Source of the DNA: a virus
Lineage: Duplodnaviria; Caudoviricetes
Length of the DNA stretch: 64,000 nucleotides
Direction: 5' to 3' (one strand)
Virus record (IMG/VR): IMGVR_UViG_3300014205_000170
Location: 320,001-384,000 of that record
This document shows positions 1-64,000 of the stretch, in pieces. Both the position numbers and the translations under genes were made by a program. Position 1 is the stretch's first letter. Each line of letters begins with the position of its first letter. Under the pieces are notes generated by a model. The model was not told where the DNA came from. It was given only the letters and a program-made list of their open reading frames with translations, and did no database searches.

Positions 1-2116
1 TTGCTATTGTGGAAACTGATGTTGCAGTTGATGGTGTTGTAAAAGTATAAAGAGGCTGTGTGTAATATACTTCATTTTGATTATCAGTAATATTTCCACC
101 AACCCATTGTCTTGACCCTAAAGTGTGTAATAAACCATTAACGCTAGTTCCAGAAGTTTGATTTGTATTATTTGGTTTTGTAAAATTATATGAAGTATAA
201 GAACCAAACGTAACAGCAATCGGTGAAACATTCCAACTATTCCAATTAATAGAACCTGCTGAAGTACCATTGTGTCTAAAAACAATATCGCCACCGTTAG
301 GTGAATTAATATTTATAGATGAACCAACTAATGCTAATGAATAATTACTAGCATTAGGAGTTGCAGTATTGAACCAAATTCCAGGATTACCAGTTGAAAG
401 TGGTAATGAACCAAAATCCATATAAGCTGTATCTTGACCTATCCTAACAATTCTTTGATTTGTTGATGTTGCATTACCAATATTTGTTAAACCACTTATA
501 TAAAGTGTTGTTGCACTTACAGTATTTGCTGATAAATTAAAAGTGCCTAGGTTAACATTACTAACAGCTCCACTATAAGGAACATATCCTGTTGAACCTG
601 TTAAATCACTTATATAAGCAAGTTGATTTCTAACAGAAGAATTATTTGTTATAAATAAATTTGTACCATTCCATTCTGTTGCACCAGATTCTGGTAAAGT
701 TAAAAGAGAACCATTTGAAAATTTTAAAGGTGCAGTAGCTGTTGTACCAACACCTAAATGAAGTTTTGCTGTTGCTGATGTTCCACCACCTATAAATATT
801 AAACCACCATTACTGATATTCATGTTAGCAGCACCATTATTTCTACTAAAAGTTATAGAACCTTCAGTATTCATATTTAACACTTGGTTATTTGAACTAT
901 ATTGAAGCGTGTGATTTGTTGTAGATGGGGTTCCAACTCCTAGATATATAGCTGCTTGATTTGCTACAGCTATACTTTCTCTTATTGTTGTTTTAGTAAA
1001 TATATTTGATGTTGGATGAATTATTGTATTACCGCTAATTGTTGCAGTTGTTGCAGTTAATCCACCACCAATTAAAGTATTTCCTGTAACATGTAATTGT
1101 TCTATTGGTGTAAGAGTTCCTAAACCAAACTTACCGTCATCTAATAATCTTGCTCTTACAATATTATTAGATGTTGTTATCCATGCAAATCCTCCATTGG
1201 CAAAATTTACATTACTAACTGAATTTACGGGAAATGTTACGTTAGAACTAGAAAGTAAAGCGATTAATGCATTACCACCATTACTTCTAAATTCAACACC
1301 AGCTCCAGCTGCACTACCTGCTTGTGAATTATCTAATCTTAAAGCTGTTCTGGCATTTTGGTCTATACCAACAAAAATTGGGAAAGGACCAGTTGGTGTT
1401 GTAGCTAATCCAATAGATAAACCGGTTGTTGCACTTAATGTCGATGCTGTTAAATTACCACTTATATAAGCACTACCATTAATTTCAAATCTTTCTCTTG
1501 GAGTATTTGTATTTACACCAAGTCTTGTGATATTAGTTGTTCCAGCAGTATTGATTGTAAAGAAATTAGCAGCATTATTGGATTGAGTTCCAAATCCTAT
1601 ATTTCCATAACCAGCGCCACCTCCAAATGCTTGTGTGTGTAAAAACCATTCAGCATTTGTGTTATTATCATGAAATAAAATCCTTTGATTATAAATTGAC
1701 TTAATACTTAAATCTGGATTTGCAGTCAGAGTAATGTCATCATCAAGATTTAACATGCCTTTTATAGTCATTCCTGCACCACTATAAGTGGTGGCACTTA
1801 ATGTAGAGGCTGTTAAGTTTTGTAAATTAGAATTCCCTGAAACTGTTAAGTTATCTAAACTTGCTCCTGTAATATTTACAGATGCATTCGAAGAAGTTCC
1901 GGCAGTAAATGTGTTGATACCATTACTAATAGATGCTCCACCTGAAGTTGTAGAACCCGTAACGATACTTGTTATAATATTATATAAATTTGTACCTCCT
2001 GAAAATATTGTTGTTGCTGAAAGATTCGCTGTAAACAAAGTATTTCCAGTAACAGTGCCACCACTGAGATTTAAAAATTCCCTTTTTATAGGATAAAAAT
2101 AATTACCATCTCCCAT
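1..2116 (-). CDS. Tail fibre / receptor-binding-like virion protein (partial, runs off left edge; absent from ORF track)
   Basis: ATG at 2116-2114 overlaps the TAA of the upstream gene. Reads MGDGNYFYPIKREFLNLSGGTVTGN...; Thr/Gly/Ser-rich with fibre-type motifs RLGVNTNTPRERFEING and GKFGLGTLTPIEQLHVTG. Frame spot-checked at both ends. Confidence 0.7.
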   Translation of the reverse strand, partial: MGDGNYFYPIKREFLNLSGGTVTGNTLFTANLSATTIFSGGTNLYNIITSIVTGSTTSGGASISNGINTFTAGTSSNASVNITGASLDNLTVSGNSNLQNLTASTLSATTYSGAGMTIKGMLNLDDDITLTANPDLSIKSIYNQRILFHDNNTNAEWFLHTQAFGGGAGYGNIGFGTQSNNAANFFTINTAGTTNITRLGVNTNTPRERFEINGSAYISGNLTASTLSATTGLSIGLATTPTGPFPIFVGIDQNARTALRLDNSQAGSAAGAGVEFRSNGGNALIALLSSSNVTFPVNSVSNVNFANGGFAWITTSNNIVRARLLDDGKFGLGTLTPIEQLHVTGNTLIGGGLTATTATISGNTIIHPTSNIFTKTTIRESIAVANQAAIYLGVGTPSTTNHTLQYSSNNQVLNMNTEGSITFSRNNGAANMNISNGGLIFIGGGTSATAKLHLGVGTTATAPLKFSNGSLLTLPESGATEWNGTNLFITNNSSVRNQLAYISDLTGSTGYVPYSGAVSNVNLGTFNLSANTVSATTLYISGLTNIGNATSTNQRIVRIGQDTAYMDFGSLPLSTGNPGIWFNTATPNASNYSLALVGSSININSPNGGDIVFRHNGTSAGSINWNSWNVSPIAVTFGSYTSYNFTKPNNTNQTSGTSVNGLLHTLGSRQWVGGNITDNQNEVYYTQPLYTFTTPSTATSVSTIA

Positions 2117-2475
2117 TATACGTCATTTACATCTTTTAAAATATTCACTTCAATAACCCCTAAAGTTGGTACTGTTAATTTTTTCCCATCACTAAAAAAT
2201 AATTCAAATTCTGCTCGATATTTTCCAGCAGTATCAGTATCTCCTGTTACCCAATCATATTGAATACATCCTCCTGAATAACTTGTTATAAAAGCAGACA
2301 TTGAAGAAATTTTTAAATTTCCACAATCATCTGCCATAGAAAAAGTACAAGCAGTTACAGCACTTAAATTAAAGGCAATAACAGAATCTAAACACCCTCT
2401 TGTTTTCACATTAATTTCTAATGCTGGTAGGGTGTCATTTTGTTTTAGTTGAAATGTTTTTATATTCTGTTGCAT
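2116..2475 (-). CDS. BppU-like baseplate/fibre attachment protein
   Basis: KQNDTLP...IQYDWVTGDTDTAGKYRAEFELFFSDGKKLTVP pattern; adjacent to fibre gene. Confidence 0.6.
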   Translation of the reverse strand: MQQNIKTFQLKQNDTLPALEINVKTRGCLDSVIAFNLSAVTACTFSMADDCGNLKISSMSAFITSYSGGCIQYDWVTGDTDTAGKYRAEFELFFSDGKKLTVPTLGVIEVNILKDVNDV

Positions 2476-2485
2476 TTTATATATT

Positions 2486-2878
2486 TTATAATATTTCTAT
2501 TTCAATTCCATAGGCTGGATAGGCTACTTCCACATCAAACATTTGTGACATTGCTTCAACTTCCACTGAACCGCTTATGTTTGTTAAATTCAATCTAAAT
2601 CTCGTTGTCAAAGTTTTAACCGGTGACATTGAATTATATATAACATACCATTTTAATTCATAAGTAGAATCTACTGCATATCTAGTCGGTGTAATATTTA
2701 CATAATACTTTCCAACAGCTTCATTATAAATTGTACAAGTTTCTATAACAGTACTTGAACTTGCGATATAAGTAATAGCAGAGAGACTTAATGGATTGAA
2801 TAAAGTATAAGTGTCTGCACTATTCAACAACACATGGTCAATACGATAAAAATCCTTAGATATAGTCAAATTTGCCAT
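2486..2878 (-). CDS. Hypothetical virion-associated protein
   Basis: 130-aa ORF in structural block with upstream CTATTTAT motif. Confidence 0.55.
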   Translation of the reverse strand: MANLTISKDFYRIDHVLLNSADTYTLFNPLSLSAITYIASSSTVIETCTIYNEAVGKYYVNITPTRYAVDSTYELKWYVIYNSMSPVKTLTTRFRLNLTNISGSVEVEAMSQMFDVEVAYPAYGIEIEIL

Positions 2879-2919
2879 GAGAAATTATACAAAATATTAC
2901 TTTGAGATAAATAGATTTC

Positions 2920-2951
2920 AAAAAAAGAGACCGGTGTTTTTTACCGGTCTC
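2920..2951 (-). terminator. Intrinsic terminator after tail tube gene
   Basis: GAGACCGGT/ACCGGTCTC stem with A-run on + strand (U-tract on minus). Confidence 0.75.
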
Positions 2952-2976
2952 ATTACAATTTAATATGTATCTTAAA

Positions 2977-3465
2977 TTACGCTAAAAGACATCTGTCTGG
3001 TTGAACAGTAATTTTACATTTAATTACATCATCTGAACCGTAATCGAAGGAATCAAAATCAGCAGAAGTGATTTGACAACCAACCATTGTCCATTTTTCA
3101 ACATCAACACCAACTGGGTCAAGTGCTTTAAGAACAAGGTTTTTCTTGTATCCTACGGCATATCCCATTTTTCCGGTAGCTGATTCAGCATGTAAGCGAA
3201 CCCACTCCATTACCTTTTGTGTTGTAGAAGGACCAATTACATCAATAAATTCAATATCAATAGTTTCCCACTTATAACGACCAGCAACGAATGTTGAGGT
3301 ATTCATAAAAGGAATTTCTGTACTATTAATAGTGATTTTTGGTTTCCCGGATGTTTGAACTAGATAAGATTCAAAACCAAGCTCGGTTGGAAATTCTAGA
3401 TAAAATCTATTTTTACGTTTTGGTTCTTGTTCAACAGGAACCGGTCTAAACATTACTACGCCCAT
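2977..3465 (-). CDS. Tail tube protein (T4 gp19-like)
   Basis: EPKRKNRF, AGRYKWETIDIEFID, LDPVGVDVEKW motifs; downstream of sheath. Confidence 0.85.
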   Translation of the reverse strand: MGVVMFRPVPVEQEPKRKNRFYLEFPTELGFESYLVQTSGKPKITINSTEIPFMNTSTFVAGRYKWETIDIEFIDVIGPSTTQKVMEWVRLHAESATGKMGYAVGYKKNLVLKALDPVGVDVEKWTMVGCQITSADFDSFDYGSDDVIKCKITVQPDRCLLA

Positions 3466-3531
3466 GTGTTATTAAGTTTTTATATAAATACGGAAGAAAA
3501 AAAAACTTAATAATCTATTAAAAAATATTTT

Positions 3532-3885
3532 TTATATAAATGGGTTTCCTGCTTTTTTTAAATTATCAATAGTATTTTCTATGCTATTACATAGGGGTAA
3601 AAAATCTAAAACGTCTTTTGGAGCCAAATTAAACCATTCACCTTTTAAATATTCAAAATCATAATTAAAATTATCAGTGACTTTTTTTGAATTTAATTTG
3701 TTATGCAATGATTTTTCTGTTTTAAAGGGGTATTTGCTGTTAAAAATAGAGATTATATTGAGTTGTTGAGGAGTTCCAGTTTGTAATTGTTTTACACGTT
3801 TTCCTGGATTTACAGAAATGCCAATTTTATAAAAACTTGTATTGTGGATGTTTATCAAATATAATTTATATTCTCGTTTTGACAC
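3532..3885 (-). CDS. GIY-YIG superfamily (T5orf172/MUG113-like) nuclease
   Basis: YKIGIS..P.KRVKQLQTG, E..LH and GEWF motifs. Confidence 0.75.
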   Translation of the reverse strand: MSKREYKLYLINIHNTSFYKIGISVNPGKRVKQLQTGTPQQLNIISIFNSKYPFKTEKSLHNKLNSKKVTDNFNYDFEYLKGEWFNLAPKDVLDFLPLCNSIENTIDNLKKAGNPFI

Positions 3886-3921
3886 CCTATAAAATAAAAA
3901 GATTTAATTTTAAATTACAAC

Positions 3922-3954
3922 AAAAAAGGGATATATTTTTAGTATATCCCTTTT
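3922..3954 (-). terminator. Intrinsic terminator after tail sheath gene
   Basis: GGGATATA/TATATCCC stem flanked by A- and T-runs. Confidence 0.7.
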
Positions 3955-3973
3955 AATTTTTATGATTCTTAGT

Positions 3974-6295
3974 TTAGAAATCTTCGAAATTTGCTCCTTG
4001 TGGTAAAACTTGGAACGTTAAATCGATAAATTCTAAAGTTGGAGTAGGTTTCAATTGAATTTTTCCAGTTAAAGTATTTGGGTCAGCAGCAGGGCTACTA
4101 TCTAAAACCACTTTAAACGCATCTAAACCTCTTTGATTTTGAATTTGTAATAAGATAGGTTCAACTTTTTGTAAGAATTGGTCTCTAACAGTTGCATCAT
4201 TTTGTTCAAACAATAACGTTTGAGATGCAGCAGCGATTAACCTTCTAACTTGAAGTAAAAGCCTTCTAACATTTACTCTATCAAGAGCAGATTGTTTAAT
4301 TTGTAAAGTTTTTTGACCATAAATAACAACACCTTGTTGAACAAAAGTTGCTACCGGATTAATTCTATCTTGATATAATGTATCTCTATCATCTTGAGTT
4401 AATTTCACATCAGCTTTTTGAACCATAGAAGATACTAGACCTCTATTAAATCCAGCCGGTGCAAACCAAGGATAAGCAACATTATCAGTTAAAGCAATCG
4501 CTCTTACAATTTCCATTGTTGGAGACACATATACAAACTTATTAAAGTTTGAATCGTTGATTTGAACCCATGGCCAATATGTAGCAGCATAGTTAGAATC
4601 AATTCCAGTATCTTGAAGGTCAGATACAGCCTCAGAAGCAGTTCCTTTTACAAGACCTTCTGTGATTCTTGGAGAGTCAACAATATAAATTGAATCAGCT
4701 CTGTTTTCAACAGTAGTAAGTGCATATTTTACAACAGCTTCATGATTTTTATAATCAATTCCAGGAACAGCAAATAAATTTATATCTACTTTTTCAGGAT
4801 TTGACATTTCATCAATTGCATCTTCCATTGCAATTACGTTATTCGCATCAATTGCAGCAGAAGTAAAATCAGGGTATCTAAATTTATTCCAACCATCAAA
4901 ACCACCTGCTGGAACCAAAGTAAATTTACGTTCTGATTTTGTATAAGCGCTTACAGCGATTTCATTACCAAGAACATAACTTGCAGAAGGCGCAGTGCTT
5001 TCCATGTGGAATCCTTTAACAGTAGTTGTACCAGTTGGAGTAGCTCCAAGATATTGCCACAAATCAGTTTCTAAAGTTTTAATTGAATTGCTTACAGAAA
5101 CTTGACTTGAAGTAAAGCCGGTATAACCCAATTCAGAAACACCAAGATAAGTTTTAAATACAGAATCTCCAGAGAAATACACAGTTTTGTAATAAACTTG
5201 TGGACTTGTAGAACCGCTTATTGCAGAACTTCTAAAAGTATATCCTTTAAATCCGGCAGGAACTGTATCAGTTGGATGATTTTCTGCTAAATCCAAAGTC
5301 ACATAATTTGACCTTCTTGGATATTCTTCATCTGTTGTACCAATTGCTTTTGCAATATAATTTGGTTGTGTAGAATCTAATGTAAGACTTCTAAATCTTT
5401 CTAATGTAACAATTGCAGCATCAGTATCATTGTAATCTCTAATGATAACATCAAATGTTTTTGTAATATCATCAATGTTCGCAATAGAAATTTTAATTTC
5501 TGAGTTTGCACTATCTCCATCAGAGATAGAAGTAAATTTAAATAATTCTCTAACAATACCACCTGCAACTTTAGATACAATATAAGGTGTTACTGGAGTT
5601 TGATACCCATCTAAATAATCAGTATAAATAGCATCAGTAGAATAAGTAATTGCAGTATTGATAGTTAATATGTTACCTCTTTGAGCAGCTTCTCTTGTGA
5701 AGTGTGGATAAATAGTTTCAACATATAAACCAAGGTCATTTGTAAATTTCTTAGGATTTTTTCCTAAAACTTTTACGATATAATCATCTCTTGTTTCATC
5801 TAAAGAAACAGTGATAGCACTTAAAGTTTGAGCAGTTAAAGGTCCAGTAGTAGCACTTAAAGTGAAAGGAAGTAATATTCCTGTGATGTTTGCAATTTTT
5901 ACAGCACTCTCAGCAGTTGCTAAGAAAGAAACTCCTTCGTTAGCAGATTTACTTCTAATAACACATAAAGGTGAACCACTAAATGTTCCACCACTAGCTT
6001 GAATAATCCAAGCAGCAGAGTTAGTAAAACCTTCATTACCAAGAACTCTTGTAATAGTAAGTTCTTGTGATTGTTTTAAAAATGAATTTGCAACATACGG
6101 CAATTGAATTCTAGTGTCGGTTGTACCGAATCTAGCCAAATATTCGTCTGTACTTGAAATTTTGATAGGTTCAAAAGCTGGTCCTTTTGTTGTTTCACCA
6201 ACAAGACCCAATCTTGTGATACCTATTTGAGATGCAAAAACTGAGAAATCTTGTTCTCTTGTGTAAACACCGGGTGATACGAAAACTGTTGCCAT
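3974..6295 (-). CDS. Contractile tail sheath protein (T4 gp18-like)
   Basis: N-terminal FVSPGVYTRE; C-terminal PWFAPAGFNRG, RINPV, GQKTL, DRVNVRRLL, FEQND. Confidence 0.95.
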   Translation of the reverse strand: MATVFVSPGVYTREQDFSVFASQIGITRLGLVGETTKGPAFEPIKISSTDEYLARFGTTDTRIQLPYVANSFLKQSQELTITRVLGNEGFTNSAAWIIQASGGTFSGSPLCVIRSKSANEGVSFLATAESAVKIANITGILLPFTLSATTGPLTAQTLSAITVSLDETRDDYIVKVLGKNPKKFTNDLGLYVETIYPHFTREAAQRGNILTINTAITYSTDAIYTDYLDGYQTPVTPYIVSKVAGGIVRELFKFTSISDGDSANSEIKISIANIDDITKTFDVIIRDYNDTDAAIVTLERFRSLTLDSTQPNYIAKAIGTTDEEYPRRSNYVTLDLAENHPTDTVPAGFKGYTFRSSAISGSTSPQVYYKTVYFSGDSVFKTYLGVSELGYTGFTSSQVSVSNSIKTLETDLWQYLGATPTGTTTVKGFHMESTAPSASYVLGNEIAVSAYTKSERKFTLVPAGGFDGWNKFRYPDFTSAAIDANNVIAMEDAIDEMSNPEKVDINLFAVPGIDYKNHEAVVKYALTTVENRADSIYIVDSPRITEGLVKGTASEAVSDLQDTGIDSNYAATYWPWVQINDSNFNKFVYVSPTMEIVRAIALTDNVAYPWFAPAGFNRGLVSSMVQKADVKLTQDDRDTLYQDRINPVATFVQQGVVIYGQKTLQIKQSALDRVNVRRLLLQVRRLIAAASQTLLFEQNDATVRDQFLQKVEPILLQIQNQRGLDAFKVVLDSSPAADPNTLTGKIQLKPTPTLEFIDLTFQVLPQGANFEDF

Positions 6296-6346
6296 TTATA
6301 TATGTTGTTTTTTATTTCCAATAAATAGTGAAGAAATTCTCAAAAC

Positions 6347-7069
6347 TTAGAGTTCCTTTATGTCTATTTTTATTTTAGTAATTGTTGGTACTCTTTCAAA
6401 ATTTGTAGGGTCAACTAACTTGCCATAAACAGAAAGTGGAAAAACAATTTGAAATCTTCTATCAGAAGAAATATCATCCATTGTATTTTCTTCACTTGGG
6501 TCTGATAACATCAATGGAATATGATAACCATTGATGTTCATATAACCTTGACCATCTGAAAAACCATCCATAATTATTCTTTCGTAAGAAATATTTGCAT
6601 CTTGCAAATAATGAGTTAAGAATCTTAATTCAAATTGAACATCTACTCTTGGAGGTTGAGGTATTTTATATAAATCATACCCCTTTAAGGTTCCATCAAA
6701 AAGAGGAACCTTAACAAAAGTAAAATTCTTCTTTTTTGGTATAGTTCTTTTTAAAGGATTTTGTCCTGGTTTTACTGTTGTTCTTTTAATAGCCATAAAA
6801 GGCATATTAAGCTCTTCACCACTTTCATCTTTTAAAAATTTCCAATTTAACTTGAATTCTGCCCATCTTTCTTGATTTAAGAATATGAGTGGTACTTTCA
6901 CAAGAACACCATCCGCATTAATCACTGAAATATTTAAAGAATTAATATAATCTACAACTCCTTGGTCAATATCCTCTAAAAGTAGTTTTTTAGGAAGGTA
7001 ATCGTTGTTTTCAAAGCTTTGATTAAGAAGATTATTTATGTTTTTTTGAATTGACATACCCAATAACAA
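6347..7069 (-). CDS. Tail terminator / sheath stabiliser (gp15-like)
   Basis: VPLIF...ERW, MPFMAI.R and P..VDVQFEL pattern; lies between neck and sheath genes. Confidence 0.6.
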   Translation of the reverse strand: MLLGMSIQKNINNLLNQSFENNDYLPKKLLLEDIDQGVVDYINSLNISVINADGVLVKVPLIFLNQERWAEFKLNWKFLKDESGEELNMPFMAIKRTTVKPGQNPLKRTIPKKKNFTFVKVPLFDGTLKGYDLYKIPQPPRVDVQFELRFLTHYLQDANISYERIIMDGFSDGQGYMNINGYHIPLMLSDPSEENTMDDISSDRRFQIVFPLSVYGKLVDPTNFERVPTITKIKIDIKEL

Positions 7070-7136
7070 TTTTTAATAAATAGTTTATTTTAAACAAAAC
7101 TTGCTTTTTTTAAAGCTCCCAATTATGTTTACTGGT

Positions 7137-7430
7137 CATAGAACAGAAGTAATTGGACGGGATATATAAAAGACACGCCAATTTTTGGCCTTTGCAGCGA
7201 TTACTTCTTAATGTGTTACTGGGGGTTTCTACTCAACACAGCGCCGGCACTAAGCGGAGAGGCGTACATAGAACGGAGGGCTATACCTTTGAAAGTTGAC
7301 CGCAACCTAAAGCACTATAGTGTTTGACTTTAGGCATACGATAGATACTTGGCTCCGAGAAAAAGGAATAGTAATCAATCAATGGTGGGTGATAATAAAG
7401 GTTTTACAAAATCTTTATTAGGACTCACTA
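7137..7430 (+). ncRNA. Candidate structured non-coding RNA (unidentified)
   Basis: ORF-free, locally GC-richer gap with several complementary stems; G-U pairs favour the + strand. Confidence 0.45.
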
Positions 7431-7521
7431 TGCAAACTCCTGAAAACTTTCTCCTTAGAAATTCCAATAGATAAATTTAGAAATAAAGTATTATTACGAA
7501 TAAAGATTTTAGATAAGAATA

Positions 7522-8061
7522 TTATCTAGCATTAAATACATCATCCTTAACTCTAATTCCAACAATTTTTATAGAGAAAGCTATATCTCCTGCATAAGAT
7601 TGTTGATTTGCAATATTAGAAGAACCATCATCAATAACTTCATAATAATGACCTTTAAAATAAGTATAATCACCTATTCTGATATTTACGTTTAATTCAG
7701 CTAAATGTGTTCTGTATACACTTGCTGTAATTTTTCCATATCCTTTTTTGATAATTCCACCAGGAACCATGTATTCCGGAGAATCAGATTCTACATTTAT
7801 TCTTCCAAATACTTCTACTGGAGTTAAGTAAACTTTTTTCTTTGATTCACCGTAAAGTTTATGAGTATTAGTTTTTTGATAATCAACTCTATATAAAATG
7901 AAACTTTCCTTTAAAATATCATTGGTTATTTCTCTTCCTACAGTATCAAAAAAAGCTCTTTCTTTTTCTCCAAAGAACAAATCAATACCTTTTTTAGAGA
8001 TATCTTGAGATTTTGCTTCTTCAGGCTTTTCTTCGCCTTCATTATAAGGAGGATTTGCCAT
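7522..8061 (-). CDS. Neck / head-closure protein (gp14-like)
   Basis: LYRVDYQKT....LYGES and IGDY.YFKGHYYEV motifs; follows gp13-like gene. Confidence 0.6.
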   Translation of the reverse strand: MANPPYNEGEEKPEEAKSQDISKKGIDLFFGEKERAFFDTVGREITNDILKESFILYRVDYQKTNTHKLYGESKKKVYLTPVEVFGRINVESDSPEYMVPGGIIKKGYGKITASVYRTHLAELNVNIRIGDYTYFKGHYYEVIDDGSSNIANQQSYAGDIAFSIKIVGIRVKDDVFNAR

Positions 8062-8067
8062 AATTTA

Positions 8068-9249
8068 TTATCCTTTCCAAATACTTAAAGGACTATATAT
8101 AAATGTTTTATTAATACTTTCTTGAATAGCAGCATTATTTTCAAGAATTGCTTTATAATTTAATCTTTCTAATGTAGCCTTTAATTCTTCGCGTAACGCA
8201 TCCATATCAGCTCTACCGTTAGTTATTAAAGCATCAGCATTTAATGTAACAGTAGCGTCAGGAATAGGTAATTCACCACTAAATTTACCTCTAATACCTA
8301 ATCCTAATAATTCTTTAGCATTTGCTTGAGAAAATCTTTTCACCCATCTTTTTGCAGGGTCATTAAGTTCACTATAAGTTAAGTTATATAATTTCGCATC
8401 TGATGGTCCGGAAACTAAACCATTACCTTGACTTATATTTCCAAAAACATCAGTTGTTCCAGTAAATCCTGGATTTGCTGTATAACCAGACAAATCAGCA
8501 TTACCACCAACTCCTATTGTGTCATAATAATTATAAAACACAGTTCCTGGTGTATAAAACCCAGGACTTACCAAAGAAGAATTTGCTGAATTAGTTGGAA
8601 TAGGATATAAAGTTAATTTTTTTGTACCATTTGGTCCACCAACAATTCTATATGAATATTCAGAACCTCTTACTTTATTTCTAACTGTTGCTGCTTGAGA
8701 AGTTAGTAATGTATCATAAATTGGCATTACAGATGCTAAAGGAGCACCTGCGAAACTGGCTCCAAATTCAGTAAAGGCAATATTTGCGTTTGAAAATGGG
8801 TCTAACCCATATAAATTTATAAAACTTGGTGTGTGCCATAAAACTTCGATTATTTCTCGATTTGCTTCGATATAATAATTTTGAGTTCCGGCAGTTAAAA
8901 TTATAGCAGCTGTTTTTAATTCTCTTAAAGACATAGAAGAAGTTCCTTCTATATCGGAATATGCTCTTGCAAAAGTTCTTTCAAAACCAAAATTATTTGA
9001 AACAAATTTTAAAGTAAAATCAATATTTTTTGGCAAACCAAGCATTTGAGACATTCTATTTTCAAGTGCCCAATCATTGATATATGTTGAATATTCTTCA
9101 ATAGCTTCGCATACACATTCTTGTAATTGTTCATCACGTAATTCAACACCCATAACAGGTTCACCAAGCTTTCTTCGTATTCTACGATAAAGCCTTGCAA
9201 TGTCGGAAGTTGTCATTCCGGTTAAACAATTATCTGCGCAAATTTCCAT
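8068..9249 (-). CDS. Neck protein (T4 gp13-like)
   Basis: RRKLGEPVMGVELRDEQL..C..EA N-terminus; WVKRFSQA.AKELLG...RGKFSG.LP C-terminus. Confidence 0.75.
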   Translation of the reverse strand: MEICADNCLTGMTTSDIARLYRRIRRKLGEPVMGVELRDEQLQECVCEAIEEYSTYINDWALENRMSQMLGLPKNIDFTLKFVSNNFGFERTFARAYSDIEGTSSMSLRELKTAAIILTAGTQNYYIEANREIIEVLWHTPSFINLYGLDPFSNANIAFTEFGASFAGAPLASVMPIYDTLLTSQAATVRNKVRGSEYSYRIVGGPNGTKKLTLYPIPTNSANSSLVSPGFYTPGTVFYNYYDTIGVGGNADLSGYTANPGFTGTTDVFGNISQGNGLVSGPSDAKLYNLTYSELNDPAKRWVKRFSQANAKELLGLGIRGKFSGELPIPDATVTLNADALITNGRADMDALREELKATLERLNYKAILENNAAIQESINKTFIYSPLSIWKG

Positions 9250-9263
9250 TTATAATCAATTAA

Positions 9264-9545
9264 TTAGAATTGAGTTGTAGTATAAGAAATACCTTGATTT
9301 TTTGCTCTGAAACCTATAAAAGTCCCAGAATTGACAGTAAGAGTAGCTGGAACAACATCAATATATGAATTGGTTGTACCAGACCAAATAAAATTACCAC
9401 CACCCATTGGGTTTATAGTTATAGTTCCAGTACTTAAACAATAAATTTGATGTACTGTATTTGCTGTAATACCATTACCTAATTGGAATGTTGTCATTGT
9501 ACCACTTAAAGATATTGCTTCGAAATTTTTTGATTGAAGTCCCAT
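9264..9545 (-). CDS. Small hypothetical virion protein
   Basis: 93-aa Gly/Thr-rich ORF heading the neck operon; upstream CTATTTAC. Confidence 0.55.
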   Translation of the reverse strand: MGLQSKNFEAISLSGTMTTFQLGNGITANTVHQIYCLSTGTITINPMGGGNFIWSGTTNSYIDVVPATLTVNSGTFIGFRAKNQGISYTTTQF

Positions 9546-9627
9546 GATTCTTTTTTATTGTAAATAGTCTTCAAAAAACATCTAAAAAGTGTTTTATATT
9601 GCAATTTTAATAATTACCTTTACTATA

Positions 9628-9825
9628 ATGCATTTTGAAGAAAAAAACTTAAACCAAAGGTTAATTAATCTAACAAAAGGGTTCACTCATGAAGATAAAT
9701 TTTCATATAGAAAGGACAGAAATTGGGAAAAGTTTGACAAACTTACATCAATAGAAAAATTAAAAAGCATAATTAAAGAAATTCAAGAATATAAGAATGG
9801 TTATATTGAAGAAGAATATTATTAA
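9628..9825 (+). CDS. Hypothetical protein
   Basis: ORF track 9589-9825; ATG at 9628 is the likelier start. Confidence 0.45.
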   Translation: MHFEEKNLNQRLINLTKGFTHEDKFSYRKDRNWEKFDKLTSIEKLKSIIKEIQEYKNGYIEEEYY

Positions 9826-9852
9826 TTGTAACGCTTATTTATATATAAAAGA

Positions 9853-10101
9853 ATGAAATCAACTACACAAATAAATACGGAAATGGGAATAGAAACAGCA
9901 AAAACTCATTTTGAAAAGAATCTTTTACCTATGTTGGAAGAAGGCTATAATCAAGGAATAATTGAATTTAAATTAAGAATGTTTAATTCTACTAGTTTTT
10001 ATATTCACCCTTACGGTAAAGATGGAAAAACTATAAATATTGATTGGTCTCCATCTAAAGAACCAATTATTGATATTAATGTGGATGAAAGTGAAAAATA
10101 A
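9853..10101 (+). CDS. Hypothetical protein
   Basis: 82-aa ORF with A-rich upstream region. Confidence 0.55.
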   Translation: MKSTTQINTEMGIETAKTHFEKNLLPMLEEGYNQGIIEFKLRMFNSTSFYIHPYGKDGKTINIDWSPSKEPIIDINVDESEK

Positions 10102-10129
10102 AAATGTATTATTCTATTTATAAAATACT

Positions 10130-10342
10130 ATGAAAAATGAAGGAATATCACAAGATGTAAAAGATTTTGTAAAAAAAGCAATGTCAGAAATTCGTTTAGA
10201 TGTTGATATTGAGTATTGTAAAAAACACAATATCAAATTTAAAGACACAGTAGATAAAGAAACAGAAGATGAATTGTGGGACAGATTAGCAGATTCTAAA
10301 AGAACAAAAGCAGCTTTTGATATAGTTACAAAAAATTGCTAA
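10130..10342 (+). CDS. Hypothetical protein
   Basis: 70-aa ORF. Confidence 0.55.
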   Translation: MKNEGISQDVKDFVKKAMSEIRLDVDIEYCKKHNIKFKDTVDKETEDELWDRLADSKRTKAAFDIVTKNC

Positions 10343-10770
10343 TTACTTACACCAGTAAGATTTATTGTCTTCTGCAATATAATAATAGTTACGCGTTACA
10401 TCATCATAAATGATATTGTAATAATATCCATTATTATAATAAAAAATAATTTACCATCTGAAGTTTGTTTAAATCTAATATTGTTGTGCATATAATCATA
10501 TAATTGATTATTCATAAAATCGAATACTGGCTCTAAGTGTATTTTTAAAGAAAATATTTCTGCTTTTAATTTTTCATTCTCATTTCGTAAACTATCCATA
10601 TCATTTTTAAATGACATAACTTGTTCTTTTGTAAATTTCACATCTTCTTTCTGAGTATTATAAGTGTGAATTTCCTTGAAAATAATCCAAGAAATTGAGC
10701 AAATTGCACAAACAGCCGTTAAAATTGTTGAAACAGCCTTAAATTTATCTGATATTATATTTAATCCCAT
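10343..10770 (-). CDS. Single-TM coiled-coil protein, apparently frameshifted at a T6 run (10441-10446)
   Basis: Zero frame stops at 10396; the -1 frame continues YYNNGYYYNIIYDDVTRNYYYIAEDNKSYWCK to TAA at 10343. Confidence 0.5.
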
Positions 10771-10795
10771 AATATGTAAATATTCAAAAAATCAC

Positions 10796-10803
10796 TATAT
10801 TTG
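10796..10803 (+). promoter_or_regulatory. Bacteroidota-type sigma-A -7 box
   Basis: TATATTTG 21 nt upstream of the ORF at 10825. Confidence 0.5.
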
Positions 10804-10824
10804 TCTCAAATTAAGGAGTAAATA

Positions 10825-11415
10825 ATGGAAACCCCAGAATGGATTCGTACTTATAGTGGAAAAAAATTTTACGTTTTTAACCCACGTTTAAAAGATATTT
10901 CAATAGAAGATATTGCACATGCTCTAAGCTTAATGTGTAGATTTACTGGACATACAGAAGAATTGTATTCAGTAGGTCAACATTCACTTATAGTAATGGA
11001 ATTATGCCCAGAAGAATTTAAATTAGAAGGTTTAACTCATGATTTTCCGGAAGCATATATTACAGATTTAGCTACACCAGTCAAAAGAAGAATGCCAAGT
11101 TTTAAAGAATGTGAAGATACTCTTCATACAGCAATAGCTAAAAAGTTTCATTTGCAATTTCCAATGCCTAAAATTATTAAAGAAATTGACCAAGAAGTTT
11201 TTAAGATGGAGTGGGCATATTTGATGGAAAGGAATAAAACTTTGAAAAATAATAAATTTCGCATGAGTAAAGAGGAATTTAAGATTTTATCTCCAAAAGA
11301 AGTAGAAAGAAGGATAATTGAGAGTTTTAATCAGTTGTATGCCAAGAGATTAACAAAAGTAAAAACCGAATCGATTTATAGTAACATTTTAACGAAAAAA
11401 TCGTTAAAACAATAA
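10825..11415 (+). CDS. HD-domain phosphohydrolase (YfdR/YfbR-like 5'-deoxynucleotidase)
   Basis: IEDIAHALS..CRFTGH, YSVGQHS, HDFPEAYITD. Confidence 0.8.
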   Translation: METPEWIRTYSGKKFYVFNPRLKDISIEDIAHALSLMCRFTGHTEELYSVGQHSLIVMELCPEEFKLEGLTHDFPEAYITDLATPVKRRMPSFKECEDTLHTAIAKKFHLQFPMPKIIKEIDQEVFKMEWAYLMERNKTLKNNKFRMSKEEFKILSPKEVERRIIESFNQLYAKRLTKVKTESIYSNILTKKSLKQ

Positions 11416-11424
11416 ATACCTACT

Positions 11425-12207
11425 ATGAAAAATGTCTTATTAATCATTGACCCTCAAAATGATTTTTGTTTACCAACCGGAAGTCTTTATGTTAAAGGAG
11501 CCGATAAGGATATGGAACGATTAGCTTCTTTTATATTAAAAAATATAGAACATATTGACGAAATACATGTTAGTCGTGATATGCATAATTATGATGACAT
11601 TGCTCATGCAAGGTATTGGAAAAATTTTAATGGAGAACTTCCAAAACCTTTTACTAATATCACAGTAGATGATATGAAAAATGGAATTTGGACAACAGCA
11701 AAAGAAGAAGATTATGAAATTGCATTGAAGTATCTTCAAACATTAAAAGATAAAAATAAATTTACACATACAATTTGGCCAGACCATTGTGTTCATGGGA
11801 CAACAGGATTTCAACTTTTCCCTGCTTTAAATGATGTTTTGAATATTTGGGAAGGAAAAACCGAAAAATCTTATATCGTTTATGTTAAAGGAATGAATAG
11901 AAATACGGAACATTTTGGAATGTTTCAAACAGAAGACGATTCAGAAGAATTTAATGAACAAGCATTTAGAAATATTTTTTCAAAAGCGGATAATGTATTT
12001 GTTTCTGGGGAAGCAAAATCACATTGTGTTGCAACTTCTTTACAACAAATAATGGAGCGTGATTCCGAGATGATTTCAAAAATTACCTTATTAACTGATG
12101 CAACATCAGATGTTGAGGGGTTAGGGCATTTAGCAAGTCCTATCTATAAAAAATTACGCGCAAAAGGAATGAAAGAAAATACTACAATAGAAATCACTCT
12201 TGATTAA
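11425..12207 (+). CDS. pncA: Nicotinamidase (isochorismatase/cysteine hydrolase family)
   Basis: IIDPQNDFC, D.H, WPDHCV.GT.G, KG.N..TEH, GEAKSHCV. Confidence 0.75.
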   Translation: MKNVLLIIDPQNDFCLPTGSLYVKGADKDMERLASFILKNIEHIDEIHVSRDMHNYDDIAHARYWKNFNGELPKPFTNITVDDMKNGIWTTAKEEDYEIALKYLQTLKDKNKFTHTIWPDHCVHGTTGFQLFPALNDVLNIWEGKTEKSYIVYVKGMNRNTEHFGMFQTEDDSEEFNEQAFRNIFSKADNVFVSGEAKSHCVATSLQQIMERDSEMISKITLLTDATSDVEGLGHLASPIYKKLRAKGMKENTTIEITLD

Positions 12208-12958
12208 TCCATTTACTATAATACAAGGATTTGACGCAAACTTAGCTGAAAACGGTAAAGTAATTGCTATTGCTTCTAGTGCAGCAGGTGGTAGAACTAC
12301 TACTGCTAGTTCTTTAATATATCATTATATAAATCTAGGAATCAATGTTTTTTTATTTTCAGAAGATAAAAAACATTCTGATGTTTTGTTAGAAGAAATT
12401 AAAAATCAAAAAACAGAAAATCAAAATATAGGTTGTTTAATTACGTTTTCTGTTGAAAATTTAAATTATTACTATATTAATGAAAATATTAGAAAAAATC
12501 TACGTTTTTTAACAGGCAATAGTATTGTTGTTATAGATAATAGCTTTTATGAAATATCATTAAAATTTTTTAGCGAAAGGCCAGAAAATGTATTTAGTCG
12601 TTTTGTGTTAACTGAAAAAACTATTATTCTAGATGAATCAAAATCAGATATATTTTATCAAACTCTTTTAAATAAAAAAAGATTTTTGGAACATATAAGA
12701 AAAATAGCATATAACTTTAATATACCAGTTATATTAACAGCCCAGCAAATAAGAACTACAAATAGCAATACTGATTATTTTGGTACTACATTAATGTATA
12801 TGTGTGATGTGTATCTACAATCAGAGAAACTAACAAACAATAGAAAATTTAATTTAAAAGTTATAAAAAGCAGATACGCATCAGCTGCCCAAAATGTTAT
12901 TTGTGAAATTGATGCGAAAAAGTTAATGTTTGTAACAAATTCAAGGATTTTACGTTAA
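12200..12958 (+). CDS. Degenerate RecA/DnaB-fold ATPase-like protein
   Basis: Walker A region SSAAGGRTT, FSED, IVVID, IPVILTAQ..R, LKVIKSRY. Confidence 0.55.
   Translation: MINPFTIIQGFDANLAENGKVIAIASSAAGGRTTTASSLIYHYINLGINVFLFSEDKKHSDVLLEEIKNQKTENQNIGCLITFSVENLNYYYINENIRKNLRFLTGNSIVVIDNSFYEISLKFFSERPENVFSRFVLTEKTIILDESKSDIFYQTLLNKKRFLEHIRKIAYNFNIPVILTAQQIRTTNSNTDYFGTTLMYMCDVYLQSEKLTNNRKFNLKVIKSRYASAAQNVICEIDAKKLMFVTNSRILR
12931..12956 (+). promoter_or_regulatory. Putative ECF-sigma-type promoter TGTAAC-N16-CGTT
   Basis: Same spacing recurs at 11381, 22075, 23709, 29601, 32798, 35291 and 52836. Confidence 0.6.
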
Positions 12959-12976
12959 AATTAAAAAACACAAAAA

Positions 12977-13663
12977 ATGGCAAAGAAAAGATGGACAGAG
13001 TTATTTGTAACAAAGAATGAAAGCTCAGAAGAGCAAAATACTTCTAATTCAAATAATGAGAAGAATACTACTCAAAATAATACCGTTATAAATACTACTA
13101 ATACTAGTAATTTTTTACAAAATTCTACAACTAACAGCAATTCTGGAGCTGTAGACCAAAATTTGATAAATAAATTACAGAGCATTTTTGATAGTGCGAA
13201 TATGCCTGGCCCAGACCTGCATGAATTTATTGTTGCAGTAAAAAAATTAGAAAACAAATCAATAGATGATAAAACCAAATATGAAATGGTTTTTGATGCA
13301 CAAAGTTCAGTAGGTTTAACTAAACAAAAACTTATTGATAGTGGAAAATTTTATATCGACACTTTTAATGATGTAAAGTCTGAATTTGAAAAAGAATACA
13401 AAACAACCTTACAAAATTCAGTAACCAGTCTCAATACTCAGGCAGATAATGTAATTAAAGAAAATGCAGATTTCCAAAAAAGTATTGAAGATATAAATAA
13501 AAAAATTCAAGAAAACTTAATAAGAATGCAAAAACTTAGAACAGACGCATCTGTAAATGAAAATAAGTTGATGCAAGAAAAAATGGCTTTTGAAGGGACT
13601 TTCTCAACATTTTTATCAGGTATTCAAAAATACATTGATGGAGTAAATGTGCATATTAATTAA
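12977..13663 (+). CDS. Hypothetical helical/coiled-coil protein, first gene of ABC module
   Basis: Asn/Thr low-complexity linker, N.PGPD..EF motif, coiled-coil C-terminus. Confidence 0.65.
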   Translation: MAKKRWTELFVTKNESSEEQNTSNSNNEKNTTQNNTVINTTNTSNFLQNSTTNSNSGAVDQNLINKLQSIFDSANMPGPDLHEFIVAVKKLENKSIDDKTKYEMVFDAQSSVGLTKQKLIDSGKFYIDTFNDVKSEFEKEYKTTLQNSVTSLNTQADNVIKENADFQKSIEDINKKIQENLIRMQKLRTDASVNENKLMQEKMAFEGTFSTFLSGIQKYIDGVNVHIN

Positions 13664-13693
13664 ATCGTAAATTAAAAAACAAAACAAAATAAA

Positions 13694-14710
13694 ATGAATC
13701 TACCAGTTGTTCAATCAAATGATTCTTCAAATAAGAAGAAATTTAAACCGGAACATATCACTCAAGTTTTAGTAGGTGGTGCTCTTATTTATGCATTATA
13801 TTCCGCTGTACCTTTTTTACTTGGAGCTATCCATGGTGCAGTATTGTTAGGAATATTAGGTGCAATACTTTGTATTACGTTTGGAGTGGGTAAAATCGGC
13901 GGAGGCATTCGAAGACTTATTACAACAGCGTTTGTTATTGGTATTAGAGCTTTAACATCGGCTTTTGTAAAAGTTAATCCTTGGGCCATAGTTAAAAATC
14001 ATATTAAAAATATGAAACAATCTCGCGAAGAGATGGATGCTCAAATTACAAACTTAAATGAAGCTGTTGGAAACAATGAATTGCTCATTGAAAAAAATAC
14101 TGCTGAAATGAAGGATGAAAAAGACTGGGGCAGAAAAGAAATTGAGAAAGGAAATAAAGAGAAAGCGGCAGTACATGCAAATCAAGTTGGTCGTCTTGAT
14201 AAATTCAATTCAAAATTAATTACCTTAACTGGTAAAATGCGTTACTTACTTGGATTTTTGGAAAATTTACATGAAAAAGTAGGATACTCAATTACTGATT
14301 TGGAAAATGACCTTAAAGTTCAAGAAATGGAGTATAAGTCTTTATTAGCCGGTACTAATGCTTTTCAAAAGGCCATGAACATTTATAAAGGAAATGTAGA
14401 TGAACTTGAATTGAAAAATATGGCGATTGAAGAAATTGAAACTAAAATAGGTAACTTCCGTGGTCAAATAGATAAAGCATTGCGTGATTCTTCTAAATTT
14501 ATGGCAAGTATGGAAACTATGGATGAAGTAAATATTGAAAGAGGTTTAAAATTATTAGAAAATTTTGACGACAATCAATATGATGACATTTTAAAACAAT
14601 TAGATGCTAATCCGGTTAACTCAGCAGTTAAAATACAGGCCAATCAAGGACAAAACAAATATGGTTCTTTTTTAAATAATAATGTTAAAGACGTAGAAAT
14701 TCAAAAATAA
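13694..14710 (+). CDS. Membrane-anchored PspA-like coiled-coil protein
   Basis: Two N-terminal TM segments, then NP.AI....I..M and a long heptad region. Confidence 0.55.
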   Translation: MNLPVVQSNDSSNKKKFKPEHITQVLVGGALIYALYSAVPFLLGAIHGAVLLGILGAILCITFGVGKIGGGIRRLITTAFVIGIRALTSAFVKVNPWAIVKNHIKNMKQSREEMDAQITNLNEAVGNNELLIEKNTAEMKDEKDWGRKEIEKGNKEKAAVHANQVGRLDKFNSKLITLTGKMRYLLGFLENLHEKVGYSITDLENDLKVQEMEYKSLLAGTNAFQKAMNIYKGNVDELELKNMAIEEIETKIGNFRGQIDKALRDSSKFMASMETMDEVNIERGLKLLENFDDNQYDDILKQLDANPVNSAVKIQANQGQNKYGSFLNNNVKDVEIQK

Positions 14711-14764
14711 AACAAAAAATAAATCCAAAACAAAAACAAATAAAAAACAAAAAAAACAAAAATT

Positions 14765-16300
14765 ATGGGAAAGTATACACTTGGGCCAGCGACTAAAATA
14801 TTAGGAATCGTGGCAATCTTAGCAGCAGTATGGTATTTTACACCTTCAAGCTGGTTTTCAAAAACTTCTGGTAAATCCTCAAAAGGAGAAGATATTAGCA
14901 CACCATTATCCGCAGACGAAACAGAAGATGTAATTACAATCGCTGTTCCTACTTGGGGTGGTTATGCCGGTGCGCAGTATTTTAATAACGGATTTAAAGC
15001 AAATAAAGAATCTCGTTTTTATACTGAATATGGGATTTTGGTTGAATTTAAATTAATTGATGATTTCAATGATTCTCGTAATGCATGGAAAAGCGGAGAT
15101 ATTGATTTATTATGGGCAACTGCTGATGCATTCCCAACCGAAGCCGGTGGATTATCAGAATTTAAACCACAAATTTTCTTTCAATGTGATTGGTCTCGCG
15201 GTGGTGATGCTATTGTAGTGCGTCAAGGTATTAAAACTGTATCTGACCTTAAAGGTAAAAAGATTGCAGTTGCACCTATGACTCCATCACATACTTTTTT
15301 ACTTAATTTATTTAAAGCAGGTGAAATTGAAATGAAGGATGTAACTATTATAGAAGTTGCAAATGCAATTGATGCTGCTGATTTATTTAAAAAAGGAGAA
15401 GTTGATGCAGCAGTTTGTTGGAGTCCAGATGATGAAGATTGTGTTGCTAAAGTAAAAGGCTCAAAAGTATTAGTTAATACAAAAACAGCTACAAATATTA
15501 TTGCCGATGTATTTGTTATTAAACAAGATTACTTAGATAAAAACGCTAAAAAACTTGCTAAACTTGTTGAAGGTTGGTTAAAGGGTAATGCTGAGTTAAA
15601 CGCATCAGAAGAAAAATGTAAAGATGCTGCAAAAATTTTAGCAGATGGTTTAAATCAACCAGAAGATTTTTGCTTAACAGCTATTAAAAATGCAAGATTA
15701 TGTACATTTGGAGATAATCAAAATTTCTTTAATGTTACAGGTAAATTTACAGGAGTAACTGGCGAAGCCCTATATAACAACATGAGTATTTTATATTCAA
15801 AAGTGGGTTATTTAAAGAAAAATGTTTCTTGGAGAAATGTAGGTAATTCAGATATTATCAACATGGTTGATTTATCAAATGAAAAAGGTCAGGAAGCAGA
15901 AGTTGATTTTAAATTTACAGCTACTACTGATAAAATGAAGACCGAAGAAGCTATCTCTTCTAAAAAAGTTAGCATTTCTTTTGCGACTGGCCAATGGGAG
16001 CTTGATGATAATACAAAATATATTATCGACCATGAATTTATCGACATTGCAAAAGGATTCTCTAATTCACGTATAAGGATTGAAGGAAATACTGATAATA
16101 CCGGTAATACTTCTCAAAACAAATCTTTATCTTATAAGAGAGCACAATCAGTTGCAAATTATCTTCAAACAACACATGGATTTGATTCTAATCGTTTCGT
16201 GATTGTAGGTAATGGTCCTGATAAACCGGTTTCCGATAATCATACGGAAGAAGGAAAAAGAAAGAACCGTCGTACTGATTTCGAATTGTTACCTAATTAA
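14765..16300 (+). CDS. ABC substrate-binding protein (NMT1/SsuA-like) fused to a C-terminal OmpA-like peptidoglycan-binding domain
   Basis: TM anchor; TWGGYA, DWSRGGDAIV, LKGKKIAV; C-terminal IEGNTDNTG...NKSLS.KRA.SV and NRRTDF. Confidence 0.85.
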   Translation: MGKYTLGPATKILGIVAILAAVWYFTPSSWFSKTSGKSSKGEDISTPLSADETEDVITIAVPTWGGYAGAQYFNNGFKANKESRFYTEYGILVEFKLIDDFNDSRNAWKSGDIDLLWATADAFPTEAGGLSEFKPQIFFQCDWSRGGDAIVVRQGIKTVSDLKGKKIAVAPMTPSHTFLLNLFKAGEIEMKDVTIIEVANAIDAADLFKKGEVDAAVCWSPDDEDCVAKVKGSKVLVNTKTATNIIADVFVIKQDYLDKNAKKLAKLVEGWLKGNAELNASEEKCKDAAKILADGLNQPEDFCLTAIKNARLCTFGDNQNFFNVTGKFTGVTGEALYNNMSILYSKVGYLKKNVSWRNVGNSDIINMVDLSNEKGQEAEVDFKFTATTDKMKTEEAISSKKVSISFATGQWELDDNTKYIIDHEFIDIAKGFSNSRIRIEGNTDNTGNTSQNKSLSYKRAQSVANYLQTTHGFDSNRFVIVGNGPDKPVSDNHTEEGKRKNRRTDFELLPN

Positions 16301-16307
16301 TTTTAAC

Positions 16308-16335
16308 AAGAAGGGCTTTTAATCGAGCCCTTCTT
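16308..16335 (+). terminator. Intergenic hairpin after SBP gene (partial terminator or mRNA stabiliser)
   Basis: AAGAAGGGCT/AGCCCTTCTT stem with weak U-tract. Confidence 0.55.
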
Positions 16336-16348
16336 AATTTTAAACAAT

Positions 16349-17134
16349 ATGTCAAACAAACTTTTTAAACTTAGAGGAGTCGTTGATAAACGATGGGTAA
16401 TTGCTTTAGAAACTGGAGGAATAATCTTATTTTTATTAATATGGCAACTCTTATCTTTTAGATTTCCAGCAGCAGTATTACCATCTCCTGGAGAAGTTTT
16501 ATCTTCTTTTGGAGAATTAAATACACAAGATTTTCTTATTGAAAATACGATGTATTCAATTAAATTAAATTATTATGGTTATTTTGAGGCGATTCTAATT
16601 GCAGTACCATTAGGTTTTCTTATTGGATTATTTCCATTTTTTAAACATATTGCAAGTAAACATGTAGATGCAACAAGATTTATTCCATTAACTGCAATTA
16701 CCGGACTTTTTATTGCTTGGTTTGGCATTCAAGATGGAATGAAAATCCATTTCTTAGCATTTGGTATTATTGTTTATTTGTTACCAGTTGTAGTTCAGCG
16801 AATTTCAGAAGTTGAAGAAGTATATATTCAAACTATACACACTTTAGGTGGTTCTACATTACAAAAGATTTTTCTTGTTTTTGTTCCTGCTGTGTTATCA
16901 AAACTTTTTGATGATATTCGCGTATTAGTTGCTATTAGCTGGACTTATATTATCGTTGCAGAAATGATAAATAAAGAACACGGTATAGGAGCAATGATTT
17001 TTACAGCAGCAAGACAATCACGACTTGATAAAGTATTTGCTATTTTATTTGTGATTATTATAGTAGGTTTTTTACAAGATAAATTATTTAAACTTGTTGA
17101 TAACATGATTTTTAGACACAAATACCAAAAATAA
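16349..17134 (+). CDS. ABC transporter permease (SsuC/TauC-like)
   Basis: LPSPGEV, multiple TMs, EAA-like loop, SWTYIIVAEM. Confidence 0.9.
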   Translation: MSNKLFKLRGVVDKRWVIALETGGIILFLLIWQLLSFRFPAAVLPSPGEVLSSFGELNTQDFLIENTMYSIKLNYYGYFEAILIAVPLGFLIGLFPFFKHIASKHVDATRFIPLTAITGLFIAWFGIQDGMKIHFLAFGIIVYLLPVVVQRISEVEEVYIQTIHTLGGSTLQKIFLVFVPAVLSKLFDDIRVLVAISWTYIIVAEMINKEHGIGAMIFTAARQSRLDKVFAILFVIIIVGFLQDKLFKLVDNMIFRHKYQK

Positions 17135-17937
17135 TGGAAACAGTTAAATTTATAAATACAGAATTACCTGACCTTATTGAGTTAAAAGGCATTAAACAAA
17201 CTTACGATAACAACAAGAAAATAGTTCTTGATAATTTAGATTTACTTATAGAAGACAAACCAAATGCAGCACAATCAGTAGCTATATTAGGAGAGTCCGG
17301 ATGTGGTAAATCAACACTTTTAAGATATATTTGTGGTTTACAAATACCAACAGAAGGAGATGTTTTAATTCGTGGTAAAAAAATCGAACGCAAAGATAGA
17401 ACCGGAATGGTATTCCAACAATACTCGTCTTTGCCTTGGTTAACGGTTTTAGATAATGTTGCACTCGGATTAAAAATTCAAGGAATTGCAAGAAGCGAAA
17501 GAGAAGACCGAGCCATGGAAATGATACGTACTGTAGGTTTAGAAGGTCATGAAAATAAGTATGCAATGTATCCTTCTTTATCTGGAGGTCAATTACAAAG
17601 AGTAGCCATTGGAAGAAGTTTATTGACCAATCCTGACATGATTGTAATGGATGAGCCATTTGGAGCTTTAGACATTAACACTAGGTCTAAAATGCAGGAT
17701 ATGATGCTAAAAATATTGGAAAAATATCAACCAACAGTTGTGTTTGTAACACATGATATTGCGGAAGCTGTATATGTAGCTGATGATGTTTTTATTATGA
17801 AAGCAAATCCTGGACAAATTGTAAAACATATAAAAGTAAGCGAAATGATTTTGGGTCCAAAAACTCGTTTAACAAAAAGAAGCAAAGAATTCATTGATAC
17901 TGTTTGTATGATTGAAGATTTTATGACAAGTATGTAA
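17134..17937 (+). CDS. ABC transporter ATP-binding subunit (SsuB/TauB-like)
   Basis: GESGCGKST, LSGGQLQR, MDEPFGALD, VTHD. Confidence 0.95.
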   Translation: METVKFINTELPDLIELKGIKQTYDNNKKIVLDNLDLLIEDKPNAAQSVAILGESGCGKSTLLRYICGLQIPTEGDVLIRGKKIERKDRTGMVFQQYSSLPWLTVLDNVALGLKIQGIARSEREDRAMEMIRTVGLEGHENKYAMYPSLSGGQLQRVAIGRSLLTNPDMIVMDEPFGALDINTRSKMQDMMLKILEKYQPTVVFVTHDIAEAVYVADDVFIMKANPGQIVKHIKVSEMILGPKTRLTKRSKEFIDTVCMIEDFMTSM

Positions 17938-17938
17938 T

Positions 17939-18706
17939 ATGCAAAAAATCTTTTTTATCATATTGTTTTTTATATCCTTATCAGGATATTCAAACAAAGA
18001 TTCAATTAATGTTGATACAACTAAATGTAAAATCGAAAGTTTTTATGAAGTAAATTTATCAAGTAGAAATATTTGGAGAGGAATCGATTTTGGAAATTAC
18101 AGTCCTTGTGTGTTTGGATTAGTTGGAATTACATATAAAAAACTTGAAATAGGTGCTTATGGAATTACATCTCTAACTGGAACTAACATTGGATATGGCA
18201 ATACTTTTAATGTTTATTCAGCATTAAAATTTAAATACATTTCTTTCTATATTGAAGATTATTATTTTAACGGTGATATTTCTAATATTCAAACAGATTA
18301 TCTAGATTGGAATAATACACATTTTCTTGAAAATAGAATAAAAATTGAGCATAAAGGATTTCATCTTATAGGTGGTTATACACTTGCCGGTGGTAAATTT
18401 TACAACATAACTTCACCTTTTAATAATACACAAGCAGTATATTTAGAAGTTGGATACAAACTTAAACATTGGTCTTTATCTATTGGTGGAATTACTGGAC
18501 CTAGCGCTTTAAATTTTCACGACAAAGAGGGGATAACAAACATTCTTTTAAAACATAAAAGTGAGATACAAAAATTAGGAAACCTACCAGTTGAAATTGG
18601 AATGTGTTATAATCCTAATTACAATAATATTGCACCAAAAGGTATTCCTCGTTATGGATACGGAAATAATGCATTTAATTTTTTAATAACAATCATATTA
18701 ATTTAA
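17939..18706 (+). CDS. Putative outer-membrane beta-barrel protein
   Basis: Signal peptide; SRNIWRGID motif; alternating aromatic/Gly beta strands. Confidence 0.55.
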   Translation: MQKIFFIILFFISLSGYSNKDSINVDTTKCKIESFYEVNLSSRNIWRGIDFGNYSPCVFGLVGITYKKLEIGAYGITSLTGTNIGYGNTFNVYSALKFKYISFYIEDYYFNGDISNIQTDYLDWNNTHFLENRIKIEHKGFHLIGGYTLAGGKFYNITSPFNNTQAVYLEVGYKLKHWSLSIGGITGPSALNFHDKEGITNILLKHKSEIQKLGNLPVEIGMCYNPNYNNIAPKGIPRYGYGNNAFNFLITIILI

Positions 18707-18708
18707 AA

Positions 18709-19464
18709 ATGGAAAAACGCATAAAAGAGTTAAGAAGTCAACTAGAAGCAGTTGGTCTTACAAGAAAAACTAATTTCTTTTCACTTAATAAAGAACAATT
18801 AAGTGCAGAAACATTATCTTGGACAATTAAAGAATATTCGGCATTATCAAATTCTGCCATCCATCTTTTAATGGATTCTGCAGTAAGAGTTCATGATTGG
18901 GAAAAATTAAAAAATGAAGTTTTAGAAAACATTAATGAAGAAATGGGACTTGAAACAAAAAAAGTTCCTCATCTTGAAATGATGCGAATTGGATATATGA
19001 AAGAATTAGGTATTATTACAGATGAGGTGATACCATCTGATGTTACTAAATCTTTTTTAAATCACATTACAAAAGTTTTCAAACACAATGATAACGCTTT
19101 TCAGGCCGGCGCGTTATTAGCTTTAGAAGGAAGTGCAGTAGAAGAATTTCATATTATGGATGAAATTATTCAAGAATATGCGAAGAAAAGTAAATTAGAT
19201 TTTCAAAAAAATTGGTTAACCAACCTTTATATAGATGGTCATAAGACTTTCGAAATTGGTCATGAGCAACATTTGTTAGATGCTATGTTGCCATATATTA
19301 CAGAAGAAAATTTTTCTAAATTTGAATTAGGATATTCAATAGTAGTAAAATTATTTTCAACTTGGTGGCAACAATTATCTTTAGAAACAGAAGTGTTTCA
19401 ACTAAACAGGAAAATCGCTACAATAAACACTGAAGAACCAGATTTACATAAAGTCTTCGCATAA
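18709..19464 (+). CDS. Heme-oxygenase-like diiron protein (CADD/PqqC-like)
   Basis: ENINEEMG....PH, ALE and H...E..H ligand pattern. Confidence 0.65.
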   Translation: MEKRIKELRSQLEAVGLTRKTNFFSLNKEQLSAETLSWTIKEYSALSNSAIHLLMDSAVRVHDWEKLKNEVLENINEEMGLETKKVPHLEMMRIGYMKELGIITDEVIPSDVTKSFLNHITKVFKHNDNAFQAGALLALEGSAVEEFHIMDEIIQEYAKKSKLDFQKNWLTNLYIDGHKTFEIGHEQHLLDAMLPYITEENFSKFELGYSIVVKLFSTWWQQLSLETEVFQLNRKIATINTEEPDLHKVFA

Positions 19465-19466
19465 AC

Positions 19467-20495
19467 ATGGGTAGTTGGTCAGTCAATTGTGGTATAAGTA
19501 ATATTGCAATAACATCAGGAAATAAATGTGTATTGTTACCTTTAAAAGAAAATAAAGGTGATGAGTCAAAAAAATGGCAAGCAGCCACATTACCAATTTT
19601 TGGTCAATATAATGACTATGGAGGGATTGATGCAATTGAGATTGATGATAATACAAAATTAATTGCAGAGCACTTCGGTGTTAGTATAGAAGAGTTTGCA
19701 ACATTCCTGGTAGACGGTAAATTTACTTATAATAGAGATGAAGCGCAAGAAGTTGCTGCAAAGATTAAAAATCTAGATGAATGTAAAAAATGGAGATTCA
19801 TGTGGATTGATAGACAAGTTTATGATTTTATGATTATAAACTATAGTAAACACAATAAAGGTTATTTAGATTATGGTACACCAGAAATGTTGAAACTCTT
19901 AGGGTTTAAATTAATTGCAGAATCAGATGATTTTAAAAATTATGACCCAAAAAGATTTAATCAACTATGGAAAAAAGGTAATGTTGAAATGTTTAGTGAT
20001 AGCACAACTTTATTATCAAAGAACGGTAAATTTGTTTATCATTATGGAAAAGGAGATGAGTCGAGTATTGAAACGTATTTTGAAGTTCCAAAAGAGCTAG
20101 AATATCTTAAAAACAAAACGAAAAATGAAACATGGAGACTTTTAAGTACTAAAGATGCAAAGGCAATGCTTAGTCCTATTCTAGGAAGTAGATATGATTT
20201 TAATGGGTTATCTGAAATGGTAGAAGAGATAAGACTTAAAAATATAATTGCACCTACTATTTTATATAAAAAATATTATGCAAATCTAGAAATGTTTGGA
20301 GATAAAATTGTTCATCTTATAAACATGATACATAATTTATATCCAATGTCCGGACAATTTGTTCCACATGTATTATATTTAACTCCACAATGTGGTGAAT
20401 ATAAAAAACATCAATCAATACTGGAAAAGTTTGCAGAAATCAACAAAACCTACATTGAACCAGATGATGACACAGATGATTATGATATAGAGTAG
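19467..20495 (+). CDS. Hypothetical protein
   Basis: 342-aa ORF beginning MGSWSVNCGISNIAI, with LPIFGQYNDYG. Confidence 0.7.
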   Translation: MGSWSVNCGISNIAITSGNKCVLLPLKENKGDESKKWQAATLPIFGQYNDYGGIDAIEIDDNTKLIAEHFGVSIEEFATFLVDGKFTYNRDEAQEVAAKIKNLDECKKWRFMWIDRQVYDFMIINYSKHNKGYLDYGTPEMLKLLGFKLIAESDDFKNYDPKRFNQLWKKGNVEMFSDSTTLLSKNGKFVYHYGKGDESSIETYFEVPKELEYLKNKTKNETWRLLSTKDAKAMLSPILGSRYDFNGLSEMVEEIRLKNIIAPTILYKKYYANLEMFGDKIVHLINMIHNLYPMSGQFVPHVLYLTPQCGEYKKHQSILEKFAEINKTYIEPDDDTDDYDIE

Positions 20496-20549
20496 CAATA
20501 GCCAGTACTTTAAGAGTTACAAAAAGCCAGATATGTGTTGATAATTTTT

Positions 20550-20580
20550 TTTGTTACTTCGAAAAAAAATATTATATTTG
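20550..20580 (+). promoter_or_regulatory. Bacteroidota sigma-A promoter
   Basis: TTTG-N19-TATATTTG. Confidence 0.65.
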
Positions 20581-20608
20581 AAAACTTAAAATCACAAAAA
20601 CCATAAAA

Positions 20609-20911
20609 ATGAAAGCAAAAAAAACAAACAATCGCAAGCAGATTAGAAAATCTGTTTCAAAAACAACAAAAAGGAACACGACCAACACTGACAAAACAGT
20701 ACAAAGTGTTGAAAATGGAATTAAAATTGTACAGTATGCAATCAGAAAGAAAACATCTCTTTCAAAAGCATCAGATGATAATGGTCGCGGAAGAAATTAC
20801 GTGTCTGATATCAAAGCTCGTATCGAAAATAACTATAAAAATCGCAGCATCAATCGCGAACTTTATACTACTTTCAAAACCACTTTGAAAAATTACGAAA
20901 GTCAACGATAA
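20609..20911 (+). CDS. Small basic putative nucleic-acid-binding protein
   Basis: Lys/Arg-rich 100 aa with its own promoter and terminator. Confidence 0.6.
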   Translation: MKAKKTNNRKQIRKSVSKTTKRNTTNTDKTVQSVENGIKIVQYAIRKKTSLSKASDDNGRGRNYVSDIKARIENNYKNRSINRELYTTFKTTLKNYESQR

Positions 20912-20933
20912 TATTTCAAAAACAACGACAGAG

Positions 20934-20964
20934 AAAGGGAATAAATTTATTTATTCCCTTTTTT
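20934..20964 (+). terminator. Intrinsic terminator
   Basis: AAAGGGAATAA/TTATTCCCTTT stem followed by T-run. Confidence 0.75.
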
Positions 20965-20969
20965 ATTAA

Positions 20970-21248
20970 ATGAAAACATTCATTATAAAATATAAATGTC
21001 AATTTTGTTCTCGGTTAAACTTTGAAAAACCGATGCCTCATAAATGTGTTGGTGGTTATCGAAGAAGAAAACTCATTTGGCACCAATATTTAGTACCTAA
21101 CCAAATTGTTCTGGTTGAAAAATTTTTCCCCGATAATCCAAGAAAAAACGATTATTATTTCATTTTAAAAAACACATTACCATTTTTTTCTTTAAATTCG
21201 TATCTAATAAAACGAAAAGGAGAAAAAAATAATGAAGAAACTATTTAA
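20970..21248 (+). CDS. Hypothetical protein (CxxC...HxC)
   Basis: 92-aa ORF. Confidence 0.4.
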   Translation: MKTFIIKYKCQFCSRLNFEKPMPHKCVGGYRRRKLIWHQYLVPNQIVLVEKFFPDNPRKNDYYFILKNTLPFFSLNSYLIKRKGEKNNEETI

Positions 21249-22056
21249 AAATGACTGGGTTTCATTTTACATTGGTATTGACAGAAGTAGGTTTACTTTA
21301 AGTCCAGCTTCTTATTTTGATGAAAGATTCTACATCATTTTAACCCCAACTCTATTAATTCCTATTATAGGTGTGTTTTTTACCGGTTTAAGCTTCTGGT
21401 CTCTTGTATGGTTATTATTCATTCCATATGGTTATGGATGTCTATATATTCATCTTCCTATATATTCAGGTCTTGACGAATGTGACCCTCCGGAATATGG
21501 TTTTTATTTTTTTGGAGAAAATCTTTTAAGAATAAATTCATTTGTTGTTTGTAGGGGGAAAACTAGTAATAAATACTTTAACATGCCATGGTATTGGGTT
21601 TGGGAACGAACTAGTAAATTAAAAAAAGATGGTACTTGGCAACATGATTTGAGAAAAAAGAAATTTGATTTTTATACTAAAGAATGGGAAAACGAAGTTT
21701 GGAAAGAAGAATATCCGTTTACTTATATTTTAAAGAATGGTAATATACAACAAAGACTAGCGATAATTACTGTGCATGAAATGGAATGGCGTTGGAAAGC
21801 TTTAAAAATTTTACCATTTCCACGGATGATTCGTAAAAGTATCGATATTCAATTTGAATATGGGGGTCCAATTGAAAGAGAAATATTTTTTGAAAAACAA
21901 GGAAATAAATCCAAGTATTTAGAAAAATACACCGGAGAAGTTGGTGAAAGAACTGGAGGTTGGAAAGGCGGAACCACTGGGTGTAGTTACAGTATGCGAC
22001 AAAATGAAACTCCTCTTGAAACTTTAAGAAGAATGGAAAAAGAAAGAAAATTTTAG
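21232..22056 (+). CDS. Hypothetical protein with hydrophobic segment
   Basis: 274 aa; EVGERTGGWKGGTTGC C-terminal motif. Confidence 0.7.
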   Translation: MKKLFKNDWVSFYIGIDRSRFTLSPASYFDERFYIILTPTLLIPIIGVFFTGLSFWSLVWLLFIPYGYGCLYIHLPIYSGLDECDPPEYGFYFFGENLLRINSFVVCRGKTSNKYFNMPWYWVWERTSKLKKDGTWQHDLRKKKFDFYTKEWENEVWKEEYPFTYILKNGNIQQRLAIITVHEMEWRWKALKILPFPRMIRKSIDIQFEYGGPIEREIFFEKQGNKSKYLEKYTGEVGERTGGWKGGTTGCSYSMRQNETPLETLRRMEKERKF

Positions 22057-22128
22057 TAAAAGCTTTAAATTTTAAAACTTTTTCTTAACTTTAACGTATA
22101 ATAAGAAAAATAGACTACTTATAATTAT

Positions 22129-22215
22129 ATGATTACTAAAAATACATATCACTATTTGACACTTAATGTGGTCGTGGCGCACTTTTTACAAGTCGTCCAG
22201 CCGGACTATATTTAA
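22129..22215 (+). CDS. Val-rich attenuator leader peptide MITKNTYHYLTLNVVVAHFLQVVQPDYI
   Basis: 28 codons with GTG GTC GTG and GTC GTC; directly upstream of terminator and ValRS. Confidence 0.8.
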   Translation: MITKNTYHYLTLNVVVAHFLQVVQPDYI

Positions 22216-22269
22216 ACTTTAGTGTATTATAATACATTCAGACTCCGGCTAAACAAGTCGGAGTTTTTT
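22199..22269 (+). promoter_or_regulatory. Attenuator (antiterminator/terminator) of valS
   Basis: Terminator GACTCCGGCT(22241-50)/AGTCGGAGTT(22256-65) plus T-run; AGCCGGA(22199-205) pairs perfectly with TCCGGCT(22244-50). Confidence 0.8.
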
Positions 22270-22289
22270 ATTTTTAAAAAATTAATTTT

Positions 22290-23642
22290 ATGAAAACAGA
22301 TAATAAATACAAAATAGATATGCCACCACCAACGATAAGTGGTAAATTACATATGGGTCACGCTTTTTCTTATACACAAATGGATTTTATAGCGCGATAT
22401 CAACGAATGAAAAATAAAGAGTTGATTTACCCATTTGGTTATGATAACAATGGAATACCAACAGAAAAGTTTGCTTACAAAAAAAGAATAACAGATACAC
22501 AAAAGATAATCGAACTTTCAAATGAAACTTCTAAAATGTATATGGAATTTTTCAATAATATAAATATGGGGTTTTCTAATCATAGTTATAACACATTTGA
22601 TAAGCTTTCCACTGAAATTGCCTTACTGTCTTTTTATGACCTCAAAGAGAAAGGGTTGCTTTATAAAGGAAAAGAAAATTATTCTTTTTGTACTTCTTGT
22701 AATAAATCGATTCCTAATTCTGAAATTGAAAATAATAAACACATTAGAGATAATGGTGATATTATTGAAAAAGAAGGGGAAGGTTATTTTATTAAAACCA
22801 AAGACTTTAAACAAGAACTTATAGAACAAATTGAAAAAATAGAATGGAAACCTGAAAAATTCAAGAATAGAATTTTAAGTTGGATTAATGATATGGATAG
22901 AGATTGGTCAATTGCTAGACGCAGAGATTATGGAATTTCAATTCCAGGAGAATCTGAACTAAAGTTTGATACATGGTTTACCTCTTCTTTAACTCCTCAA
23001 ATAGCATGGGCATCTCATACCGGTATTGCTTCTTTAGAATGTCCTATTTTTGATTTAAGATTTCAAGCACATGATATTATTAGTACTTGGGCGCTATATA
23101 CCATCATTAAATCTTATCACCACAATAAACAAATACCATGGAAACAGATTATTATCACTGGACATGCGCTTGATAAAAATGGTGATAAACTTGCAAAGAG
23201 TAAAGGAAATTGTACCACCACTGATTATTACATAAAAGAATTTGGTGGAGAAGGAATAAGATATTGGGCAGCTCAAACTCAAATTGGAACCGATACATTA
23301 TTAGATGATGAAACAATGAAAAATTGTAAAAAGCTTATGATTAAACTTAAAAATGCATATAAATTCATAGAGTTTCAAAAATCCAAAGAATGGCTTGGTT
23401 TCAATAAAGAGAAAGAAATTGAGTGGGGAACAATTAAAATAAAAATAGAAGAATATTTTGAACAAGGAGATTGGGCAAAAGCATTTGAAGAATTGTTTAA
23501 TTTCTTCTGGAAAAGATTTTGCGATATTTTTATTGAAGATTCAAAAAAAGAGAGTTGTTCACAAAGCTTAGAGCTAATTTTAAATGAAATGATGATTTAT
23601 TGGCAAATTTTCTTCCCAAAAATTCAAGAAAACATAAAATAA
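22290..23642 (+). CDS. valS: Compact valyl-tRNA synthetase lacking the CP1 editing domain and C-terminal coiled coil
   Basis: DMPPPTISGKLHMGH (HIGH), DWSIARRR.YG, FDTWFTSS, QAHDII..W, KLAKSKGN (KMSKS); Val leader upstream; only 450 aa. Confidence 0.8.
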   Translation: MKTDNKYKIDMPPPTISGKLHMGHAFSYTQMDFIARYQRMKNKELIYPFGYDNNGIPTEKFAYKKRITDTQKIIELSNETSKMYMEFFNNINMGFSNHSYNTFDKLSTEIALLSFYDLKEKGLLYKGKENYSFCTSCNKSIPNSEIENNKHIRDNGDIIEKEGEGYFIKTKDFKQELIEQIEKIEWKPEKFKNRILSWINDMDRDWSIARRRDYGISIPGESELKFDTWFTSSLTPQIAWASHTGIASLECPIFDLRFQAHDIISTWALYTIIKSYHHNKQIPWKQIIITGHALDKNGDKLAKSKGNCTTTDYYIKEFGGEGIRYWAAQTQIGTDTLLDDETMKNCKKLMIKLKNAYKFIEFQKSKEWLGFNKEKEIEWGTIKIKIEEYFEQGDWAKAFEELFNFFWKRFCDIFIEDSKKESCSQSLELILNEMMIYWQIFFPKIQENIK

Positions 23643-23697
23643 AACTGAAATTATTCTATTGATTTATAGAGAATTAAGAAAAAAAACATAAAAAAAC

Positions 23698-23757
23698 TTT
23701 GTTTTATTGAAACTTTACCTTAAATTTGACGTTAGAATATAAAATTGTACTATTTAT
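23698..23757 (+). promoter_or_regulatory. Stacked putative promoters of the tRNA-array leader
   Basis: TTTG(23698)-N19-TAAATTTG(23721); GAAAC(23709)-N16-CGTT(23730); CTATTTAT(23750). Confidence 0.55.
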
Positions 23758-23826
23758 TATAAGTTGAACCCCATATAAATGGGAGATACAGTGCGGGGTC
23801 TCTCACAGCTTATTTAGAATTAGAAA

Positions 23827-23928
23827 ATGAAAAATGTAAATACATACACGGTTAATACACTAAGACAATTAGTGTTAGAACAACTTATAGAAAGTTGTCC
23901 AGCTGGGATATGTTCGTTTACAAGTTAA
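23827..23928 (+). CDS. Mixed-codon attenuator leader peptide MKNVNTYTVNTLRQLVLEQLIESCPAGICSFTS
   Basis: 33 codons; ACG, CTA, AGA, TTA, GAA, CTT and ATA match downstream tRNA anticodons. Confidence 0.7.
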   Translation: MKNVNTYTVNTLRQLVLEQLIESCPAGICSFTS

Positions 23929-23984
23929 TTATATATAACTAAACGTTCTTCAAGAACCCCGGCTTTAAAAGGTCGGGGTTTTTT
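23901..23984 (+). promoter_or_regulatory. Attenuator of the 11-tRNA array
   Basis: Terminator AACCCCGGCT(23955-64)/GGTCGGGGTT(23971-80) plus T-run; AGCTGGG(23901-07) pairs with CCCGGCT(23958-64). Confidence 0.75.
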
Positions 23985-23998
23985 GTTTTATTGATATT

Positions 23999-24070
23999 GC
24001 CTTATTAGCTCAGTTGTAAGAGCGCTCGTTTCGTAAACGAGAGGTCATCAGGTCGAACTGATATGAGGCT
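23999..24070 (+). tRNA. tRNA-Thr(CGT), atypical T-loop
   Basis: Acceptor GCCTTAT/ATGAGGC; anticodon arm CTCGT-TTCGTAA-ACGAG; T-loop GTCGAA. Confidence 0.75.
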
Positions 24071-24081
24071 CAAAAAAATAT

Positions 24082-24168
24082 GCCTTCGTGGTGAAATTGG
24101 ACAGAGACACAAGGGTCTTAAAAACCCTCGGATTTAATTCCATGCGGATTCGAGTTCCGCCGAAGGTA
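24082..24168 (+). tRNA. tRNA-Leu(TAA)
   Basis: AGGGT-CTTAAAA-ACCCT; long variable arm. Confidence 0.9.
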
Positions 24169-24181
24169 CAAAAAAAGAGAA

Positions 24182-24349
24182 ATGGGAAAAGTAGAAAAGA
24201 AAAAATTAAGATTACAAGAAAGGATTCAAACTTTAGAAAATGAATTAAGAACTTCTTTGACAAAAAAAACATCTGATGTAAAAGAAATCAATGTTGCTGT
24301 TCATCAAAGAAAAATTTATGATTTAAAATTAGAATTACAAAAAATGTAA
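24182..24349 (+). CDS. Small coiled-coil hypothetical protein (55 aa; not in ORF track)
   Basis: MGKVEKKKLRLQERIQTLENELRTSL...QKM fills the gap between tRNAs. Confidence 0.55.
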   Translation: MGKVEKKKLRLQERIQTLENELRTSLTKKTSDVKEINVAVHQRKIYDLKLELQKM

Positions 24350-24355
24350 CAACAC

Positions 24356-24429
24356 GCCTTCGTAGCACAACGGATTAGTGTCTCTGTTTTCTAAACAGGT
24401 GGGTGGAGGTTCGAATCCTCTCGAAGGTA
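24356..24429 (+). tRNA. tRNA-Arg(TCT)
   Basis: TCTGT-TTTCTAA-ACAGG; GGTTCGAATCC T-arm. Confidence 0.85.
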
Positions 24430-24449
24430 CAAATGGTTCTTTGACATAT

Positions 24450-24534
24450 GCCAGAATGGTGAAATCGTGTAGACACACCATCCTCAAAAGATGGCGCTAT
24501 AAAAAGCGTGAGAGTTCGAATCTCTCTTCTGGTA
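24450..24534 (+). tRNA. tRNA-Leu(CAA)
   Basis: CCATC-CTCAAAA-GATGG; long variable arm. Confidence 0.9.
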
Positions 24535-24539
24535 CAATA

Positions 24540-24614
24540 GCTCCCTTAGCTCAGCTGGTTAGCAGCATCAGACTCATAATCTGAGGGTCGTTGGTTCGAG
24601 CCCAACAGGGAGCA
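24540..24614 (+). tRNA. tRNA-Ile2/Met(CAT)
   Basis: TCAGA-CTCATAA-TCTGA; paired G1-C72, so not an initiator; Ile2 versus Met unresolved. Confidence 0.85.
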
Positions 24615-24619
24615 CAAAT

Positions 24620-24704
24620 GTTACGGTATGCAAACTGGCTGAAGCACCTAGATTTTCAATCTAGTTTCGAAAGAAAATTGCAGGTTCGAACCCCGTCCGT
24701 AATA
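24620..24704 (+). tRNA. tRNA with Glu(TTC) anticodon and long variable arm
   Basis: CTAGA-TTTTCAA-TCTAG; 15-nt variable region with TTTC-GAAA-GAAA hairpin. Confidence 0.75.
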
Positions 24705-24709
24705 CAAAT

Positions 24710-24784
24710 GGCCACATAGCTCAATCGCGTTGGAGCAGGATGCTTATATCATCAAGGTTGGGAGTTCAAATCTCTCTGTGGCTA
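24710..24784 (+). tRNA. tRNA-Ile(TAT)
   Basis: GATG-CTTATAT-CATC; acceptor GGCCACA/TGTGGCT. Confidence 0.85.
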
Positions 24785-24797
24785 CAAAAAAATAAAT

Positions 24798-24879
24798 GCT
24801 CCGTTGGCGGAATGCAGACGCACTTGGCTTAGGACCAAGCTCTCGAAAGGGAATGAAGATTCGAATTCTTCACGGAGTA
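24798..24879 (+). tRNA. tRNA-Leu(TAG)
   Basis: CTTGG-CTTAGGA-CCAAG; long variable arm. Confidence 0.85.
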
Positions 24880-24959
24880 CAAAATTGTTCTTTGAATATT
24901 TGAAATACATGTTATTTTAGAAATATAGTGTGTATAACATTTTTTGTCTATTTATAATC

Positions 24960-25421
24960 ATGAGAAATGATATAATAAAACAAAAAAAAATAATTTTGAA
25001 ATTAATAAATGAAAATAGACCAAAATCATTTATTTGTAAGTTTTTAGATTGTAGACCTCTTACGTTAGATAATTATTTAAAAAAGTGGAACATAAATTAT
25101 GTTGGGAATAAAGGAGGAAAGGGATATAAAATTTCACCGATAAAAAAAACAGCTATTCAATATATGAATAGCACTGGACATATAAGTTCTTATAAATTAG
25201 GGAAAAAACTTATAGAAGATGGATTAAAAGAAAAAAAATGCGAATGTTGTAATTTAACAAAATGGATAAATAAAGACATACCTTTAGAATTACATCACAA
25301 AGATGGAAATAGGTTTAATAATGAATTACAAAATTTACAATTATTATGTCCTAATTGTCATGCTTTAACTGAAAATTATGGTAGCAAAAATAAAAAAAAT
25401 AAAAATGGCCCATTCGTCTAG
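24960..25421 (+). CDS. HNH endonuclease
   Basis: CECC...LELHHKDGNRFNN.LQNLQLLCPNCH; ATG 24960 preferred over GTG 24930. Confidence 0.85.
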   Translation: MRNDIIKQKKIILKLINENRPKSFICKFLDCRPLTLDNYLKKWNINYVGNKGGKGYKISPIKKTAIQYMNSTGHISSYKLGKKLIEDGLKEKKCECCNLTKWINKDIPLELHHKDGNRFNNELQNLQLLCPNCHALTENYGSKNKKNKNGPFV

Positions 25422-25479
25422 GGGTTTAGGACGCTGCCCTTTCACGGCAGAAACACGGATTCGAATTCCGTATGGGCTA
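25407..25479 (+). tRNA. tRNA-Glu(TTC)
   Basis: CTGCC-CTTTCAC-GGCAG. Confidence 0.9.
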
Positions 25480-25488
25480 CAATAAAAT

Positions 25489-25561
25489 GCTCTTATCGAC
25501 AAGTGGTTTAAGTCACCGCTTTCTCAAAGCGGAGTCACGGGTTCAAGTCCCGTTAAGAGTA
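25489..25561 (+). tRNA. tRNA-Glu(CTC)
   Basis: CCGCT-TTCTCAA-AGCGG. Confidence 0.9.
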
Positions 25562-25566
25562 CAAAT

Positions 25567-25645
25567 GCCGATGTGATGTAATGGTAGCCATACTGGTTTA
25601 AGAAGCCAGTGCGAAAGCGTTTCGGTTCGAGTCCGAACATCGGTA
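25567..25645 (+). tRNA. tRNA-Leu(AAG)
   Basis: CTGGT-TTAAGAA-GCCAG; variable arm GC-GAAA-GC. Confidence 0.85.
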
Positions 25646-25661
25646 CAAAAAAAGGAAAAAA

Positions 25662-25991
25662 ATGGAAACAACAGAAGTAAAAATTAATGCAATCGAAGTA
25701 AAAAAAGAACTGTATAAAAGTAAGGTAAATGCAAAATTAAGTCATTTTGACAAACCAAACTTGTATTACACAGTAGAATTGTCTACGGGAACATATCAGT
25801 TTCCTATTGCAACTACTGTAAAAAAAACATTAACTCTAATGGATGGAGATGAAGTTATTTCAATGTTTGACATTGATAAAGCTGCTCCGGACTTAGCAGG
25901 CGCTAACTTTGGTTTAGAGGTAAAAGCCTCTGATTTGAACCGTTGGATTGAGAGAGCAATAAAGAACGACGATTTTATAAAAATCAGTTAG
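25662..25991 (+). CDS. Hypothetical protein
   Basis: 109-aa ORF. Confidence 0.65.
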   Translation: METTEVKINAIEVKKELYKSKVNAKLSHFDKPNLYYTVELSTGTYQFPIATTVKKTLTLMDGDEVISMFDIDKAAPDLAGANFGLEVKASDLNRWIERAIKNDDFIKIS

Positions 25992-26028
25992 TAGATTTTT
26001 TTGTGTTTATATTTATATATAAACGCAA

Positions 26029-26442
26029 ATGAAAAAATTTCTGTTAATATTTTTTATAGTTTTAAGTTTAGCGTGCAAATCTCAAACTAAAAATTTGTGG
26101 CAAAAAATTCCAGATGACGCAAAACATGTTTATTCTGGTGTGATAATTACAATGGTAACTGGTGATTTAGTTTATAAATATTCAAAAGGAAGAACAGGAT
26201 TAGCGGTAGGAGTTGGTTTTTTATCAGGAGTAACCGCAGGAGTGGCAAAAGAATTGATATGGGACAAGTGGATGGGAAAAGGCGTTCCGAGTAAGTGGGA
26301 TGCATTTAGTACTGCGTGGGGAGCAGGAATAGGCACTATATCACTTAGGGTAATGATAGATGTTAGAGAACGAAAGCAGTATGATGAATACTCAATAGAA
26401 AAATTAGGTAAAAAGAAAAAAAGAAGACATAGAAATGGTTAA
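26029..26442 (+). CDS. YfiM-like putative lipoprotein/membrane protein
   Basis: Signal peptide with LAC; D..KH, G..KE..D and D....WG pattern. Confidence 0.55.
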   Translation: MKKFLLIFFIVLSLACKSQTKNLWQKIPDDAKHVYSGVIITMVTGDLVYKYSKGRTGLAVGVGFLSGVTAGVAKELIWDKWMGKGVPSKWDAFSTAWGAGIGTISLRVMIDVRERKQYDEYSIEKLGKKKKRRHRNG

Positions 26443-26515
26443 CATAACAATTAATATTCAACAACAACAGCAACAACAAACTCTAAATAAGGGTTCCGGA
26501 ATTGCTTTGTCTTGA
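26435..26515 (+). CDS. Gln7 attenuator leader peptide MVNITINIQQQQQQQTLNKGSGIALS
   Basis: CAA CAA CAA CAG CAA CAA CAA at 26459-26479; ATG overlaps the end of the upstream gene. Confidence 0.85.
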   Translation: MVNITINIQQQQQQQTLNKGSGIALS

Positions 26516-26571
26516 CGTTATTAATTTAACAAATTACAAAAAGCCTGGAACTTAAAGTTTCAGGCTTTTTT
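26492..26571 (+). promoter_or_regulatory. Attenuator of the tRNA-Gln/glnS operon
   Basis: Terminator AAGCCTGGAACT(26541-52)/AGTTTCAGGCTT(26556-67) plus T-run; GGTTCCGG(26492-99) pairs with CTGGAACT(26545-52). Confidence 0.8.
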
Positions 26572-26577
26572 ATTTAT

Positions 26578-26648
26578 TGTCCTATAGTGTAATGGCAGCA
26601 CAAGAGATTTTGACTCTCTTAGTCTAGGTTCGAGTCCTAGTGGGACAA
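26578..26648 (+). tRNA. tRNA-Gln(TTG) 1
   Basis: AGAGA-TTTTGAC-TCTCT; T1-A72. Confidence 0.9.
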
Positions 26649-26653
26649 CATAT

Positions 26654-26725
26654 TCCTCGTTGGTCTAATGGCAATGACGTTGGTTTTTGACACCAAAAGT
26701 GGTAGTTCGATTCTATCACGAGGAA
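26654..26725 (+). tRNA. tRNA-Gln(TTG) 2
   Basis: TTGGT-TTTTGAC-ACCAA. Confidence 0.9.
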
Positions 26726-26730
26726 CAAAT

Positions 26731-26803
26731 TGCTCCATAGTATAATGGCCTATTATCGCTGCCTTTGAAGCAGAAGACCTTGGTTCGATTCCAAGTGGAG
26801 CAT
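26731..26803 (+). tRNA. tRNA-Gln(TTG) 3
   Basis: CTGC-CTTTGAA-GCAG. Confidence 0.85.
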
Positions 26804-26810
26804 CTAAAAT

Positions 26811-26883
26811 TGCCTTATAGTATAATGGTTATTATTCTCGTTTCTGAGACGATGAGATGTTGGTTCGAATCCAGCTTAGGTAA
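26811..26883 (+). tRNA. tRNA-Gln(CTG)
   Basis: TCGT-TTCTGAG-ACGA; one T-T mismatch in acceptor stem. Confidence 0.8.
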
Positions 26884-26906
26884 CAAACAAAAAAAATCGT
26901 AACTTT

Positions 26907-27392
26907 ATGGTTATGAAAACGAGAGAAGAACAAATAAAAAATGCTACAGTTCAAATAGGCAATACTGTTAAGGTTAATAAGCGATTATTGGATAAAAAAC
27001 TATCAATAGAACTTTTTAAAGAAACTGCGGAAGAATTATTTAAAGAACATTCAGAATATTATAAGCCAAAACATTTTAATACTATTGTTTATAAATTGTT
27101 TTCTATGAAAAACGTTTTTGTTGCAACAGCTCCATGTGAAGATTTTTTTGATAAAAAAGGAAAATGGATTACAGAAATACCAACTCGTTCACACAGAAGC
27201 TTAGAAGCATTTGATATTATTGATTCTATTCAAAATTATTTAAATGAAGGAGCATTGGTATATTTATATACATTTTATAGTATGAAACAGGATATTGTTA
27301 CAGGTTATAGAAATAATGATTTTACAGACACAATAGTAGAACCAAATGTTGATACATATTGGTGGAGATTAATAGTAAAAAAAGAAGAATAA
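26907..27392 (+). CDS. Hypothetical protein in the Gln operon
   Basis: 161-aa ORF between tRNA-Gln cluster and glnS. Confidence 0.65.
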   Translation: MVMKTREEQIKNATVQIGNTVKVNKRLLDKKLSIELFKETAEELFKEHSEYYKPKHFNTIVYKLFSMKNVFVATAPCEDFFDKKGKWITEIPTRSHRSLEAFDIIDSIQNYLNEGALVYLYTFYSMKQDIVTGYRNNDFTDTIVEPNVDTYWWRLIVKKEE

Positions 27393-27394
27393 TT

Positions 27395-29011
27395 ATGAAT
27401 TTTATTGAAGAAAAAATAATTGAAAAAGGAAATGTTGAGAAATTTAAACTTAGATTTCCACCAGAAAATAATGGCCACCTTCATGTTGGTCATGCGAAAT
27501 CCATATGTCTTAACTTTGGGTTGTCTGAAAAATACAATAGACCTTGTAATTTAAGATTTGATGATACAAATCCTTCTAATGAATCAGATGAATATACAAA
27601 GTCTATTATAAAAGATATTGAATGGTTAAATTATAAGCCGGCAGAAATTTTACATACTTCTGACTATTTCTCTTTTCTTTATGAATCAGCCATAAAATTA
27701 ATCAAAAAAGGATTGGCATATGTTGACGATTCAACATCAGAAGAAATTGCAAAATTAAAAGGTACTCCAACTATGTCTGGAAAACCGTCTCCTTATTATT
27801 CGCGTACCGTTGAAGAAAATTTAGATTTGTTCGAAAGAATGAAAAACGGAGAGTTTACAGAAGGTTCAAAAATTCTTAGAGCTAAAATTGATATGGCTTC
27901 TCCTAATATGATTTTAAGAGACCCAGTGATGTATAGAATTATAAATACAACACATCATCATACAGGAGATGTTTGGAAAATTTATCCAATGTATGATTTC
28001 GCACATCCTTTATCAGATTATACTGAAGGAATCACAGATTCTTTATGTACTTTAGAATTTGAAGTTCATAGACCACTTTATAATTGGTTTTTGGAAAATT
28101 TGAATTTACCAAATCCATTGCCGGAAGAAACAGAATTTGCTCGTTTAAACATTGAATATACAGTACTTTCAAAACGTAAATTAAAAAGATTGGTTGAAGA
28201 GAAATTTGTTTCAGGATGGGACGACCCAAGAATGCCAACCATTTCAGGATTAAGAAGAAGAGGATATACTCCAACAGCTATTAAAGATTTTTGTGAACGA
28301 GTTGGCGTTACAAAAAAAGAATCTTTAATAAGTTATTTGCTTTTAGAAGAATGTTTAAGAAATGACTTAAATAAATCTACCAATAGATTTATGGGAATAA
28401 TGAATCCTGTTAAAATAACAATTACAAACTGGAATAATGGCGTTGAAATGGTTGAAGTTGAGAACAATCCAGAGGATGAAACTGCCGGAAAAAGATTAAT
28501 TCCTTTTTCAAAAGAATTGTGGATTGATAGAGACGATTTTAGAGAAGAAGCTGATAATAAATTTTTCAGATTAAAATTAGGGAGTGAAGTTAGATTGAAA
28601 GGTGCTTATGTCATAAAAGCAGAAGAAGTGATTAAGAATGGAGATGTTATTACGGAAATAAAATGTACATATGACCCTTTAACGAAATCTGGATTAGGCA
28701 CTAACAGAAAAGTTAAAGGAACAATTCATTGGGTTTCTTGCGAACATGGAGTTAAGGCAGAAGTTAGAGAATATTCAAAATTATTCACTCATATCACACC
28801 GGATAAGTCTGAAGATGATTTTGTAAACTATATTGATGCCAACTCTTTGGTTATTAATAACAATGCAATATTTGAACCGGCTGTTTTAAATTGTATTCCT
28901 GGAAAACCAGTTCAAATGATAAGAGTAGGTTATTACGTAAGAGATACGAATGATGAATCTCTTATTTTTAATAAGACCGTGTCTCTTAAGGAGGATAAGT
29001 ATAAATCATAG
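27395..29011 (+). CDS. glnS: Glutaminyl-tRNA synthetase
   Basis: RFPPENNGHLHVGHAKS, NLRFDDTNP, IYPMYDFAH, LCTLEF, VLSKRKL, WDDPRMPT, KVKGTIHWV; start at ATG 27395. Confidence 0.95.
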   Translation: MNFIEEKIIEKGNVEKFKLRFPPENNGHLHVGHAKSICLNFGLSEKYNRPCNLRFDDTNPSNESDEYTKSIIKDIEWLNYKPAEILHTSDYFSFLYESAIKLIKKGLAYVDDSTSEEIAKLKGTPTMSGKPSPYYSRTVEENLDLFERMKNGEFTEGSKILRAKIDMASPNMILRDPVMYRIINTTHHHTGDVWKIYPMYDFAHPLSDYTEGITDSLCTLEFEVHRPLYNWFLENLNLPNPLPEETEFARLNIEYTVLSKRKLKRLVEEKFVSGWDDPRMPTISGLRRRGYTPTAIKDFCERVGVTKKESLISYLLLEECLRNDLNKSTNRFMGIMNPVKITITNWNNGVEMVEVENNPEDETAGKRLIPFSKELWIDRDDFREEADNKFFRLKLGSEVRLKGAYVIKAEEVIKNGDVITEIKCTYDPLTKSGLGTNRKVKGTIHWVSCEHGVKAEVREYSKLFTHITPDKSEDDFVNYIDANSLVINNNAIFEPAVLNCIPGKPVQMIRVGYYVRDTNDESLIFNKTVSLKEDKYKS

Positions 29012-29146
29012 GAGAAAAGTAGTTAATTCTATAAAAATCATATTTTTTTGAACATTTTCAATGTTAAGTTTTTTATATATTGCTTTTTTTCATATATTTG
29101 TTTATATTTATCTAACATACAGATAACAATTTAATAACACAGAAAT

Positions 29147-29542
29147 ATGAAAAAGCTAATATTATTATTAATCTTCTTTGTAACATTTACATCATTTGCT
29201 ACAAATATTACTGAGAAAAACATTGATTATTATTCTAATGGTAATGTGAAAACTAAACTTTTCAAATATGAAGAATATTCTACATTAGTTAAGTATTATG
29301 AAACTGGCAAAATTCAAGAAATTGGATATTTTGATTTATCTGGTAATAAAACCGGTCATTGGCTTAGTTTTTATGATAATGGAAGAATGATGTCAGAAGC
29401 TAATTTTAAAAATGGCAGAAAGCATGGAGAGTGGAAATCTTATGACACTAATGGAAAAATGATTGTTTTTATTAAATATAAACGTGGTCAAAAAATTCTG
29501 GGTTGTCTTGTAAATGATAAAAATGAATTGGTAGTTCGTTAA
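29147..29542 (+). CDS. Secreted MORN-variant repeat (YwqK-like) protein
   Basis: Signal peptide; YYSNGNVK, YYETGKI, FYDNGRM, KHGEWKSYDTNGK repeats. Confidence 0.7.
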   Translation: MKKLILLLIFFVTFTSFATNITEKNIDYYSNGNVKTKLFKYEEYSTLVKYYETGKIQEIGYFDLSGNKTGHWLSFYDNGRMMSEANFKNGRKHGEWKSYDTNGKMIVFIKYKRGQKILGCLVNDKNELVVR

Positions 29543-29560
29543 TGCTAAAACATATATTTA

Positions 29561-29593
29561 AAAGGGTTAAAATTAAGGTTTTAACCCTTTTTT
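29561..29593 (+). terminator. Intrinsic terminator
   Basis: AAAGGGTTAA/TTAACCCTTT followed by T-run. Confidence 0.75.
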
Positions 29594-29669
29594 ATTGTAA
29601 TAAACTTTTAGCTGGGTTTTTCGTTTAAATTATATTGAAATATCATTATTTTTTAGTATTTTTGACATC

Positions 29670-29978
29670 GTGGAGCAGATAAATAATTTCCAACCTAAAG
29701 TAGTGTGGGATAATAATTTTTTTTTAAACAAACTTACAAGGGAAGTTTTTATAGAAAAGATTTTTTTGCACATAAAATATGCTGTTTTAAATGAATGGAA
29801 ACGAGAAAATGGAATACTTTCTTTTTCTATAAAAACAAAATGTGATTTTTGTAAAAAAGAATCAACTGCAATTTTTGATTATGGTTCTAAAAAGAGTAAT
29901 AAAACATTAGGAGTTTGTATTTATTGTGATGAATTAATTATATGTTGGAGTAAATATTTTAATGGAAGAATCAACTAA
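29670..29978 (+). CDS. Hypothetical zinc-ribbon protein
   Basis: CDFC...CIYC. Confidence 0.5.
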   Translation: MEQINNFQPKVVWDNNFFLNKLTREVFIEKIFLHIKYAVLNEWKRENGILSFSIKTKCDFCKKESTAIFDYGSKKSNKTLGVCIYCDELIICWSKYFNGRIN

Positions 29979-30765
29979 ATATTCACGTACATTACACTTT
30001 CCAATTTCGAAGGGAACAACTTCGGATGATAGAATATTGTCCGCTGGGTACTTAGATATTGTTTCTAAGATGAATCTAATTGTTACTGAAAAATTAGATG
30101 GTCAAAATGATTGTTTAAAAAAAGATGGAGTTTTTGCGAGGTCACACACAGCTCCTAGTGCGCATCCTTGGGATAAACCTTTGTGGGATAGATGGAATTT
30201 AATTAAGAACGATTTAAAAGACCTTGAAATATTTGGAGAAAACATGTATGGAATACATTCAGTGGCTTATAGTAAACTTGAATCATTTTATTATGTTTTT
30301 GCAGTAAGAGAAAAAGGAGTTTGGCTTTCTTGGGAAGAAGTTAAATTTTATGCAGCAATGTTGGATTTTCCAGTTGTACCTGAGTTAAAATATGATAATA
30401 CACTTTCTTCATTTGTTAATCCTAAAAAATCAGAGAATGATTGTTTGAAAGAATGGTTACAATCGTTTTTAAAAATGGATTGGGAAGATTACACAAACAC
30501 TTCCGGAGCATTAGGTGGTTATAATCCAAAAAACAATAACAAGCCAGCATGTGAAGGTTTCGTAATTAGAAATTCAACTGCATTTAAAACAAATGATGGA
30601 ATTATAAAAACGCAACCAAATGAATTTCGCAATGTGTTTAAATTAGTTAGAGGAGGCCATGTTCAAACAGATGAACATTGGACTAAAAATTGGCAACCAG
30701 CTACATTAATTAACGGTGAAAAATATGGTTGGTATGGATATGAAAACAATTATAAAAATAAATAA
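29962..30765 (+). CDS. ATP-dependent RNA ligase
   Basis: KYSRTLHFP.S.G, TEKLDG (motif I), FGEN, FYYVFAV, EGFVIR, K.VR..HVQTDEHW. Confidence 0.85.
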   Translation: MEESTKYSRTLHFPISKGTTSDDRILSAGYLDIVSKMNLIVTEKLDGQNDCLKKDGVFARSHTAPSAHPWDKPLWDRWNLIKNDLKDLEIFGENMYGIHSVAYSKLESFYYVFAVREKGVWLSWEEVKFYAAMLDFPVVPELKYDNTLSSFVNPKKSENDCLKEWLQSFLKMDWEDYTNTSGALGGYNPKNNNKPACEGFVIRNSTAFKTNDGIIKTQPNEFRNVFKLVRGGHVQTDEHWTKNWQPATLINGEKYGWYGYENNYKNK

Positions 30766-30767
30766 AA

Positions 30768-30959
30768 ATGAAAATAAGTACACTTTTTAAATATATTGCA
30801 CTTGTGTGTTGTATTACGAATTTGATTTCATCAATTATTTGGTCTTTTGTAGTACATGATTATAATAAAGCTTATGAAAGGTCAGAAATGGCAATGGTCT
30901 TTTTGCTATTTTATGGTGTTTTATATACTATAGATAAAAATAAATGTCAGAAACCATAA
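30768..30959 (+). CDS. Small membrane protein
   Basis: Two hydrophobic segments. Confidence 0.5.
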   Translation: MKISTLFKYIALVCCITNLISSIIWSFVVHDYNKAYERSEMAMVFLLFYGVLYTIDKNKCQKP

Positions 30960-31273
30960 TTAAAACAATTCATAAAGTAAGAGTTTCTGGTAGATGGGTT
31001 GAGTTTTGGTTTAAAGAAAATTTATCTAAAGACAAAAATTACAAAAGTGAATGGGGAGAGTTTATAGGAGAAGAGTGTTTCCATGCTTGTGTAAAAATTA
31101 GTAAGTTATTTCAGGTTTTGAACGAAAAAGAAAATGAACCCATAAGAGAAGAAATGGTAGCAGCAAAACTTAAGAACATTAAGACGGTTTGGGTACATAG
31201 TCACTTTAAAGGTAATTTAGAATTTGTAAGTTTTTTAGAGGGGGTACGAACAGTTTTAATAGAAAAAAAATAA
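30944..31273 (+). CDS. Hypothetical protein
   Basis: 109-aa ORF overlapping its neighbours. Confidence 0.55.
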   Translation: MSETIIKTIHKVRVSGRWVEFWFKENLSKDKNYKSEWGEFIGEECFHACVKISKLFQVLNEKENEPIREEMVAAKLKNIKTVWVHSHFKGNLEFVSFLEGVRTVLIEKK

Positions 31274-32388
31274 TGAATGATAAAATAGATATATTGAAAT
31301 CTTTAGAATCATATTGGAATTGGGATGATGAAGCTTTAGGGTGCATCTCAGCCCTAAAAGGTTGTCAGCAAAGCAAGATTCATCATGCTGAAGGAGATGT
31401 TTATGTTCATACTCAAATGGTGACCAACGAAATGGAACAAGCTCTTAAAACAAAAAACTTTAATCAAACTCAAAAAGATACTTTATTATTATCAGCTCTT
31501 TTACATGATATTGCAAAACCAGACACAACTTATATTGATGAAGAGTCTAAGGATTGGGTAAGTCCGGGTCATGCAAAATTAGGAGAAAAACTTGCAAGAG
31601 AATTGTTGTTTAAAAAATTCCCCTTTTTACAGAGAGAAGAAATTTCTGCACTTGTTCGATATCACGGTTTACCTATTTGGGCAGAAGTAAAACCTAATCC
31701 GGATAAAGCTATTATAGAAGCTTCTTTAAGATGTAATTTAAATGAACTTTCATTATTGGCTGAATGTGATTTTAAAGGAAGAATATGTCAAGATTTAGAT
31801 GATATGCTTCTTCGTATTGAAATATTTAAAGAGAGAGCAGAAAAGCTTAATTGTTTAAATCAACCATATCCATTTGCAAATGACTGGTCTAGATTACATT
31901 GTTTTCGTAGAGATAGTTATCATGCTGCCGAAATATGGGAACCCAAAAAAGGTTGGTTAACAATAATGTGTGGTTTGCCTGGTTCTGGTAAAAACACATG
32001 GTTGAGAAAAAATTGGACCGGAGCCATAGTTGAGTTAGATAGTATAAGACGAAGATTGAAAATCCCTAGTTCTGATACTGATGGACAAGGTACTGTAATG
32101 CAAGAAGCAAAAGAAGAATTGCGTAAAAGTTTTCGTACTGGAGCTGATGTTGCATGGAATGCTACATCTATAACTGAATTACAAAGAGCTCCTCTTATTG
32201 ACCTTGCAATGGATTATGGAATGAAAATTAGAATTGTATATATTGATTGTAGTGTGGAAGAATCTATTCGAAAAAACAAAGAAAGACCTGAAAAAGAAAT
32301 GGTGCCTGAAAAAGCTATTATTAATATGTCTCGAAAGTTTGATATGCCTACCTTAAAAGAATGTCATAAATTAGAAGTAGTAAGATGA
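31273..32388 (+). CDS. HD phosphohydrolase fused to P-loop polynucleotide-kinase-like domain (RNA end-healing)
   Basis: Q...HHAEGDV.VHT, LLHDIAKP, GHA..G; C-terminal GLPGSGKNT, WNAT. Confidence 0.8.
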   Translation: MNDKIDILKSLESYWNWDDEALGCISALKGCQQSKIHHAEGDVYVHTQMVTNEMEQALKTKNFNQTQKDTLLLSALLHDIAKPDTTYIDEESKDWVSPGHAKLGEKLARELLFKKFPFLQREEISALVRYHGLPIWAEVKPNPDKAIIEASLRCNLNELSLLAECDFKGRICQDLDDMLLRIEIFKERAEKLNCLNQPYPFANDWSRLHCFRRDSYHAAEIWEPKKGWLTIMCGLPGSGKNTWLRKNWTGAIVELDSIRRRLKIPSSDTDGQGTVMQEAKEELRKSFRTGADVAWNATSITELQRAPLIDLAMDYGMKIRIVYIDCSVEESIRKNKERPEKEMVPEKAIINMSRKFDMPTLKECHKLEVVR

Positions 32389-32801
32389 TTTTTAATAATA
32401 AAATAAGATTTAAAATTGGAAAGTTACGTTTGAAACTTAAACAAAAATTAAGTGTTAAATATATTCCAAACGAAAGAGAAGAAAAAGTTATTGAAATAGT
32501 TAAAGCTTTAATTAAAGACAAATCTTCTGTTATGTTTTTTGCTCCTTTATCACGAAAACGCTATATAAAAAACGACATAAGAGAAGTATTCTTTATTATG
32601 GAAGATGTTCATTTGACATTAGCTAGTAGTAAACACAGTTATTATTATGATATAAATGTTAATGCTACCGTTGCAGAAATGCTAAAAAAGAATTTTGATA
32701 ATGTTTTAGAAAAGAGAAAAAATGTAATGGAAAAAGAAATGATTACTGGAGTAAAAAGTAATCTGGATTTCATTGCTAAACACATGAATGACCAAAAGTA
32801 A
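32385..32801 (+). CDS. Hypothetical protein
   Basis: 138-aa ORF. Confidence 0.6.
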   Translation: MIFNNKIRFKIGKLRLKLKQKLSVKYIPNEREEKVIEIVKALIKDKSSVMFFAPLSRKRYIKNDIREVFFIMEDVHLTLASSKHSYYYDINVNATVAEMLKKNFDNVLEKRKNVMEKEMITGVKSNLDFIAKHMNDQK

Positions 32802-32831
32802 CATTTATTACATTTTATCGTTTAATCAATT

Positions 32832-33371
32832 ATGGAAAGTCCTGACGAAAAAATAGAGAGGCTTAGAAAAGAACGCGAAGAAACATTGAGACAAAAGTAT
32901 TTAAATGAAGACTTTTATCTTAGTGAAACAGGGGGTTTGTCCAGATATGGGTGGGGTGAAAATTTATTATATGTTGGCATGATGGTTCGCGTGAAAAAAC
33001 CATCTAAATCTAAAATACCTGGATGGAGAAATGGAATAATTGAATATATCAAAATCGAAAACAAAACTCCTAAAATTGGAGTTATTTGTGGGGTTAAAAA
33101 AATAAAATTCGAGAAATCATTTTATGAGGTTTCTCCATCTAATCAAATGCAGCAAATTGTGCTTTGGGAAGGAATAGAGGTTCCGGAGAGATTAAAAAAA
33201 ATGAGTACTTTTCAATTATTAAGTGAATTTAGAAAGAGAAGGAAAGATATTCGTAATGACGAAGAAGAACAATGGTATAAAAAAGAGCTGTATTTGAGAG
33301 AACATGTTGGAACTACTAATAAGAAAATAAAGAAACAATTAAGGCAAAAAAAGTCCATTAATAAAACGTAA
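32832..33371 (+). CDS. Hypothetical protein
   Basis: 179-aa ORF preceded by GTAAC-N16-CGTT. Confidence 0.6.
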   Translation: MESPDEKIERLRKEREETLRQKYLNEDFYLSETGGLSRYGWGENLLYVGMMVRVKKPSKSKIPGWRNGIIEYIKIENKTPKIGVICGVKKIKFEKSFYEVSPSNQMQQIVLWEGIEVPERLKKMSTFQLLSEFRKRRKDIRNDEEEQWYKKELYLREHVGTTNKKIKKQLRQKKSINKT

Positions 33372-33985
33372 TGATAAACATAAGTAAAACTTTTGCTGAA
33401 AAAATGAAAAAATCTATGAAATCCAATGGATTAAATCCAGAAGATTTCGTAATATGTTTTTCTGCGAGTGACTGCTCTTCAAAAGATTCAGAAAAAAAAA
33501 GTTCAGTATCTTTAAGTTGTGTTATAATTCCTTTATATGTTTTTTCAAAATCATCTACTGAAAAAATATCTGTTGATGTTGACCTAAATATGTTATTTAA
33601 GAGATATGGTTGTTGGATTGCTTCTAATACAGCTGCTTTTTTTCATTTAATTAATCGCAAAGTTAGCTTTGATAAAAATAATTCTATTGTTTTTATTCAA
33701 GTTGATATGAAAAGTAAAAATAATTTTGCGCATTTTGTTGGCGGGTGCGTAACAGAGCACATGAAAAATGAAAAATTATCCAAAAAACAATTAAGATTAA
33801 ATTTAAAACTTACAACAACTAGGTTTAAACAATTGCTTGATGGAAAATTGAATTTAAATTTAACTGATTTGTATTCAATTTCTAGAGAAATAAAAGGAGA
33901 AAATAAGATTTCGAAATTTTCAGTATTAATTGAAAAATTTGTTATTCCTAAAGCCCAAGTAATTGAAGAATTTTTTGATGTTTAA
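33371..33985 (+). CDS. Hypothetical protein with C-terminal Xre-type HTH-like region
   Basis: LSKKQL...L.LT...F.QLLDGKLNLNL..L..I pattern. Confidence 0.5.
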   Translation: MINISKTFAEKMKKSMKSNGLNPEDFVICFSASDCSSKDSEKKSSVSLSCVIIPLYVFSKSSTEKISVDVDLNMLFKRYGCWIASNTAAFFHLINRKVSFDKNNSIVFIQVDMKSKNNFAHFVGGCVTEHMKNEKLSKKQLRLNLKLTTTRFKQLLDGKLNLNLTDLYSISREIKGENKISKFSVLIEKFVIPKAQVIEEFFDV

Positions 33986-34004
33986 AAAAAAAATTTTATA
34001 TTTG
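33974..34004 (+). promoter_or_regulatory. Bacteroidota sigma-A promoter of lone tRNA-Arg
   Basis: TTTG-N19-TATATTTG. Confidence 0.65.
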
Positions 34005-34016
34005 CAATAATAATAT

Positions 34017-34088
34017 GCCCTGATAGTTCAATGGATAGAACAAGAGTTTTCTAAACTCTTAATCCAAGTTCGATTCTTGGTCGGGGTA
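34017..34088 (+). tRNA. tRNA-Arg(TCT)
   Basis: AGAGT-TTTCTAA-ACTCT; acceptor GCCCTGA/TCGGGGT. Confidence 0.9.
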
Positions 34089-34096
34089 CACAGAAT

Positions 34097-34258
34097 ATGG
34101 AAACAATATTTCATTTATTAGGATTATGTCCAGACGCTCATTCACATTTTGATATGCTTGATGTAGTAGCTTTATGGGATTCAATAATTTTTTATTGTTC
34201 TCGTCTATCACTTCTTTTTATTAAAATTAAAATTACTATTTTGGATTTAATAAAATAA
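34097..34258 (+). CDS. Small hypothetical protein (53 aa; not in ORF track)
   Basis: METIFHLLGLCPDAHSHFD...; stop overlaps next ATG. Confidence 0.45.
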   Translation: METIFHLLGLCPDAHSHFDMLDVVALWDSIIFYCSRLSLLFIKIKITILDLIK

Positions 34259-34488
34259 TGTCTAAAGAAGAAATATTAAATAAAATTTTTGATAAATTTC
34301 CAGATATATTCGTTAATCAACACAATTCAAATGAAGGTATTTCTGTAAACCTCCTAGCTCAAAAATTAAAACAATTTCAAATACTGGATATAGATTTTCC
34401 TATAAGATTTGTATTGTTCGAAAAAACAGGTAATTTATCAGGCCGAAACATTGAATTGTTAAAGCTTTTTCATCAATTATCTAAATGA
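34258..34488 (+). CDS. Hypothetical protein
   Basis: 76-aa ORF. Confidence 0.5.
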   Translation: MSKEEILNKIFDKFPDIFVNQHNSNEGISVNLLAQKLKQFQILDIDFPIRFVLFEKTGNLSGRNIELLKLFHQLSK

Positions 34489-34528
34489 AAATCTTGATTT
34501 TTATATTTTAATGCATTAAATTTAATGC

Positions 34529-34933
34529 ATGGAGAAAGAAATTTATAATTTATTTGTAGGTCGATGGCAACCACCACATTTAGGACATATGTATTTATTT
34601 AATGAAATTTTAAAACATAATAAAAAAGTTTTAATAGCCATTAGAGATGTGCTTCCTGATGAAAAAAATCCCCTTACTTCTTTACAAGTAAAAGGATTAT
34701 GGGAAAAGATTTATTCAGATAGTGAGGATGTGAAAGTTATGATAATACCGGATATTGAATCTATTAATTGGGGCAGAGGTGTTGGTTACAAAACAACAGA
34801 ACATGTACCGCCGGCAGATATTTATAATATTAGCGCAACTCAAATAAGAAATGAAATAAAAAATGGTTCTGATTCTTGGAAAAAAATGGTGAATGAAAAA
34901 GTCCATGATGAAATTTTTGAATTATTAAAATGA
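34529..34933 (+). CDS. HxGH nucleotidyltransferase (cytidylyltransferase/NMNAT-like)
   Basis: FVGRWQPPHLGH, NP, ISATQIR. Confidence 0.8.
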   Translation: MEKEIYNLFVGRWQPPHLGHMYLFNEILKHNKKVLIAIRDVLPDEKNPLTSLQVKGLWEKIYSDSEDVKVMIIPDIESINWGRGVGYKTTEHVPPADIYNISATQIRNEIKNGSDSWKKMVNEKVHDEIFELLK

Positions 34934-35280
34934 TAAAGACATATAGATTTTATAAAGAACTCGAACGTTGGTATGCAGATATTCCTGAATGGCCCGGAAC
35001 TAAAGAAGAACTTATGATGGTTGAAGGAGCTGATAAAATGTTAGAAATAATTGGAGAAGGTAATTCAGAATTAAAAATGAATTTTGCTTTAACTCCTTTT
35101 GAAAATTCTTCTGAATTAAAACTTTTGTATTTAGGAGAAGAAGAAGGTGGTGGTTATTATCTCTTAGAAAAATTTAATAAGTCTATTTTAAATCATAAAT
35201 TATGGTTATGTGATGTTACGAAGTTTGTATTTAATGACACAAACATGCCCGATAAGATTTTTATTGAAAAAGTGAGCTAA
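34930..35280 (+). CDS. Hypothetical protein (DUF6717-like)
   Basis: MVEGAD.ML, GGGYY, LWLCDVT.FVF...P..I pattern. Confidence 0.6.
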   Translation: MIKTYRFYKELERWYADIPEWPGTKEELMMVEGADKMLEIIGEGNSELKMNFALTPFENSSELKLLYLGEEEGGGYYLLEKFNKSILNHKLWLCDVTKFVFNDTNMPDKIFIEKVS

Positions 35281-35334
35281 ATTCATAAATGTAACCTTCC
35301 CGCTAAGTTTTCGTTTAAATATTAAAAGGACAAT

Positions 35335-35793
35335 ATGAAACACATTCTTTTAATTTTAACAATTAGTATTTTAACATTATTCACGGCATGTGAAAATGGA
35401 GATAAAAATGCTGTCAAAATAGATTCAGAAGCTTTAATAACTCCTGAACCAGAGGTTTTAAATAAGCCTTTTGCTAATCCTGTATTCATTTATGGGTCTT
35501 CATTTGGTAATTTCTTTCAAATGCTTTATAAACAAGGTAAATTTGAAGATATGCTTAAATTTACTAGTTCTAATACTATTACGAAGTTCGGTAAAGAAAA
35601 TATTGTTGTAATGTATCAAAATATGGCATTTGCTTATGAGATGAAATTAAAATCACAAACTATTAGTGGCGATACTACAATTTTAAATTATGAAGCCGGT
35701 ATTTTTGCTACCAAGCACATGATTAGAATACCGGTTATTATTGAAAATGATACCGCAAAAATTGTCATAAACAAATTAGATTGGTTTAAATAA
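35335..35793 (+). CDS. Putative lipoprotein
   Basis: Signal peptide with lipobox FTAC. Confidence 0.6.
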   Translation: MKHILLILTISILTLFTACENGDKNAVKIDSEALITPEPEVLNKPFANPVFIYGSSFGNFFQMLYKQGKFEDMLKFTSSNTITKFGKENIVVMYQNMAFAYEMKLKSQTISGDTTILNYEAGIFATKHMIRIPVIIENDTAKIVINKLDWFK

Positions 35794-35794
35794 C

Positions 35795-35826
35795 AAAAAA
35801 CCCAGAAACTAAGTTCCTGGGTTTTT
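35795..35826. terminator. Bidirectional intrinsic terminator
   Basis: A6-CCCAG...CTGGG-T5 between convergent genes. Confidence 0.75.
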
Positions 35827-35856
35827 AATTCTATCCTTATTCAGGCATTACTCAGA

Positions 35857-37416
35857 TTAAGAGTAAACTTGTGCGTAAGTGTTCAAGTTATCAAGAAGGA
35901 TTACTCCGTAGAAACGGTTGTTAATCATTTTCTTTGCATAACGAGTCATGATACCTTTACGAGGTGTGAAATCGTTCGGGTCATAGATAGTAGCAGTTAA
36001 TTGAAGTGGAATGTATGGAGCATACACGTAACCAGCTTCCAAGAAAGTGTTACCTTTGTGACCAATCAACACAGTACCAGCAGGCATATAAGGGTCTTTG
36101 TAAACCACATATCTGTTTCCTAAGTTACCGATTTTCTCAACACCAAGGTTGTATTTTTCTGTTTCTGGAGAAGCAGAAGAATCTACGTGGAAATATTCAA
36201 GGTCATCAAATATTGCACCGGCTTCTGCTGAACAGATAATCCAGTTTGCACCACCACGTAAAGTAGCCTTGTGAATTTGAGCTGAAAGCTCGTTAATTCT
36301 TGTGATAAGAGTTTGATTCCAATCTTTTTGAGTTCCGAAGAAGTTAGCATTGTTTTTTAAACCTGCATAATCCCAACGTGCTTCAAACATAGCCTCTTGT
36401 ACAAGGTCACGGATGATTTCACGGTCGATTTCAGCAGCAATTTCTTCAGAAAGAAGAGCAGTTAACTCAGCTTCAGCATCAATTGAGTGATAAGCTTCTA
36501 AATCTTGAGCAAGTTCAGGAGTCCAGTGAGCTCTCATTTTTCTTGTAACAGTGTTAACGGTTACAGAAGAGAAACGGATTGTAAGCTCAGACATTTCTGA
36601 TTTAGCTTCAAGGTCATTGTAGATTTGGTAAGTTGGGATGAAACTAAAGTTTTGCAATAAAGCATAGTTAAAGTCTGAACCATAGATACCAGCAGGACGT
36701 ACATCAAGAACTACACTAGTACTTTGAGCAGAGAACATATCCGCACCCCATTTTTGAAGTGATGAATAATATTTAATGCTTGCACCAGCAGCAAATAAAG
36801 TTGTACCATTATATACAACAGCAGTTACAGCTGACATTGCTAATGAAGCAGATGATTGAGCTTTGCTTACATCGAAAGATGTACCTAAAGCAACTAATCT
36901 TTCGATTAATCCAGTAGTTGTATCAGCAGAACCTACAGTCACTTGTGTTCCATAAGCAGTACTTGCAGTACCAAAAGAAGTATCATAACCACGGTTATCA
37001 TAAAATCTTTCGTAAGCAGAGTTGTTGCTGAAAGTTGGACCAGCTTGATTGTTTGCAGTATTTTGAGGTGCTACTTGGTTAGTAGATACTCTTGCGTCCA
37101 TGTAGAACAATAAACCTGAAGGTAAAGCCAAAGGCTGTACAGACACGATTTCGTTCGCAAGTAAACGAGAGAAGATACGTCTTACCATAGGGAAAGCCAC
37201 TGTATCAAAACGACCTGCAGATGAATCAAGGGTAACCTCGTTCAACATATGAGAAGCTTGGTTCTCAAGTAACTGAGCAATGTTTTGTTTTTTGCCAGTA
37301 TTTAAACCTTCAAGTAAACCTGAGTTCTCCCAGTTCTTGATGATTGTTTTTCTTTGTTCGGACAAGTTTCTAAGGGTTGTTAAACCAACCTGTCCACTGT
37401 TTAATAATTCACTCAT
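35857..37416 (-). CDS. Major capsid protein (T4 gp23-like)
   Basis: LLENQ, VSVQP, ELAQDLEAYHSIDAEAEL, EIDREII, YAPYIPL, PRKGIMTRY. Confidence 0.95.
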   Translation of the reverse strand: MSELLNSGQVGLTTLRNLSEQRKTIIKNWENSGLLEGLNTGKKQNIAQLLENQASHMLNEVTLDSSAGRFDTVAFPMVRRIFSRLLANEIVSVQPLALPSGLLFYMDARVSTNQVAPQNTANNQAGPTFSNNSAYERFYDNRGYDTSFGTASTAYGTQVTVGSADTTTGLIERLVALGTSFDVSKAQSSASLAMSAVTAVVYNGTTLFAAGASIKYYSSLQKWGADMFSAQSTSVVLDVRPAGIYGSDFNYALLQNFSFIPTYQIYNDLEAKSEMSELTIRFSSVTVNTVTRKMRAHWTPELAQDLEAYHSIDAEAELTALLSEEIAAEIDREIIRDLVQEAMFEARWDYAGLKNNANFFGTQKDWNQTLITRINELSAQIHKATLRGGANWIICSAEAGAIFDDLEYFHVDSSASPETEKYNLGVEKIGNLGNRYVVYKDPYMPAGTVLIGHKGNTFLEAGYVYAPYIPLQLTATIYDPNDFTPRKGIMTRYAKKMINNRFYGVILLDNLNTYAQVYS

Positions 37417-37449
37417 TTTGTTTGTTTTTTTTTAATTTATGGGTTTTTT

Positions 37450-38925
37450 TTACTCTTCAACTTTTTTAGAAATTCCAGCTAATCTTTTCATTCTTCTAAT
37501 CTCATCACTTTCATAAAGTGTTTGAGTGTTTGAAGAAATCATAACTGCCGGACTTGAAGATTTTAATTTATCAATTGATGTCGTTTTAGTAGATTTTGAA
37601 TCTTTCATTTCGTTAAGGAAATTATTGTAAAGTTTTTTTGCATCTTCGATAGATTCAACTTTATCAAATTCCTCAGCGATTTTAATTTTCTCATCATTTG
37701 TAAGACCACCATTGGTGAAGAGCTTGTTAGCATAAGCTAATTTTGCATTAAAAATCTGCACTTCATTGATTTGTTTTCTAAGGACAATAAAAGATTCTTT
37801 GTACTCTTTTAGAGTTGCAGATAATCCTTGTTTTTCCTTTTTTAAACTTTCGTTTTCCTTTGAGAGCTCGTCGAATTTCGACCCATATTGAGCTTTAATT
37901 TTATCAATACCTTCTTTAAGAGCATTTTGTGACATTGGAGCTTGAGGATTGTGGTGCCCTTTTTGAGCTTTTATATGTCCTCTTCTTCCAGCTTTGTTTT
38001 CAGTAGAGAATGATACACCAAGAACTTCGTCCATGTTAGCATCGTCTTCTTCTGCATCTTCGTCAACAATTTCAAGCTCATTAAATAATTCCATTATAGA
38101 ATCAGAATTAAGTTCATTCATATCGTCTTCCAATTCATAAACAACATCAGTTTCTTCCATGTGACCTTCGTCTTCCATTTCATAAACTACTTCTTCATCA
38201 GTATCATCATCTAATTCAAATTCATCTTCTTGTAAAGCAGGTGCTGGAGCAGGTACCGGAGTTTCATCAGGAATTGCTGTTCCACCAGGAACTTGTGTGT
38301 TAGCATCAGGAGCAATTTCTCCTTCTGGTTCATCTTCAATAATTGAAACTTCGCCTTCACCTTCTTGGTTTCCACCTTCTGCAGAAATAGCATCTATTTT
38401 ACTTAAAATATCATCCAATTTACTGTTCACAGTTTGAATTGTTGCTTCTTCTGTTGCAGGAGCCTCAGCACCCTGAACTGCATCCGGTGTTTCTACTGGA
38501 GCAACTTCTGCATTTGGTTGTGCAGGTTGTACAGCATCATTAGGTTCATTTAAACCTTCAATTTCAAAGATTTCTTCCATATCTTCTTCGTTGTTGTTGT
38601 TTGTAATTTCTTCTGGTGTTTCTTCTGTTTCATCAGAAATTTCACCTTCAATATCATTTGTAATTTCTGGAATTTCTACATCTCCATTAGAAGGTGTATT
38701 TTCACTAGAAATTTTAATTGTTAATTCAGCATTTTGTGGAAGTTCAACATTCAATCCTTCTTTAAGAGATTCTTGTTCATAGTCTTTTAAAGCTTGATTA
38801 GCAACTTCCTTAATTTTTGGAGCTAATTCTTCCTCAAGAATTTTTTTAGCCTTTTCGATAGCAGATTTTTCAATTTCTCTAGCTTCGATTAATGCTTCTT
38901 GTATTGAACTTTTTTTGATACTCAT
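37450..38925 (-). CDS. Prohead scaffold/core protein
   Basis: Very acidic with coiled-coil C-terminus; lies between protease and capsid genes. Confidence 0.75.
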   Translation of the reverse strand: MSIKKSSIQEALIEAREIEKSAIEKAKKILEEELAPKIKEVANQALKDYEQESLKEGLNVELPQNAELTIKISSENTPSNGDVEIPEITNDIEGEISDETEETPEEITNNNNEEDMEEIFEIEGLNEPNDAVQPAQPNAEVAPVETPDAVQGAEAPATEEATIQTVNSKLDDILSKIDAISAEGGNQEGEGEVSIIEDEPEGEIAPDANTQVPGGTAIPDETPVPAPAPALQEDEFELDDDTDEEVVYEMEDEGHMEETDVVYELEDDMNELNSDSIMELFNELEIVDEDAEEDDANMDEVLGVSFSTENKAGRRGHIKAQKGHHNPQAPMSQNALKEGIDKIKAQYGSKFDELSKENESLKKEKQGLSATLKEYKESFIVLRKQINEVQIFNAKLAYANKLFTNGGLTNDEKIKIAEEFDKVESIEDAKKLYNNFLNEMKDSKSTKTTSIDKLKSSSPAVMISSNTQTLYESDEIRRMKRLAGISKKVEE

Positions 38926-38996
38926 CTCTGTTTTTATTTAAGGATGCTTTATTTCAACATAAATAGTAGATAAAAAAGCAAATTCCATTTTATTTG

Positions 38997-39665
38997 TTAC
39001 TTTGTCCAAAATTTTTGGTTAGCAACATCTAATAATTGTTTTAATTTGATTGTCTTTGCGCTATTTTCAACCTCATCTGCTCTTAAAGTTTTAAAACTTT
39101 CGTCTGTAATTTTCTTTAAACCAACTTTTCCAGCTTCGAAACCTTCTTTAAACATATATGCGCCTGGAGTGGATGGAGATGAAACAAAATCAAAAGCGAT
39201 TAATTCAAAATCTTCCTGAACAACATCTGCACCGGTTTGGCTTTTTACAGAACCAACACCTCTTGATGAAATACCAAGCATAACTCCGCTTCTTAATAAA
39301 CCTTTTAAAATATTTCCTGATGGAGTGTCAATAATTTCTACTTCTCCGTATAAAGTTTCGCCATCCCACCACATTTTAGTAACTAAGTGAGAAACATTCG
39401 ATAATGAAACAACAGCCGAATCAGGATGGTCACATTCTCCTAATGCTCTTCTTTCTCTAACTAATTCTTGATATTTTTCAACTTCTCTTTTTAAAATATC
39501 ATATGGATATTTTCTTCCATTTCTATTTAAAGTATTAGCTTTTTGTAAAATCCCTTTTAATATTACAGGTAAATTTTTTTCTTCTGCTTCTTTAATTATA
39601 GTCCTTAAATTTTCAGGATTAAAAGCATAGAATTCACTAATGATATATTTACTTTCTTGTGACAT
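38997..39665 (-). CDS. Prohead protease (T4 gp21-like)
   Basis: NRNGRKY, ALGECDHP, TPSG, GISSRGVGS, DFVSSPS. Confidence 0.92.
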   Translation of the reverse strand: MSQESKYIISEFYAFNPENLRTIIKEAEEKNLPVILKGILQKANTLNRNGRKYPYDILKREVEKYQELVRERRALGECDHPDSAVVSLSNVSHLVTKMWWDGETLYGEVEIIDTPSGNILKGLLRSGVMLGISSRGVGSVKSQTGADVVQEDFELIAFDFVSSPSTPGAYMFKEGFEAGKVGLKKITDESFKTLRADEVENSAKTIKLKQLLDVANQKFWTK

Positions 39666-39721
39666 TATTTCTTTTTTTAGTAAATAGCTTTGAAAAAAAT
39701 AAGTTCACACATATTTAAACT

Positions 39722-40675
39722 ATGATGAAGCATGATTGTAATAATAATTTCAGAAGCATTATTAGAGAAATGTTTGTTGAACAATTACAGTTATTTTCTT
39801 TAAAAAAAACCTTATCTAAATATTACGAGACCAATTCTTATGGTCAAAAAGGTGATAGAACAACTATAACAATACCGAAAATTGAAAATTCAAAACTTAA
39901 TTGGTTATTCTTTCAATTATTAGATATAATTGATGAATTATTAATTAATCATATAGAGAGTGATGATTTTACAAATCCTGAACACTGGGGATTTAAACCA
40001 GATGGTGTTTTGGGGTTATATGATATTGGATTTGGTAATTATTATGCACAATTTAAAAATGACTTAGAAGATATACCAATTGAACTAGGAGAAGATTATA
40101 TATCGCAAATATTAAGAAAATTGAATATAAAATCCGCTGATTTAATTGGCGGAGGAATGAATGGAAGCGCATATGAGATTGGAGATAATAAAATTTTAAA
40201 AATAACTCGCGACCGTTCAGAAGCAGTTAATTGTCAAAAAATAATTGGTAAAAAACTTAAACATTTGGCTGACATTTATACTGTTAAACAATTTAAAATA
40301 GATGGTAGAATAAATTATGTAATTCTATTAGAAAAATTAAGAAATGAAAATAAAATTACTCAATTAGCTAAAGAATTATCAGATGTATTTGATAAACAGA
40401 GAAACAAGCATTTAGATATATCTATCCTTAATGCTATAAAGAAAAAACACCCTATTGTAGCAGATTTTATTCTTGATATGAATCAAAATGGTTATGAAAA
40501 AACTTGGGATAAATGGCGCAATAAACTTGTTGATGAAAAATTAATCACACAATATGATTGGAATGATATAAGTGAAATTTCACAATGGGTAAAAGGTTCA
40601 ATCGAAAATAAAAATGACATTATGGATGAGCCTCCACATTATGTGATTGATTTAATAAAATTTCTAATTTTATAA
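39722..40675 (+). CDS. Protein-kinase-like protein with permuted motif order
   Basis: DDFTNPEHWG...LYDIG precedes IGGGMNGSAY...ILKIT...E...LEKL. Confidence 0.55.
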   Translation: MMKHDCNNNFRSIIREMFVEQLQLFSLKKTLSKYYETNSYGQKGDRTTITIPKIENSKLNWLFFQLLDIIDELLINHIESDDFTNPEHWGFKPDGVLGLYDIGFGNYYAQFKNDLEDIPIELGEDYISQILRKLNIKSADLIGGGMNGSAYEIGDNKILKITRDRSEAVNCQKIIGKKLKHLADIYTVKQFKIDGRINYVILLEKLRNENKITQLAKELSDVFDKQRNKHLDISILNAIKKKHPIVADFILDMNQNGYEKTWDKWRNKLVDEKLITQYDWNDISEISQWVKGSIENKNDIMDEPPHYVIDLIKFLIL

Positions 40676-40676
40676 A

Positions 40677-41492
40677 TTATTCTGATTTTGTTATATCGTT
40701 TATAGACGTTTCTCCGTTTAATACTTTCTCAGTATCTTTATCTATAATATCTGCAAACTCTATTTCACAAAACGTGCCACAATCCGGTAAAATAGGAGCT
40801 TCATGTCTTCCTTCTTCCGGACCCAGTTCGTCAAGGAATTTATTTTTGATACAACTGCGACCTATTTTTCTTTCCAATTTTGCCATTTTATCAAAATGTT
40901 CAGGAAAATGTTTTCTTACTTGATTTGCATATCCTTTGCCGCCCTTAACACACATAATACAATTATTATTATGAAATCCTAATTTGTACATTGTGGGCAA
41001 TTCAATACCATTATTTAATAAAATACCGGCACATTGCTCTTTGGTTAATTTAGAATCAATTAAAGGAAAAACAGGGTTTGTATGAGGGTATTGTTGAGAG
41101 AATCGAATAGCTCTATTTATCTCCTTTTTTTCAAATTCAAAACCGAATACTTGATTCTCAAAATTTGCTATTTCTTTTTCAACGGCAACTCGCACATCTT
41201 TTTTTAATTCTTTTGTACATCTTGCTCCGCCGGGCCCATTCACATATCTCGTTTTTTCAATAACATCAAATTGGTCTTTGTATTTTGAAGACCTACGACG
41301 TTCTACCGGTAATCCAATCCATTTTTCACAATCAGCTATAAAACGCGCATTATCTTCGTGGGCTGAATCTATTTCAAAATATACTAAAACTACATTGTCT
41401 TTACCATATTTATCTACTGCTAATTTACAAGCTACTGCGCTGGTGATACCACAGCTGAACCAACCTATTATTTTTTTATTTTTAATTTCCAT
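40677..41492 (-). CDS. PAPS-reductase-family (PP-loop) protein
   Basis: WFSCGITSA, CTKELKK, FPLID, MYKLGFHNNNC..CVKGG. Confidence 0.8.
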   Translation of the reverse strand: MEIKNKKIIGWFSCGITSAVACKLAVDKYGKDNVVLVYFEIDSAHEDNARFIADCEKWIGLPVERRRSSKYKDQFDVIEKTRYVNGPGGARCTKELKKDVRVAVEKEIANFENQVFGFEFEKKEINRAIRFSQQYPHTNPVFPLIDSKLTKEQCAGILLNNGIELPTMYKLGFHNNNCIMCVKGGKGYANQVRKHFPEHFDKMAKLERKIGRSCIKNKFLDELGPEEGRHEAPILPDCGTFCEIEFADIIDKDTEKVLNGETSINDITKSE

Positions 41493-42034
41493 TACTTATT
41501 TTTATGTATGCTAAAATCTAACTTCCCTTTTAATAAATCTGTATTTGCTATTTTTTCAGAGATTTTCATCATTTCATTAAACAATTCATTGTCCTCTTTA
41601 TCTTTTAGAGAATAGTTACAATCTCTATCTAAACAATTGGCGGTATGAAGATTTAACTCTATTGAGGTAAAACTCTTTTTATTATTATAATTTAAATTTT
41701 CAGGAAATTCATGTATATAAATATTATCATAATATAAAGGAAACAGTTTATTATTCTCAAGAATAGATTTTAGATGTATTTTATAAATATCTTTTAGTTC
41801 TTTTGAATAGTGCCTAGAGATGGTTTTATCGAAATTATCGCATATATCACCTCTATCTTTAATGTCAACCCAGAAAGTCACATTGATATATACGGTTTGA
41901 GGTCTGTTCTTATCCTCCGCTGTCCCTAGCCTAAAACAAATGTTAGGGTTTTTAAATTTAGACCCGTCGATTTTTATCTCTCTTCCTGGCCTTTCGTTTT
42001 TCTTTGTATGAGTTGATACTTCATATTCATTCAT
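41492..42034 (-). CDS. Hypothetical protein
   Basis: ORF track 41492-42076; ATG at 42034 is the likelier start. Confidence 0.6.
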   Translation of the reverse strand: MNEYEVSTHTKKNERPGREIKIDGSKFKNPNICFRLGTAEDKNRPQTVYINVTFWVDIKDRGDICDNFDKTISRHYSKELKDIYKIHLKSILENNKLFPLYYDNIYIHEFPENLNYNNKKSFTSIELNLHTANCLDRDCNYSLKDKEDNELFNEMMKISEKIANTDLLKGKLDFSIHKNK

Positions 42035-42214
42035 AATTTTTTTTGGTTCAACAATAAGTGAATTACCTAATTTCAAATCTAAAGGGTTTTTATCTGAAAG
42101 TCAATATCTTCCTAGGTCAAAATAAATCTGGGGGTTTTACTAAAAATCTATTAAAATAAATTATGATATCACTTTATTTGTGTTATATTTGTAACACAAA
42201 AAACACAAACACTT

Positions 42215-45200
42215 ATGGCTAGATGTACCTGTAAAAACGAAGGATGTATGCATAAAAAACCTATGGTTCATTTACACTTACACACCGGCTATTCTCTTTT
42301 GGATGGAGCAGCACATATTGATGATTATATCGAATTAGCAAAAGAATATAATCATCCAGCAATTACTATTTTGGACCACGGACATGCTTCTGGAACTTTT
42401 GAATTTTTTACAAAATGTAAAAATGCAGGAATAAAACCAGTTCTTGGAATGGAAGCTTATGTAAATGATAAAATCTCAGAAATAAATGATGATAAAAGTT
42501 TACAAGGAATTGAAAGAAAAGATACACATCAATCGATTATTATTAAAAATCAAGAAGGTTTTGTTAATTTAAATAAACTGATTTACAAATCTTTCACAGA
42601 AGGATATTATTATCGTGGTCGAATTACAACAGAATGGCTTATAGATAATAAAAGTGGTTTATTACTTACTACTAGTTGTATGGCAAGTAAATTGGCCAGA
42701 CTTGTAAATGAGGGTAAAGAAAAAGAAGCAGAGGAAAGACTACAACTTTTAATGCGAGAATTTGGTGATGACCTTGTGGCTGAATTACAATTTAATGAAA
42801 TTCCAGAACAAAAAAAATATAATCATTTTATTTTAAAAATGATTAAAAAATATTCTTTAATGCCGATTCTTACCGGTGATGTTCATTACGCTTACCCAGA
42901 AGACAATCGATTACAAGATGTTTTAATCTCTATTAATCAACATACAACTGTTGATGACCCAACAGCATTTAAATTAAATGCTAGGCATCTTTATTATGCG
43001 AATAGAGATGATTTTTATAAAATGAATAAAGACTTTGGTTTTAATTATCCAGAACATTTTTTACAAGAATGTTTAGATAATACATTAAAAGTGGCAGAAA
43101 AATGTAATTTTGAATTTGAGACTGGTGTTGAAAAATTTCCTCAATACGAACCAACAAAAGATGTCGTAGATTATTTTAAAGTAGACACAACAAAAGGAAT
43201 TATCACAAAATTGGCACATGCAAAATTAAGTCAAAAATTAAAAATATATCAAAAAAATGGTCTTGTAAAAATTGATGATGAAGTAATACAAAAATATAAA
43301 GATAGACTTGATTATGAATTGAAAGTAATTGATGACAAAAAGATGTTAGATTACTTTATGGTTATTTGGGAATTAATCAGATTTTGTAAAGAAAATGATA
43401 TTGCGGTTGGACCAGGTAGAGGCTCTGCAGCAGGTTCTTTATTATCGTGGTGTTTAGATATTACTAAAATAGATTCATTAAGATTTAATCTATTTTTTGA
43501 AAGATTTTTAAATCCAGAAAGAAAAGGTTTTCCTGATATTGATATTGATTTTGAAGCTGGAACTGATGAAAAAACCTTACAGTTTTTATATGATAAATAC
43601 GGAAAAGAGCGCGTTGTACCAGTAATAACTTTTGGAACATTCAATGAAAAAGGTTGTTTAAAAGATGTAGTTCGTGCATTAGGTGGGGATTCTGGTTTTG
43701 AATCAGATGTTTTTGCAGTTACAAAAGAAATGCCTACAAAACCAACTTGGGATATTTCTCTTGAGGAGTGGTTTGAAACTTGGCCAAATAGTCCAGAATG
43801 TTCTGAGCGAGTGAAACAATGGTTAACAAATCCTGACAATGAAGAAATTTTAAGATTAACTTTAAAATTACAAGGTCAGATTCGAAACGTAGGAAAACAT
43901 GCCGCTGGAATAGTTATTACCCCTGGACCTATTTGGGAAAGTATGCCAGTGAATATTTCTAAAGGACAAATCGTATCAGGATTTCAAGAATCAGGAAGTG
44001 GAAAGAATCTTTCAGACCTTGGAATTTTAAAGTTAGATAGATTGAAATTAGAAACATTAAATGTAATCAAGGACGCTATTAAACTTATTAAAGAAACAAG
44101 AGGAATAGATATTCAAGAACAAGTTGATTACGTTAATTTAGAAGACCCTAATTTGTTTTTAGAATTAATGTTAGGAAATAACCAAGGAGTATTTCAATTT
44201 GAGTCAGAAGGAATGAATGCTTTAATTCGAGGCATTAAAGTAGAAACTTTTAATGAATTGGTTGCTGCAAATGCTTTATATCGTCCAGGTCCAATGGGAA
44301 TTGGTGCACATGAAGAATTTATTAGAAATAAATTTAATCCTAACTTAAGAACATATGCTCACGATTCTTTAGCACCTCTTTTGGCTGACACAAATGGCGT
44401 TTTGATTTTTCAAGAACAACTAATGTTTATTGCAAACAATTTAGCAGGAATGACATTGGGAGAAGGTGATAACTTAAGAAAATACATGGATTCTGCTGGA
44501 AAAATAATAGCAAAAAAGCTGCGTGGAGAACAATTATCAGAGGATGAATTAAAAAACAAAAATTACAAAGGTTACGTTGAATTGTGGACCAAATTTATCG
44601 AAGGAGCTAAGAAACAAGGACTATCAGAAAAAGAAGTAGCTGCTATTGAAGATTGGTTAATTAAATATTTAGGATATTCATTTAATTTAAGTCATGCTTT
44701 AAGCTATAGTTACGTTGCAATGCAAACTTTATTTTTAAAGCATTATTATCCAACTGAGTTTTATACAGCGTTATTAAATCATCCTAAAAACAACAGTGAT
44801 AAAGACAAGGAAAAACAATGGTTACAAGCAGCACTTTTATCCGCTATGTCAAAAGGAATCGAAATTGTTCCTCCGGCAAGACAATCAAAATGGGCATGGA
44901 CCTTTATTGAAGATAAAAGAATTGCTATGGGATTTTCTGGTATTAATGGAATGGGAGAGATTGCATATCATGAATTAAAATCTAAGAAAATTTCAAACTT
45001 AAACAAAGACGAATTTTTTGCAATACCATTTAAGAAATTTAATAAAGGTAGTTTTGAAGCATGTTTAAAGGCGGGATTATTTGATGATTGGTCAGATTCT
45101 AGAGAAGAAATTTTAGAATGGAGAAAAGCTAAATTGAAAAACGTCATGCAGTTAGACATTTTTGGTAACCATGGTGTAAATACAGTAACTGTTTATAGAA

Positions 45201-45595
45201 AGTTTCAAAAAACTTTAGATGATGTAAAACAACAACAATTTTTAGATGTATGTAATCTAGATTTAAAATTATTAAGAAAAATACATAATTTAAGAAAAGA
45301 ATTCGTTAAGGAATATGGATTAGAAGTAGAACCGGTTACGAATTTTAGTGATGAAAAAAATTATTATTATTTTTGTTTAAATAGAATTGAAGAGAAATTA
45401 ACTAAAAAGAATACAAAAATGTATATTTTACATTTATCAGATGGAGCTACTGTAAAAAAGGTAGTTATGTGGGATAGAATGTATAAAAGTTTAGCTAATA
45501 AATTACAAAAGGATAGTATATATTTAACTAAATTTATAAAAGATAAAGGATGGCTTTCTTTTAATGCAAGTGCAGAATTTAGAAAAGTGTTTTAA
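42215..45595 (+). CDS. dnaE: DNA polymerase III alpha subunit (family C)
   Basis: PHP domain HLHLHTGYSLLDG; GPGRGSAAGSL, FERFLNPER, PDIDIDF, HAAG, FQFES, LYRPGP, YSFNLSHA. Confidence 0.95.
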   Translation: MARCTCKNEGCMHKKPMVHLHLHTGYSLLDGAAHIDDYIELAKEYNHPAITILDHGHASGTFEFFTKCKNAGIKPVLGMEAYVNDKISEINDDKSLQGIERKDTHQSIIIKNQEGFVNLNKLIYKSFTEGYYYRGRITTEWLIDNKSGLLLTTSCMASKLARLVNEGKEKEAEERLQLLMREFGDDLVAELQFNEIPEQKKYNHFILKMIKKYSLMPILTGDVHYAYPEDNRLQDVLISINQHTTVDDPTAFKLNARHLYYANRDDFYKMNKDFGFNYPEHFLQECLDNTLKVAEKCNFEFETGVEKFPQYEPTKDVVDYFKVDTTKGIITKLAHAKLSQKLKIYQKNGLVKIDDEVIQKYKDRLDYELKVIDDKKMLDYFMVIWELIRFCKENDIAVGPGRGSAAGSLLSWCLDITKIDSLRFNLFFERFLNPERKGFPDIDIDFEAGTDEKTLQFLYDKYGKERVVPVITFGTFNEKGCLKDVVRALGGDSGFESDVFAVTKEMPTKPTWDISLEEWFETWPNSPECSERVKQWLTNPDNEEILRLTLKLQGQIRNVGKHAAGIVITPGPIWESMPVNISKGQIVSGFQESGSGKNLSDLGILKLDRLKLETLNVIKDAIKLIKETRGIDIQEQVDYVNLEDPNLFLELMLGNNQGVFQFESEGMNALIRGIKVETFNELVAANALYRPGPMGIGAHEEFIRNKFNPNLRTYAHDSLAPLLADTNGVLIFQEQLMFIANNLAGMTLGEGDNLRKYMDSAGKIIAKKLRGEQLSEDELKNKNYKGYVELWTKFIEGAKKQGLSEKEVAAIEDWLIKYLGYSFNLSHALSYSYVAMQTLFLKHYYPTEFYTALLNHPKNNSDKDKEKQWLQAALLSAMSKGIEIVPPARQSKWAWTFIEDKRIAMGFSGINGMGEIAYHELKSKKISNLNKDEFFAIPFKKFNKGSFEACLKAGLFDDWSDSREEILEWRKAKLKNVMQLDIFGNHGVNTVTVYRKFQKTLDDVKQQQFLDVCNLDLKLLRKIHNLRKEFVKEYGLEVEPVTNFSDEKNYYYFCLNRIEEKLTKKNTKMYILHLSDGATVKKVVMWDRMYKSLANKLQKDSIYLTKFIKDKGWLSFNASAEFRKVF

Positions 45596-46102
45596 TTATT
45601 TTTTATTTTTCTTTTTCTTGTCTCCTAAAATTAAACTTTGTAAAGCGTCTAATTTTTTGCTTACTGCAGTATGTATATTGTCTGGAACTATTTTCAACAC
45701 ATGTAAATTTTCAAAAATACTTACAATTAAAGTTGCGATAAAGCCTCCGTATAATATTCCAGGTAACCAACTATAAAAAGAACTAAATTTTGCTACATTG
45801 GAAGCTACTGCTAAAAGAGTAGTGTAGGTTATCATAATAACTAATATTCTTGGTAATCTAGCACTAGAAAATGTACGATTTTTAATAGCTTTTAAAATAC
45901 CCGTAGCTGCATCGAATAAAATTAAAAACAACATAAAATACACTGCATTGGCATCGCTCCAGATATAATTACTGATAAATGTTGTCATTACTGCTACAAA
46001 AGAAGCACAACCATTAAATGCTGCTTGTTTTAATCCTAATGTTGTTTGCATATATTCATGCCAGTTTGCATACCCAAATATAAGGTGGTTATCTTTTTGC
46101 AT
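45596..46102 (-). CDS. Holin-family membrane protein
   Basis: LILFDAATGILKA...FSS, SIFENL, basic C-terminus; start probably ATG 46102. Confidence 0.65.
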   Translation of the reverse strand: MQKDNHLIFGYANWHEYMQTTLGLKQAAFNGCASFVAVMTTFISNYIWSDANAVYFMLFLILFDAATGILKAIKNRTFSSARLPRILVIMITYTTLLAVASNVAKFSSFYSWLPGILYGGFIATLIVSIFENLHVLKIVPDNIHTAVSKKLDALQSLILGDKKKKNKK

Positions 46103-46205
46103 ATCAAGATTTTTATCGTTAAATTTGCTTAACTCAACGGATGTTTTTGTCGTTTCTAACATTTTCATCGGTTTAAAATAATTAGACAAAAAAAATATAA
46201 ATTCT

Positions 46206-46529
46206 ATGGAAAAAGCTAAATTTACGTACATTAAAGATGATGGTACAACCTCAGAAAGACAAATTCTACGCCCTTCCTTCTTAAAGGAGTCAACAAACTC
46301 ATTAAAACAGTTTGATAAAGAGGATGTAAAATATGTACGCGGTTATGAATTAAATCAAGCCGGTTTATCTGAATCAGAAATCGAAAAATATGAAGAAGTT
46401 TTAGAAGATTATTATGATTTAGCAATACCAACCATTCAAGAATATTTTAAAGAACAAGGATTGGATGCTTCAAAATTGATGGAAAAATCTTTTAAAAAAA
46501 ATAACATAAGGGATTTTAAAACATTGTAG
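46206..46529 (+). CDS. Hypothetical protein
   Basis: 107 aa; FTYIKDDGTTSER N-terminus. Confidence 0.6.
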   Translation: MEKAKFTYIKDDGTTSERQILRPSFLKESTNSLKQFDKEDVKYVRGYELNQAGLSESEIEKYEEVLEDYYDLAIPTIQEYFKEQGLDASKLMEKSFKKNNIRDFKTL

Positions 46530-46891
46530 TGCAATCAAGGTTTGTAATAACAGAATTTTTCAGAAAACCTGATTGTGATAATGGTATTGTTGCTTTGTGG
46601 TATTATAAAAACACGAATATTGTAAAGCGAGAAATTATTTTCGAGGGAAGTAAATTTTTTTGTGATACATTTTACGATTCATTAGGTAAGCGTCATAGAA
46701 ATAACGATGAACCAGCCATGGTTTATTCAGATGGACATATGCAATGGTATAATCATGGAGATAGACATAGAGGTCATTTTAAACCAGCAATTATAAGAGA
46801 AAACGGAGAGTGTGAATATTGGGTATATGGAGAGTTGAGATTTAAAACAGGGTCAAAAAATGTTTATGAAAATTATCTAAATGTTGGATAA
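46529..46891 (+). CDS. HR-x-x-x-PA repeat protein
   Basis: RHRNNDEPA...WY.HG.RHR...PA...YW..G. Confidence 0.6.
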   Translation: MQSRFVITEFFRKPDCDNGIVALWYYKNTNIVKREIIFEGSKFFCDTFYDSLGKRHRNNDEPAMVYSDGHMQWYNHGDRHRGHFKPAIIRENGECEYWVYGELRFKTGSKNVYENYLNVG

Positions 46892-46966
46892 CATCCACAA
46901 TTACGAGATTTTTGTGGATATTATACAACATTTATAAAAAAAAAATGAATTCCCTATTTATTAGGG

Positions 46967-47419
46967 ATGGCAAAGAAAAAGACAGCAGCTTCTATTTTAA
47001 AAAGAATTAAAAGGGCCGCAAAAATAAAATCCAGAACAAAAGCTCAAAAAGACGCTTACATCCAAGGAATGGCAAAAAGTATGGATAAGAATCCAACAGC
47101 GCCAGAAAAATCTTTTAAAGAACTTTTAGAAGAACTCAATATTAAGTATGAAACACAAAAAATTGTTGGAGGTAAAATCTATGATTTTTATATTCCTTCA
47201 AAAAACATGTTAATAGAGGTTGATGGTAACTACTGGCATGCAAAAGATAAGGAAATTAAAGATATGTCTTTGGTTCAAAAAAAAATCTTTTACAATGATT
47301 TAAAAAAGAATGTTATAGCAAAAAATTCTGGTTATGATATTGAAAGAGTTTGGGAAAATGAGATTTTAGAGGAGTATGAAAAAACTAAATTTAAATTCAA
47401 ATATTTGTTGTCGGATTAA
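46967..47419 (+). CDS. DUF559/Vsr-like PD-(D/E)xK endonuclease
   Basis: T.PE, YDFY, IEVDGNYWH, GY...RVWE. Confidence 0.8.
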   Translation: MAKKKTAASILKRIKRAAKIKSRTKAQKDAYIQGMAKSMDKNPTAPEKSFKELLEELNIKYETQKIVGGKIYDFYIPSKNMLIEVDGNYWHAKDKEIKDMSLVQKKIFYNDLKKNVIAKNSGYDIERVWENEILEEYEKTKFKFKYLLSD

Positions 47420-47883
47420 TTGTAAATTATAAAATTGTCTATATTAAGAGTTATAGTTAAAGTCACACGCTCTAATTCTTTCTTCTTTTTCTCTACACAA
47501 ACAATTCTTTTTATACTGTCATTTTGTAGTTGGTATTCTAAATCATTATCAATAAATGAATCTGTTTTAATAGCAGTAGGATATACACCCTCTAGTGCAT
47601 ATGCTATTTGGTTTCCTCTTACTATAATATTTTTTTTAGTACCATATGGTATTTGACCATAACTATACGCCCATTCAAAAAAATTATCACAATACTTATC
47701 ATAATAATGTATAAAAGTGAATTCAATAGGTTCAAAAACATGTCTACTAACATGTCTATTTCTGTTATTTGGAAAATAAACCTCATGAACTTCTGTTTTA
47801 ATTGAAGGAGTATCAATTAATGCTCTAAATGAATATAGAGTTTCTTCAAATGGTATTGTTATTTCTGCAACAATTTTTCTCAT
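47416..47883 (-). CDS. Diverged tail-tube paralog
   Basis: PSIKTE..EVYF.N, FEPIEFTFI, FFEW, KKNIIV, LEGVYPT align with 2977-3465. Confidence 0.55.
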   Translation of the reverse strand: MRKIVAEITIPFEETLYSFRALIDTPSIKTEVHEVYFPNNRNRHVSRHVFEPIEFTFIHYYDKYCDNFFEWAYSYGQIPYGTKKNIIVRGNQIAYALEGVYPTAIKTDSFIDNDLEYQLQNDSIKRIVCVEKKKKELERVTLTITLNIDNFIIYN

Positions 47884-48392
47884 GTTAATGTGGCCCTGTC
47901 AAATGATAATTTTAAATTATAATTTATATCTTTTAGTTTATGACCTTTTTTTTCAAATAATATTTTTCTCCTAAGTGTATTTTTATTTAAAATAATTTTA
48001 TCATATACATCTTGTGCATTTGTATTGTCAAGGTATAATTCTTCTATAATTGTTCCGTGTAAAGTCCATTTTTTAGTAACTTCACCAATTGGGTTAATGA
48101 CTTTTATCGAAATTATTTTTTTACAATTATTTTCACTCATTCTTTCAGCAGATGTTTCAACATAATTATTTAACCATTCCCCAAGAAATTTTTGTTTTTT
48201 ATATTCAACATCAATAAATTTAATTTCTATATTATCCCAATTATATTTTGTAGGTGTCCAGCAATTTATAAAATAAGGCATTTCTTCTTCATCACATGTT
48301 ATTTTAGGTTGCTCATTTAAACGACATTCAAAATCAACAATACCAAATTCGTTTGGAATTTCTAGAATGGTCCTCATCGATAGTTTCTTCAT
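47880..48392 (-). CDS. Diverged tail-tube paralog
   Basis: LEIPNEFG, PKIT, KYNWDNIEIKFIDV, EW, NPIGEVTKKWTLHG align with 2977-3465; start probably ATG 48392. Confidence 0.65.
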   Translation of the reverse strand: MKKLSMRTILEIPNEFGIVDFECRLNEQPKITCDEEEMPYFINCWTPTKYNWDNIEIKFIDVEYKKQKFLGEWLNNYVETSAERMSENNCKKIISIKVINPIGEVTKKWTLHGTIIEELYLDNTNAQDVYDKIILNKNTLRRKILFEKKGHKLKDINYNLKLSFDRATLT

Positions 48393-48496
48393 TACTTTAA
48401 ATTTATACAATACTTTACTTTTATGCAATAGTATGTTAATTTTCAAGAACCCAAAAAATTTCTTAATACTATCTATTAATATAAAAACATACAAAA

Positions 48497-49393
48497 ATGA
48501 GCGAAAATAATAACCAAGCTATTAATTTAGGGAGTAAAAAAGTGGACGACACCAATACGACACACACCCCAAATGTTTCATCTAAAATGGAATATGCTAA
48601 ACAAATGTCAGAAAACTCAGGTATTCCAGCTGAATTTGTGGATACGGAGTTTATGGTTCCAACAGATGAAATTGAATTACCATCTCAAGGGAAATATTAC
48701 CCTAACAATCAAAAATCTGTTAAAGTACAATATCTAACAGCGGAAGATGAAAATATTTTAACAAGTCCTGAACTTATAAAAAATGGTAGAGTATTAGACG
48801 TTTTGTTGGAACATGCTATTATTGACAAAGGATTACGACCAGAAGATATGCTTATAGGGGACAAGAACGCCATTCTATTGGCTTTACGTTCTACAGGTTA
48901 TGGAGATGATTATGAAGTTAAAATGAGCTGTCCTGAGTGTACAGAACAATATCCGACAAAAGTTAAATTGTCATCCTTAAAACATAAAGGAATGAGTATA
49001 GAACCAGACCAAAATGGAGAATTTTTAGTGGAGCTTCCAAAAATGAAAGCTCAAGTTAAATTTAGACTTTTAACCGGTAAAGATGAAAACTATTTGAATA
49101 AAAAAGTAGAGTCTGTAAAAAAACTAAAGAAAAATACAGGAACTTCTAATTTACTTACAGAAAGGTTCATTTTGCAATTAATGGAATTTAATGGAAACCG
49201 AGATAAAATTTACATTAGTAATGCTATTTCAAAAATGCCAATTGCTGATAGTTATTATTTAAGAGAATATATCGGAATTGTAGAACCAGGAGTTGATATG
49301 GAAACAGAATTTGAATGTAAACATTGTGGTCATGTTTATGAAGATGTTGTGCCTATAACAGCAAAATTATTCTGGCCAAATGCAAAAATTTAA
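48497..49393 (+). CDS. Baseplate hub assembly protein (T4 gp26-like)
   Basis: IELPSQG..Y, LTAEDENIL, LR..GYG..Y, CPEC, LP, FRLL, CKHCG, FWP. Confidence 0.75.
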   Translation: MSENNNQAINLGSKKVDDTNTTHTPNVSSKMEYAKQMSENSGIPAEFVDTEFMVPTDEIELPSQGKYYPNNQKSVKVQYLTAEDENILTSPELIKNGRVLDVLLEHAIIDKGLRPEDMLIGDKNAILLALRSTGYGDDYEVKMSCPECTEQYPTKVKLSSLKHKGMSIEPDQNGEFLVELPKMKAQVKFRLLTGKDENYLNKKVESVKKLKKNTGTSNLLTERFILQLMEFNGNRDKIYISNAISKMPIADSYYLREYIGIVEPGVDMETEFECKHCGHVYEDVVPITAKLFWPNAKI

Positions 49394-49399
49394 AAACTT

Positions 49400-50317
49400 G
49401 TGAAACCAACACCAAAATTATTAAAAGTCCCATTTGATGAAATTTTTCTACCATCTATGGGGCTTTTTTATGAAAAAAATTATAGTCATTTAAAAGTAAG
49501 AGAATTAAATGGTCATGATGAAATATTATTAGCATCCCCATTTTTCTCTCATAATGGACATGCAATTAAACTATTATTTAATAATATCATATTAGATTGT
49601 CAATTGAATTATGAAGACCTTCTTATTTGTGATAGAGATGCTATATTGTTGTATTTACGTTCTTCCACTTATGGTGATGAGGTTGAAATGGATTTTAAAT
49701 GCCCAGAGTGTAGCACGGAAGCTAAAGGTACTTTTCGTATTTCATCAGTAGAAGCAAAAGAATTAAAAGTTCCACCTAATGAAATGGGAGAGTTCGAATT
49801 TTTACTACCTTCTAGTTTGTCTTCTGAAAATATAATACAAATAAATTTTACTCCTTTAAAAGTTTCTCAAAGTCATATGATTAAAGATAGACAGTTAATG
49901 AGTCGCTATATGACACAGATAACTTCTATTAATGAAAATAATGATAAACAATATATTTTCAATTTTCTTAAAAAAATGAGGATTAATGATTCTAAGTGTT
50001 TAAGGGAATTTATGGATAAGGTTGAGCCTGGGTTTGAGGAAATGACCATGCACACATGTAATGCATGTGGTCACGTTATAAAAGACTTAATTAGAATCGA
50101 TGAATCTTTTATGAACTTACCACCAAATCATAGAAATTCAGTAAATGAAGAATGTTTTTTGGCATATTATTATGGAAAAGGTGTTACAAGAGCACAAGCT
50201 TATCAAATGTCAGTGATAGATAGAAAATGGACAATTAATAGAATTTCTCAAGAAATTGAAAAACAAAATAAAGCAGAACAAGAAGCTGTATCGAAAGCTA
50301 AGAAATCAAGAAAGTAA
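49400..50317 (+). CDS. Second gp26-like paralog with gp51-like C-terminal extension
   Basis: LPSMGLFY, LR..TYG, CPEC, CNACG; then AYQMSVIDRKWTINRI..E.EK. Confidence 0.7.
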   Translation: MKPTPKLLKVPFDEIFLPSMGLFYEKNYSHLKVRELNGHDEILLASPFFSHNGHAIKLLFNNIILDCQLNYEDLLICDRDAILLYLRSSTYGDEVEMDFKCPECSTEAKGTFRISSVEAKELKVPPNEMGEFEFLLPSSLSSENIIQINFTPLKVSQSHMIKDRQLMSRYMTQITSINENNDKQYIFNFLKKMRINDSKCLREFMDKVEPGFEEMTMHTCNACGHVIKDLIRIDESFMNLPPNHRNSVNEECFLAYYYGKGVTRAQAYQMSVIDRKWTINRISQEIEKQNKAEQEAVSKAKKSRK

Positions 50318-50903
50318 ATGTGATTATTGATGAAATCACAAAAATAATTCCTGAAACTAAAAAATCATTGTTTAATACATAATTGAAGAACTTATTGTTA
50401 TAATCTATTTTGGTTTTCATCAAAACTCCTTCCTTATAAAAGAATAAAAAATCACCATTTATTAGGGCTGGTTTTTTATTCTCTCTAGTAATCATTCCAT
50501 GTTTATACCAAACTGCGTGATTACGTGATTTTTTATAGACAACAGCAGGTAAATCATATTCTCTGTGCTTGTTGCCATTAACCCAATATTCTTCTGCTAT
50601 TTCTTCATTAGGTGTATTGCTTATGATAGCCGGTCTATTGTTTTGTCTATGTATGTTGCCATGTTTATACCAAATGAATAGACCCATTTCTAGAACAGCC
50701 GGATTATTATTATTTCTGTGTAGTCTACCATTATTATCGAAAAATTTAATTCCGACAGGAGTAGTTGAAAAATCAAAAAGTAATCTTGCAGAATCAATTT
50801 CAAATTTTTCAATAATCACCACACGTTCAACTTGTTCTGGTAAATGATGTTGAATCCTTTTTTGAAAGTCTTCTAAGTGTTTGGAAAATGGTGGAATATT
50901 CAT
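50298..50903 (-). CDS. HR-x-x-x-PA repeat protein with C-terminal TM
   Basis: LHRNNNNPA, IHRQNNRPA, KHREYDLPA, ITRENKKPA. Confidence 0.65.
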   Translation of the reverse strand: MNIPPFSKHLEDFQKRIQHHLPEQVERVVIIEKFEIDSARLLFDFSTTPVGIKFFDNNGRLHRNNNNPAVLEMGLFIWYKHGNIHRQNNRPAIISNTPNEEIAEEYWVNGNKHREYDLPAVVYKKSRNHAVWYKHGMITRENKKPALINGDFLFFYKEGVLMKTKIDYNNKFFNYVLNNDFLVSGIIFVISSIITFTFLIS

Positions 50904-50960
50904 CTCTACAAAAATAATAAAAATTTATGTCTTTTTTTAAAATATTTACAAGTGTAAATT

Positions 50961-51590
50961 ATGATGCCAAATATTGATAATCAAACTATTAAAATTGCCA
51001 ATCTTTTAAAGAAAACAGCCCCTTTTTTGAAAGATTTTTTATTTAATAGGTTTGTAGAGAAAAATGGCATGAATTTATGGGTTTTTACTCATAAATTTCC
51101 AGATTACACATTTCGTATAATATTCGGTGAAAAAAATAACCAATGGAGAGTTAAAATATTTGTATATTGGAAAAACAAAACTCATGAGCCAACCTTGGGT
51201 GCTGGAAAAGATTTTGAATTTCAAATAGGACCATTTAGTAATGTATTAGATGCTATTAAAGAGGTGGATAAAAAATTACAAAACAATCCAATTATGGGTC
51301 ACCATTTATATCATGATGATTTTGAATTAAATATGGATAAAGAAGCATTACCACTCTTACAAATGTTAAAATCTTCTAGCGAAAAATTATCTTCTATTGG
51401 AGATGTTTATTTTGATGATTTAAAGAAAATATATAATGCAATTAAGAATGTTCCAGAAGACAAATTGCTAAACTACTGTACTATCAACAACCCAAAAGAG
51501 GCTGATAAGCAAGATTTTCTTTTAGATTTACAAAAAATTCATAAGCTTGATTTTTACCATACAATGAAAGGTATGGGACATTTTGGGTAA
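50961..51590 (+). CDS. Hypothetical protein
   Basis: 209-aa ORF. Confidence 0.65.
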   Translation: MMPNIDNQTIKIANLLKKTAPFLKDFLFNRFVEKNGMNLWVFTHKFPDYTFRIIFGEKNNQWRVKIFVYWKNKTHEPTLGAGKDFEFQIGPFSNVLDAIKEVDKKLQNNPIMGHHLYHDDFELNMDKEALPLLQMLKSSSEKLSSIGDVYFDDLKKIYNAIKNVPEDKLLNYCTINNPKEADKQDFLLDLQKIHKLDFYHTMKGMGHFG

Positions 51591-51639
51591 TATTGACTTT
51601 TTGATTTTATTCTATTAATTTTATTGAAAAATATAAATT

Positions 51640-52029
51640 ATGGATAATATTACAAAAGAACAATTTTTAGAGATGTTTAAAAAAGAATGCGAAAATTGTG
51701 CATTCGAAGGAAAGGTTGAAGCTTTTAAAATATTGGAAACTCAACTAGGAGAATCCTCGGTGGAAATTTCAGTTTCAAATTTAATATCACTTCACGCGTT
51801 TAAAACTAAAGAGTTTAAAGAAAAACCATATTCATATACTGGACAAATTTTATTTCGTGGTTTTGTAGATTACAAAACGATTCCTATTCTTGAGGAAGAT
51901 TTCAATTCTCTAGTTGAAACTTGTAGTAAGAGCGAAAGTTTAGCTACAATGAAACTGAGAAATAAAATAATTTTAGAAGGTGAAGAATCTCTAAAACAAC
52001 TACTTCATTACAATACCTTAAAACATTAA
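51640..52029 (+). CDS. Hypothetical protein
   Basis: 129-aa ORF. Confidence 0.6.
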   Translation: MDNITKEQFLEMFKKECENCAFEGKVEAFKILETQLGESSVEISVSNLISLHAFKTKEFKEKPYSYTGQILFRGFVDYKTIPILEEDFNSLVETCSKSESLATMKLRNKIILEGEESLKQLLHYNTLKH

Positions 52030-52069
52030 TTTGGTTTAAAATTATTCTTTTCTGAACTATTTACATAGG

Positions 52070-52834
52070 ATGAAAGATTCAGTAAAAGAATTTGAAAATT
52101 TAAATCAAAAAGTAGAAGTACTTTTTGAATCTCTTTCTTTTTTAAATCCAAACAAATGGTTTAGTGATAAATCAAGCGATGCGGAAGCTAACAGGAACTA
52201 TTCTCAAAATTCCACTATCAATCAATATCTACAATCAATAGAGTCTGGAGAAGAATGCTCTCCTAATGCGCCAAATCAAAGATTTCACAGTGAGCCAGGA
52301 AGTAACTCTGCAACTTTTTATTCCATTAAAAATAAAAAGTTAGTTCCAACCGGTTTCGTAAAAGATATTAAGCCATTCTTGGCAAATTCTGGATTTTCCA
52401 AGAAAATGTTAAGATGTTATGATTTATCTAAAGATAGATTAAAAATAGGTTGGCTGTTTAATGGAGAATTTAATGCTGATATCTTAGATTGGGATAAAAA
52501 AAAGAGAAAAGTAATCTTTCAAGGACAATGGAAAAATGGTTTATTTGGCGGTATTAGCTATTCTAAACATAGCGATAAAGCTATTGAGTCTCCTTTGTCA
52601 AAAGAGTATTACATTCTTAAAAAACACCAAGAAATAGGTCCATATACTGCAGGGCAAATAATAGGTTTGGTTGAAAAAGGCAAATTATCCTTTGGGTCTA
52701 TTATAAGACCAATTGAATCAACTGATTATCAATATGTTAGTAATGATAAAAATTTAGCATTTTTATTGCAAAAACCAACGCCTAAAACTACACCAAAAAA
52801 GCCTAATTCTAATCCTGCCGGCCAACTAGGTTAA
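52070..52834 (+). CDS. Hypothetical protein with C-terminal GYF_2 (DUF4339)-like domain
   Basis: YYILKKHQEIGPYT..QI..LVEKGKL pattern. Confidence 0.6.
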   Translation: MKDSVKEFENLNQKVEVLFESLSFLNPNKWFSDKSSDAEANRNYSQNSTINQYLQSIESGEECSPNAPNQRFHSEPGSNSATFYSIKNKKLVPTGFVKDIKPFLANSGFSKKMLRCYDLSKDRLKIGWLFNGEFNADILDWDKKKRKVIFQGQWKNGLFGGISYSKHSDKAIESPLSKEYYILKKHQEIGPYTAGQIIGLVEKGKLSFGSIIRPIESTDYQYVSNDKNLAFLLQKPTPKTTPKKPNSNPAGQLG

Positions 52835-52878
52835 TGTAACCTTTTGTTCTATTTTTCGTTTAAAATTAAAAGAGCATT

Positions 52879-53526
52879 ATGAAAAATAAGACAAAACAAA
52901 CAATTAAACCCCTTAAAACACAAGAAAGTGTTGTTGTAAAAAAAACAGGGATTTTAGCTATTTTTTCTTTTTTACTTAAAGTAATAACTTTCCCATTTTA
53001 TTGTCTTTACTTGTGGTTGTTTAAAGTACCTCCGGTTCCAATGCCAGTGTTGGGTTTTGTAAGATTTTTGGTTTTTATTACTTTGTCTTTACAAAATAAA
53101 GCTTTTGAATTGTTCTTAAATGATTTTTGTGATAAACATAAATTACCATCATCGATTTCAATTGCTATTTTAGGAATCCTAGCCATAGTTATGTTAATAG
53201 GTTTGTTTTTCTCTTTTATGGAAACTTTCGGTTATCATGATGCAACATATAGTGGTGTTGGTTTTCATGACAATAAAAAGAAATATAACTCAAAATTCGA
53301 AGCTTTTAATGAAACACTTGAATATAGAGATAGTGTTTTAAAAACAAAATATGGAACAACACAAGTTGATGAATTGAAAAAGACAGGATTCATGACTGAT
53401 GTGCAACTAAATTCATTATCTAATTCTCCAGAAGTGAATGAGGCTCTAGAATTTGCCAATACGCGAATGAAGTCTTATGATACTGGAGCTAAATATAATT
53501 ACTTAAAAAGTCTCTTTGGGCACTAA
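52879..53526 (+). CDS. Membrane protein
   Basis: Three hydrophobic segments; preceded by TGTAAC-N16-CGTT. Confidence 0.6.
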   Translation: MKNKTKQTIKPLKTQESVVVKKTGILAIFSFLLKVITFPFYCLYLWLFKVPPVPMPVLGFVRFLVFITLSLQNKAFELFLNDFCDKHKLPSSISIAILGILAIVMLIGLFFSFMETFGYHDATYSGVGFHDNKKKYNSKFEAFNETLEYRDSVLKTKYGTTQVDELKKTGFMTDVQLNSLSNSPEVNEALEFANTRMKSYDTGAKYNYLKSLFGH

Positions 53527-53544
53527 AATTGCCTTTCTTACCTT

Positions 53545-53580
53545 AAAAACCGGTTAAACTAAAAATTAACCGGTTTTTTT
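53545..53580 (+). terminator. Intrinsic terminator
   Basis: AAAAACCGGTTAA/TTAACCGGTTTTT. Confidence 0.75.
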
Positions 53581-53663
53581 ATTGCTAAATGTTCCGCTTT
53601 TCCCTGTATCAATTAGTTTTAAATATATTGAGTGAGTTTTTTATTCAATTATATTTATCCTAA

Positions 53664-56600
53664 ATGGCAAAAGAACTAAATCCTAAAGACTTAAAGAAGC
53701 TTCTTGAACTTCAAGAAAGGATGACTAAATCTGGCGTAGATTGGTCAAACTCAATGAAGTCGTCTAAAGGTTTTGTCGATTCAATATCAAATCAATTATT
53801 TGGAATGGGTTCTAGTAAATTTTTTGAGGAGGTTAAATTCTCTGCGGAAGATTTATCAAAAATGAGTGAGGATGTAAAAGTCTTGGATGATGCTTTACAA
53901 GATGCTTCTGCGACAGTTAATAAAGATTTTAAAACTGCTTTAGCAAACGCTAGAAGAGAAAGTACAAAAATGGGTGTAGATTTTAATGCAAATTTAAATA
54001 CTATGCTTGATAATTTATCTTCTACAATGCCTGAAATAGCAAAAGAAATTGCTGATGCTATAAGTTCTAAAACTTTTTCAGGTATGTCAGAAGAGGCAAT
54101 GAAAGAATTTAGAAAAATAACAAAAGATAAAGAAGGTTTTAATAGATTAGAAAAATTTTTTGATTCAAAGGCGGTAAAAAACATAAAAGAGATTGAAAAA
54201 GAATTAGGAAAAACAAATGAAATGCTTCAAAGTAATGGTCAAACAACTTTGAAGTGGGATAAAACTCTTAATACAATTGCAGAAAGATTAACACGAGGAT
54301 TCAATTTAAATTCCCTTAGAGACTCTGTATTAAGTTATGACCAAACTTTAACAGATGCACAAAAAGATACCGGAATAGCCTTTAAAAATAATTCTATGGG
54401 TATGGCTGACCTTACTAGTTATACTCAACAGTTTGGTCTTGGAGTTAAAGAAGCTGGAGAATTAATGGGAAATCTTGGTGGTGTTTTAAGAACAACAGAT
54501 TTCAACATATTATCAGAAGCTGCAAAAGATATGGCAGCCATTGGAAAATCAACAGGATTGTCTGCAAATGAAGTCGGAGACCTTGGTGGTCAAATGATGT
54601 TGTTAGGAAAATCTTCTAAGGATGTAAGTCAATTTGCAGAGAACACAATGAAATCTGCAATGAACTTTGGAGTGAATGGAAGAAAAGTAATGCAAGATAT
54701 TGTCAAAAACTTACCAAAGTTTAGACAAATGGGTTTTCAAGGTGGAGAAGAAAGTTTAAAGAGAATGGCAATACAAGCCGAAAGACTTGGTCAAAATATT
54801 GATGAAATTTTTGACATGTCTAAACGCGCTAGAAATATAGAAGGTGCTCTTGATATGGCATCACAATTACAATTAGCCGGTGGTTCTTTCGCAAATATTA
54901 ATCCAATGGATTTATTATCTGCTGCAAGAAAAGGTCCAGAAGAATTACAAAAAATTCTTGGACAAATGGGTAAAGATATTGGTAAGTTTGATAAAGCAAC
55001 AGGTCAAATGGCTTTTGATGCTGTTGATTTTGATAGATTACAAATGGTTGCAGATGCAACTGGTATGAGTGTTGATAGTTTGCAAAAGCAAATTACAAAA
55101 ATGAATCAAGATGCATCAAAAACAGAATTAATTCCTCCGGGATTGTTTGATAGTCTTTCAGAAGAACAAAAAGCATTCTTGCTTAATAGTGTTGGTAAGG
55201 ATGGTAAACTTTCAATGTCTATTGATGGTGTTGATGATGTTGGGAAGCTTACAACAGGAAACATTCAAATGGAATTAGAAAGACAAGCTAAAGAAAAGGG
55301 TAATTTAGAAGAACAAGCAAAACAAAATACAAGTTTTCAGGAAAGTATTAAAAATTTGAAAGATTCAATCATGAACATTTTTGTTGTGTTTGAACCCGTA
55401 ATAAAAGCTTTAACAAGATTTATACAATGGTTAAATGCAGCATTTTCAAGTTTTGGAGTAATAGGAAAAACAGTATTTGCAGTTGCATTAGGTGGTTTAG
55501 CATTATTATTTAGTGCTGGAAAACAATTTGCCAATGGTGTTTCTTTTGGTAAAGGATTTCAATCTGCTGCCGGAATGGGAGGGCAAGGCGGCGGAATTAC
55601 AAGTATGTTTAAAAAAGGTGGTGGCGGTGGAGGAATCCCTAGTCCTTCCGGAGCTGATGCAATTCCAGATAAAGGTAAACCAGGAGGATTTCTTGAAAGT
55701 TTAGCATCAGGACTAAAAGCTTTTGGAAAAGATATGGCACAAATTATTAAGGGTGCAGTTGCTTTAAGTCTTTCTGCTTTGTTAATAGGAGGTGCATTAG
55801 TTGCAATTACTGCTGGTATAGCTGCTTTTGGTGGTGATGCTACAGGAGGTCAATTGGTTACTTTTGGATTGGCTTTAGTTGGATTAGCAGGCACAATGTT
55901 TTTAATGAGTAAAATCATGGGACAAGTAAGTCCAGCAGATATTTTAAAAGGTAGTTTTGCTATGGTGGTTATGGGTGCTGCTTTGGTGCCATTTGCGTTT
56001 GCTATGCAAATGATGTCAGGTATTCCATGGACACAAATGCTTGCTTCGTTGGGAATAGCAGCATTAGCTGTTTTGGCTCTTGCAGGTATTGGTGCAATAA
56101 TGATGACACCTGCCGGAATTGCATTTTTATTTGGTGCTGGAGCACTTGCAATAGCAGGTTTATCTTTAATGGTTTTTGGAGCTTCTTTATTAGTTGCAGC
56201 ATCAGGTTTTAAAGCAATGACCGAAATTAATTGGGATAGTTTCTCATCAATGGGAAGTGCCTTATTATCAATTTTGCCTGGATTATTAGGATTGGCCGGT
56301 ATTGGTTTATTTGCGATTCCATCATTGTTATTAATGAGTTTTGCTTTAGGTTCATTAGCTGCTGTTATGTCTATATTAGCCCCAGCAATGTCTGTTGCTT
56401 CTATGGCGACACATTCTATGGCTTCTGGTATAACTGAATTAAAAGAAGCTATAAAAGGACTTGATACTAGTAAATTAGAATCAATGGCAGATGCTGCTGA
56501 AAGATTATCAGTAGGAACTGCAATAGGCGGTTTAGCAAATGCTATTTCTGGTTTTGCAGGTGGAAAATCAGAAAAAGAAACTACTGTAAGAATAGCACCA

Positions 56601-56675
56601 ATAGAAATAGAATTAAAACTAGATGGTCGTACCTTACAAAAACTTATTATTGATGATACTAAAATTATTAGTTAA
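53664..56675 (+). CDS. Tape measure protein
   Basis: 1003-aa helical Ala/Gly-rich protein with hydrophobic C-terminal repeats and terminal IELKLDGR; in baseplate block. Confidence 0.8.
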   Translation: MAKELNPKDLKKLLELQERMTKSGVDWSNSMKSSKGFVDSISNQLFGMGSSKFFEEVKFSAEDLSKMSEDVKVLDDALQDASATVNKDFKTALANARRESTKMGVDFNANLNTMLDNLSSTMPEIAKEIADAISSKTFSGMSEEAMKEFRKITKDKEGFNRLEKFFDSKAVKNIKEIEKELGKTNEMLQSNGQTTLKWDKTLNTIAERLTRGFNLNSLRDSVLSYDQTLTDAQKDTGIAFKNNSMGMADLTSYTQQFGLGVKEAGELMGNLGGVLRTTDFNILSEAAKDMAAIGKSTGLSANEVGDLGGQMMLLGKSSKDVSQFAENTMKSAMNFGVNGRKVMQDIVKNLPKFRQMGFQGGEESLKRMAIQAERLGQNIDEIFDMSKRARNIEGALDMASQLQLAGGSFANINPMDLLSAARKGPEELQKILGQMGKDIGKFDKATGQMAFDAVDFDRLQMVADATGMSVDSLQKQITKMNQDASKTELIPPGLFDSLSEEQKAFLLNSVGKDGKLSMSIDGVDDVGKLTTGNIQMELERQAKEKGNLEEQAKQNTSFQESIKNLKDSIMNIFVVFEPVIKALTRFIQWLNAAFSSFGVIGKTVFAVALGGLALLFSAGKQFANGVSFGKGFQSAAGMGGQGGGITSMFKKGGGGGGIPSPSGADAIPDKGKPGGFLESLASGLKAFGKDMAQIIKGAVALSLSALLIGGALVAITAGIAAFGGDATGGQLVTFGLALVGLAGTMFLMSKIMGQVSPADILKGSFAMVVMGAALVPFAFAMQMMSGIPWTQMLASLGIAALAVLALAGIGAIMMTPAGIAFLFGAGALAIAGLSLMVFGASLLVAASGFKAMTEINWDSFSSMGSALLSILPGLLGLAGIGLFAIPSLLLMSFALGSLAAVMSILAPAMSVASMATHSMASGITELKEAIKGLDTSKLESMADAAERLSVGTAIGGLANAISGFAGGKSEKETTVRIAPIEIELKLDGRTLQKLIIDDTKIIS

Positions 56676-56722
56676 TAATAATATGTATTTTTTATTCAAA
56701 TGTATTTAAAATAAACAAAACA

Positions 56723-59700
56723 ATGTCTGATTTTTTTGACGAAACATTAGAGGAACAAGAATCAAGGGAAAAATTTGAATATTTCTTTGGTCAATATTCC
56801 TCTGAAGTAAGGAAAAAATTATTGTCAAAAAACATCCCAAAACCAGACAATTTATATGACATTTTATATACAAAAGTAAGACAAGATTTATTAGCAAAAA
56901 ATGAAACTCAATTTTCTGTTGATATTGATGAAACTGCTAAAGTAGTAAGAAACAATCTTCTTTCTAAACATGTAGAGAATCAAATAAATTTAGATTTATC
57001 AGGAGATAACTACAGACAAACTCAACTTTCTAGAAATGTATTATTAAAATCTACTTTAGATTTAAATGATGTTTCTGATTCTGTTAGACAAAATTTAATA
57101 TCAAAAAATATTCCAATTTCTATTGACCTAGACAAACGTGCTAGTGATGTACGAGAAAAAAATTTAGCAAACAATTCTGAAAAAGATATAAATCTTGACC
57201 AAAATTCTTTGCAAGTTCGTGAAAATTTACTTTCTAAAAATACTGATTCTACAATTGATTTAGATGCGTCTGCTTCTGGTGTGAGAGAGCGTTTGTTAAG
57301 TTCTAATGTAGACAACACAATTAATCTTGATAGTTCTGCTGATAATACAAGAAATATTTTATTATCAAAAAATACAAACAATGAAGTTAATCTTGATAAA
57401 CAAGCAGCTCAAAACAGAGATGCACAAATTTCCAAAAATACAGAATCTGAAATTAATTTAGATTCTATTGCAGACAATATTAGAAATAATATTTTATCAA
57501 AAAACAAAGAATTAAATACAAACATAGATGATATTGCTAATATTGCAAGAGAAAAAAATAAATCTCAAAATGTTGAAAATTTAAAAAATCTTGATGAAAC
57601 GGCTAATGTATCTCGTTTACAACAAATTGCTTCTAATAAAGAAAGTGATATAAATATAGATGCAATTGCAGACAATGCAAGAAAAACACAAAGTTCAAAA
57701 AATCCCGAAGATGTTGTAAATTTAGATAAATTATCCACACCTACAAGGCGTGATATGCTTTCCACAAACGTGAGCTCAGAAATTAATCTTGATGATTCAG
57801 CAGAAAAAACAAGAAATAATTTATTGTCTACAAATAAAGAAGTTGATTCTAAAATAGAATCAATAGCAGAATCTGCAAGAAATACAGAATTATCTTTTAA
57901 TGTAGATACAAGTGTGGATTTGGATAATGCTGCACAAACGCCAAGAAACACTTTACTTGCATCTAACGTCCAAAATAATATTGATTTAGATAACGCTGCG
58001 CAAATACCAAGAAACACTTTATTAGCTGCAAATACGCCTATAGATATTAATTTGGATAACGCTGCGCAAACGCCAAGAAACACTTTATTGGCTGCAAATA
58101 CACCTATAAATATTGATTTAGACAATGCTGCACAAAATCCAAGAAATAATTTATTAGCTGCAAATACACCTATAAATATTGATTTGGATAATGCTGCACA
58201 AACGCCAAGAAACACTTTACTTGCATCTAACGTCCCAAATAATATTGATTTGGATAACGCTGCGCAAACGCCAAGAAACACTTTATTGGCTGCAAATAGC
58301 TCTGCTAATATTGATTTGGATGTAAATTCTGCTCCAACAAGAGCATCGTTATTAGCTACAAATAATCCAAAAAATATTGACTTAGATTCAGATTCTGTAA
58401 TTATAAGAAACAATTTATTAGCAGCAAACACTTCTACTAATGTAAATTTAGATTTAACCGCATCTATTACTCGTAATAATTTGCTTGCGCATAATTCCGT
58501 TACCAGTGTTGATTTAGATATTACAGCTAATCCAATAAGAAATACATTGCTTGCAGCAAATGTAAAAACCGCCAACCCAATAGAAAGCGTTGCAAATGTA
58601 TTCAGACATAATTTATTAAGTAAAAATGATAAAGCCAATGGTTTAGGCACTAATGTATTTTTAGCTGGAACAAGTACATTTATAGGAGTTTCTAATTTAG
58701 AAATAATAAGCGCTCCCATAAGAGGGTTAATGAAATTGAGAGGTAAGTTTTTTGATAACAATACAAATTTGCCGGCACAATATGGTTTAGCTTTATCTTC
58801 TTCTGATGGGATTACACCAACAGCTAAAATAACAAATGCAATTCAATTATATAACTTACAAAAGAATGCATTCATGTCTGTTAGATATGCAGATAAATCA
58901 TCAGGATATAATACGTTAATAAGTCATAATACAGACGGATTTCAACAAATGTTATCTTTATTAGGGAGAATTTCTAGCAAAAGAGAAATTGAAACTAATA
59001 CAACTCCAGCAAATGTTGTTGTTCAAAACCAAGGAGTATATGTAGGTTTGCCTACTACAGAAAGTAATTCATCGCCGGTAACAAAACTTTTAAAACCTCT
59101 TGATGGGAATTTAGGAACAGCGGCATCTATGATGTCAAACACAGTGCCAAGCGATAGAGTAGCGGCAAATTTTAACAAGAATGAAAGAGGTGTTAGTAGA
59201 ATTATTAATACCATTAGAAAAGATTCATCTATTGCTATGGCAAAAAATTATGATTCTCAAAACTCTACTTCTTTTATCATTGGAACAAATTCAGATGGGT
59301 CTAATAAACTTGCTTATAATAGATATACAATTGCAAATCCATATCAACCAAATAAGGATGCCGGAACTTTAGAATTAAGAATTAAAAATTATGCAATATA
59401 CAATGGAAATAAGAGACTTGTTCATACAATGAGTTTTCCTCCATACGTAAAAAGTTTTGCAAATAGCGATAGTGCTAATTGGAATAAGATAGATTATTTA
59501 GGTAGACCAGAACCGATATATACTTATTCAAATTCTAGTAGAGAAGGTTCTTTATCATTTTATGTTTTAACTGATTATTCTCAAGAAGTTGATATTGGGT
59601 ACGATTATGCAAATCAAACTGCTAAGAAAGAAACTTTTAATAAACACTTTACAGACCAAATTAATAAAACTGAAAAATCTTCTGATATTGAAGTTGAAAT

Positions 59701-60415
59701 AAGTGATAAACAAAATCAGTTAGCATCTTATTATGATATGCTTTCAGGAGTTGAAGGTCAGGATGTTGGTGATTTAGCAGGTATACAAAGTAGAATTAAT
59801 GAATTGACACAAGAAATTTCAAATTTAGAAGCAAAACAAAAAGAGATTACAACAGGAAAGGGTTTAGGACCAACTAGAGCGTATAAAGAATTTGATACAT
59901 TAAATGGAAATGTATATAAAACTTTAATTAACAATGGTACAATACAAGACACATCAGGAAATATTGAATTAAGAACAGAAGAAACTGCGCAAAGATTGTC
60001 TAGAATGAAAAAAGATTTATTGTTTCAACCTGGATTTTTCTCAGGAGACAAAGTTGATTTTCTTAATAGAATGGAATTTATAGCTAAATTAACAAGGCCA
60101 GCTAGAAGCTCTTCTAGTGCTGGGTTTTCATTTACATTCCCACCAGTATGTCATATTCAATTAGGTGATTGGTTTAATCATGATGTTATTATAAACAGCG
60201 TTTCTTATGATTATAGTGATGCCCCTTGGACCATTGATGGTGCAAAAGGCAGAACTCAACCTATGTGGACTTTAGTTTCCTTAAGCTTTAATGTTGTGGG
60301 CACTTATGATTCCCAACCAGGACAAAATGTTCCTTTAGCTACAGATATTGGTGGTTTTTATCAAAAAACAATCAAATCAACCGGTGCACCAATAGCTCCA
60401 TCGAAGCAAAAATAA
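56723..60415 (+). CDS. Baseplate / tail-tube initiator-like protein with N-terminal 22-aa repeats
   Basis: C-terminal FPPY, SANWN..DYLGRPEPIYTYSNSSR..SLSF, PPVCHIQLGD. Confidence 0.65.
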   Translation: MSDFFDETLEEQESREKFEYFFGQYSSEVRKKLLSKNIPKPDNLYDILYTKVRQDLLAKNETQFSVDIDETAKVVRNNLLSKHVENQINLDLSGDNYRQTQLSRNVLLKSTLDLNDVSDSVRQNLISKNIPISIDLDKRASDVREKNLANNSEKDINLDQNSLQVRENLLSKNTDSTIDLDASASGVRERLLSSNVDNTINLDSSADNTRNILLSKNTNNEVNLDKQAAQNRDAQISKNTESEINLDSIADNIRNNILSKNKELNTNIDDIANIAREKNKSQNVENLKNLDETANVSRLQQIASNKESDINIDAIADNARKTQSSKNPEDVVNLDKLSTPTRRDMLSTNVSSEINLDDSAEKTRNNLLSTNKEVDSKIESIAESARNTELSFNVDTSVDLDNAAQTPRNTLLASNVQNNIDLDNAAQIPRNTLLAANTPIDINLDNAAQTPRNTLLAANTPINIDLDNAAQNPRNNLLAANTPINIDLDNAAQTPRNTLLASNVPNNIDLDNAAQTPRNTLLAANSSANIDLDVNSAPTRASLLATNNPKNIDLDSDSVIIRNNLLAANTSTNVNLDLTASITRNNLLAHNSVTSVDLDITANPIRNTLLAANVKTANPIESVANVFRHNLLSKNDKANGLGTNVFLAGTSTFIGVSNLEIISAPIRGLMKLRGKFFDNNTNLPAQYGLALSSSDGITPTAKITNAIQLYNLQKNAFMSVRYADKSSGYNTLISHNTDGFQQMLSLLGRISSKREIETNTTPANVVVQNQGVYVGLPTTESNSSPVTKLLKPLDGNLGTAASMMSNTVPSDRVAANFNKNERGVSRIINTIRKDSSIAMAKNYDSQNSTSFIIGTNSDGSNKLAYNRYTIANPYQPNKDAGTLELRIKNYAIYNGNKRLVHTMSFPPYVKSFANSDSANWNKIDYLGRPEPIYTYSNSSREGSLSFYVLTDYSQEVDIGYDYANQTAKKETFNKHFTDQINKTEKSSDIEVEISDKQNQLASYYDMLSGVEGQDVGDLAGIQSRINELTQEISNLEAKQKEITTGKGLGPTRAYKEFDTLNGNVYKTLINNGTIQDTSGNIELRTEETAQRLSRMKKDLLFQPGFFSGDKVDFLNRMEFIAKLTRPARSSSSAGFSFTFPPVCHIQLGDWFNHDVIINSVSYDYSDAPWTIDGAKGRTQPMWTLVSLSFNVVGTYDSQPGQNVPLATDIGGFYQKTIKSTGAPIAPSKQK
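57917..58312 (+). repeat. Six near-identical 66-bp coding tandem repeats within a longer degenerate array (~56800-58630)
   Basis: Unit DLDNAAQTPRNTLLAANTPINI; period 66 nt (57917, 57983, ...). Confidence 0.9.
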
Positions 60416-60488
60416 TCTATTTTAGGTTCAAGATTATTTTGTTCTGTATTATTTATTTTAAACCTCTTTAATTTAACTTTACTTAAAT

Positions 60489-60794
60489 ATGGCAATTAGT
60501 AGATATAGACAATTAATAACACCACAAAGAACAATTCAAACAGTTCCCGGAATTACTATTTCCAATAGAGAAACAGATAAGTTTATTAATTACAATTACG
60601 ATAAAATGAGATTTGATACAATATCAGCTGAAATATACGGTGAAGATATGTATAATTGGCTTATTTCAATTGCGAATCCTGAGTATCCTTTAGAATTTGA
60701 TATACCCAATAATAGTATTATTAGAGTTCCTTATCCTTTAAATGACGCTCTTTTAGAATATGAACAAAAAGTTGTAAATCTTAAAAATAAGTAA
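60489..60794 (+). CDS. Baseplate wedge gp53/LysM-like protein
   Basis: RFDTISAEIYG....WLI.IANP...IRVP. Confidence 0.75.
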   Translation: MAISRYRQLITPQRTIQTVPGITISNRETDKFINYNYDKMRFDTISAEIYGEDMYNWLISIANPEYPLEFDIPNNSIIRVPYPLNDALLEYEQKVVNLKNK

Positions 60795-60797
60795 GAA

Positions 60798-63700
60798 ATG
60801 GGTTTTCAAAAATTACCAACTTCGTTACCAATGGATAAATTGTTTTTAGATGTAAAGCTAGAAGCAATACCTCTATTAGGAACAAATTTGGTTGATTTGA
60901 CTGGAAAGCGAACTTTCACAGTTAGTATGATGAAACAAAATAAAGGTTTTGGCATTATAGATATTAACATTGAAACAAAAGCATCATTACAACCTATTGT
61001 AGATATTACATTTAAAGATTTATATGGTAATACAACATTTGATTCTTTAAACGACTCAAAAGCGACTGGAACTAAAGTGGACTATTCACTATTGTTTGAT
61101 TGGCCACCACCAAAATTCAGATTCACATTTAAAGGTTATCTTGGAAAGCCGGTAACATGGATTATGAATCTTAAAAAAACTCATACAAGATACAATTCTA
61201 GTGATGGTAGTTTTGAAATAAAAGCATCCTTTGTACCAAATCAATGGGGGTTCTTATCTGATATACCATTTTTATATTTGTTAGCTAAAAAAAGATTAAA
61301 AAAAGATTTAGAACAAAAAACAAGCGCAAGTCCTACTGTTGTAACACAAAATAAAATTGAATCTATATTTGATATTATTAAAATTGGTAAAACGATTGAA
61401 ACAAAAACAAAACAAATAACAAAGGAATTCGATAAATTACAAAAACAGCTTTCTGTTTTAAAAGCTAATGCTATTGATGGTTTAATAAATAAAGATTTTG
61501 AGGCCGGAGATGTAATAGATGGGAAAGTATCAGGCAGACAACCGATAAAAGGAATTAAAGGGGTATCCGGACAAAATGATTTAGAAGATTTTAAAACTAT
61601 TACTATTAAATTACCACCAAGTTTAAGTAGAACTGCTGGAGACAACATTAAATTTCAAGAGACTTTAAAATCTCTTAAGTCAAATCCTCAATTAGCACTT
61701 AATGAACACAGAAAAATACTTGCATTAATTGGAAATCCAAATGGAGTTGCTGCGACTATGTTTACATTAGGAAGTGAAGCAGGAGCTAGAGCAGATGAAT
61801 TTCAAAATGATGTTAAAGCTGGTATACAAATTATTGATAACAATTTAAAACTTATAGATGTAGAAACTAAAAGAAGATTATTTGAAACGTCTTCTACTCA
61901 ATTGGGAGCAGTTACTATTTCAGAAGTATTTTCTAGAGTGTCTGCTGATGGTGCTTTTATTTTAGGTTCTATTTTAGATGCTGGTTATACAGGATATTTT
62001 AACCATCCCATAAGGATGCAAAATAAATTACCTAATGGTGATAAATTAATTGGTCGCTTTTTCCCTTTAACTATTGACCAAAATACCGGCGAACAAATTC
62101 CAGCAGTTGATGCAGGAATAAATGACTTAGGTTCTGAAATGGATTTTGTAAGAAAATTCATTGTAGCTATAAGTGAAGGAATTGCCGCAAATCAAACATC
62201 TCAAAATGAAGATGGTTTAGGTTCTCAGGAAAATTTATTAAATGCTCGAATTAGTAATTTAGAGATTATAAATCCTAATCCATACAAAGACAGTAATTCT
62301 CAACAAATTATTGAAAATTTACTTTTAAGGTCAGGTATTGCAGCGTATTTAACTCGTTCTTTTGACCCTAACAAACCTGGAGATTATGATACATCTGTTG
62401 CATCACTACATGCTGACAACGACAGTTCGGAAGAAATAAAACAACTTGCAGATAAAGAATTAAAAAATATTTCTGATTCAATTATATCTTCATTATCAAC
62501 GGAAGATTATAGTGACTTAAAAAACTTCTGTAGATTTATTAATAATTTCTTAGATGTAGACGGCGTTGATTTTCTAAAAGATGGTGAAGAAGAAGATATT
62601 CCATTAACTGCTGCCGAAGTAAAACAATTTGAGGTTCGTGTAAAAAAATCAGACCCTATAAACGGCGATACGTTTGAATCTTTAGGAACAGTAGATAATG
62701 TTTTTAGAAGATTTGTAGGACCAACTTCAATATTTTTTGAAGGACAACCTAAAGGAATTACTGATAGTATAAATTATGATAACTTTTTAGGTGGTTACAT
62801 ATATAATAATAACACATTGTGGATGTTGCCTCAAAATGTATCTAATAAATATAGTTTTGTTGTGTTTAACAATTCTACTAACAGGTCAGCAATAGATTCT
62901 GTTTTTAATAATGATTCTGATTCTGAATTTAACGATAAAGACAGTAAAGAATCTGATGAGCCATTGGGAATAGTAAAATTAACTAATGCTAGTACAGATG
63001 AAAATAAGAATCCAGATGAAATAGTTCGTTTAGAAACTATTAATAAATATATAGACGATAGAACAGTTTTTGATTATTCAAGATTACAAAATCTAAATGA
63101 AATTTCATTAATAAATGACAATTCTATTTTTTATCCTAATACCGATTTGTTAAATGGAGGAAAGGGTGTTTTAATAAAAGACAAATATACTGAAGATACT
63201 ATTGGAAACGGTATTACCTATTTGGTATATTCACATGTAACAAAATCAACAGATTTTAATCCACAATTAGCTTGGGGTCTATTTAAAAAAGATGTGGTAA
63301 CAGATAGAAGAGGCACAAATCAAAGAATATTCTTAAGACGAATTTGTATTGATTTAGAAAATAGAATGAACAAGATAGAGGATGAAAAAAATAATGTTTT
63401 AAGTCAAGTATTAGGAAAAGCACAATCATCTGAGAATTCTTTATACATTCAAATGCATCATATTTTTCACCAATGGGGTGTGTTGGGAAATGTAAGTGTA
63501 CAATCAAGTAACAATTCAGACGGTTCAGGGAAAATATCCGAACAACAAATTGCTACGCCAGGAAAAATGGCATTAAAATTAGAAAATGATTATGGTAGTA
63601 TTGTAGAGATAAATGCATCTGGACAAATTATTGAACAAAGCAATGTAAATGATATTGATACAATTTCAAATCCTGGTGGTACAGTTGTTTCTATGGGGTT

Positions 63701-64000
63701 TCGTTATGATTTTCCAACAGAAAGAATAATGAGTCCTCCATTACCTCCATCACAAAGAACAAATGTAGCACATTCAATTATAAATATCGAACCTCTATAT
63801 AAACCAAATGCAAATACAACATTGCTGAATATTATTCAACAATTATGTACTAAAAATAATTTTATGTTTGTTCCTATTCCTGGGAACCGAGATTATACAA
63901 ATATAAATAACATTTTTACCCCATCTGATACTAATTTACTTCCACCAAATGTTGGAAACGTTTTTCATGTTTTATTTACTCCAACACCTGAGAGTAGAAC
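60798..64000 (+). CDS. Very large virion/baseplate protein (partial, runs off right edge; absent from ORF track)
   Basis: ATG 60798 MGFQKLPTSLP...; GFGIIDINI, P.VDITFKD, PKFRFTFKGYLGK; frame spot-checked at window end. Confidence 0.65.
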   Translation, partial: MGFQKLPTSLPMDKLFLDVKLEAIPLLGTNLVDLTGKRTFTVSMMKQNKGFGIIDINIETKASLQPIVDITFKDLYGNTTFDSLNDSKATGTKVDYSLLFDWPPPKFRFTFKGYLGKPVTWIMNLKKTHTRYNSSDGSFEIKASFVPNQWGFLSDIPFLYLLAKKRLKKDLEQKTSASPTVVTQNKIESIFDIIKIGKTIETKTKQITKEFDKLQKQLSVLKANAIDGLINKDFEAGDVIDGKVSGRQPIKGIKGVSGQNDLEDFKTITIKLPPSLSRTAGDNIKFQETLKSLKSNPQLALNEHRKILALIGNPNGVAATMFTLGSEAGARADEFQNDVKAGIQIIDNNLKLIDVETKRRLFETSSTQLGAVTISEVFSRVSADGAFILGSILDAGYTGYFNHPIRMQNKLPNGDKLIGRFFPLTIDQNTGEQIPAVDAGINDLGSEMDFVRKFIVAISEGIAANQTSQNEDGLGSQENLLNARISNLEIINPNPYKDSNSQQIIENLLLRSGIAAYLTRSFDPNKPGDYDTSVASLHADNDSSEEIKQLADKELKNISDSIISSLSTEDYSDLKNFCRFINNFLDVDGVDFLKDGEEEDIPLTAAEVKQFEVRVKKSDPINGDTFESLGTVDNVFRRFVGPTSIFFEGQPKGITDSINYDNFLGGYIYNNNTLWMLPQNVSNKYSFVVFNNSTNRSAIDSVFNNDSDSEFNDKDSKESDEPLGIVKLTNASTDENKNPDEIVRLETINKYIDDRTVFDYSRLQNLNEISLINDNSIFYPNTDLLNGGKGVLIKDKYTEDTIGNGITYLVYSHVTKSTDFNPQLAWGLFKKDVVTDRRGTNQRIFLRRICIDLENRMNKIEDEKNNVLSQVLGKAQSSENSLYIQMHHIFHQWGVLGNVSVQSSNNSDGSGKISEQQIATPGKMALKLENDYGSIVEINASGQIIEQSNVNDIDTISNPGGTVVSMGFRYDFPTERIMSPPLPPSQRTNVAHSIINIEPLYKPNANTTLLNIIQQLCTKNNFMFVPIPGNRDYTNINNIFTPSDTNLLPPNVGNVFHVLFTPTPESR

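Follow-up and report, generated by a model that had tools for sequence, protein, structure and literature searches.

The window, a 64-kb stretch of DNA, forms part of the complete 519-kb genome of a T4-like megaphage that probably infects a Bacteroidota host. Placement of this phage among the Mahaphages was unsupported; the capsid protein encoded in the window is distant from those of Mahaphages, and membership of that clade is therefore not established. Three units, each consisting of a leader ORF, an antiterminator strand and a predicted intrinsic terminator, lie upstream of valS, of an 11-tRNA array, and of four tRNA-Gln genes with glnS, respectively (Table 1). The original prediction had described this threefold architecture, with leaders of 26–33 codons, and both points were borne out at the same positions. 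Its cargo list correctly named ValRS, 11 tRNAs and four tRNA-Gln genes plus GlnRS but omitted five intervening or adjacent ORFs. Folding z-scores of −3.9 to −5.3 indicate that the three units are not chance structures.

Table 1 Features of the three units in the window.
Feature	Coordinates	Strand	Remarks
Unit 1 (valyl) leader ORF	22129..22215	+	28 aa, five Val codons
Unit 1 Val codon blocks	22168-22176; 22192-22197	+	Val x3; Val x2
Unit 1 antiterminator strand	22199..22205	+	7 bp with 22244-22250; −11.8 kcal/mol
Unit 1 intrinsic terminator	hairpin 22243-22263, U tract to 22269	+	sequence prediction
Valyl-tRNA synthetase, miniature	22290..23642	+	450 aa; HIGH- and KMSKS-like motifs
Unit 2 (mixed codons) candidate Bacteroidota-type −7 promoter element (TAnnTTTG)	23721..23728	+	consensus match only; TTT/TTG element upstream
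Unit 2 leader ORF	23827..23928	+	33 aa
Unit 2 sensing zone	~23854-23892	+	Thr, Leu, Arg, Glu, Ile codons and two Gln codons for nested unit 3
Unit 2 antiterminator strand	23901..23907	+	7 bp, one G-U, with 23958-23964; −11.0 kcal/mol
Unit 2 intrinsic terminator	hairpin 23957-23978, U tract to 23984	+	sequence prediction
Unit 2 tRNA array	23999..25646	+	11 tRNAs
ORFs inserted in 11-tRNA array	24182-24349; 24930-25421	+	second HNH-like
Two ORFs between array and unit 3	25662..26442	+	109 and 137 aa; no assigned function
Unit 3 (glutaminyl) leader ORF	26435..26515	+	26 aa, Gln x7 at 26459-26479 (six CAA, one CAG)
Unit 3 antiterminator strand	26491..26499	+	9 bp, two G-U, with 26545-26553; −10.5 kcal/mol
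Unit 3 intrinsic terminator	hairpin 26543-26565, U tract to 26571	+	sequence prediction
Four tRNA-Gln genes	26578..26884	+	three TTG, one CTG
ORF between tRNA-Gln cluster and glnS	26907..27392	+	161 aa; no assigned function
Glutaminyl-tRNA synthetase	27395..29011	+	538 aa; TIGR00440 above cut-off

The best NCBIfam match of the miniature synthetase is valS, with a score below the full-length cut-off; a search of viral contigs for ValRS found nothing. A gene of the Acb3 anti-CBASS family lies upstream of unit 1. The unit 2 array comprises Thr-CGT, Leu-TAA, Arg-TCT, Leu-CAA, Met/Ile2-CAT, Glu-TTC (with a long variable arm), Ile-TAT, Leu-TAG, Glu-TTC, Glu-CTC and Leu-AAG, of which ten were called by ARAGORN and Thr-CGT, at 23999, by Rfam; the unit 2 leader has matches to rare codons. 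Four of the omitted ORFs lie inside or after this array. The interval between the array and unit 3 contains no terminator, and the second of its two ORFs overlaps the unit 3 start codon. The fifth omitted ORF, that of 161 aa, belongs to no family and has no homolog in the fetched loci. An RNA ligase gene is located downstream of glnS.

Each terminator in the three units carries a U tract and begins 27–28 nt past the leader stop. The leader segment complementary to the 5′ arm of the terminator, a central element of the original prediction, is present in all three units (7, 7 and 9 bp), and none of the three strands pairs as strongly with the terminator arm of a non-orthologous unit as with its own. 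The antiterminator and the terminator are mutually exclusive, and the terminator lies between the leader and the genes. Over all units, the mean duplex energy was −9.7 kcal/mol for a unit's own pair, with non-orthologous pairs averaging −4.1 and shuffled ones −3.5, and two-sided, compensatory changes keep the pairing in orthologous units. Between the last control codon and the antiterminator strand that follows it there are 14 nt (IQR 11–15; MAD 2), whereas the spacing of this codon to the stop codon or terminator is looser (MAD 7.5). Since 14 nt corresponds to the leading edge of a ribosome, this spacing supports attenuation. Cargo residues show a 5-fold enrichment 5–9 codons ahead of the strand; by 2 codons their frequency is back to background.

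The short leader ORFs are enriched in codons tied to the function of the downstream genes. Pairing each leader with its own array was the best permutation in five large genomes (1st of 120, 720, 5040, 5040 and 5040), the window phage being best of 120. Amino-acid types of the cargo were present in the unit's own leader in 138/145 cases, versus 386/670 for other leaders. Where arrays are rearranged, leader composition follows the cargo, and relatives carry mono-specific leaders ahead of ValRS, AspRS, AsnRS, IleRS and a GlnRS without tRNAs; beyond composition, the peptide sequences are not conserved. The codon–cargo covariation among relatives that had been proposed as a check is thus present by amino acid. 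It does not extend to Watson–Crick matching of codon to anticodon, which was not enriched overall (159 observed versus 173 expected, z −1.7), and codon-specific sensing is not claimed.

We examined 54 units, not independent because most relatives belong to one lineage, by equilibrium folding of what would be a kinetic switch, with an assumed ribosome footprint. With the ribosome masked in, the antiterminator was kept better on control codons than on other codons in 52/54 units. The control codons are placed so that, in these models, a stalled ribosome leaves the antiterminator accessible and a ribosome passing them blocks it. The duplex is broken by a ribosome 3–10 codons before the stop, but with the ribosome at the stop codon it is still broken in only 16–25 of the 54 units and can re-form in about half or more, indicating that termination depends on timing. 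The idea that a ribosome finishing the leader masks the strand is hence only approximate: the models bear out that crossing the distal leader breaks the antiterminator, but the duplex can re-form at the stop in many units, so that modelled termination requires the ribosome to be moving across the distal leader and not merely to have come to rest at the stop codon. The ribosome-free fold was predicted to contain the antiterminator in 41/54 units, including units 1–3. The 1:2 protector hairpin of the classical four-segment trp/his subtype was not found as a consistent feature of the 54 modelled units, pairing of control codons with segment 2 being confined to units 1 and 3 when folded at full length, and so the untranslated state is predicted to be ON rather than super-attenuated. 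Small hairpins in the spacers are candidate polymerase pause sites.

The other tRNA arrays of the 519-kb genome are gated by three further units, and nearly all of its tRNA genes sit under the six; seven other synthetase-like genes have no unit directly upstream, and no phage TilS was found. Across 11 phage records, 47/47 terminators directly before tRNAs carry an ATG leader ending 15–45 nt upstream, and of the 330 tRNAs in the array loci analysed, 315 are preceded by a unit. Units are present in LR745206.1 (635 kb) and LR756502.1 (642 kb); the latter was a held-out positive, as was LR756511.1, whose unit has a GTG start. Such units are not universal: none was found before the 25 tRNAs of LR756508.1, a near relative by capsid, the 44 tRNAs in the main region of LR756511.1, or the 4 tRNAs of the cultured Flavobacterium phage immuto 2-6A. 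Inheritance from host glnS genes or tRNA clusters found no support, as no matching unit stands before the closest bacterial glnS genes (0/76) or the tRNA clusters of two Bacteroidota genomes (0/39).

The units are also chained. Where a unit has no promoter of its own, its codons also turn up in the leader of the unit before it, far more often than expected (37 observed versus 1.5); these promoter-less units (Gln in the window, Lys elsewhere) each lie in series behind another unit. TAnnTTTG, a candidate promoter motif, occurs upstream of 32/53 leaders, versus 5.3 in shuffles. No RNA polymerase beta subunit encoded by the phage was found. Gene terminators of this phage lie 19–26 nt from stop codons, and Bacteroidota are not among the runaway-transcription phyla, a class assigned at phylum level (PMC13323073). 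These last three observations bear only indirectly on whether host polymerase and ribosomes are coupled on the units.

Taken together, the covariation, the conserved and compensated pairing and the ribosome-sized spacing support the original proposal of ribosome-stalling attenuators, and we consider it very probable that each unit is a ribosome-mediated transcription attenuator. This reading draws on anatomy, covariation, spacing and folding models; leader translation, termination, regulation and promoter use are its inferred parts. Host RNA polymerase would start at a Bacteroidota-type promoter and transcribe the leader ORF with a ribosome following. The emerging 5′ arm of the terminator would pair with a 7–10 nt strand of the distal leader, preventing the terminator hairpin. 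If the control codons are decoded fast, the ribosome would strip this strand and the terminator would fold, ending transcription ahead of the tRNA or synthetase genes. Slow decoding of the control codons would instead leave the ribosome with its leading edge close to, but not on, the strand, and polymerase would read through to produce tRNAs or synthetases for the amino acids of those codons. The tRNAs and synthetases are thus probably made only when matching codons are read slowly. Six units over nearly all tRNA genes would place decoding capacity under negative feedback, with the Gln and Lys units, which have no promoter, acting in series behind a unit whose leader also carries their codons.

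The same anatomy could arise from constitutive leaky terminators or processing signals, the leaders being untranslated by-products or small functional peptides. Short ORFs arise easily in AT-rich DNA, and five other terminators of the 519-kb genome also have one upstream, but this would leave unexplained the composition that tracks rearranged cargo, the 14-nt spacing, the two-sided pairing changes and the nested codons, and functional peptides sit poorly with sequences conserved in composition only; we regard it as very improbable. Nor do we give much credence, hardly any in fact, to an action of opposite sign or after transcription, in which stalling would cause termination or precursor processing would be controlled. 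It would accommodate unit 1, where in the folding model 2/5 Val codons fall outside the sensing zone, at positions from which stalling would promote termination, as well as the read-through predicted for the untranslated state in those 41 units. However, the hairpins have the canonical form of a terminator, U tract included, and control codons cluster at positions from which a stalled ribosome spares the antiterminator (421/874), being at background where it would break it (91/501).

Leader-peptide attenuators of amino-acid operons include trpL, hisL and leuL and the multivalent thrL and ilvL. The phage units share with them a control-codon leader, competition between an antiterminator and an intrinsic terminator, sensing of ribosome speed and multivalent leaders. 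They differ in being viral and chained, in covering the code with six units, in reading up to ~11 amino acids per leader, in having the antiterminator strand inside the ORF and no consistent 1:2 protector, and in their tRNA-gene cargo, through which the sensor would read its own product. The E. coli pheST genes are attenuated synthetase genes. The same logic applies to unit 1 (Val to valS), to the glnS part of unit 3, and to AspRS, AsnRS and IleRS in relatives of the phage; unlike those synthetase attenuators, the present units are phage-encoded, combine glnS with tRNA-Gln in one unit and are absent before the 76 bacterial glnS genes. Amino-acid operon attenuators are reviewed in PMC2965389, which also describes His leaders ahead of hisS paralogs in bacilli. 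T-box riboswitches likewise sense tRNA charging and act on a terminator before synthetase genes, but they bind uncharged tRNA directly and have no leader ORF; on loss of a tRNA, a T-box would not be switched on, whereas the ribosome in a phage unit would stall. No T-box (stem I with specifier loop and T-box bulge) or other such Rfam element was detected, tRNAs being the only Rfam matches. Known phage tRNA counter-defence, such as T5 tRNA-Lys against PARIS and tRNA-Tyr against retron-Eco7, shares arrays able to replace destroyed host tRNAs, but is described with strong promoters and without mention of attenuation (PMC11464382, PMC11555353). The report of huge phages with tRNA and synthetase sets lists the genes without regulation, and 'attenuat' has no match in it (Al-Shayeb et al. 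2020, PMC7162821). In a literature search that mostly did not extend to subscription journals, we found no description of attenuator-controlled phage tRNA arrays, of which the original prediction likewise knew none, nor of attenuated tRNA genes or phage leader-peptide attenuators in general. The switch itself is of the textbook trp/his type, and no publication met with in this search places it in a virus or ahead of tRNA genes.

Two purposes are compatible with the attenuator mechanism. In one, to which we give about an even chance, the units exert general control of tRNA supply and match the costly production of tRNAs and synthetases to demand irrespective of its cause, be it a very large phage draining or destroying the host tRNA pool or an infection that starts in starved cells. 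Chained units, synthetase cargo and the 315 gated tRNAs point this way, and coverage of nearly the whole code fits such control at least as well as an anti-nuclease trigger. On the other hand, LR756508.1 and the main region of LR756511.1, also tRNA-rich, are without most such units, so phage size alone does not require them, and under amino-acid starvation alone the induced tRNAs could not be charged. In the other, which we lean against while taking it seriously, the units are counter-defence sensors of tRNA cleavage by anticodon nucleases or toxins, to which the phage responds with resistant replacements. Phage tRNAs restore infections blocked by PARIS, retron-Eco7 and PrrC (PMC11464382, PMC11555353), and an extra tRNA would be useful only when the tRNA itself is short. 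Dedicated Lys and Gln units with 4–5 divergent copies, the Acb3-family gene before unit 1 and the RNA ligase after glnS are also in keeping with such sensing. It is harder to reconcile with units that together serve almost every amino acid, many of them through large mixed arrays, with matching that is not codon-specific overall, and with synthetase cargo, which points to limits on charging.

The reason for the presence of tRNA genes in phages has long been an open question, with codon bias, pool depletion and counter-defence as proposed answers. Because an attenuator would report when the phage needs each tRNA, the purpose of phage tRNAs can be tested directly: whatever conditions open a given switch would be those for which its tRNA genes were kept. 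The units would extend attenuation to tRNA genes and to viruses, closing a feedback loop by making the product of the sensor also the thing it reads, and would supply evidence for transcription–translation coupling in Bacteroidota. They would also provide sensors of ~150 nt that respond when a chosen tRNA is depleted, for use in screens for defences directed at tRNAs. Tentatively, and with somewhat less than even confidence, we suggest that giant phages may carry a genome-wide chained network of ribosome-stalling attenuators that senses the decoding of nearly every amino acid, switches on the corresponding tRNA blocks and synthetases when needed, apparently arose more than once and serves as an inducible answer to tRNA-destroying defences.

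Comparative and geometric evidence strongly supports the reading of the tRNA and synthetase genes as cargo of a real attenuator system, in which sequence analysis places a leader ORF and an intrinsic terminator ahead of each cargo. All three leader/terminator/cargo units of the original prediction were found in the window, with leaders of 28, 33 and 26 codons (units 1, 2 and 3), a 7–9-nt strand in each leader complementary to the 5′ arm of its terminator and 27–28 nt between leader end and terminator hairpin. The cargo consists of ValRS (450 aa) in unit 1, eleven tRNAs in unit 2, and four tRNA-Gln genes followed by a 161-aa ORF and GlnRS in unit 3, where no terminator was detected between the tRNA-Gln genes and GlnRS. 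Unit 1 is the least tidy, as its block of three Val codons ends 25 nt 5′ of the strand and two further Val codons fall in the masking zone. Its ValRS apparently lacks the editing and C-terminal domains, and the other class I synthetases of the phage genome are short too. The leader 2 codons ACG, CTA, AGA, TTA, GAA, CTT and ATA, some of the matching ones being rare in the phage genome, are exact partners of seven anticodon types in the unit 2 array, while TTG and GAG are absent from this leader.

The window spans positions 320001–384000 of a virus record that is circular, complete and 518,809 bases long (30% G+C); the record has about 50 tRNA genes and three sigma-70-like genes, and no RNA polymerase beta subunit was found in it. 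A genome-wide scan returned about 50 terminators, and a leader was present at all five that lie directly 5′ of tRNA genes and at the one 5′ of valS. Three units outside the window gate Phe/Ser/Asn/His/Thr, five Lys and a mixed array of 21 genes, respectively; no unit was located directly upstream of lone tRNAs (e.g. Arg at 34017) or of seven other synthetase-like genes. The sequences point to a Bacteroidota host because the nearest bacterial GlnRS proteins are from Bacteroidota (55–58%), the best capsid match among cultured phages is a Flavobacterium phage (35%), and TAnnTTTG, the Bacteroidota −7 promoter element, is found upstream of 32 of the 53 leaders (5.3 in shuffles).

Searching viral collections for GlnRS relatives yielded ten further phage records with arrays, most of which belong to one lineage and hence are not independent; the capsid encoded in the window is distant from theirs. 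In loci selected around arrays, five lone-tRNA loci being excluded, an ATG leader lies 15–45 nt upstream at 47/47 terminators directly 5′ of tRNAs, and 315/330 tRNAs sit behind a leader-bearing terminator. When leaders were chosen mechanically, the true leader–array pairing came out best of all possible assignments in every large genome (1/120, 1/720, and 1/5040 in three genomes), which bears out at the amino-acid level the codon–cargo covariation sought in relatives. The partition of arrays varies among lineages, that of this phage being unlike every other one compared, and leader composition tracks it: a fused Glu/Tyr/Gly/Ile/Ala array has a single leader holding all five amino acids. Mono-amino-acid leaders precede ValRS, AspRS, AsnRS, a tRNA-less GlnRS and an IleRS named from the start of its sequence only. 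Units are also present in the held-out genome LR756502.1. In the unrelated, held-out LR756511.1, a Ser/Leu/Tyr leader precedes an array whose tRNAs are all Ser, Leu or Tyr; the leader's GTG start, Shine-Dalgarno site and sigma-70-type promoter suggest a separate origin and a non-Bacteroidota host, and a script search returned no strong antiterminator there. Units are mostly or entirely absent from three comparison phages (LR756508.1, the main region of LR756511.1 and Flavobacterium phage immuto 2-6A), and cargo-matching units were found at 0/76 bacterial glnS genes and 0/39 Bacteroidota tRNA clusters.

Across 54 units, the duplex between a leader and its own terminator averaged −9.7 kcal/mol; the averages were −4.1 when leader and terminator came from non-orthologous units and −3.5 after shuffling. 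Orthologous duplexes carry changes on both sides, and each leader pairs better with its own arm than with that of its ortholog (e.g. −13.9 versus −6.9; −9.4 versus −4.8). With strand positions found independently of codons, cargo residues are about 5-fold enriched 5–9 codons 5′ of the strand and drop sharply to background once 2 codons or fewer remain. Between the last control codon and the strand there is a median of 14 nt (MAD 2), compared with a MAD of 7.5 when the codon is measured against the stop codon or the hairpin. A ribosome reaches about 12–15 nt past its A site, and the 14-nt spacing is this reach. Together with the leader–array pairing, this geometry supports the attenuator reading.

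For folding, the RNA was cut before the terminator 3′ arm and a ribosome-sized mask was applied. The antiterminator was kept with the mask on the control codons (mean 0.91), fell to a mean minimum of 0.23 with the mask on the distal leader, and was kept in 41/54 units without a ribosome. This behaviour indicates a predicted stall-ON switch, in this model simpler than that of trp. The proposal that a finishing ribosome masks the strand thus holds for crossing of the distal leader, but not generally for a ribosome at the stop codon, where the antiterminator remained broken in only 16–25 of 54 units; termination would occur when the ribosome crosses the strand at the time the terminator emerges. 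Gene terminators genome-wide fall in a narrow band 19–26 nt past the stop codon and Bacteroidota are not among the listed runaway transcribers (PMC13323073), both consistent with transcription–translation coupling.

Units 2 and 3 appear chained: no promoter motif was found at unit 3 and no terminator between the two, and unit 3 begins within the stop region of the preceding gene. Although no tRNA-Gln belongs to the unit 2 array, two Gln codons fall within the sensing zone of leader 2. In all adjacent pairs without a promoter motif or terminator, leaders held 37 next-unit cargo residues versus 1.5 expected, a count dominated by orthologous Pro/Asp-to-Gln pairs; pairs with a promoter motif held 11 versus 6.6. 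The two chained pairs of this genome separately gave 2 versus 0.03 and 2 versus 0.07. We infer that the first gate would open for its own or a downstream amino acid and the second would then select.

Among array tRNAs of normally short-armed types, 48/259 are at least 82 nt long (Lys, 11/20); such long-armed bodies are possibly nuclease-evading or phage-synthetase-specific. The CAT-anticodon tRNA has pairs as in lysidine tRNA-Ile2 and, if it is tRNA-Ile2, would decode ATA in leader 2; a TilS gene was not found in the phage. Homologs of the inserted HNH-like ORF are present in the tRNA-bearing regions sampled from other megaphages. Stop-anticodon tRNAs (CTA, TTA) are carried by several megaphages (loci L015, L017, L027 and L161).

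Features of the phage genome and of a comparison phage (window positions unless stated)
Feature	Position	Strand	Remarks
tmRNA-like gene	17780-18274 of the phage genome (G000)		
Pfam Acb3 (CBASS inhibitor family) match	21232-22056		E 6e-37; gene immediately 5′ of unit 1
ValRS	22290-23642		about half the usual length
Hairpin	23762-23812		−13.7 kcal/mol; between promoter motif and leader 2; role unexplained
tRNAs within the unit 2 array	24082-25646		many with G1-U72 first pair and A73, without full encoded CCA
CAT-anticodon tRNA	24540-24615		pairs C4-G69 and C5-G68
Glu-anticodon (TTC) tRNA	24620-24705		long variable arm
HNH-like ORF	24930-25421		zinc-binding motifs; inserted within tRNA array
RNA ligase (PF09414)	29962-30765		shortly 3′ of glnS; candidate tRNA repair enzyme
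Lone tRNA-Arg(TCT)	34017-34089		own TAnnTTTG motif, no attenuator
Major capsid gene	35857-37416		T4-like
GTG-started leader of LR756511.1	about 1800-1940 of its locus (L159)	reverse	Shine-Dalgarno site, sigma-70-type promoter

The units share the working principle and the sequence-level features of the attenuator class that includes trp/his/thr/ilv and pheST, but lack the 1:2 protector that defines its four-segment subtype. A T-box riboswitch was rejected, as Rfam gave no match to one here. A literature search, with most subscription papers outside its reach, returned neither attenuated tRNA genes nor phage leader-peptide attenuators, and neither is mentioned in PMC2965389, which surveys attenuators, in PMC7162821 on huge phages, or in PMC13015707, a survey of phage tRNAs from 2026.

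As judged from the sequences, leader–cargo matching is shown at the amino-acid level only, exact codon-to-anticodon matching having no overall enrichment, and tRNA cleavage, pool exhaustion and poor charging are indistinguishable from sequence. General control of tRNA supply, to which we assign an even chance, fits both the synthetases among the cargo and the fact that almost all of the code is covered. Counter-defence against tRNA-cleaving host systems, a somewhat less likely reading, draws on the known rescue of infection by phage tRNAs from such defences (PMC11464382, PMC11555353). Extra tRNA is useful only when tRNA is short, and depletion is therefore favoured as the driver of these units.

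What the first reader, a model, noticed from the sequence alone, without database searches (positions are those of the whole stretch)
22129..22269. Val-sensing leader and attenuator upstream of phage valS
Seen: the leader has GTG GTC GTG (22168-76) and GTC GTC, which are G/C-ending Val codons in a very AT-rich genome. AGCCGGA pairs perfectly with the terminator 5' arm and encloses an inner hairpin (22221-22238). The VVV triplet ends 22 nt before the antiterminator strand, suitable for a stall to expose it; the second VV pair abuts it. The leader independently supports Val specificity of the truncated synthetase.
Basis: partly seen in the sequence, partly recalled or inferred. Interest (0 to 1): 0.8.

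Follow-up and report, generated by a model that had tools for sequence, protein, structure and literature searches.

The report
Valine-sensing leader switch before phage valS
A 519-kb phage places a tiny test gene with three valine codons and a switchable transcription stop in front of its own valine-tRNA-charging enzyme, and that enzyme contains no valine at all, so it can probably be switched on and built exactly when charged valine tRNA runs out.

Summary
This includes a 28-codon ORF (22129-22215) with GTG GTC GTG and GTC GTC, a 7-bp antiterminator pairing (22199-22205 with 22244-22250), an inner hairpin, and an intrinsic terminator 24 nt before valS.

Comparative evidence supports the reading. 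At least 14 distinct distant relatives of this editing-domain-less ValRS (43-50% identity) carry a short ORF with an invariant Val run (VVV, sometimes VIV or VV). It is followed by an anti-antiterminator, antiterminator and terminator set whose strands covary. In simulated stalls, the Val run lies where a paused ribosome frees the antiterminator.

Val-run codons are mostly the rare GTC and GTG.

The regulated ValRS has no valine in 450 residues, where about 24 are expected. All 19 leader-bearing loci scored have 0-1 Val.

- The VVV codons lie inside an unnoticed region 1.
- A stall on the second VV pair should favour termination.

This is a new member of the trp/ilv/pheST class of leader-peptide attenuators, here in a phage. 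I found no publication describing it. Earlier notes of this scan report Val leaders before valS on other DNA, and Gln, Lys and mixed leaders before tRNA arrays in this genome. Nothing has been shown experimentally.

The parts
22097..22125 (+). Promoter-like AT-rich stretch with two TATAAT hexamers (22097-22102 and 22120-22125) just upstream of the leader ATG. The transcription start is not known.
   Evidence: Read from the sequence. The sigma-70 scan gave no hit above chance here. Relatives carry TAnnTTTG or ATATATA motifs 4-14 nt before the leader ATG. L104 has TTGACA-17-TATTAT placed so that transcription would start at the ATG. This part is inferred.
22129..22215 (+). Leader ORF of 28 codons with five Val codons and a TAA stop at 22213-22215.
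   Evidence: Homologous or analogous mini-ORFs occur upstream of valS in relatives.
22168..22176 (+). Regulatory Val run GTG GTC GTG (codons 14-16). It lies inside region 1.
   Evidence: A Val run is invariant in the leaders of relatives. A simulated stall here gives 0.99 sequestration of the terminator's 5' arm.
22165..22178 (+). Region 1, the anti-antiterminator strand. It pairs with 22200-22212.
   Evidence: MFE structures. The hairpin 22165-22213 is -14.8 kcal/mol.
22192..22197 (+). Second Val pair GTC GTC (codons 22-23). It is homologous to the GTC GTC core of the closest relatives' mini-ORF. A stall here is predicted to favour termination.
22199..22212 (+). Region 2. AGCCGGA (22199-22205) pairs with the terminator's 5' arm as the antiterminator. 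Positions 22200-22212 pair with region 1.
22221..22238 (+). Small AT-rich hairpin enclosed by the antiterminator (-2.9 kcal/mol).
22240..22276 (+). Intrinsic terminator. The 5' arm (region 3) is 22240-22250, the loop 22251-22255, the 3' arm (region 4) 22256-22266, and the T-rich tail 22267-22276.
   Evidence: -14.8 kcal/mol.
22290..23642 (+). Regulated gene. It encodes a 450-aa ValRS-like class Ia synthetase that lacks the CP1 editing domain and the C-terminal domain, and contains no valine.
   Evidence: NCBIfam ValRS scores 346 bits against 165 for IleRS. The alignment to 1GAX skips chain residues 194-362. It has 0 Val where 24.1 are expected, Poisson p 3.6e-11, and is the only Val-free ORF among 357 of at least 150 aa.

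Best explanation
This is a ribosome-mediated, leader-peptide transcription attenuator of the trp/ilv/pheST type. It makes transcription of the phage's own valS depend on how fast ribosomes decode valine codons.

Proposed mechanism:
- Transcription starts just upstream of 22129, and the 28-codon leader is translated as it is made.
- When Val-tRNA(Val) is plentiful, the ribosome runs to the TAA at 22213-22215 and covers region 2 (22199-22212). Regions 3 and 4 then form the terminator (22240-22266 plus the U tract), and RNA polymerase stops 24 nt before valS.
- When charged tRNA(Val) is scarce, the ribosome pauses on GTG GTC GTG (22168-22176), which lie inside region 1. Region 2 is then free to pair with the terminator's 5' arm (22199-22205 with 22244-22250). 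The terminator cannot form, and valS is transcribed.
- The ValRS contains no valine, so it can be translated even when no Val-tRNA is available. This closes a rescue loop.

What is shown and what is inferred:
- Shown: the sequence elements, their conservation and covariation in relatives, the position of the Val run relative to the alternative helices, and the Val-free composition.
- Inferred: the transcription start, translation of the leader, pausing, and any response to valine.
For: 1. Anatomy of the window. All four regions, the stop codon and the terminator are in the canonical order. Energies are 1:2 -14.8, 2:3 -12.8 and 3:4 -14.8 kcal/mol.
2. Conservation. At least 14 distinct loci whose ValRS is only 43-50% identical carry a 14-20 codon ORF with VVV (VIV in L035 and L103; VV in L037). 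The ORF lies 70-100 nt before valS, or about 700-1150 nt before it where a gene is inserted in between. It is followed by an intrinsic terminator in each locus checked. One of these is the published record LR745206.1. Of 2729 distinct small ORFs in these loci, 26 contain VVV, and 15 of those are these leaders.
3. Specific complementarity. The leader 3' end pairs with its own terminator 5' arm at a mean of -12.5 kcal/mol. Cross-locus pairs average -8.9 and shuffled leaders -4.6. The motif pairs change together between lineages: GAUGUUGG/CCAACAUC, GAUAUGUUGG/CCGACAUAUC, GAUGUUAG/CUAACAUC, GGUGUCG/CGACAUC, CCCCGGU/ACCGGGG, and AGCCGGA/UCCGGCU in the window.
4. Pair counts on a covariance-model alignment of 13 loci. 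The terminated state is 86% paired, against 35-48% when partners are slid. 11 of its 19 pairs have compensatory changes, and covariation is 0.391 against 0.208 (0 of 500 shuffles). The antiterminator was not used to build that alignment. It is 81% paired against 32-58% slid, with 3 compensatory pairs (3 of 500 shuffles).
5. Geometry. Region 2 starts 10-12 nt after the Val run in 11 of 13 loci, and region 1 starts at nt 8-10 of the run. With a ribosome footprint imposed on a transcript ending before region 4, sequestration of the terminator's 5' arm in most relatives rises from 0.02-0.5 (free) to 0.93-1.0 (stall on Val) and is mostly low at the stop codon. In the window it is 0.99 on Val and 0.17 at the stop. 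The stall-sensitive window of 5-8 codons begins at the Val run.
6. Codon choice. The Val runs use GTC 32, GTG 14, GTT 4 and GTA 4 in loci of mostly 26-35% GC. The window's genome uses GTC for 3.6% of Val codons.
7. The regulated enzyme is ValRS-like and Val-free. 54 of 120 family members have 0 Val. All 19 leader-bearing loci have 0-1 Val, and the leaderless loci split 10 Val-poor to 8 normal.
8. The same genome carries a Gln7 leader and terminator before four tRNA-Gln genes, and a Lys5 leader and terminator before five tRNA-Lys genes.
Against: - No expression, termination or translation data exist.
- The transcription start is unknown. The nearer TATAAT (22120-22125) is so close that a start from it might fall after the ATG. 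There is no Shine-Dalgarno sequence, though valS has none either, as read.
- In the window, the 1:2 hairpin taken from the Val run onward is no better than shuffles (p 0.3). At equilibrium, the ribosome-free truncated transcript already prefers the antiterminator (0.98). Termination without translation is therefore not predicted, unlike in most relatives.
- Stalls at the second VV pair are predicted to favour termination.
- The covariance model built from the distant clade matches the window only weakly (27 bits, E 0.043).
- The window's closest relatives (71-81% ValRS identity) have a homologous Val+Leu mini-ORF. Their downstream hairpin has a weak or absent U tract and is followed by a tRNA-Leu gene, and the predicted stall logic differs. 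The window's canonical layout is therefore recently derived.
- The Fisher test is not corrected for phylogeny.
Confidence: 0.8

Rival explanations
1. The switch is real, but it reports general translation capacity (ribosome or ternary-complex supply, or transcription-translation coupling) rather than valine specifically. On this reading the Val codons are incidental.
For: In the window's thermodynamic model, a stall on nearly any of the first 21 codons gives antitermination. The same genome uses many leader/terminator units.
Against: The Val run is the only conserved feature of otherwise divergent leader peptides. Rare GTC and GTG codons are preferred. In relatives, the sensitive window is narrow and begins at the Val run. 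The regulated ValRS is Val-free. Sister leaders in the same genome use Gln or Lys runs before tRNA-Gln or tRNA-Lys genes.
Confidence: 0.08
2. In this window, the terminator simply ends transcription from the upstream Acb3-like gene, and the mini-ORF is a decaying remnant of the relatives' Val+Leu mini-ORF. valS would then be expressed by constitutive partial read-through, with no regulation.
For: The window's ORF differs from its closest relatives by a 10-nt deletion and an insertion, so the frame after the VV-Q core is not conserved. The 1:2 hairpin is not significant. No terminator follows the upstream gene before this one.
Against: There is no room for a promoter between the terminator (which ends at 22276) and valS (22290), so valS must be read through it. 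The rearranged window version regained all canonical parts: a Val run in region 1, a 7-bp perfect antiterminator, and a stop codon next to region 2. This is the layout conserved in the distant clade.
Confidence: 0.07
3. The conserved element encodes a small hydrophobic peptide or a small stable RNA co-processed with tRNAs. It would have a function of its own that is unrelated to controlling valS.
For: In the closest relatives, the mini-ORF is rich in Val and Leu. It lies between tRNA-Leu genes. In-frame indels separate L001 and L005.
Against: The hydrophobic stretch is only 9-14 residues in some members, for example L094. Peptide sequence is not conserved beyond the Val run across the distant clade. 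The frame of the 3' conserved motif differs between the window and L005. Rare GTC GTC codons are invariant at synonymous sites. No Rfam family matches.
Confidence: 0.04
4. The element is a T-box or another ligand- or tRNA-binding riboswitch that controls valS.
For: T-box elements control valS in Firmicutes (established knowledge). A terminator/antiterminator pair is present.
Against: No Rfam family, T-box included, matches 22060-22290 even at E up to 10. The leader is only about 140 nt and has no Stem I-like domain. The conserved feature is an ORF with a Val run.
Confidence: 0.01

Closest known systems
E. coli pheST attenuator with the pheM leader peptide (established knowledge; pheL-type leaders are discussed in PMC3082878)
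   Same: An aminoacyl-tRNA synthetase operon is controlled by a short leader ORF with a run of cognate codons. Alternative antiterminator and terminator hairpins lie before the gene.
   Different: The cognate amino acid is Val, not Phe. The gene is in a phage genome. There is no sequence or Rfam similarity. The regulated enzyme lacks its editing domain and contains no cognate amino acid.
Enterobacterial ilvBN (ivbL) and ilvGMEDA (ilvL) leaders, and the trp, his and leu attenuators (established knowledge; comparative surveys PMC1262725 and PMC2965389)
   Same: The four-region logic (1:2, 2:3, 3:4) is the same. Regulatory codons lie in or next to region 1, and the stop codon lies next to region 2. 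Use of a rare codon for sensitivity recalls the CUA codons of the leu leader (from my own knowledge).
   Different: Those attenuators gate amino-acid biosynthesis, and the ilv leaders are multivalent (Val, Leu, Ile). Here a run of only three Val codons gates a synthetase. The leaders probably start at or within a few nt of the 5' end of the mRNA and have no Shine-Dalgarno sequence (inferred).
T-box leaders of valS in Firmicutes (established knowledge)
   Same: The physiological logic is the same: low charging of tRNA(Val) leads to antitermination before valS.
   Different: The sensor here is a translating ribosome, not direct tRNA binding. There is no T-box match.
Cognate-amino-acid bias of amino-acid biosynthetic enzymes (PMC4209129)
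   Same: Proteins needed during shortage of an amino acid are depleted in that amino acid.
   Different: Here the depletion is complete (0 of 450 residues, and 54 of 120 family members have none). It occurs in a synthetase and is coupled to a leader that senses the same amino acid.

Membership tests
Ribosome-mediated leader-peptide transcription attenuators (trp/his/leu/ilv/pheST class) | A short ORF carrying a run of codons cognate to the regulated function | tested here: met
   The 28-codon ORF has VVV at codons 14-16 before a ValRS gene. A Val run is invariant in the relatives' leaders.
Ribosome-mediated leader-peptide transcription attenuators (trp/his/leu/ilv/pheST class) | An intrinsic terminator between the leader and the regulated gene | tested here: met
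   Stem 22240-22266 plus a T tract, 24 nt before valS. A terminator is present in all 13 loci analysed.
Ribosome-mediated leader-peptide transcription attenuators (trp/his/leu/ilv/pheST class) | An antiterminator helix that is mutually exclusive with the terminator | tested here: met
   22199-22205 pairs with 22244-22250 at -13.3 kcal/mol. Across 13 relatives it is 81% paired, with 3 compensatory pairs, on an alignment not fitted to it.
Ribosome-mediated leader-peptide transcription attenuators (trp/his/leu/ilv/pheST class) | An anti-antiterminator (1:2) placed so that a ribosome paused on the regulatory codons disrupts it, and a stop codon placed so that a terminating ribosome covers region 2 | tested here: met
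   This was tested in silico only. Region 1 (22165-22178) contains the Val run, and the stop at 22213-22215 abuts region 2. Footprint-constrained folding gives 0.99 on a Val stall and 0.17 at the stop. In the window, the 1:2 hairpin alone is not better than shuffles.
Ribosome-mediated leader-peptide transcription attenuators (trp/his/leu/ilv/pheST class) | The leader is translated, and read-through responds to charging of the cognate tRNA | not testable with these tools
   No RNA or ribosome data could be obtained.
Curated Rfam leader families (Leu, His, Thr, Trp, Phe leaders) and T-box | A match to the family covariance model | tested here: not met
   cmscan of 21000-24000 at E up to 10 gave no hit in 22060-22290.
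Valyl-tRNA synthetase (class Ia) | ValRS is the best family match, with the class I catalytic core and an anticodon-binding domain | tested here: met
   NCBIfam PRK13208 ValRS scores 346 bits, E 3e-103, against 165 bits for IleRS. Pfam tRNA-synt_1 matches at 1.6e-51 and Anticodon_1 weakly. The best PDB match is 1GAX, a ValRS.
Valyl-tRNA synthetase (class Ia) | Full-length architecture with the CP1 editing domain, and a score above the curated cut-off | tested here: not met
   The score is below the NCBIfam cut-off (346 against 738). Residues 194-362 of 1GAX have no counterpart. Aminoacylation specificity has not been tested.

The most novel reading that the evidence does not exclude
The Val-run leader and the valine-free, editing-less ValRS form one starvation-proof rescue module. 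The phage senses collapse of Val-tRNA(Val) charging at the ribosome and transcribes valS in response. It can then translate the enzyme without a single Val-tRNA. This would restore valine decoding when the host's ValRS or Val supply fails, for example under the stringent response, phage-induced host shut-off, or a host defence that targets tRNA charging. Together with the Gln, Lys and mixed leaders before the tRNA arrays of the same genome, this would mean that huge phages run a demand-driven, codon-by-codon control system for their own translation genes.
Probability: 0.45. Interest if true: 0.85.

Novelty: new member of a known kind. Interest (0 to 1): 0.7.

Why it matters
Huge phages are known to carry tRNAs and synthetases (PMC7162821), but how and when they use them is open. 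A conserved valine-sensing switch in front of a valine-free ValRS gives a concrete, testable answer for one gene: the enzyme is made on demand, when valine decoding fails. It also supports the enzyme's specificity independently of homology.

It extends leader-peptide attenuation to viruses. That mechanism is a textbook device of bacterial amino-acid operons and of pheST. The case also shows an extreme form of cognate-amino-acid avoidance. The element is absent from Rfam, so it is missed by standard annotation, including in the published genome LR745206.1.

Tried and rejected
- Rfam scan, T-box and known leader families included: no match.
- Nucleotide search of GenBank phages: one distant hit only.
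- IMG/VR searches with the single protein and with a DNA pattern from the close relatives' element found nothing. The alignment-based scan gave only relatives of 39-50% identity.
- The metagenome scan returned no relative above 70% identity. The close relatives therefore came only from exact-protein look-ups. Three of those had no DNA on hand.
- An nhmmer profile of the close relatives' element found no further copies.
- Equilibrium folding of the full leader always gives the terminator (about 0.95), whatever the ribosome position. I dropped this test as uninformative, because the decision is kinetic, and replaced it with snapshots that end before region 4.
- MAFFT-based column counts of pairs were blurred by a 2-bp insertion on both strands in three lineages. 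I repeated them on a covariance-model alignment.
- A first count of Val codons in valS used wrong frames and was redone.
- A Leu leader before the genome's own leuS-like gene: none seen. That enzyme is not Leu-depleted.
- Candidates at 34245 and 18309 from the genome scan: the first is the C-terminus of a 208-aa ORF, and the second was not pursued.

Full report
**Observation**

The window belongs to a 518,809-bp phage genome of 30% GC with direct terminal repeats.

- ORF: between an Acb3-like gene (21232-22056, Pfam 6e-37) and a 450-aa class I synthetase gene (22290-23642) lies a 28-codon ORF at 22129-22215.
- Val codons: GTG GTC GTG at 22168-22176 and GTC GTC at 22192-22197.
- Antiterminator: AGCCGGA at 22199-22205 is a perfect complement of TCCGGCT at 22244-22250.
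- Terminator: TCCGGCT is part of the 5' arm of an intrinsic terminator. Its stem is 22240-22266 (11 pairs) and its T-rich tail runs to 22276.
- Inner hairpin: the antiterminator pairing encloses a small hairpin at 22221-22238.
- Fold strength: the stretch folds far better than shuffles (-35.2 kcal/mol, z -4.2).
- Codon rarity: GTC and GTG are the rare Val codons of this genome, at 3.6% and 10.7%.

The MFE fold pairs 22165-22178, which contains the three Val codons, with 22200-22212. This is a classical region 1:region 2 anti-antiterminator of -14.8 kcal/mol. It compares with -12.8 for the 2:3 domain and -14.8 for the terminator. The stop codon (22213-22215) directly follows region 2. The layout is therefore the full four-region design of the trp type, not just an antiterminator plus terminator.

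**The regulated gene**

NCBIfam ranks ValRS first (346 bits) ahead of IleRS (165 bits), but below the curated cut-off. The best solved relative is Thermus ValRS 1GAX. In that alignment, chain residues 194-362 (the CP1 editing insertion) and the part after residue 655 have no counterpart. No Rfam family, T-box included, matches the leader.

**Relatives**

The protein family is large: 715 hits, mostly on huge-phage-sized contigs. I fetched DNA around close relatives by exact look-up and around distant relatives by pattern scans.

In the distant clade (43-50% identity to the window's enzyme), a 14-20 codon ORF lies 70-100 nt upstream of valS in L029, L030, L033, L035, L036, L039, L098, L102, L103, L104 and L108. 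In L026, L034, L037 and L100 a gene has been inserted, and the ORF lies about 700-1150 nt upstream. L108 is GenBank LR745206.1, a published 635-kb phage. These peptides share little except an N-terminal M-K/N and a Val run. The run is VVV in most, VIV in two and VV in one.

Among 2729 distinct small ORFs of these loci, only 26 contain VVV, and 15 of those are these leaders.

**Structure in the relatives**

Each of the 13 loci analysed has a clear intrinsic terminator.

The 3' end of each leader is complementary to its own terminator's 5' arm. The mean is -12.5 kcal/mol, against -8.9 for leader/terminator pairs taken from different loci and -4.6 for shuffled leaders. Twelve of 13 loci have p <= 0.015. 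The two strands change together between lineages; the motif pairs are listed in the For line.

Region 2 begins 10-12 nt after the Val run in 11 of 13 loci. It is also the 3' arm of a hairpin whose 5' arm begins at nt 8-10 of the Val run.

I built a covariance model from ten of these loci. It recovers the others and, weakly, the window's element at 22165-22271 (27 bits, E 0.043). On its alignment of 13 loci:
- The terminated state is 86% paired, against 35-48% with slid partners. It has 11 of 19 pairs with compensatory changes.
- The antiterminator was not used to make the alignment. It is 81% paired against 32-58% slid, with three compensatory pairs.
- Most unpaired cells come from lineages whose helices sit in a different register, such as the three with a 2-bp insertion on both strands.

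**Mechanistic test in silico**

At equilibrium the complete leader always forms the terminator, as expected for attenuators, where the choice is kinetic. I therefore folded the transcript as it exists before region 4 is made, with a ribosome footprint (A-site -15 to +11 or +13) held single-stranded.
- In most relatives, sequestration of the terminator's 5' arm is 0.02-0.5 without a ribosome. It is 0.93-1.0 with a Val codon in the A site, and mostly low with the stop codon in the A site.
- Scanning every codon shows a sensitive window of 5-8 codons that begins at the Val run.
- In the window, the values are 0.99 on the Val run and 0.17 at the stop.

Two differences from the relatives stand out in the window. 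The ribosome-free snapshot already favours the antiterminator (0.98). Stalls on the second VV pair give 0.1-0.2, because the footprint covers region 2. The second pair is therefore not a helper. It is the homologue of the GTC GTC core of the closest relatives.

**Codon choice**

Over 19 loci, the Val runs use GTC 32 times, GTG 14, GTT 4 and GTA 4. Most of these loci are 26-35% GC. In the distant clade, the first seven nucleotides of the run lie outside region 1. Pairing therefore does not explain the choice there. Selection for slowly decoded codons is the simplest reading, as in the rare-codon leu leader (my own knowledge). The phage has two tRNA-Val(UAC) genes and no tRNA-Val(GAC).

**A valine-free ValRS**

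While counting Val codons, I found that the window's ValRS has none in 450 residues, with 51 Ile. About 24 are expected (Poisson p 3.6e-11), and it is the only Val-free ORF among 357 of at least 150 aa.
- In the family, 54 of 120 proteins have no Val, 72 have two or fewer, and the rest have 7-40.
- All 19 leader-bearing loci scored have 0-1 Val. The leaderless loci split into 10 Val-poor and 8 normal. Fisher p is 0.001, not corrected for phylogeny.
- One of the loci counted as leaderless, L028, is cut at the contig end and does carry the 3' part of the element.
- On a tree, leaders occur in two Val-free clades and never in the normal-Val clade.

This is independent support for Val specificity. 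It also fits the logic of the switch: an enzyme induced by lack of Val-tRNA can be made without Val-tRNA.

**The window's own lineage**

The window is nested among L001, L002 and L093 (78% identity). In these relatives, and in L005 and L094, the homologous mini-ORF is rich in both Val and Leu. It lies between two tRNA-Leu genes and is followed by a hairpin that overlaps its stop codon, with a weak or absent U tract. A tRNA-Leu gene and then valS follow. In L002, L093 and L094 a truncated leuS lies directly after valS. L001 and L005 have no synthetase gene after valS.

In the window, leuS lies 229 kb away and no tRNA-Leu separates the leader from valS. The Leu run is gone, a new Val triplet and a full terminator are present, and a 10-nt deletion shifts the frame after the old core. 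Leader composition thus tracks what lies downstream.

How the close relatives' version works is unclear. There the GTC GTC core itself is complementary to the hairpin's 5' arm, and the predicted stall effects differ.

**Same genome**

A blind scan for small ORFs with a three-residue run followed by a terminator found, besides this element, two more:
- A Gln7 leader at window 26435-26515, before four tRNA-Gln genes.
- A Lys5 leader at genome 422198-422269, before five tRNA-Lys genes.

The Gln7 leader recurs in L005 and L008. Earlier notes of this scan list the same units and further mixed leaders before tRNA arrays. They also list Val-run leaders before valS in unrelated bacteria and archaea. 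I treat those notes as leads only.

**Comparison with what is known**

The device works like the trp, his, leu, ilv and pheST attenuators. The closest analogue is pheST/pheM, because there too the regulated gene is the cognate synthetase (established knowledge). It meets every sequence-level criterion of that class and none of the curated Rfam models.

In the library I could search, I found no paper describing a leader-peptide attenuator in a phage or before valS. The huge-phage paper does not mention leaders or attenuation. Depletion of the cognate amino acid is a known trend for biosynthetic enzymes (PMC4209129, found). A complete absence coupled to a cognate leader appears to be new.

**Caveats**

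Nothing has been shown experimentally. The host, the promoter and the transcription start are unknown, and the sigma-70 scan is at chance level. Relatives show TAnnTTTG or ATATATA motifs 4-14 nt before the leader ATG, and L104 has a canonical promoter that would start transcription at the ATG. This suggests very short or absent 5' UTRs, but it is inference. The window's 1:2 helix is weak evidence on its own. The covariance-model hit to the window is marginal.

Noticed in passing
window 22290-23642, and the family P0001-P0120: The ValRS-like protein contains no valine (0 of 450, about 24 expected). 54 of 120 family members have none, and the rest of the family is bimodal (0-2 or 7-40 Val). The phage's leuS-like enzyme (genome 113456-114694) is not Leu-depleted.
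   Followed up: yes
window 26435-26573: A 26-codon ORF with seven consecutive Gln codons is followed by a terminator (26540-26568) and then by four tRNA-Gln genes (26578-26884). GUUCCGG in the leader is complementary to the terminator's 5' arm. Gln7 leaders with terminators recur before the tRNA-Gln clusters in L005 (4273-4344) and L008 (4963-5037).
   Followed up: partly
genome 422198-422321 (L105 699-822): A 23-codon ORF with VVV and then five Lys codons is followed by a terminator and then by five tRNA-Lys genes (L105 830-1463).
   Followed up: partly
window 23827-23992: A 33-codon ORF (23827-23928) and a strong terminator (23952-23983) lie directly before the tRNA array that starts at 24082. 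The region gave weak Rfam 'leader' hits (rnk, PyrR, L10) and a 27-bit hit to my attenuator model.
   Followed up: no
L001 2249-2360, L002 2290-2397, L005 1463-1578, L093 1839-1957, L094 1555-1655: In the closest relatives, the homologous mini-ORF is rich in Val and Leu and lies between tRNA-Leu genes, followed by a tRNA-Leu gene and then valS. In L002, L093 and L094 a truncated leuS follows valS. The mini-ORF's stop codon falls in or next to the 5' arm of a 7-10 bp hairpin with a weak or absent U tract. The invariant GTC GTC core is itself complementary to that arm. How this version works is unexplained.
   Followed up: partly
L026 1501-2500, L034 1729-2500, L037 1244-2430, L100 1523-2500: In four relatives, a gene of about 230-300 codons sits between the Val attenuator and valS. 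This suggests an insertion, possibly of a mobile endonuclease, behind the switch. The inserted gene was not identified.
   Followed up: no
80 nt upstream of the leader ATG in L035, L036, L098, L100, L102, L103, L108 and L104: Bacteroidota-type TAnnTTTG motifs lie 4-14 nt before the leader ATG in seven relatives. In the GC-richer L104, a TTGACA-17-TATTAT promoter would start transcription at the ATG. The leaders may be leaderless or nearly leaderless mRNAs.
   Followed up: partly
window 21232-22056 and 18709-19464: The upstream gene matches the CBASS inhibitor Acb3 family (Pfam PF25187, 6e-37). A gene further upstream matches DUF3865 and haem-oxygenase-like iron enzymes.
   Followed up: no
whole genome (G000): ARAGORN finds 51 tRNA genes. 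Three have irregular anticodon loops, reported as tRNA-??? with (agaa) twice and (ca) once. There are two tRNA-Val(UAC) genes at 427912-428073.
   Followed up: no

Follow-up and report, generated by a model that had tools for sequence, protein, structure and literature searches.

A putative multi-input leader-peptide attenuator preceding a tRNA gene array in a 519-kb phage genome

Introduction

The ilvGMEDA, ilvBN and thr operons of Enterobacteria are governed by multivalent leader-peptide attenuators that control amino-acid biosynthesis enzymes and contain runs of each regulatory codon. Like them, the element described here has a short leader open reading frame (ORF) in which several amino acids are represented, followed by an intrinsic terminator, and its RNA is predicted to offer the alternative pairings 1:2, 2:3 and 3:4, which in those operons exclude one another. 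In those operons a shortage of any one cognate charged tRNA leads to read-through, and the same OR logic is proposed for the phage element. The element differs from these operons in that the regulated genes are tRNA genes, that it is viral, that up to about 11 amino acids are involved, and that many of the codons are present as single copies.

Translation machinery is also known to be controlled by a leader peptide. In E. coli, pheST, which encodes phenylalanyl-tRNA synthetase, is attenuated through the pheM leader and senses its own charged tRNA. A Val-rich leader that precedes a ValRS-like gene in the phage genome (22129–23642) is a direct analogue. Unlike the tRNA array leader, pheST responds to one amino acid, is bacterial and yields an enzyme instead of tRNAs. 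The T-box (RF00230), which controls tRNA-charging genes, resembles the phage element in its tRNA-state-dependent read-through at a terminator/antiterminator. However, the T-box binds one uncharged tRNA directly via a specifier codon and involves no translation, whereas the phage element contains an ORF.

Phage tRNA genes are mostly regarded as constitutive cargo, there to compensate for biased codon usage or for cleavage of host tRNAs, and to our knowledge their regulation is essentially unknown. In the locus examined here, textbook leader-peptide attenuation appears to be turned onto the tRNA genes themselves, the leader acting as the array's table of contents. The tRNA clusters of large phages (T4, T5, mycobacteriophages, Lak and other huge phages) are interspersed with homing endonucleases and small ORFs and have adjacent aaRS genes (Al-Shayeb et al. 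2020, PMC7162821). The present array, which includes an HNH-type ORF and a small ORF and is located near a ValRS-like gene, conforms to this organization. Leader-peptide attenuators of tRNA arrays are unmentioned in that paper, and a full-text literature search found no description of leader-attenuated phage tRNA arrays. The same leader modules are present in LR745206.1, a deposited phage genome of 634,780 bp.

Results and discussion

Organization of the leader and its control codons

The window, a 64,000-nucleotide stretch of a 519-kb phage genome, contains a mini-gene and a switchable terminator directly 5' of 11 tRNA genes (Table 1). Both here and in related phages, mini-genes of this kind are made of the amino acids whose tRNAs follow, which points to supply-on-demand control of viral tRNA genes.

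Table 1 Features of the leader module, its tRNA array and neighboring modules (window coordinates).
Feature	Position	Strand	Description
Val-rich leader and terminator	22129–22266	+	MITKNTYHYLTLNVVVAHFLQVVQPDYI; before the half-size ValRS-like gene 22290–23642
Promoter-like element	23709–23732	+	GAAACTTTACCT-TAAATTTG-ACGT, with TAnnTTTG box
5'-UTR hairpin	23766–23800	+	GAACCCC...CGGGGTC; repeats words of the terminator arms; read from the sequence and folded
Leader ORF	23827–23928	+	33 codons and stop; product MKNVNTYTVNTLRQLVLEQLIESCPAGICSFTS
Region 1 (header)	23835–23853	+	Codons 3–9; partner of region 2 in the full-leader MFE
Regulatory codons 8–22	23848–23892	+	ACG GTT AAT ACA CTA AGA CAA TTA GTG TTA GAA CAA CTT ATA GAA
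Hairpin H1	23857–23875	+	ACACTAA/TTAGTGT; within codons 11–17
Hairpin H2	23880–23898	+	ACAACTT/AAGTTGT; within codons 18–24
Region 2	23900–23922	+	Occupies codons 25–31; core CAGCTGGG (codons 25–27); pairs with region 1 or the terminator 5' arm
Intrinsic terminator (regions 3 and 4)	23952–23989	+	14-bp stem 23952–23983, −19 kcal/mol, then T-run
Proximal tRNA genes	23999–24880	+	Thr-CGT, Leu-TAA, Arg-TCT, Leu-CAA, CAT, 86-nt TTC tRNA, Ile-TAT, Leu-TAG
55-codon ORF	24182–24349		Among the proximal tRNA genes
HNH-type endonuclease ORF	24960–25421	+	Inserted in the array; weak HNH-type matches
Distal tRNA genes	25407–25646	+	Glu-TTC, Glu-CTC, Leu-AAG; Leu-AAG ends at 25646
Gln module	26435–26884	+	Leader MVNITINIQQQQQQQTLNKGSGIALS; terminator 26538–26570, then three tRNA-Gln-TTG and one tRNA-Gln-CTG

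Codons 8–22 agree exactly with the sequence listed in the original prediction, in which they were taken to index the downstream array. As stated there, these codons include the exact codon for 8 of the 11 array tRNAs (9 if the CAT tRNA is Ile2), and TTG and GAG are missing from the leader though the array has Leu-CAA and Glu-CTC. The accompanying caution also holds, as most control codons of this leader occur once whereas classical leaders use runs. Two of the codons in this stretch, ACG (0.39% of codons) and CTA (0.59%), are rare, and the Val, Asn, Ser and Cys codons of the core have no matching tRNA in the leader's own array.

The significance of the match was calculated against background codon usage from 483 long ORFs, with an exact-codon set frequency of 0.225. 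Codons 2–21, a window defined by the fold and set in advance, comprise 8 exact matches in 20 (P = 0.06). The best 11-codon window has 8 matches (P = 0.006 versus random 33-codon ORFs) and the best 15-codon window has 9 (P = 0.0125), while the occurrence of seven distinct exact codons in codons 8–22 has P ~ 0.001 for a fixed window and 0.065 for the whole ORF. The proposed correspondence between codons and array is upheld at 0.006–0.013 after correction for the choice of window, but reaches only P = 0.06 in the pre-set one. The codon match is real and, for this leader alone, about 1% significant; it takes the other modules and the relatives to make it convincing. This leader is the weakest of the 25 that were compared, its own array ranking 4th–7th of 18.

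Alternative pairings in the leader RNA

The promoter-like element probably marks the start of the transcript. Its motif, GAAACnT-N3-8-TAnnTTTG-(n)CGT, also precedes the leader homologs of L011, L003, L007 and L012 and the largest mixed leader of this genome, and has only four occurrences in the 519 kb. The 5'-UTR hairpin is not present in the homologous leaders. As the first tRNA gene begins 16 nt past the terminator stem, there is no room for a separate promoter between them.

Folding of the full leader yields −43.4 kcal/mol (z −4.78), which none of 200 shuffles equals, with the header and tail paired and the terminator formed. The duplex between region 2 and the terminator 5' arm has −14.9 kcal/mol versus −6.2 kcal/mol for shuffles (z −4.1; equaled by 0.3% of shuffles), and the mean z of this antiterminator (2:3) complementarity across the 25 modules is −2.2. 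In L003, L007, L012 and L011, region 2 varies in parallel with the terminator arm. The header:tail (1:2) duplex has −12.7 kcal/mol versus −7.9 kcal/mol, a value reached by 3% of shuffles; this pairing is seen in the full-length MFE of the target and in all six Leu-type homologs, but truncated equilibrium folds prefer 2:3 even with no ribosome present. A MAFFT alignment of six leaders (A2) exhibits a conserved ACATA core in region 1. Region 2 is out of register in this alignment for L003, L007 and L012, and therefore duplexes of the individual sequences versus shuffles were used instead of pair counts.

When a 30-nt ribosome footprint was masked, the antiterminator was kept for stalls up to codon 20–21 and was weaker for later stalls. 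In equilibrium folds that end before region 4 the antiterminator forms even without a ribosome, and the OFF state would thus require either kinetic effects or coverage by the ribosome. Two perfect 7-bp hairpins have the unmatched GTG, AGT and TGT codons as their 3' arms, and codon choice is therefore constrained by RNA structure as well; given these internal hairpins, the codon match may in part have a structural origin. The counterpart of H2 in the L011 homolog, CAACTG/CAGTTG, carries a compensatory change.

Rfam searches at the gathering scores and, for 23400–26000, by cmscan at E ≤ 1 identified no leader family, no T-box and no other cis-regulatory family; besides the tRNAs, the cmscan gave three matches to unrelated families, all below threshold. 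One of these, rnk_pseudo on the leader tail and terminator, with 28.5 bits versus a gathering score of 55 bits, was rejected as a chance match.

Such a leader RNA could also function with its short ORF untranslated. The alternatively folding terminator would then answer to a protein, a directly bound tRNA or temperature, or would be a processing signal, and the amino-acid pattern would be a by-product. The strong structure (z −4.78) is in keeping with this explanation, as is the conservation of header and tail as RNA and not as peptide, the Val module reading the same GTNGTCCAGCNGG word in another frame. The leader ATG lacks a Shine-Dalgarno sequence, but so do the genes of this genome in general. 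RNA structure alone fails to explain why, in 25 modules whose cores are unrelated, one frame spells the amino acids of the tRNAs that follow, or why the open frame always ends 17–36 nt 5' of the terminator, and no Rfam family, T-box included, matches the region. We consider an untranslated ORF improbable and favor a leader that is translated.

Other modules in the same genome

Five further modules of the same layout are present in this genome, and every one of them has a leader, a terminator and the 2:3 pairing in masked folds. Compared with shuffled sequence, the Gln and FSNH leaders show significant 2:3 pairing, and the Lys and the largest mixed leaders do not. In addition to the Val leader, these modules comprise the Gln (Q7) leader, with 7 of 15 codons matching its own array (P = 2 × 10−7); the TNTSHNHFNKSTFSNKS (FSNH) leader before Phe, Ser, Asn, His and Thr tRNAs (P = 8 × 10−7 at the amino-acid level); the K5 leader before five tRNA-Lys; and the largest mixed leader, whose 46 residues are rich in T, W, P, V, M, G, A, I, D and Y and are followed by 19 tRNAs for these amino acids (P = 5 × 10−4). 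The suggestion that the CAA codons of the target leader point to the downstream Gln module gains support from the relatives, where upstream leaders have Gln codons if a Gln array follows. The FSNH leader includes AAA, ahead of the Lys array.

Leader/array covariation in related phages

Twenty further modules were found in eight metagenomic contigs of related phages and in LR745206.1, the arrays of the latter being located by an RF00005 search. Leader homologues, which have the same header, the same tail and a stop-to-terminator spacing of 17–36 nt, stand before tRNA arrays in these relatives. One of the modules has an FDFNFEAEADS leader before Asp, Glu, Phe, Ala and Ser tRNAs. A Glu array with the upstream ORF MTMFLEHLERMERQVH (L026) has no clear terminator and was left out.

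The leaders follow their arrays closely. For 20–21 of the 25 leaders, their own array ranks first among 18 distinct arrays. The summed own-array score of 82–100, versus about 21 when permuted, was reached by none of 20,000 permutations, and a rule-based choice of leader ORFs gave the same own-array result. The leader core contains 64 of the 70 amino acids that have an array tRNA, versus 51 of the 270 that have none. The covariation between leader and array that the original prediction called for is thus seen across related phages at the amino-acid level.

The six homologous Leu-type leaders illustrate these changes. E is found only in the two leaders with Glu tRNAs in the array (the target and L011), F only in the three with Phe tRNAs, and the target is the only leader in which T and I coincide with their tRNAs; the L011 core has one I (ATA), and the L011 array has a CAT tRNA (Met or Ile2). 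Within the core proper, C is confined to the leader that is followed by Cys tRNAs (L009a), the single core C of the target (TGT) being the 3' arm of hairpin H2. The Arg codon box tracks the Arg anticodon, with AGA accompanying TCT in the target and CGC/CGA accompanying ACG in L003 and L007.

The ValRS-like protein as a single query found no relative in the viral contigs. A profile scan of these contigs (A1) yielded 17 loci with 21–50% identity, which added nothing since almost none has a tRNA array within 10 kb of the gene, and no tRNAs are present in the 40-kb stretch around the ValRS gene of LR745206.1.

Chance together with ordinary gene ends could in principle generate such a locus: a terminator between transcription units, small ORFs, which abound wherever DNA is AT-rich, and frequent codons (TTA, GAA, AGA and ATA) that coincide with common tRNAs. 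The genome has about 470 terminator-like hairpins, more than half of them with some short ORF upstream, and the match of the target in the a priori window is no better than P = 0.06. However, this explanation conflicts with the 16-nt distance between stem and first tRNA gene, the antiterminator complementarity (z −4.1), the promoter-like motif conserved at homologous leaders, the outcome of the 20,000 permutations across modules, and the gains and losses of leader amino acids that follow those of array tRNAs. We regard a chance origin as very improbable, more so than an untranslated ORF.

Amino-acid versus isoacceptor resolution

The original prediction went beyond amino acids and proposed a multi-input gate at the level of isoacceptors. 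Amino-acid covariation argues for a multi-input leader-peptide attenuator, but exact Watson-Crick indexing, the strong form of the idea, is not supported: with the amino acid given, exact complementary codons are not enriched over the 25 leaders (58 versus 72.3 expected). Wobble-decodable codons are mildly enriched (43 of 70 versus 34.9 expected, P = 0.02), Arg contributing almost all of the excess. For Thr, Ser, Val, Ala and Leu codons, decodability by the array is no higher than expected. The pairing of three Leu codons with three Leu isoacceptors, which had been singled out, is ordinary in the target alone (P = 0.45), whereas over the seven Leu-bearing leaders the diversity is raised, with 26 distinct Leu codons versus 19.2 predicted from codon usage (P = 5 × 10−4).

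These results bear on a stricter explanation, in which the leader indexes isoacceptors exactly: each codon would be selected as the Watson-Crick partner of one array tRNA, and the loss of any single isoacceptor would be reported separately. The 8–9 of 11 tRNAs with an exact codon, including the rare ACG and CTA, favor such an index, as do the agreement of Arg codon box and Arg anticodon across phages (10 of 12 versus 3.4 expected) and the richer Leu codons of the Leu leaders. It is opposed by the lack of exact-codon enrichment and of raised decodability noted above and by the missing TTG and GAG. In addition, ACA, which has no array tRNA, accounts for two of the three Thr codons within the target codon window, the Leu codon diversity of the target is ordinary, and CTA, TTA, GTG and CTT fall in hairpin arms. 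An exact index is therefore unlikely, and isoacceptor-level indexing is only partly supported by the codon data. The preferred reading is a gate that responds to amino acids and, to some degree, to isoacceptors.

Proposed mechanism

We propose, with a probability of roughly 0.78, that the region is a ribosome-mediated, multi-input transcription attenuator that gates the phage tRNA array. This reading is based on the ORF, the terminator, the alternative pairings and their conservation, and the covariation of leader and array at the amino-acid level. Transcription would begin at the promoter-like element near 23709–23732 and enter the 33-codon leader. When charged tRNA is ample, the ribosome would clear the leader fast and region 1 would pair with region 2, or the ribosome would cover region 2. 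With region 2 occupied in either manner, the terminator (3:4) would form and transcription would end 16 nt before the first tRNA gene. When a Thr, Leu, Arg, Gln, Glu or Ile codon at positions 8–22 is slow, the ribosome would stall inside the 1:2 loop, leaving region 2 to pair with the terminator 5' arm, and RNA polymerase would read into the tRNA genes. Because a stall at any single codon suffices, the leader would act as an OR gate whose inputs are the amino acids, and in part also the isoacceptors, served by the array. The outcome would be a feedback that produces phage tRNAs once decoding capacity is short, the leader presumably sensing tRNA loss in this way. The natural shortage may stem from the codon demand of an AT-rich phage, from host tRNA cleavage or from starvation.

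This provides a testable model for feedback control of decoding capacity during infection. For uncultured huge phages it also offers a route, by sequence only, to transcription units and to guesses at the identity of odd tRNAs and of mini-aaRS genes, and it offers natural multi-input codon sensors that might be reused as reporters of tRNA availability. A far more tentative extension, which we rate as possible but short of an even chance, is a clade of huge phages with genome-wide tRNA on demand, in which leaders that enumerate the tRNAs behind them gate all tRNA arrays and some of the aaRS genes. Such a phage would detect, at codon resolution, the decoding capacities that the host lacks or has lost (for example, to anticodon nucleases) and would transcribe just those tRNAs. 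If this were so, the leaders could reveal the specificity of unusual phage tRNAs and truncated aaRS genes.

The downstream tRNA array

Thr-CGT (23999–24070) was detected by Rfam only, and its anticodon was taken from the sequence. The CAT tRNA (Met or Ile2) has 72% identity to an Ile-GAT tRNA versus 64% to other CAT tRNAs. Relatives of the HNH-type ORF are annotated as homing endonucleases. A sigma-70-like consensus match precedes this insertion, and hence the three distal tRNA genes may be expressed independently to some extent.

Correspondence between leaders and tRNA arrays

The target leader ORF and its terminator precede eleven tRNA genes in a 518,809 bp virus record with 30% G+C and terminal repeats, of which the window covers positions 320001-384000; a landfill metagenome is the sole holder listed for the record. 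The gap between the terminator stem and the first tRNA gene is 16 bases, and the tRNA genes of the array are interrupted by an ORF of 55 codons and a gene for an HNH-type endonuclease. The original prediction held that the leader codons index the downstream tRNA isoacceptors, forming a multi-input OR gate that senses isoacceptor-level tRNA loss. Codons 8-22 read exactly as it had listed them and include the exact codon for 8 of the 11 tRNAs, or 9 if the CAT tRNA is Ile2. Its caveat that several of these codons are common was justified. In the codon usage of 483 ORFs, each 120 codons or longer and together covering 76% of the genome, the exact-codon set has a frequency of 0.225. Codons 2-21, a test window set independently by the fold, contain 8/20 exact-codon matches (P=0.06) and 10/20 amino-acid-level matches (P=0.13). 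A scan statistic on random 33-codon ORFs, which allows for the free choice of window in the original prediction, gave P=0.006 for at least 8 matches in some 11-codon window and P=0.0125 for at least 9 in some 15-codon window; for seven distinct exact codons in the whole ORF, P=0.065. By itself, the target codon match is real, at a significance of only about 1%.

Two neighbouring modules inside the window (Val and Gln) share the target layout of leader, terminator and downstream genes, and a short ORF and terminator precede each of the three remaining tRNA arrays of the genome, all beyond the window (3/3). The 19 tRNAs behind the 46-residue leader serve exactly its enriched amino acids. In a leader-by-array matrix for this genome, each other leader fits its own array only (P from 5e-3 to 2e-7), with the target giving the weakest diagonal value.

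Leaders, arrays and associated features (window coordinates unless marked; amino-acid lists with copy numbers or names beside a leader give the tRNAs downstream of it)
Feature	Location	Content
Val module	22129-23642	Val-rich leader (5 Val/28 residues), terminator, half-size valine-tRNA-ligase-like gene
Valine-tRNA-ligase-like protein	22290-23642	450 residues
Promoter-like motif	23709-23732; genome 427111; before leaders in L011, L003, L007, L012	GAAACnT-N3-8-TAnnTTTG-(n)CGT
5' UTR hairpin	23766-23800	arms GAACCCC/CGGGGTC
Target leader ORF	23827-23928 (+)	MKNVNTYTVNTLRQLVLEQLIESCPAGICSFTS, 33 codons
Hairpin H2	23880-23898	codons 18-24
Terminator	23952-23989	14-bp stem, -19 kcal/mol, then T-run; starts 23 bases past leader stop
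Target array, in order		Thr-CGT (Rfam only), Leu-TAA, Arg-TCT, Leu-CAA, CAT tRNA, 86-nt TTC tRNA (24620-24705), Ile-TAT, Leu-TAG, Glu-TTC, Glu-CTC, Leu-AAG
Gln module	26435-26884	leader containing CAA x6 and CAG x1, terminator, tRNA-Gln-TTG x3, tRNA-Gln-CTG x1
Gln leader ATG/upstream stop overlap	26435-26442	ATGGTTAA
Leader MRTNTSHNHFNKSTFSNKSRMGVLCALER	outside window	Phe x2, Ser x2, Asn x2, His, Thr
Leader MLVVVAIVIKKKKKPWSQGTIAY	outside window	Lys x5
46-residue leader	outside window	rich in T, Y, W, P, V, M, G, A, I, D, R
Leader MRNSNNILVLCLCVLLLADRLGY	relative	Cys x2, Val x3, Leu x5
Leader MRNINNNFDFNFEAEADSIGSRVMSCS	relative	Asp, Glu, Phe, Ala, Ser
Leader MNTLRSHSSHRSTSVEG...	relative	Arg x2, Ser x3, His x2
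Leader MTNTMKFKFKFF...	relative	Lys and Phe
Leader ...ASYESYYEEG...	relative	Glu x4, Tyr x2
Leader ...THKNFSKSHKWFS...	relative	His, Phe, Trp, Lys
Tandem leaders	L013 7409-7541, 7568-7685	MLHLFKHKFFFKTSNSVEGRKIMS, MTNTMKFKFKFFIYRRVNTS
TTA-anticodon tRNA	L009 14019-14088	ARAGORN
85-88-nt tRNAs	genome 420793-420880, 421003-421089, 422329-422414, 428161-428246, 429717-429802
tRNA-like stretches	genome 420083-420180, 420896-420963, 427690-427790, 430875-430971
Permuted tmRNA-like gene	genome 17780-18274	tag peptide GNVKVVSLQRMLAA (ARAGORN)
tRNA-like calls, 4-base anticodons	genome 4818, 17799	ARAGORN

Relatives of the ValRS-like protein number in the hundreds in metagenomes. The contigs of eight of these, together with four tRNA regions of the published huge phage LR745206.1 (634,780 bp), yielded 20 further modules of the same architecture. 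Over the resulting 25 modules, the leader's own array ranked top among 18 distinct arrays for 20-21 leaders, and none of 20,000 permutations of arrays among leaders reached the observed score; this result was unchanged when the 17 multi-amino-acid modules were used alone and when the leader ORF was picked by a fixed rule rather than by eye. The leader core contains 64 of the 70 amino acids for which the array has a tRNA, and 51 of the 270 for which it has none.

Leader and array covary across related phages at the amino-acid level, a positive outcome of the test proposed with the original prediction. Six homologous leaders have an MKN..N..I header and a tail in common, with the promoter-like motif upstream in most. 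Among them, Glu codons are confined to the two leaders with Glu tRNAs in the array (the target and that of contig L011), Phe codons to the three followed by Phe tRNAs, and Cys in the core proper to the one before Cys tRNAs (L009a); the one TGT in the target core forms the 3' arm of hairpin H2. Thr and Ile occur jointly with their tRNAs in the target only; a single Ile codon (ATA) is present in the L011 core as well, beside a CAT tRNA that is possibly Ile2.

Amino-acid and isoacceptor levels

Stalling is codon-specific by nature. When the amino acid is fixed and the background is set by the codon usage of the phage concerned, array-decodable codons are slightly enriched (43/70 against 34.9 expected, P=0.02), nearly all of it from Arg (10/12 against 3.4 expected), where AGA accompanies Arg-TCT in the target and CGC/CGA accompany Arg-ACG in contigs L003 and L007. 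Exact Watson-Crick codons show no enrichment (58 against 72.3 expected). Taken together, leaders before Leu tRNAs have a raised diversity of Leu codons (26 distinct codons against 19.2 expected, P=5e-4), but the predicted use of different Leu codons for Leu isoacceptors does not stand out in the target alone, whose diversity is ordinary (3 against 2.4). The multi-input attenuator is supported and the exact isoacceptor index only in part; selection for full isoacceptor coverage is shown for Arg only, plus Leu collectively.

RNA folding and the predicted attenuator

The full target leader folds at -43.4 kcal/mol (z -4.78 against shuffles). In the MFE structure, pairing between the header (codons 3-9) and the tail (codons 25-32) encloses the regulatory codons and two perfect 7-bp hairpins; the terminator stem is also present. 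Alternatively, the tail core CAGCTGGG pairs with the terminator 5' arm at -14.9 kcal/mol, compared with -6.2 in shuffles (z -4.1). Over the 25 modules, the z-score of this antiterminator pairing averages -2.2, and the distance from leader stop to stem is always 17-36 nt. Region 2 tracks the terminator sequence between phages, reading AGCTGGG/CCCGGCT in the target, TGGTCGGGT/ACCCGACCA in L003, and GTTCGGAC/GCCCGAAC in L007 and L012. Among unmatched target codons, GTG, AGT and TGT are the 3' arms of two hairpins, and H2 is kept in L011 by a compensatory change.

These folds model the target element as a classical four-region attenuator, with header:tail pairing (1:2), antiterminator (2:3) and terminator (3:4). 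The leader ATG would be used for translation, and the OFF state would prevail when translation is smooth. A ribosome stalled within the 1:2 loop would release region 2 to pair with region 3, and polymerase would then continue into the tRNA genes. With the ribosome simulated as a 30-nt masked footprint, a stall at codons up to about 20 keeps the antiterminator and a ribosome farther along breaks it; the profile is alike in Gln, Lys and other leaders. In truncated equilibrium folds, 2:3 is preferred even without a ribosome. The arms of the 5' UTR hairpin echo terminator-arm words; this hairpin is absent from homologous leaders in other phages.

The conserved promoter-like motif lies 60-100 nt upstream of leader ATGs and has only 4 matches in the 519-kb genome. 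Its TAnnTTTG box, which we take to be the Bacteroidota -7 promoter element, hints at that phylum as host. The Gln leader ATG and the stop codon of the 137-codon gene before it overlap, so translation of this leader may be coupled to that gene instead of starting from its own promoter.

Relation to known systems

The multivalent ilv and thr leaders work in like manner, pheST attenuation is similarly close, with the Val module as its direct analogue, and T-boxes share the purpose. Unlike in these systems, here tRNA genes are the regulated output, a phage is the carrier and a single leader has many inputs. The target region matched no curated leader family and no T-box in Rfam. The literature searched in full text gave no description of attenuators ahead of phage tRNA arrays, which does not prove absence, and a term search of the huge-phage paper PMC7162821 found no mention of them. 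The design is general across a clade of huge phages and directly testable.

Additional tRNA and synthetase features

The ValRS-like protein, about half normal length, has HIGH- and KMSKS-like motifs and matches ValRS models of roughly 800 residues in three separate stretches. Huge-phage contigs carry hundreds of same-size relatives, and behind these a second class I mini-aaRS (~420 residues) often follows. The tandem Lys/Phe-rich leaders of L013, with one terminator each, both stand ahead of a single Lys/Phe tRNA array. The TTA-anticodon tRNA, inside the Asp/Glu/Phe/Ala/Ser array of L009, would read the UAA stop; it may be a suppressor tRNA or may point to recoding of that stop codon.

The 86-nt TTC tRNA of the target array has a type II look with a Glu anticodon. 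Many tRNAs in this phage are 85-88 nt long, with anticodons for Glu-TTC, Asn, His, Lys, Trp and Thr, classes in which short variable arms are normal. A permuted tmRNA-like gene and odd calls with 4-base anticodons were also found. The tRNA-sized, tRNA-like stretches between called tRNAs were not called by ARAGORN, and most have no Rfam match either; the anticodon loop of the one at 420083-420180 reads TGA (Ser), which would fit the leader's TCA and TCG codons.
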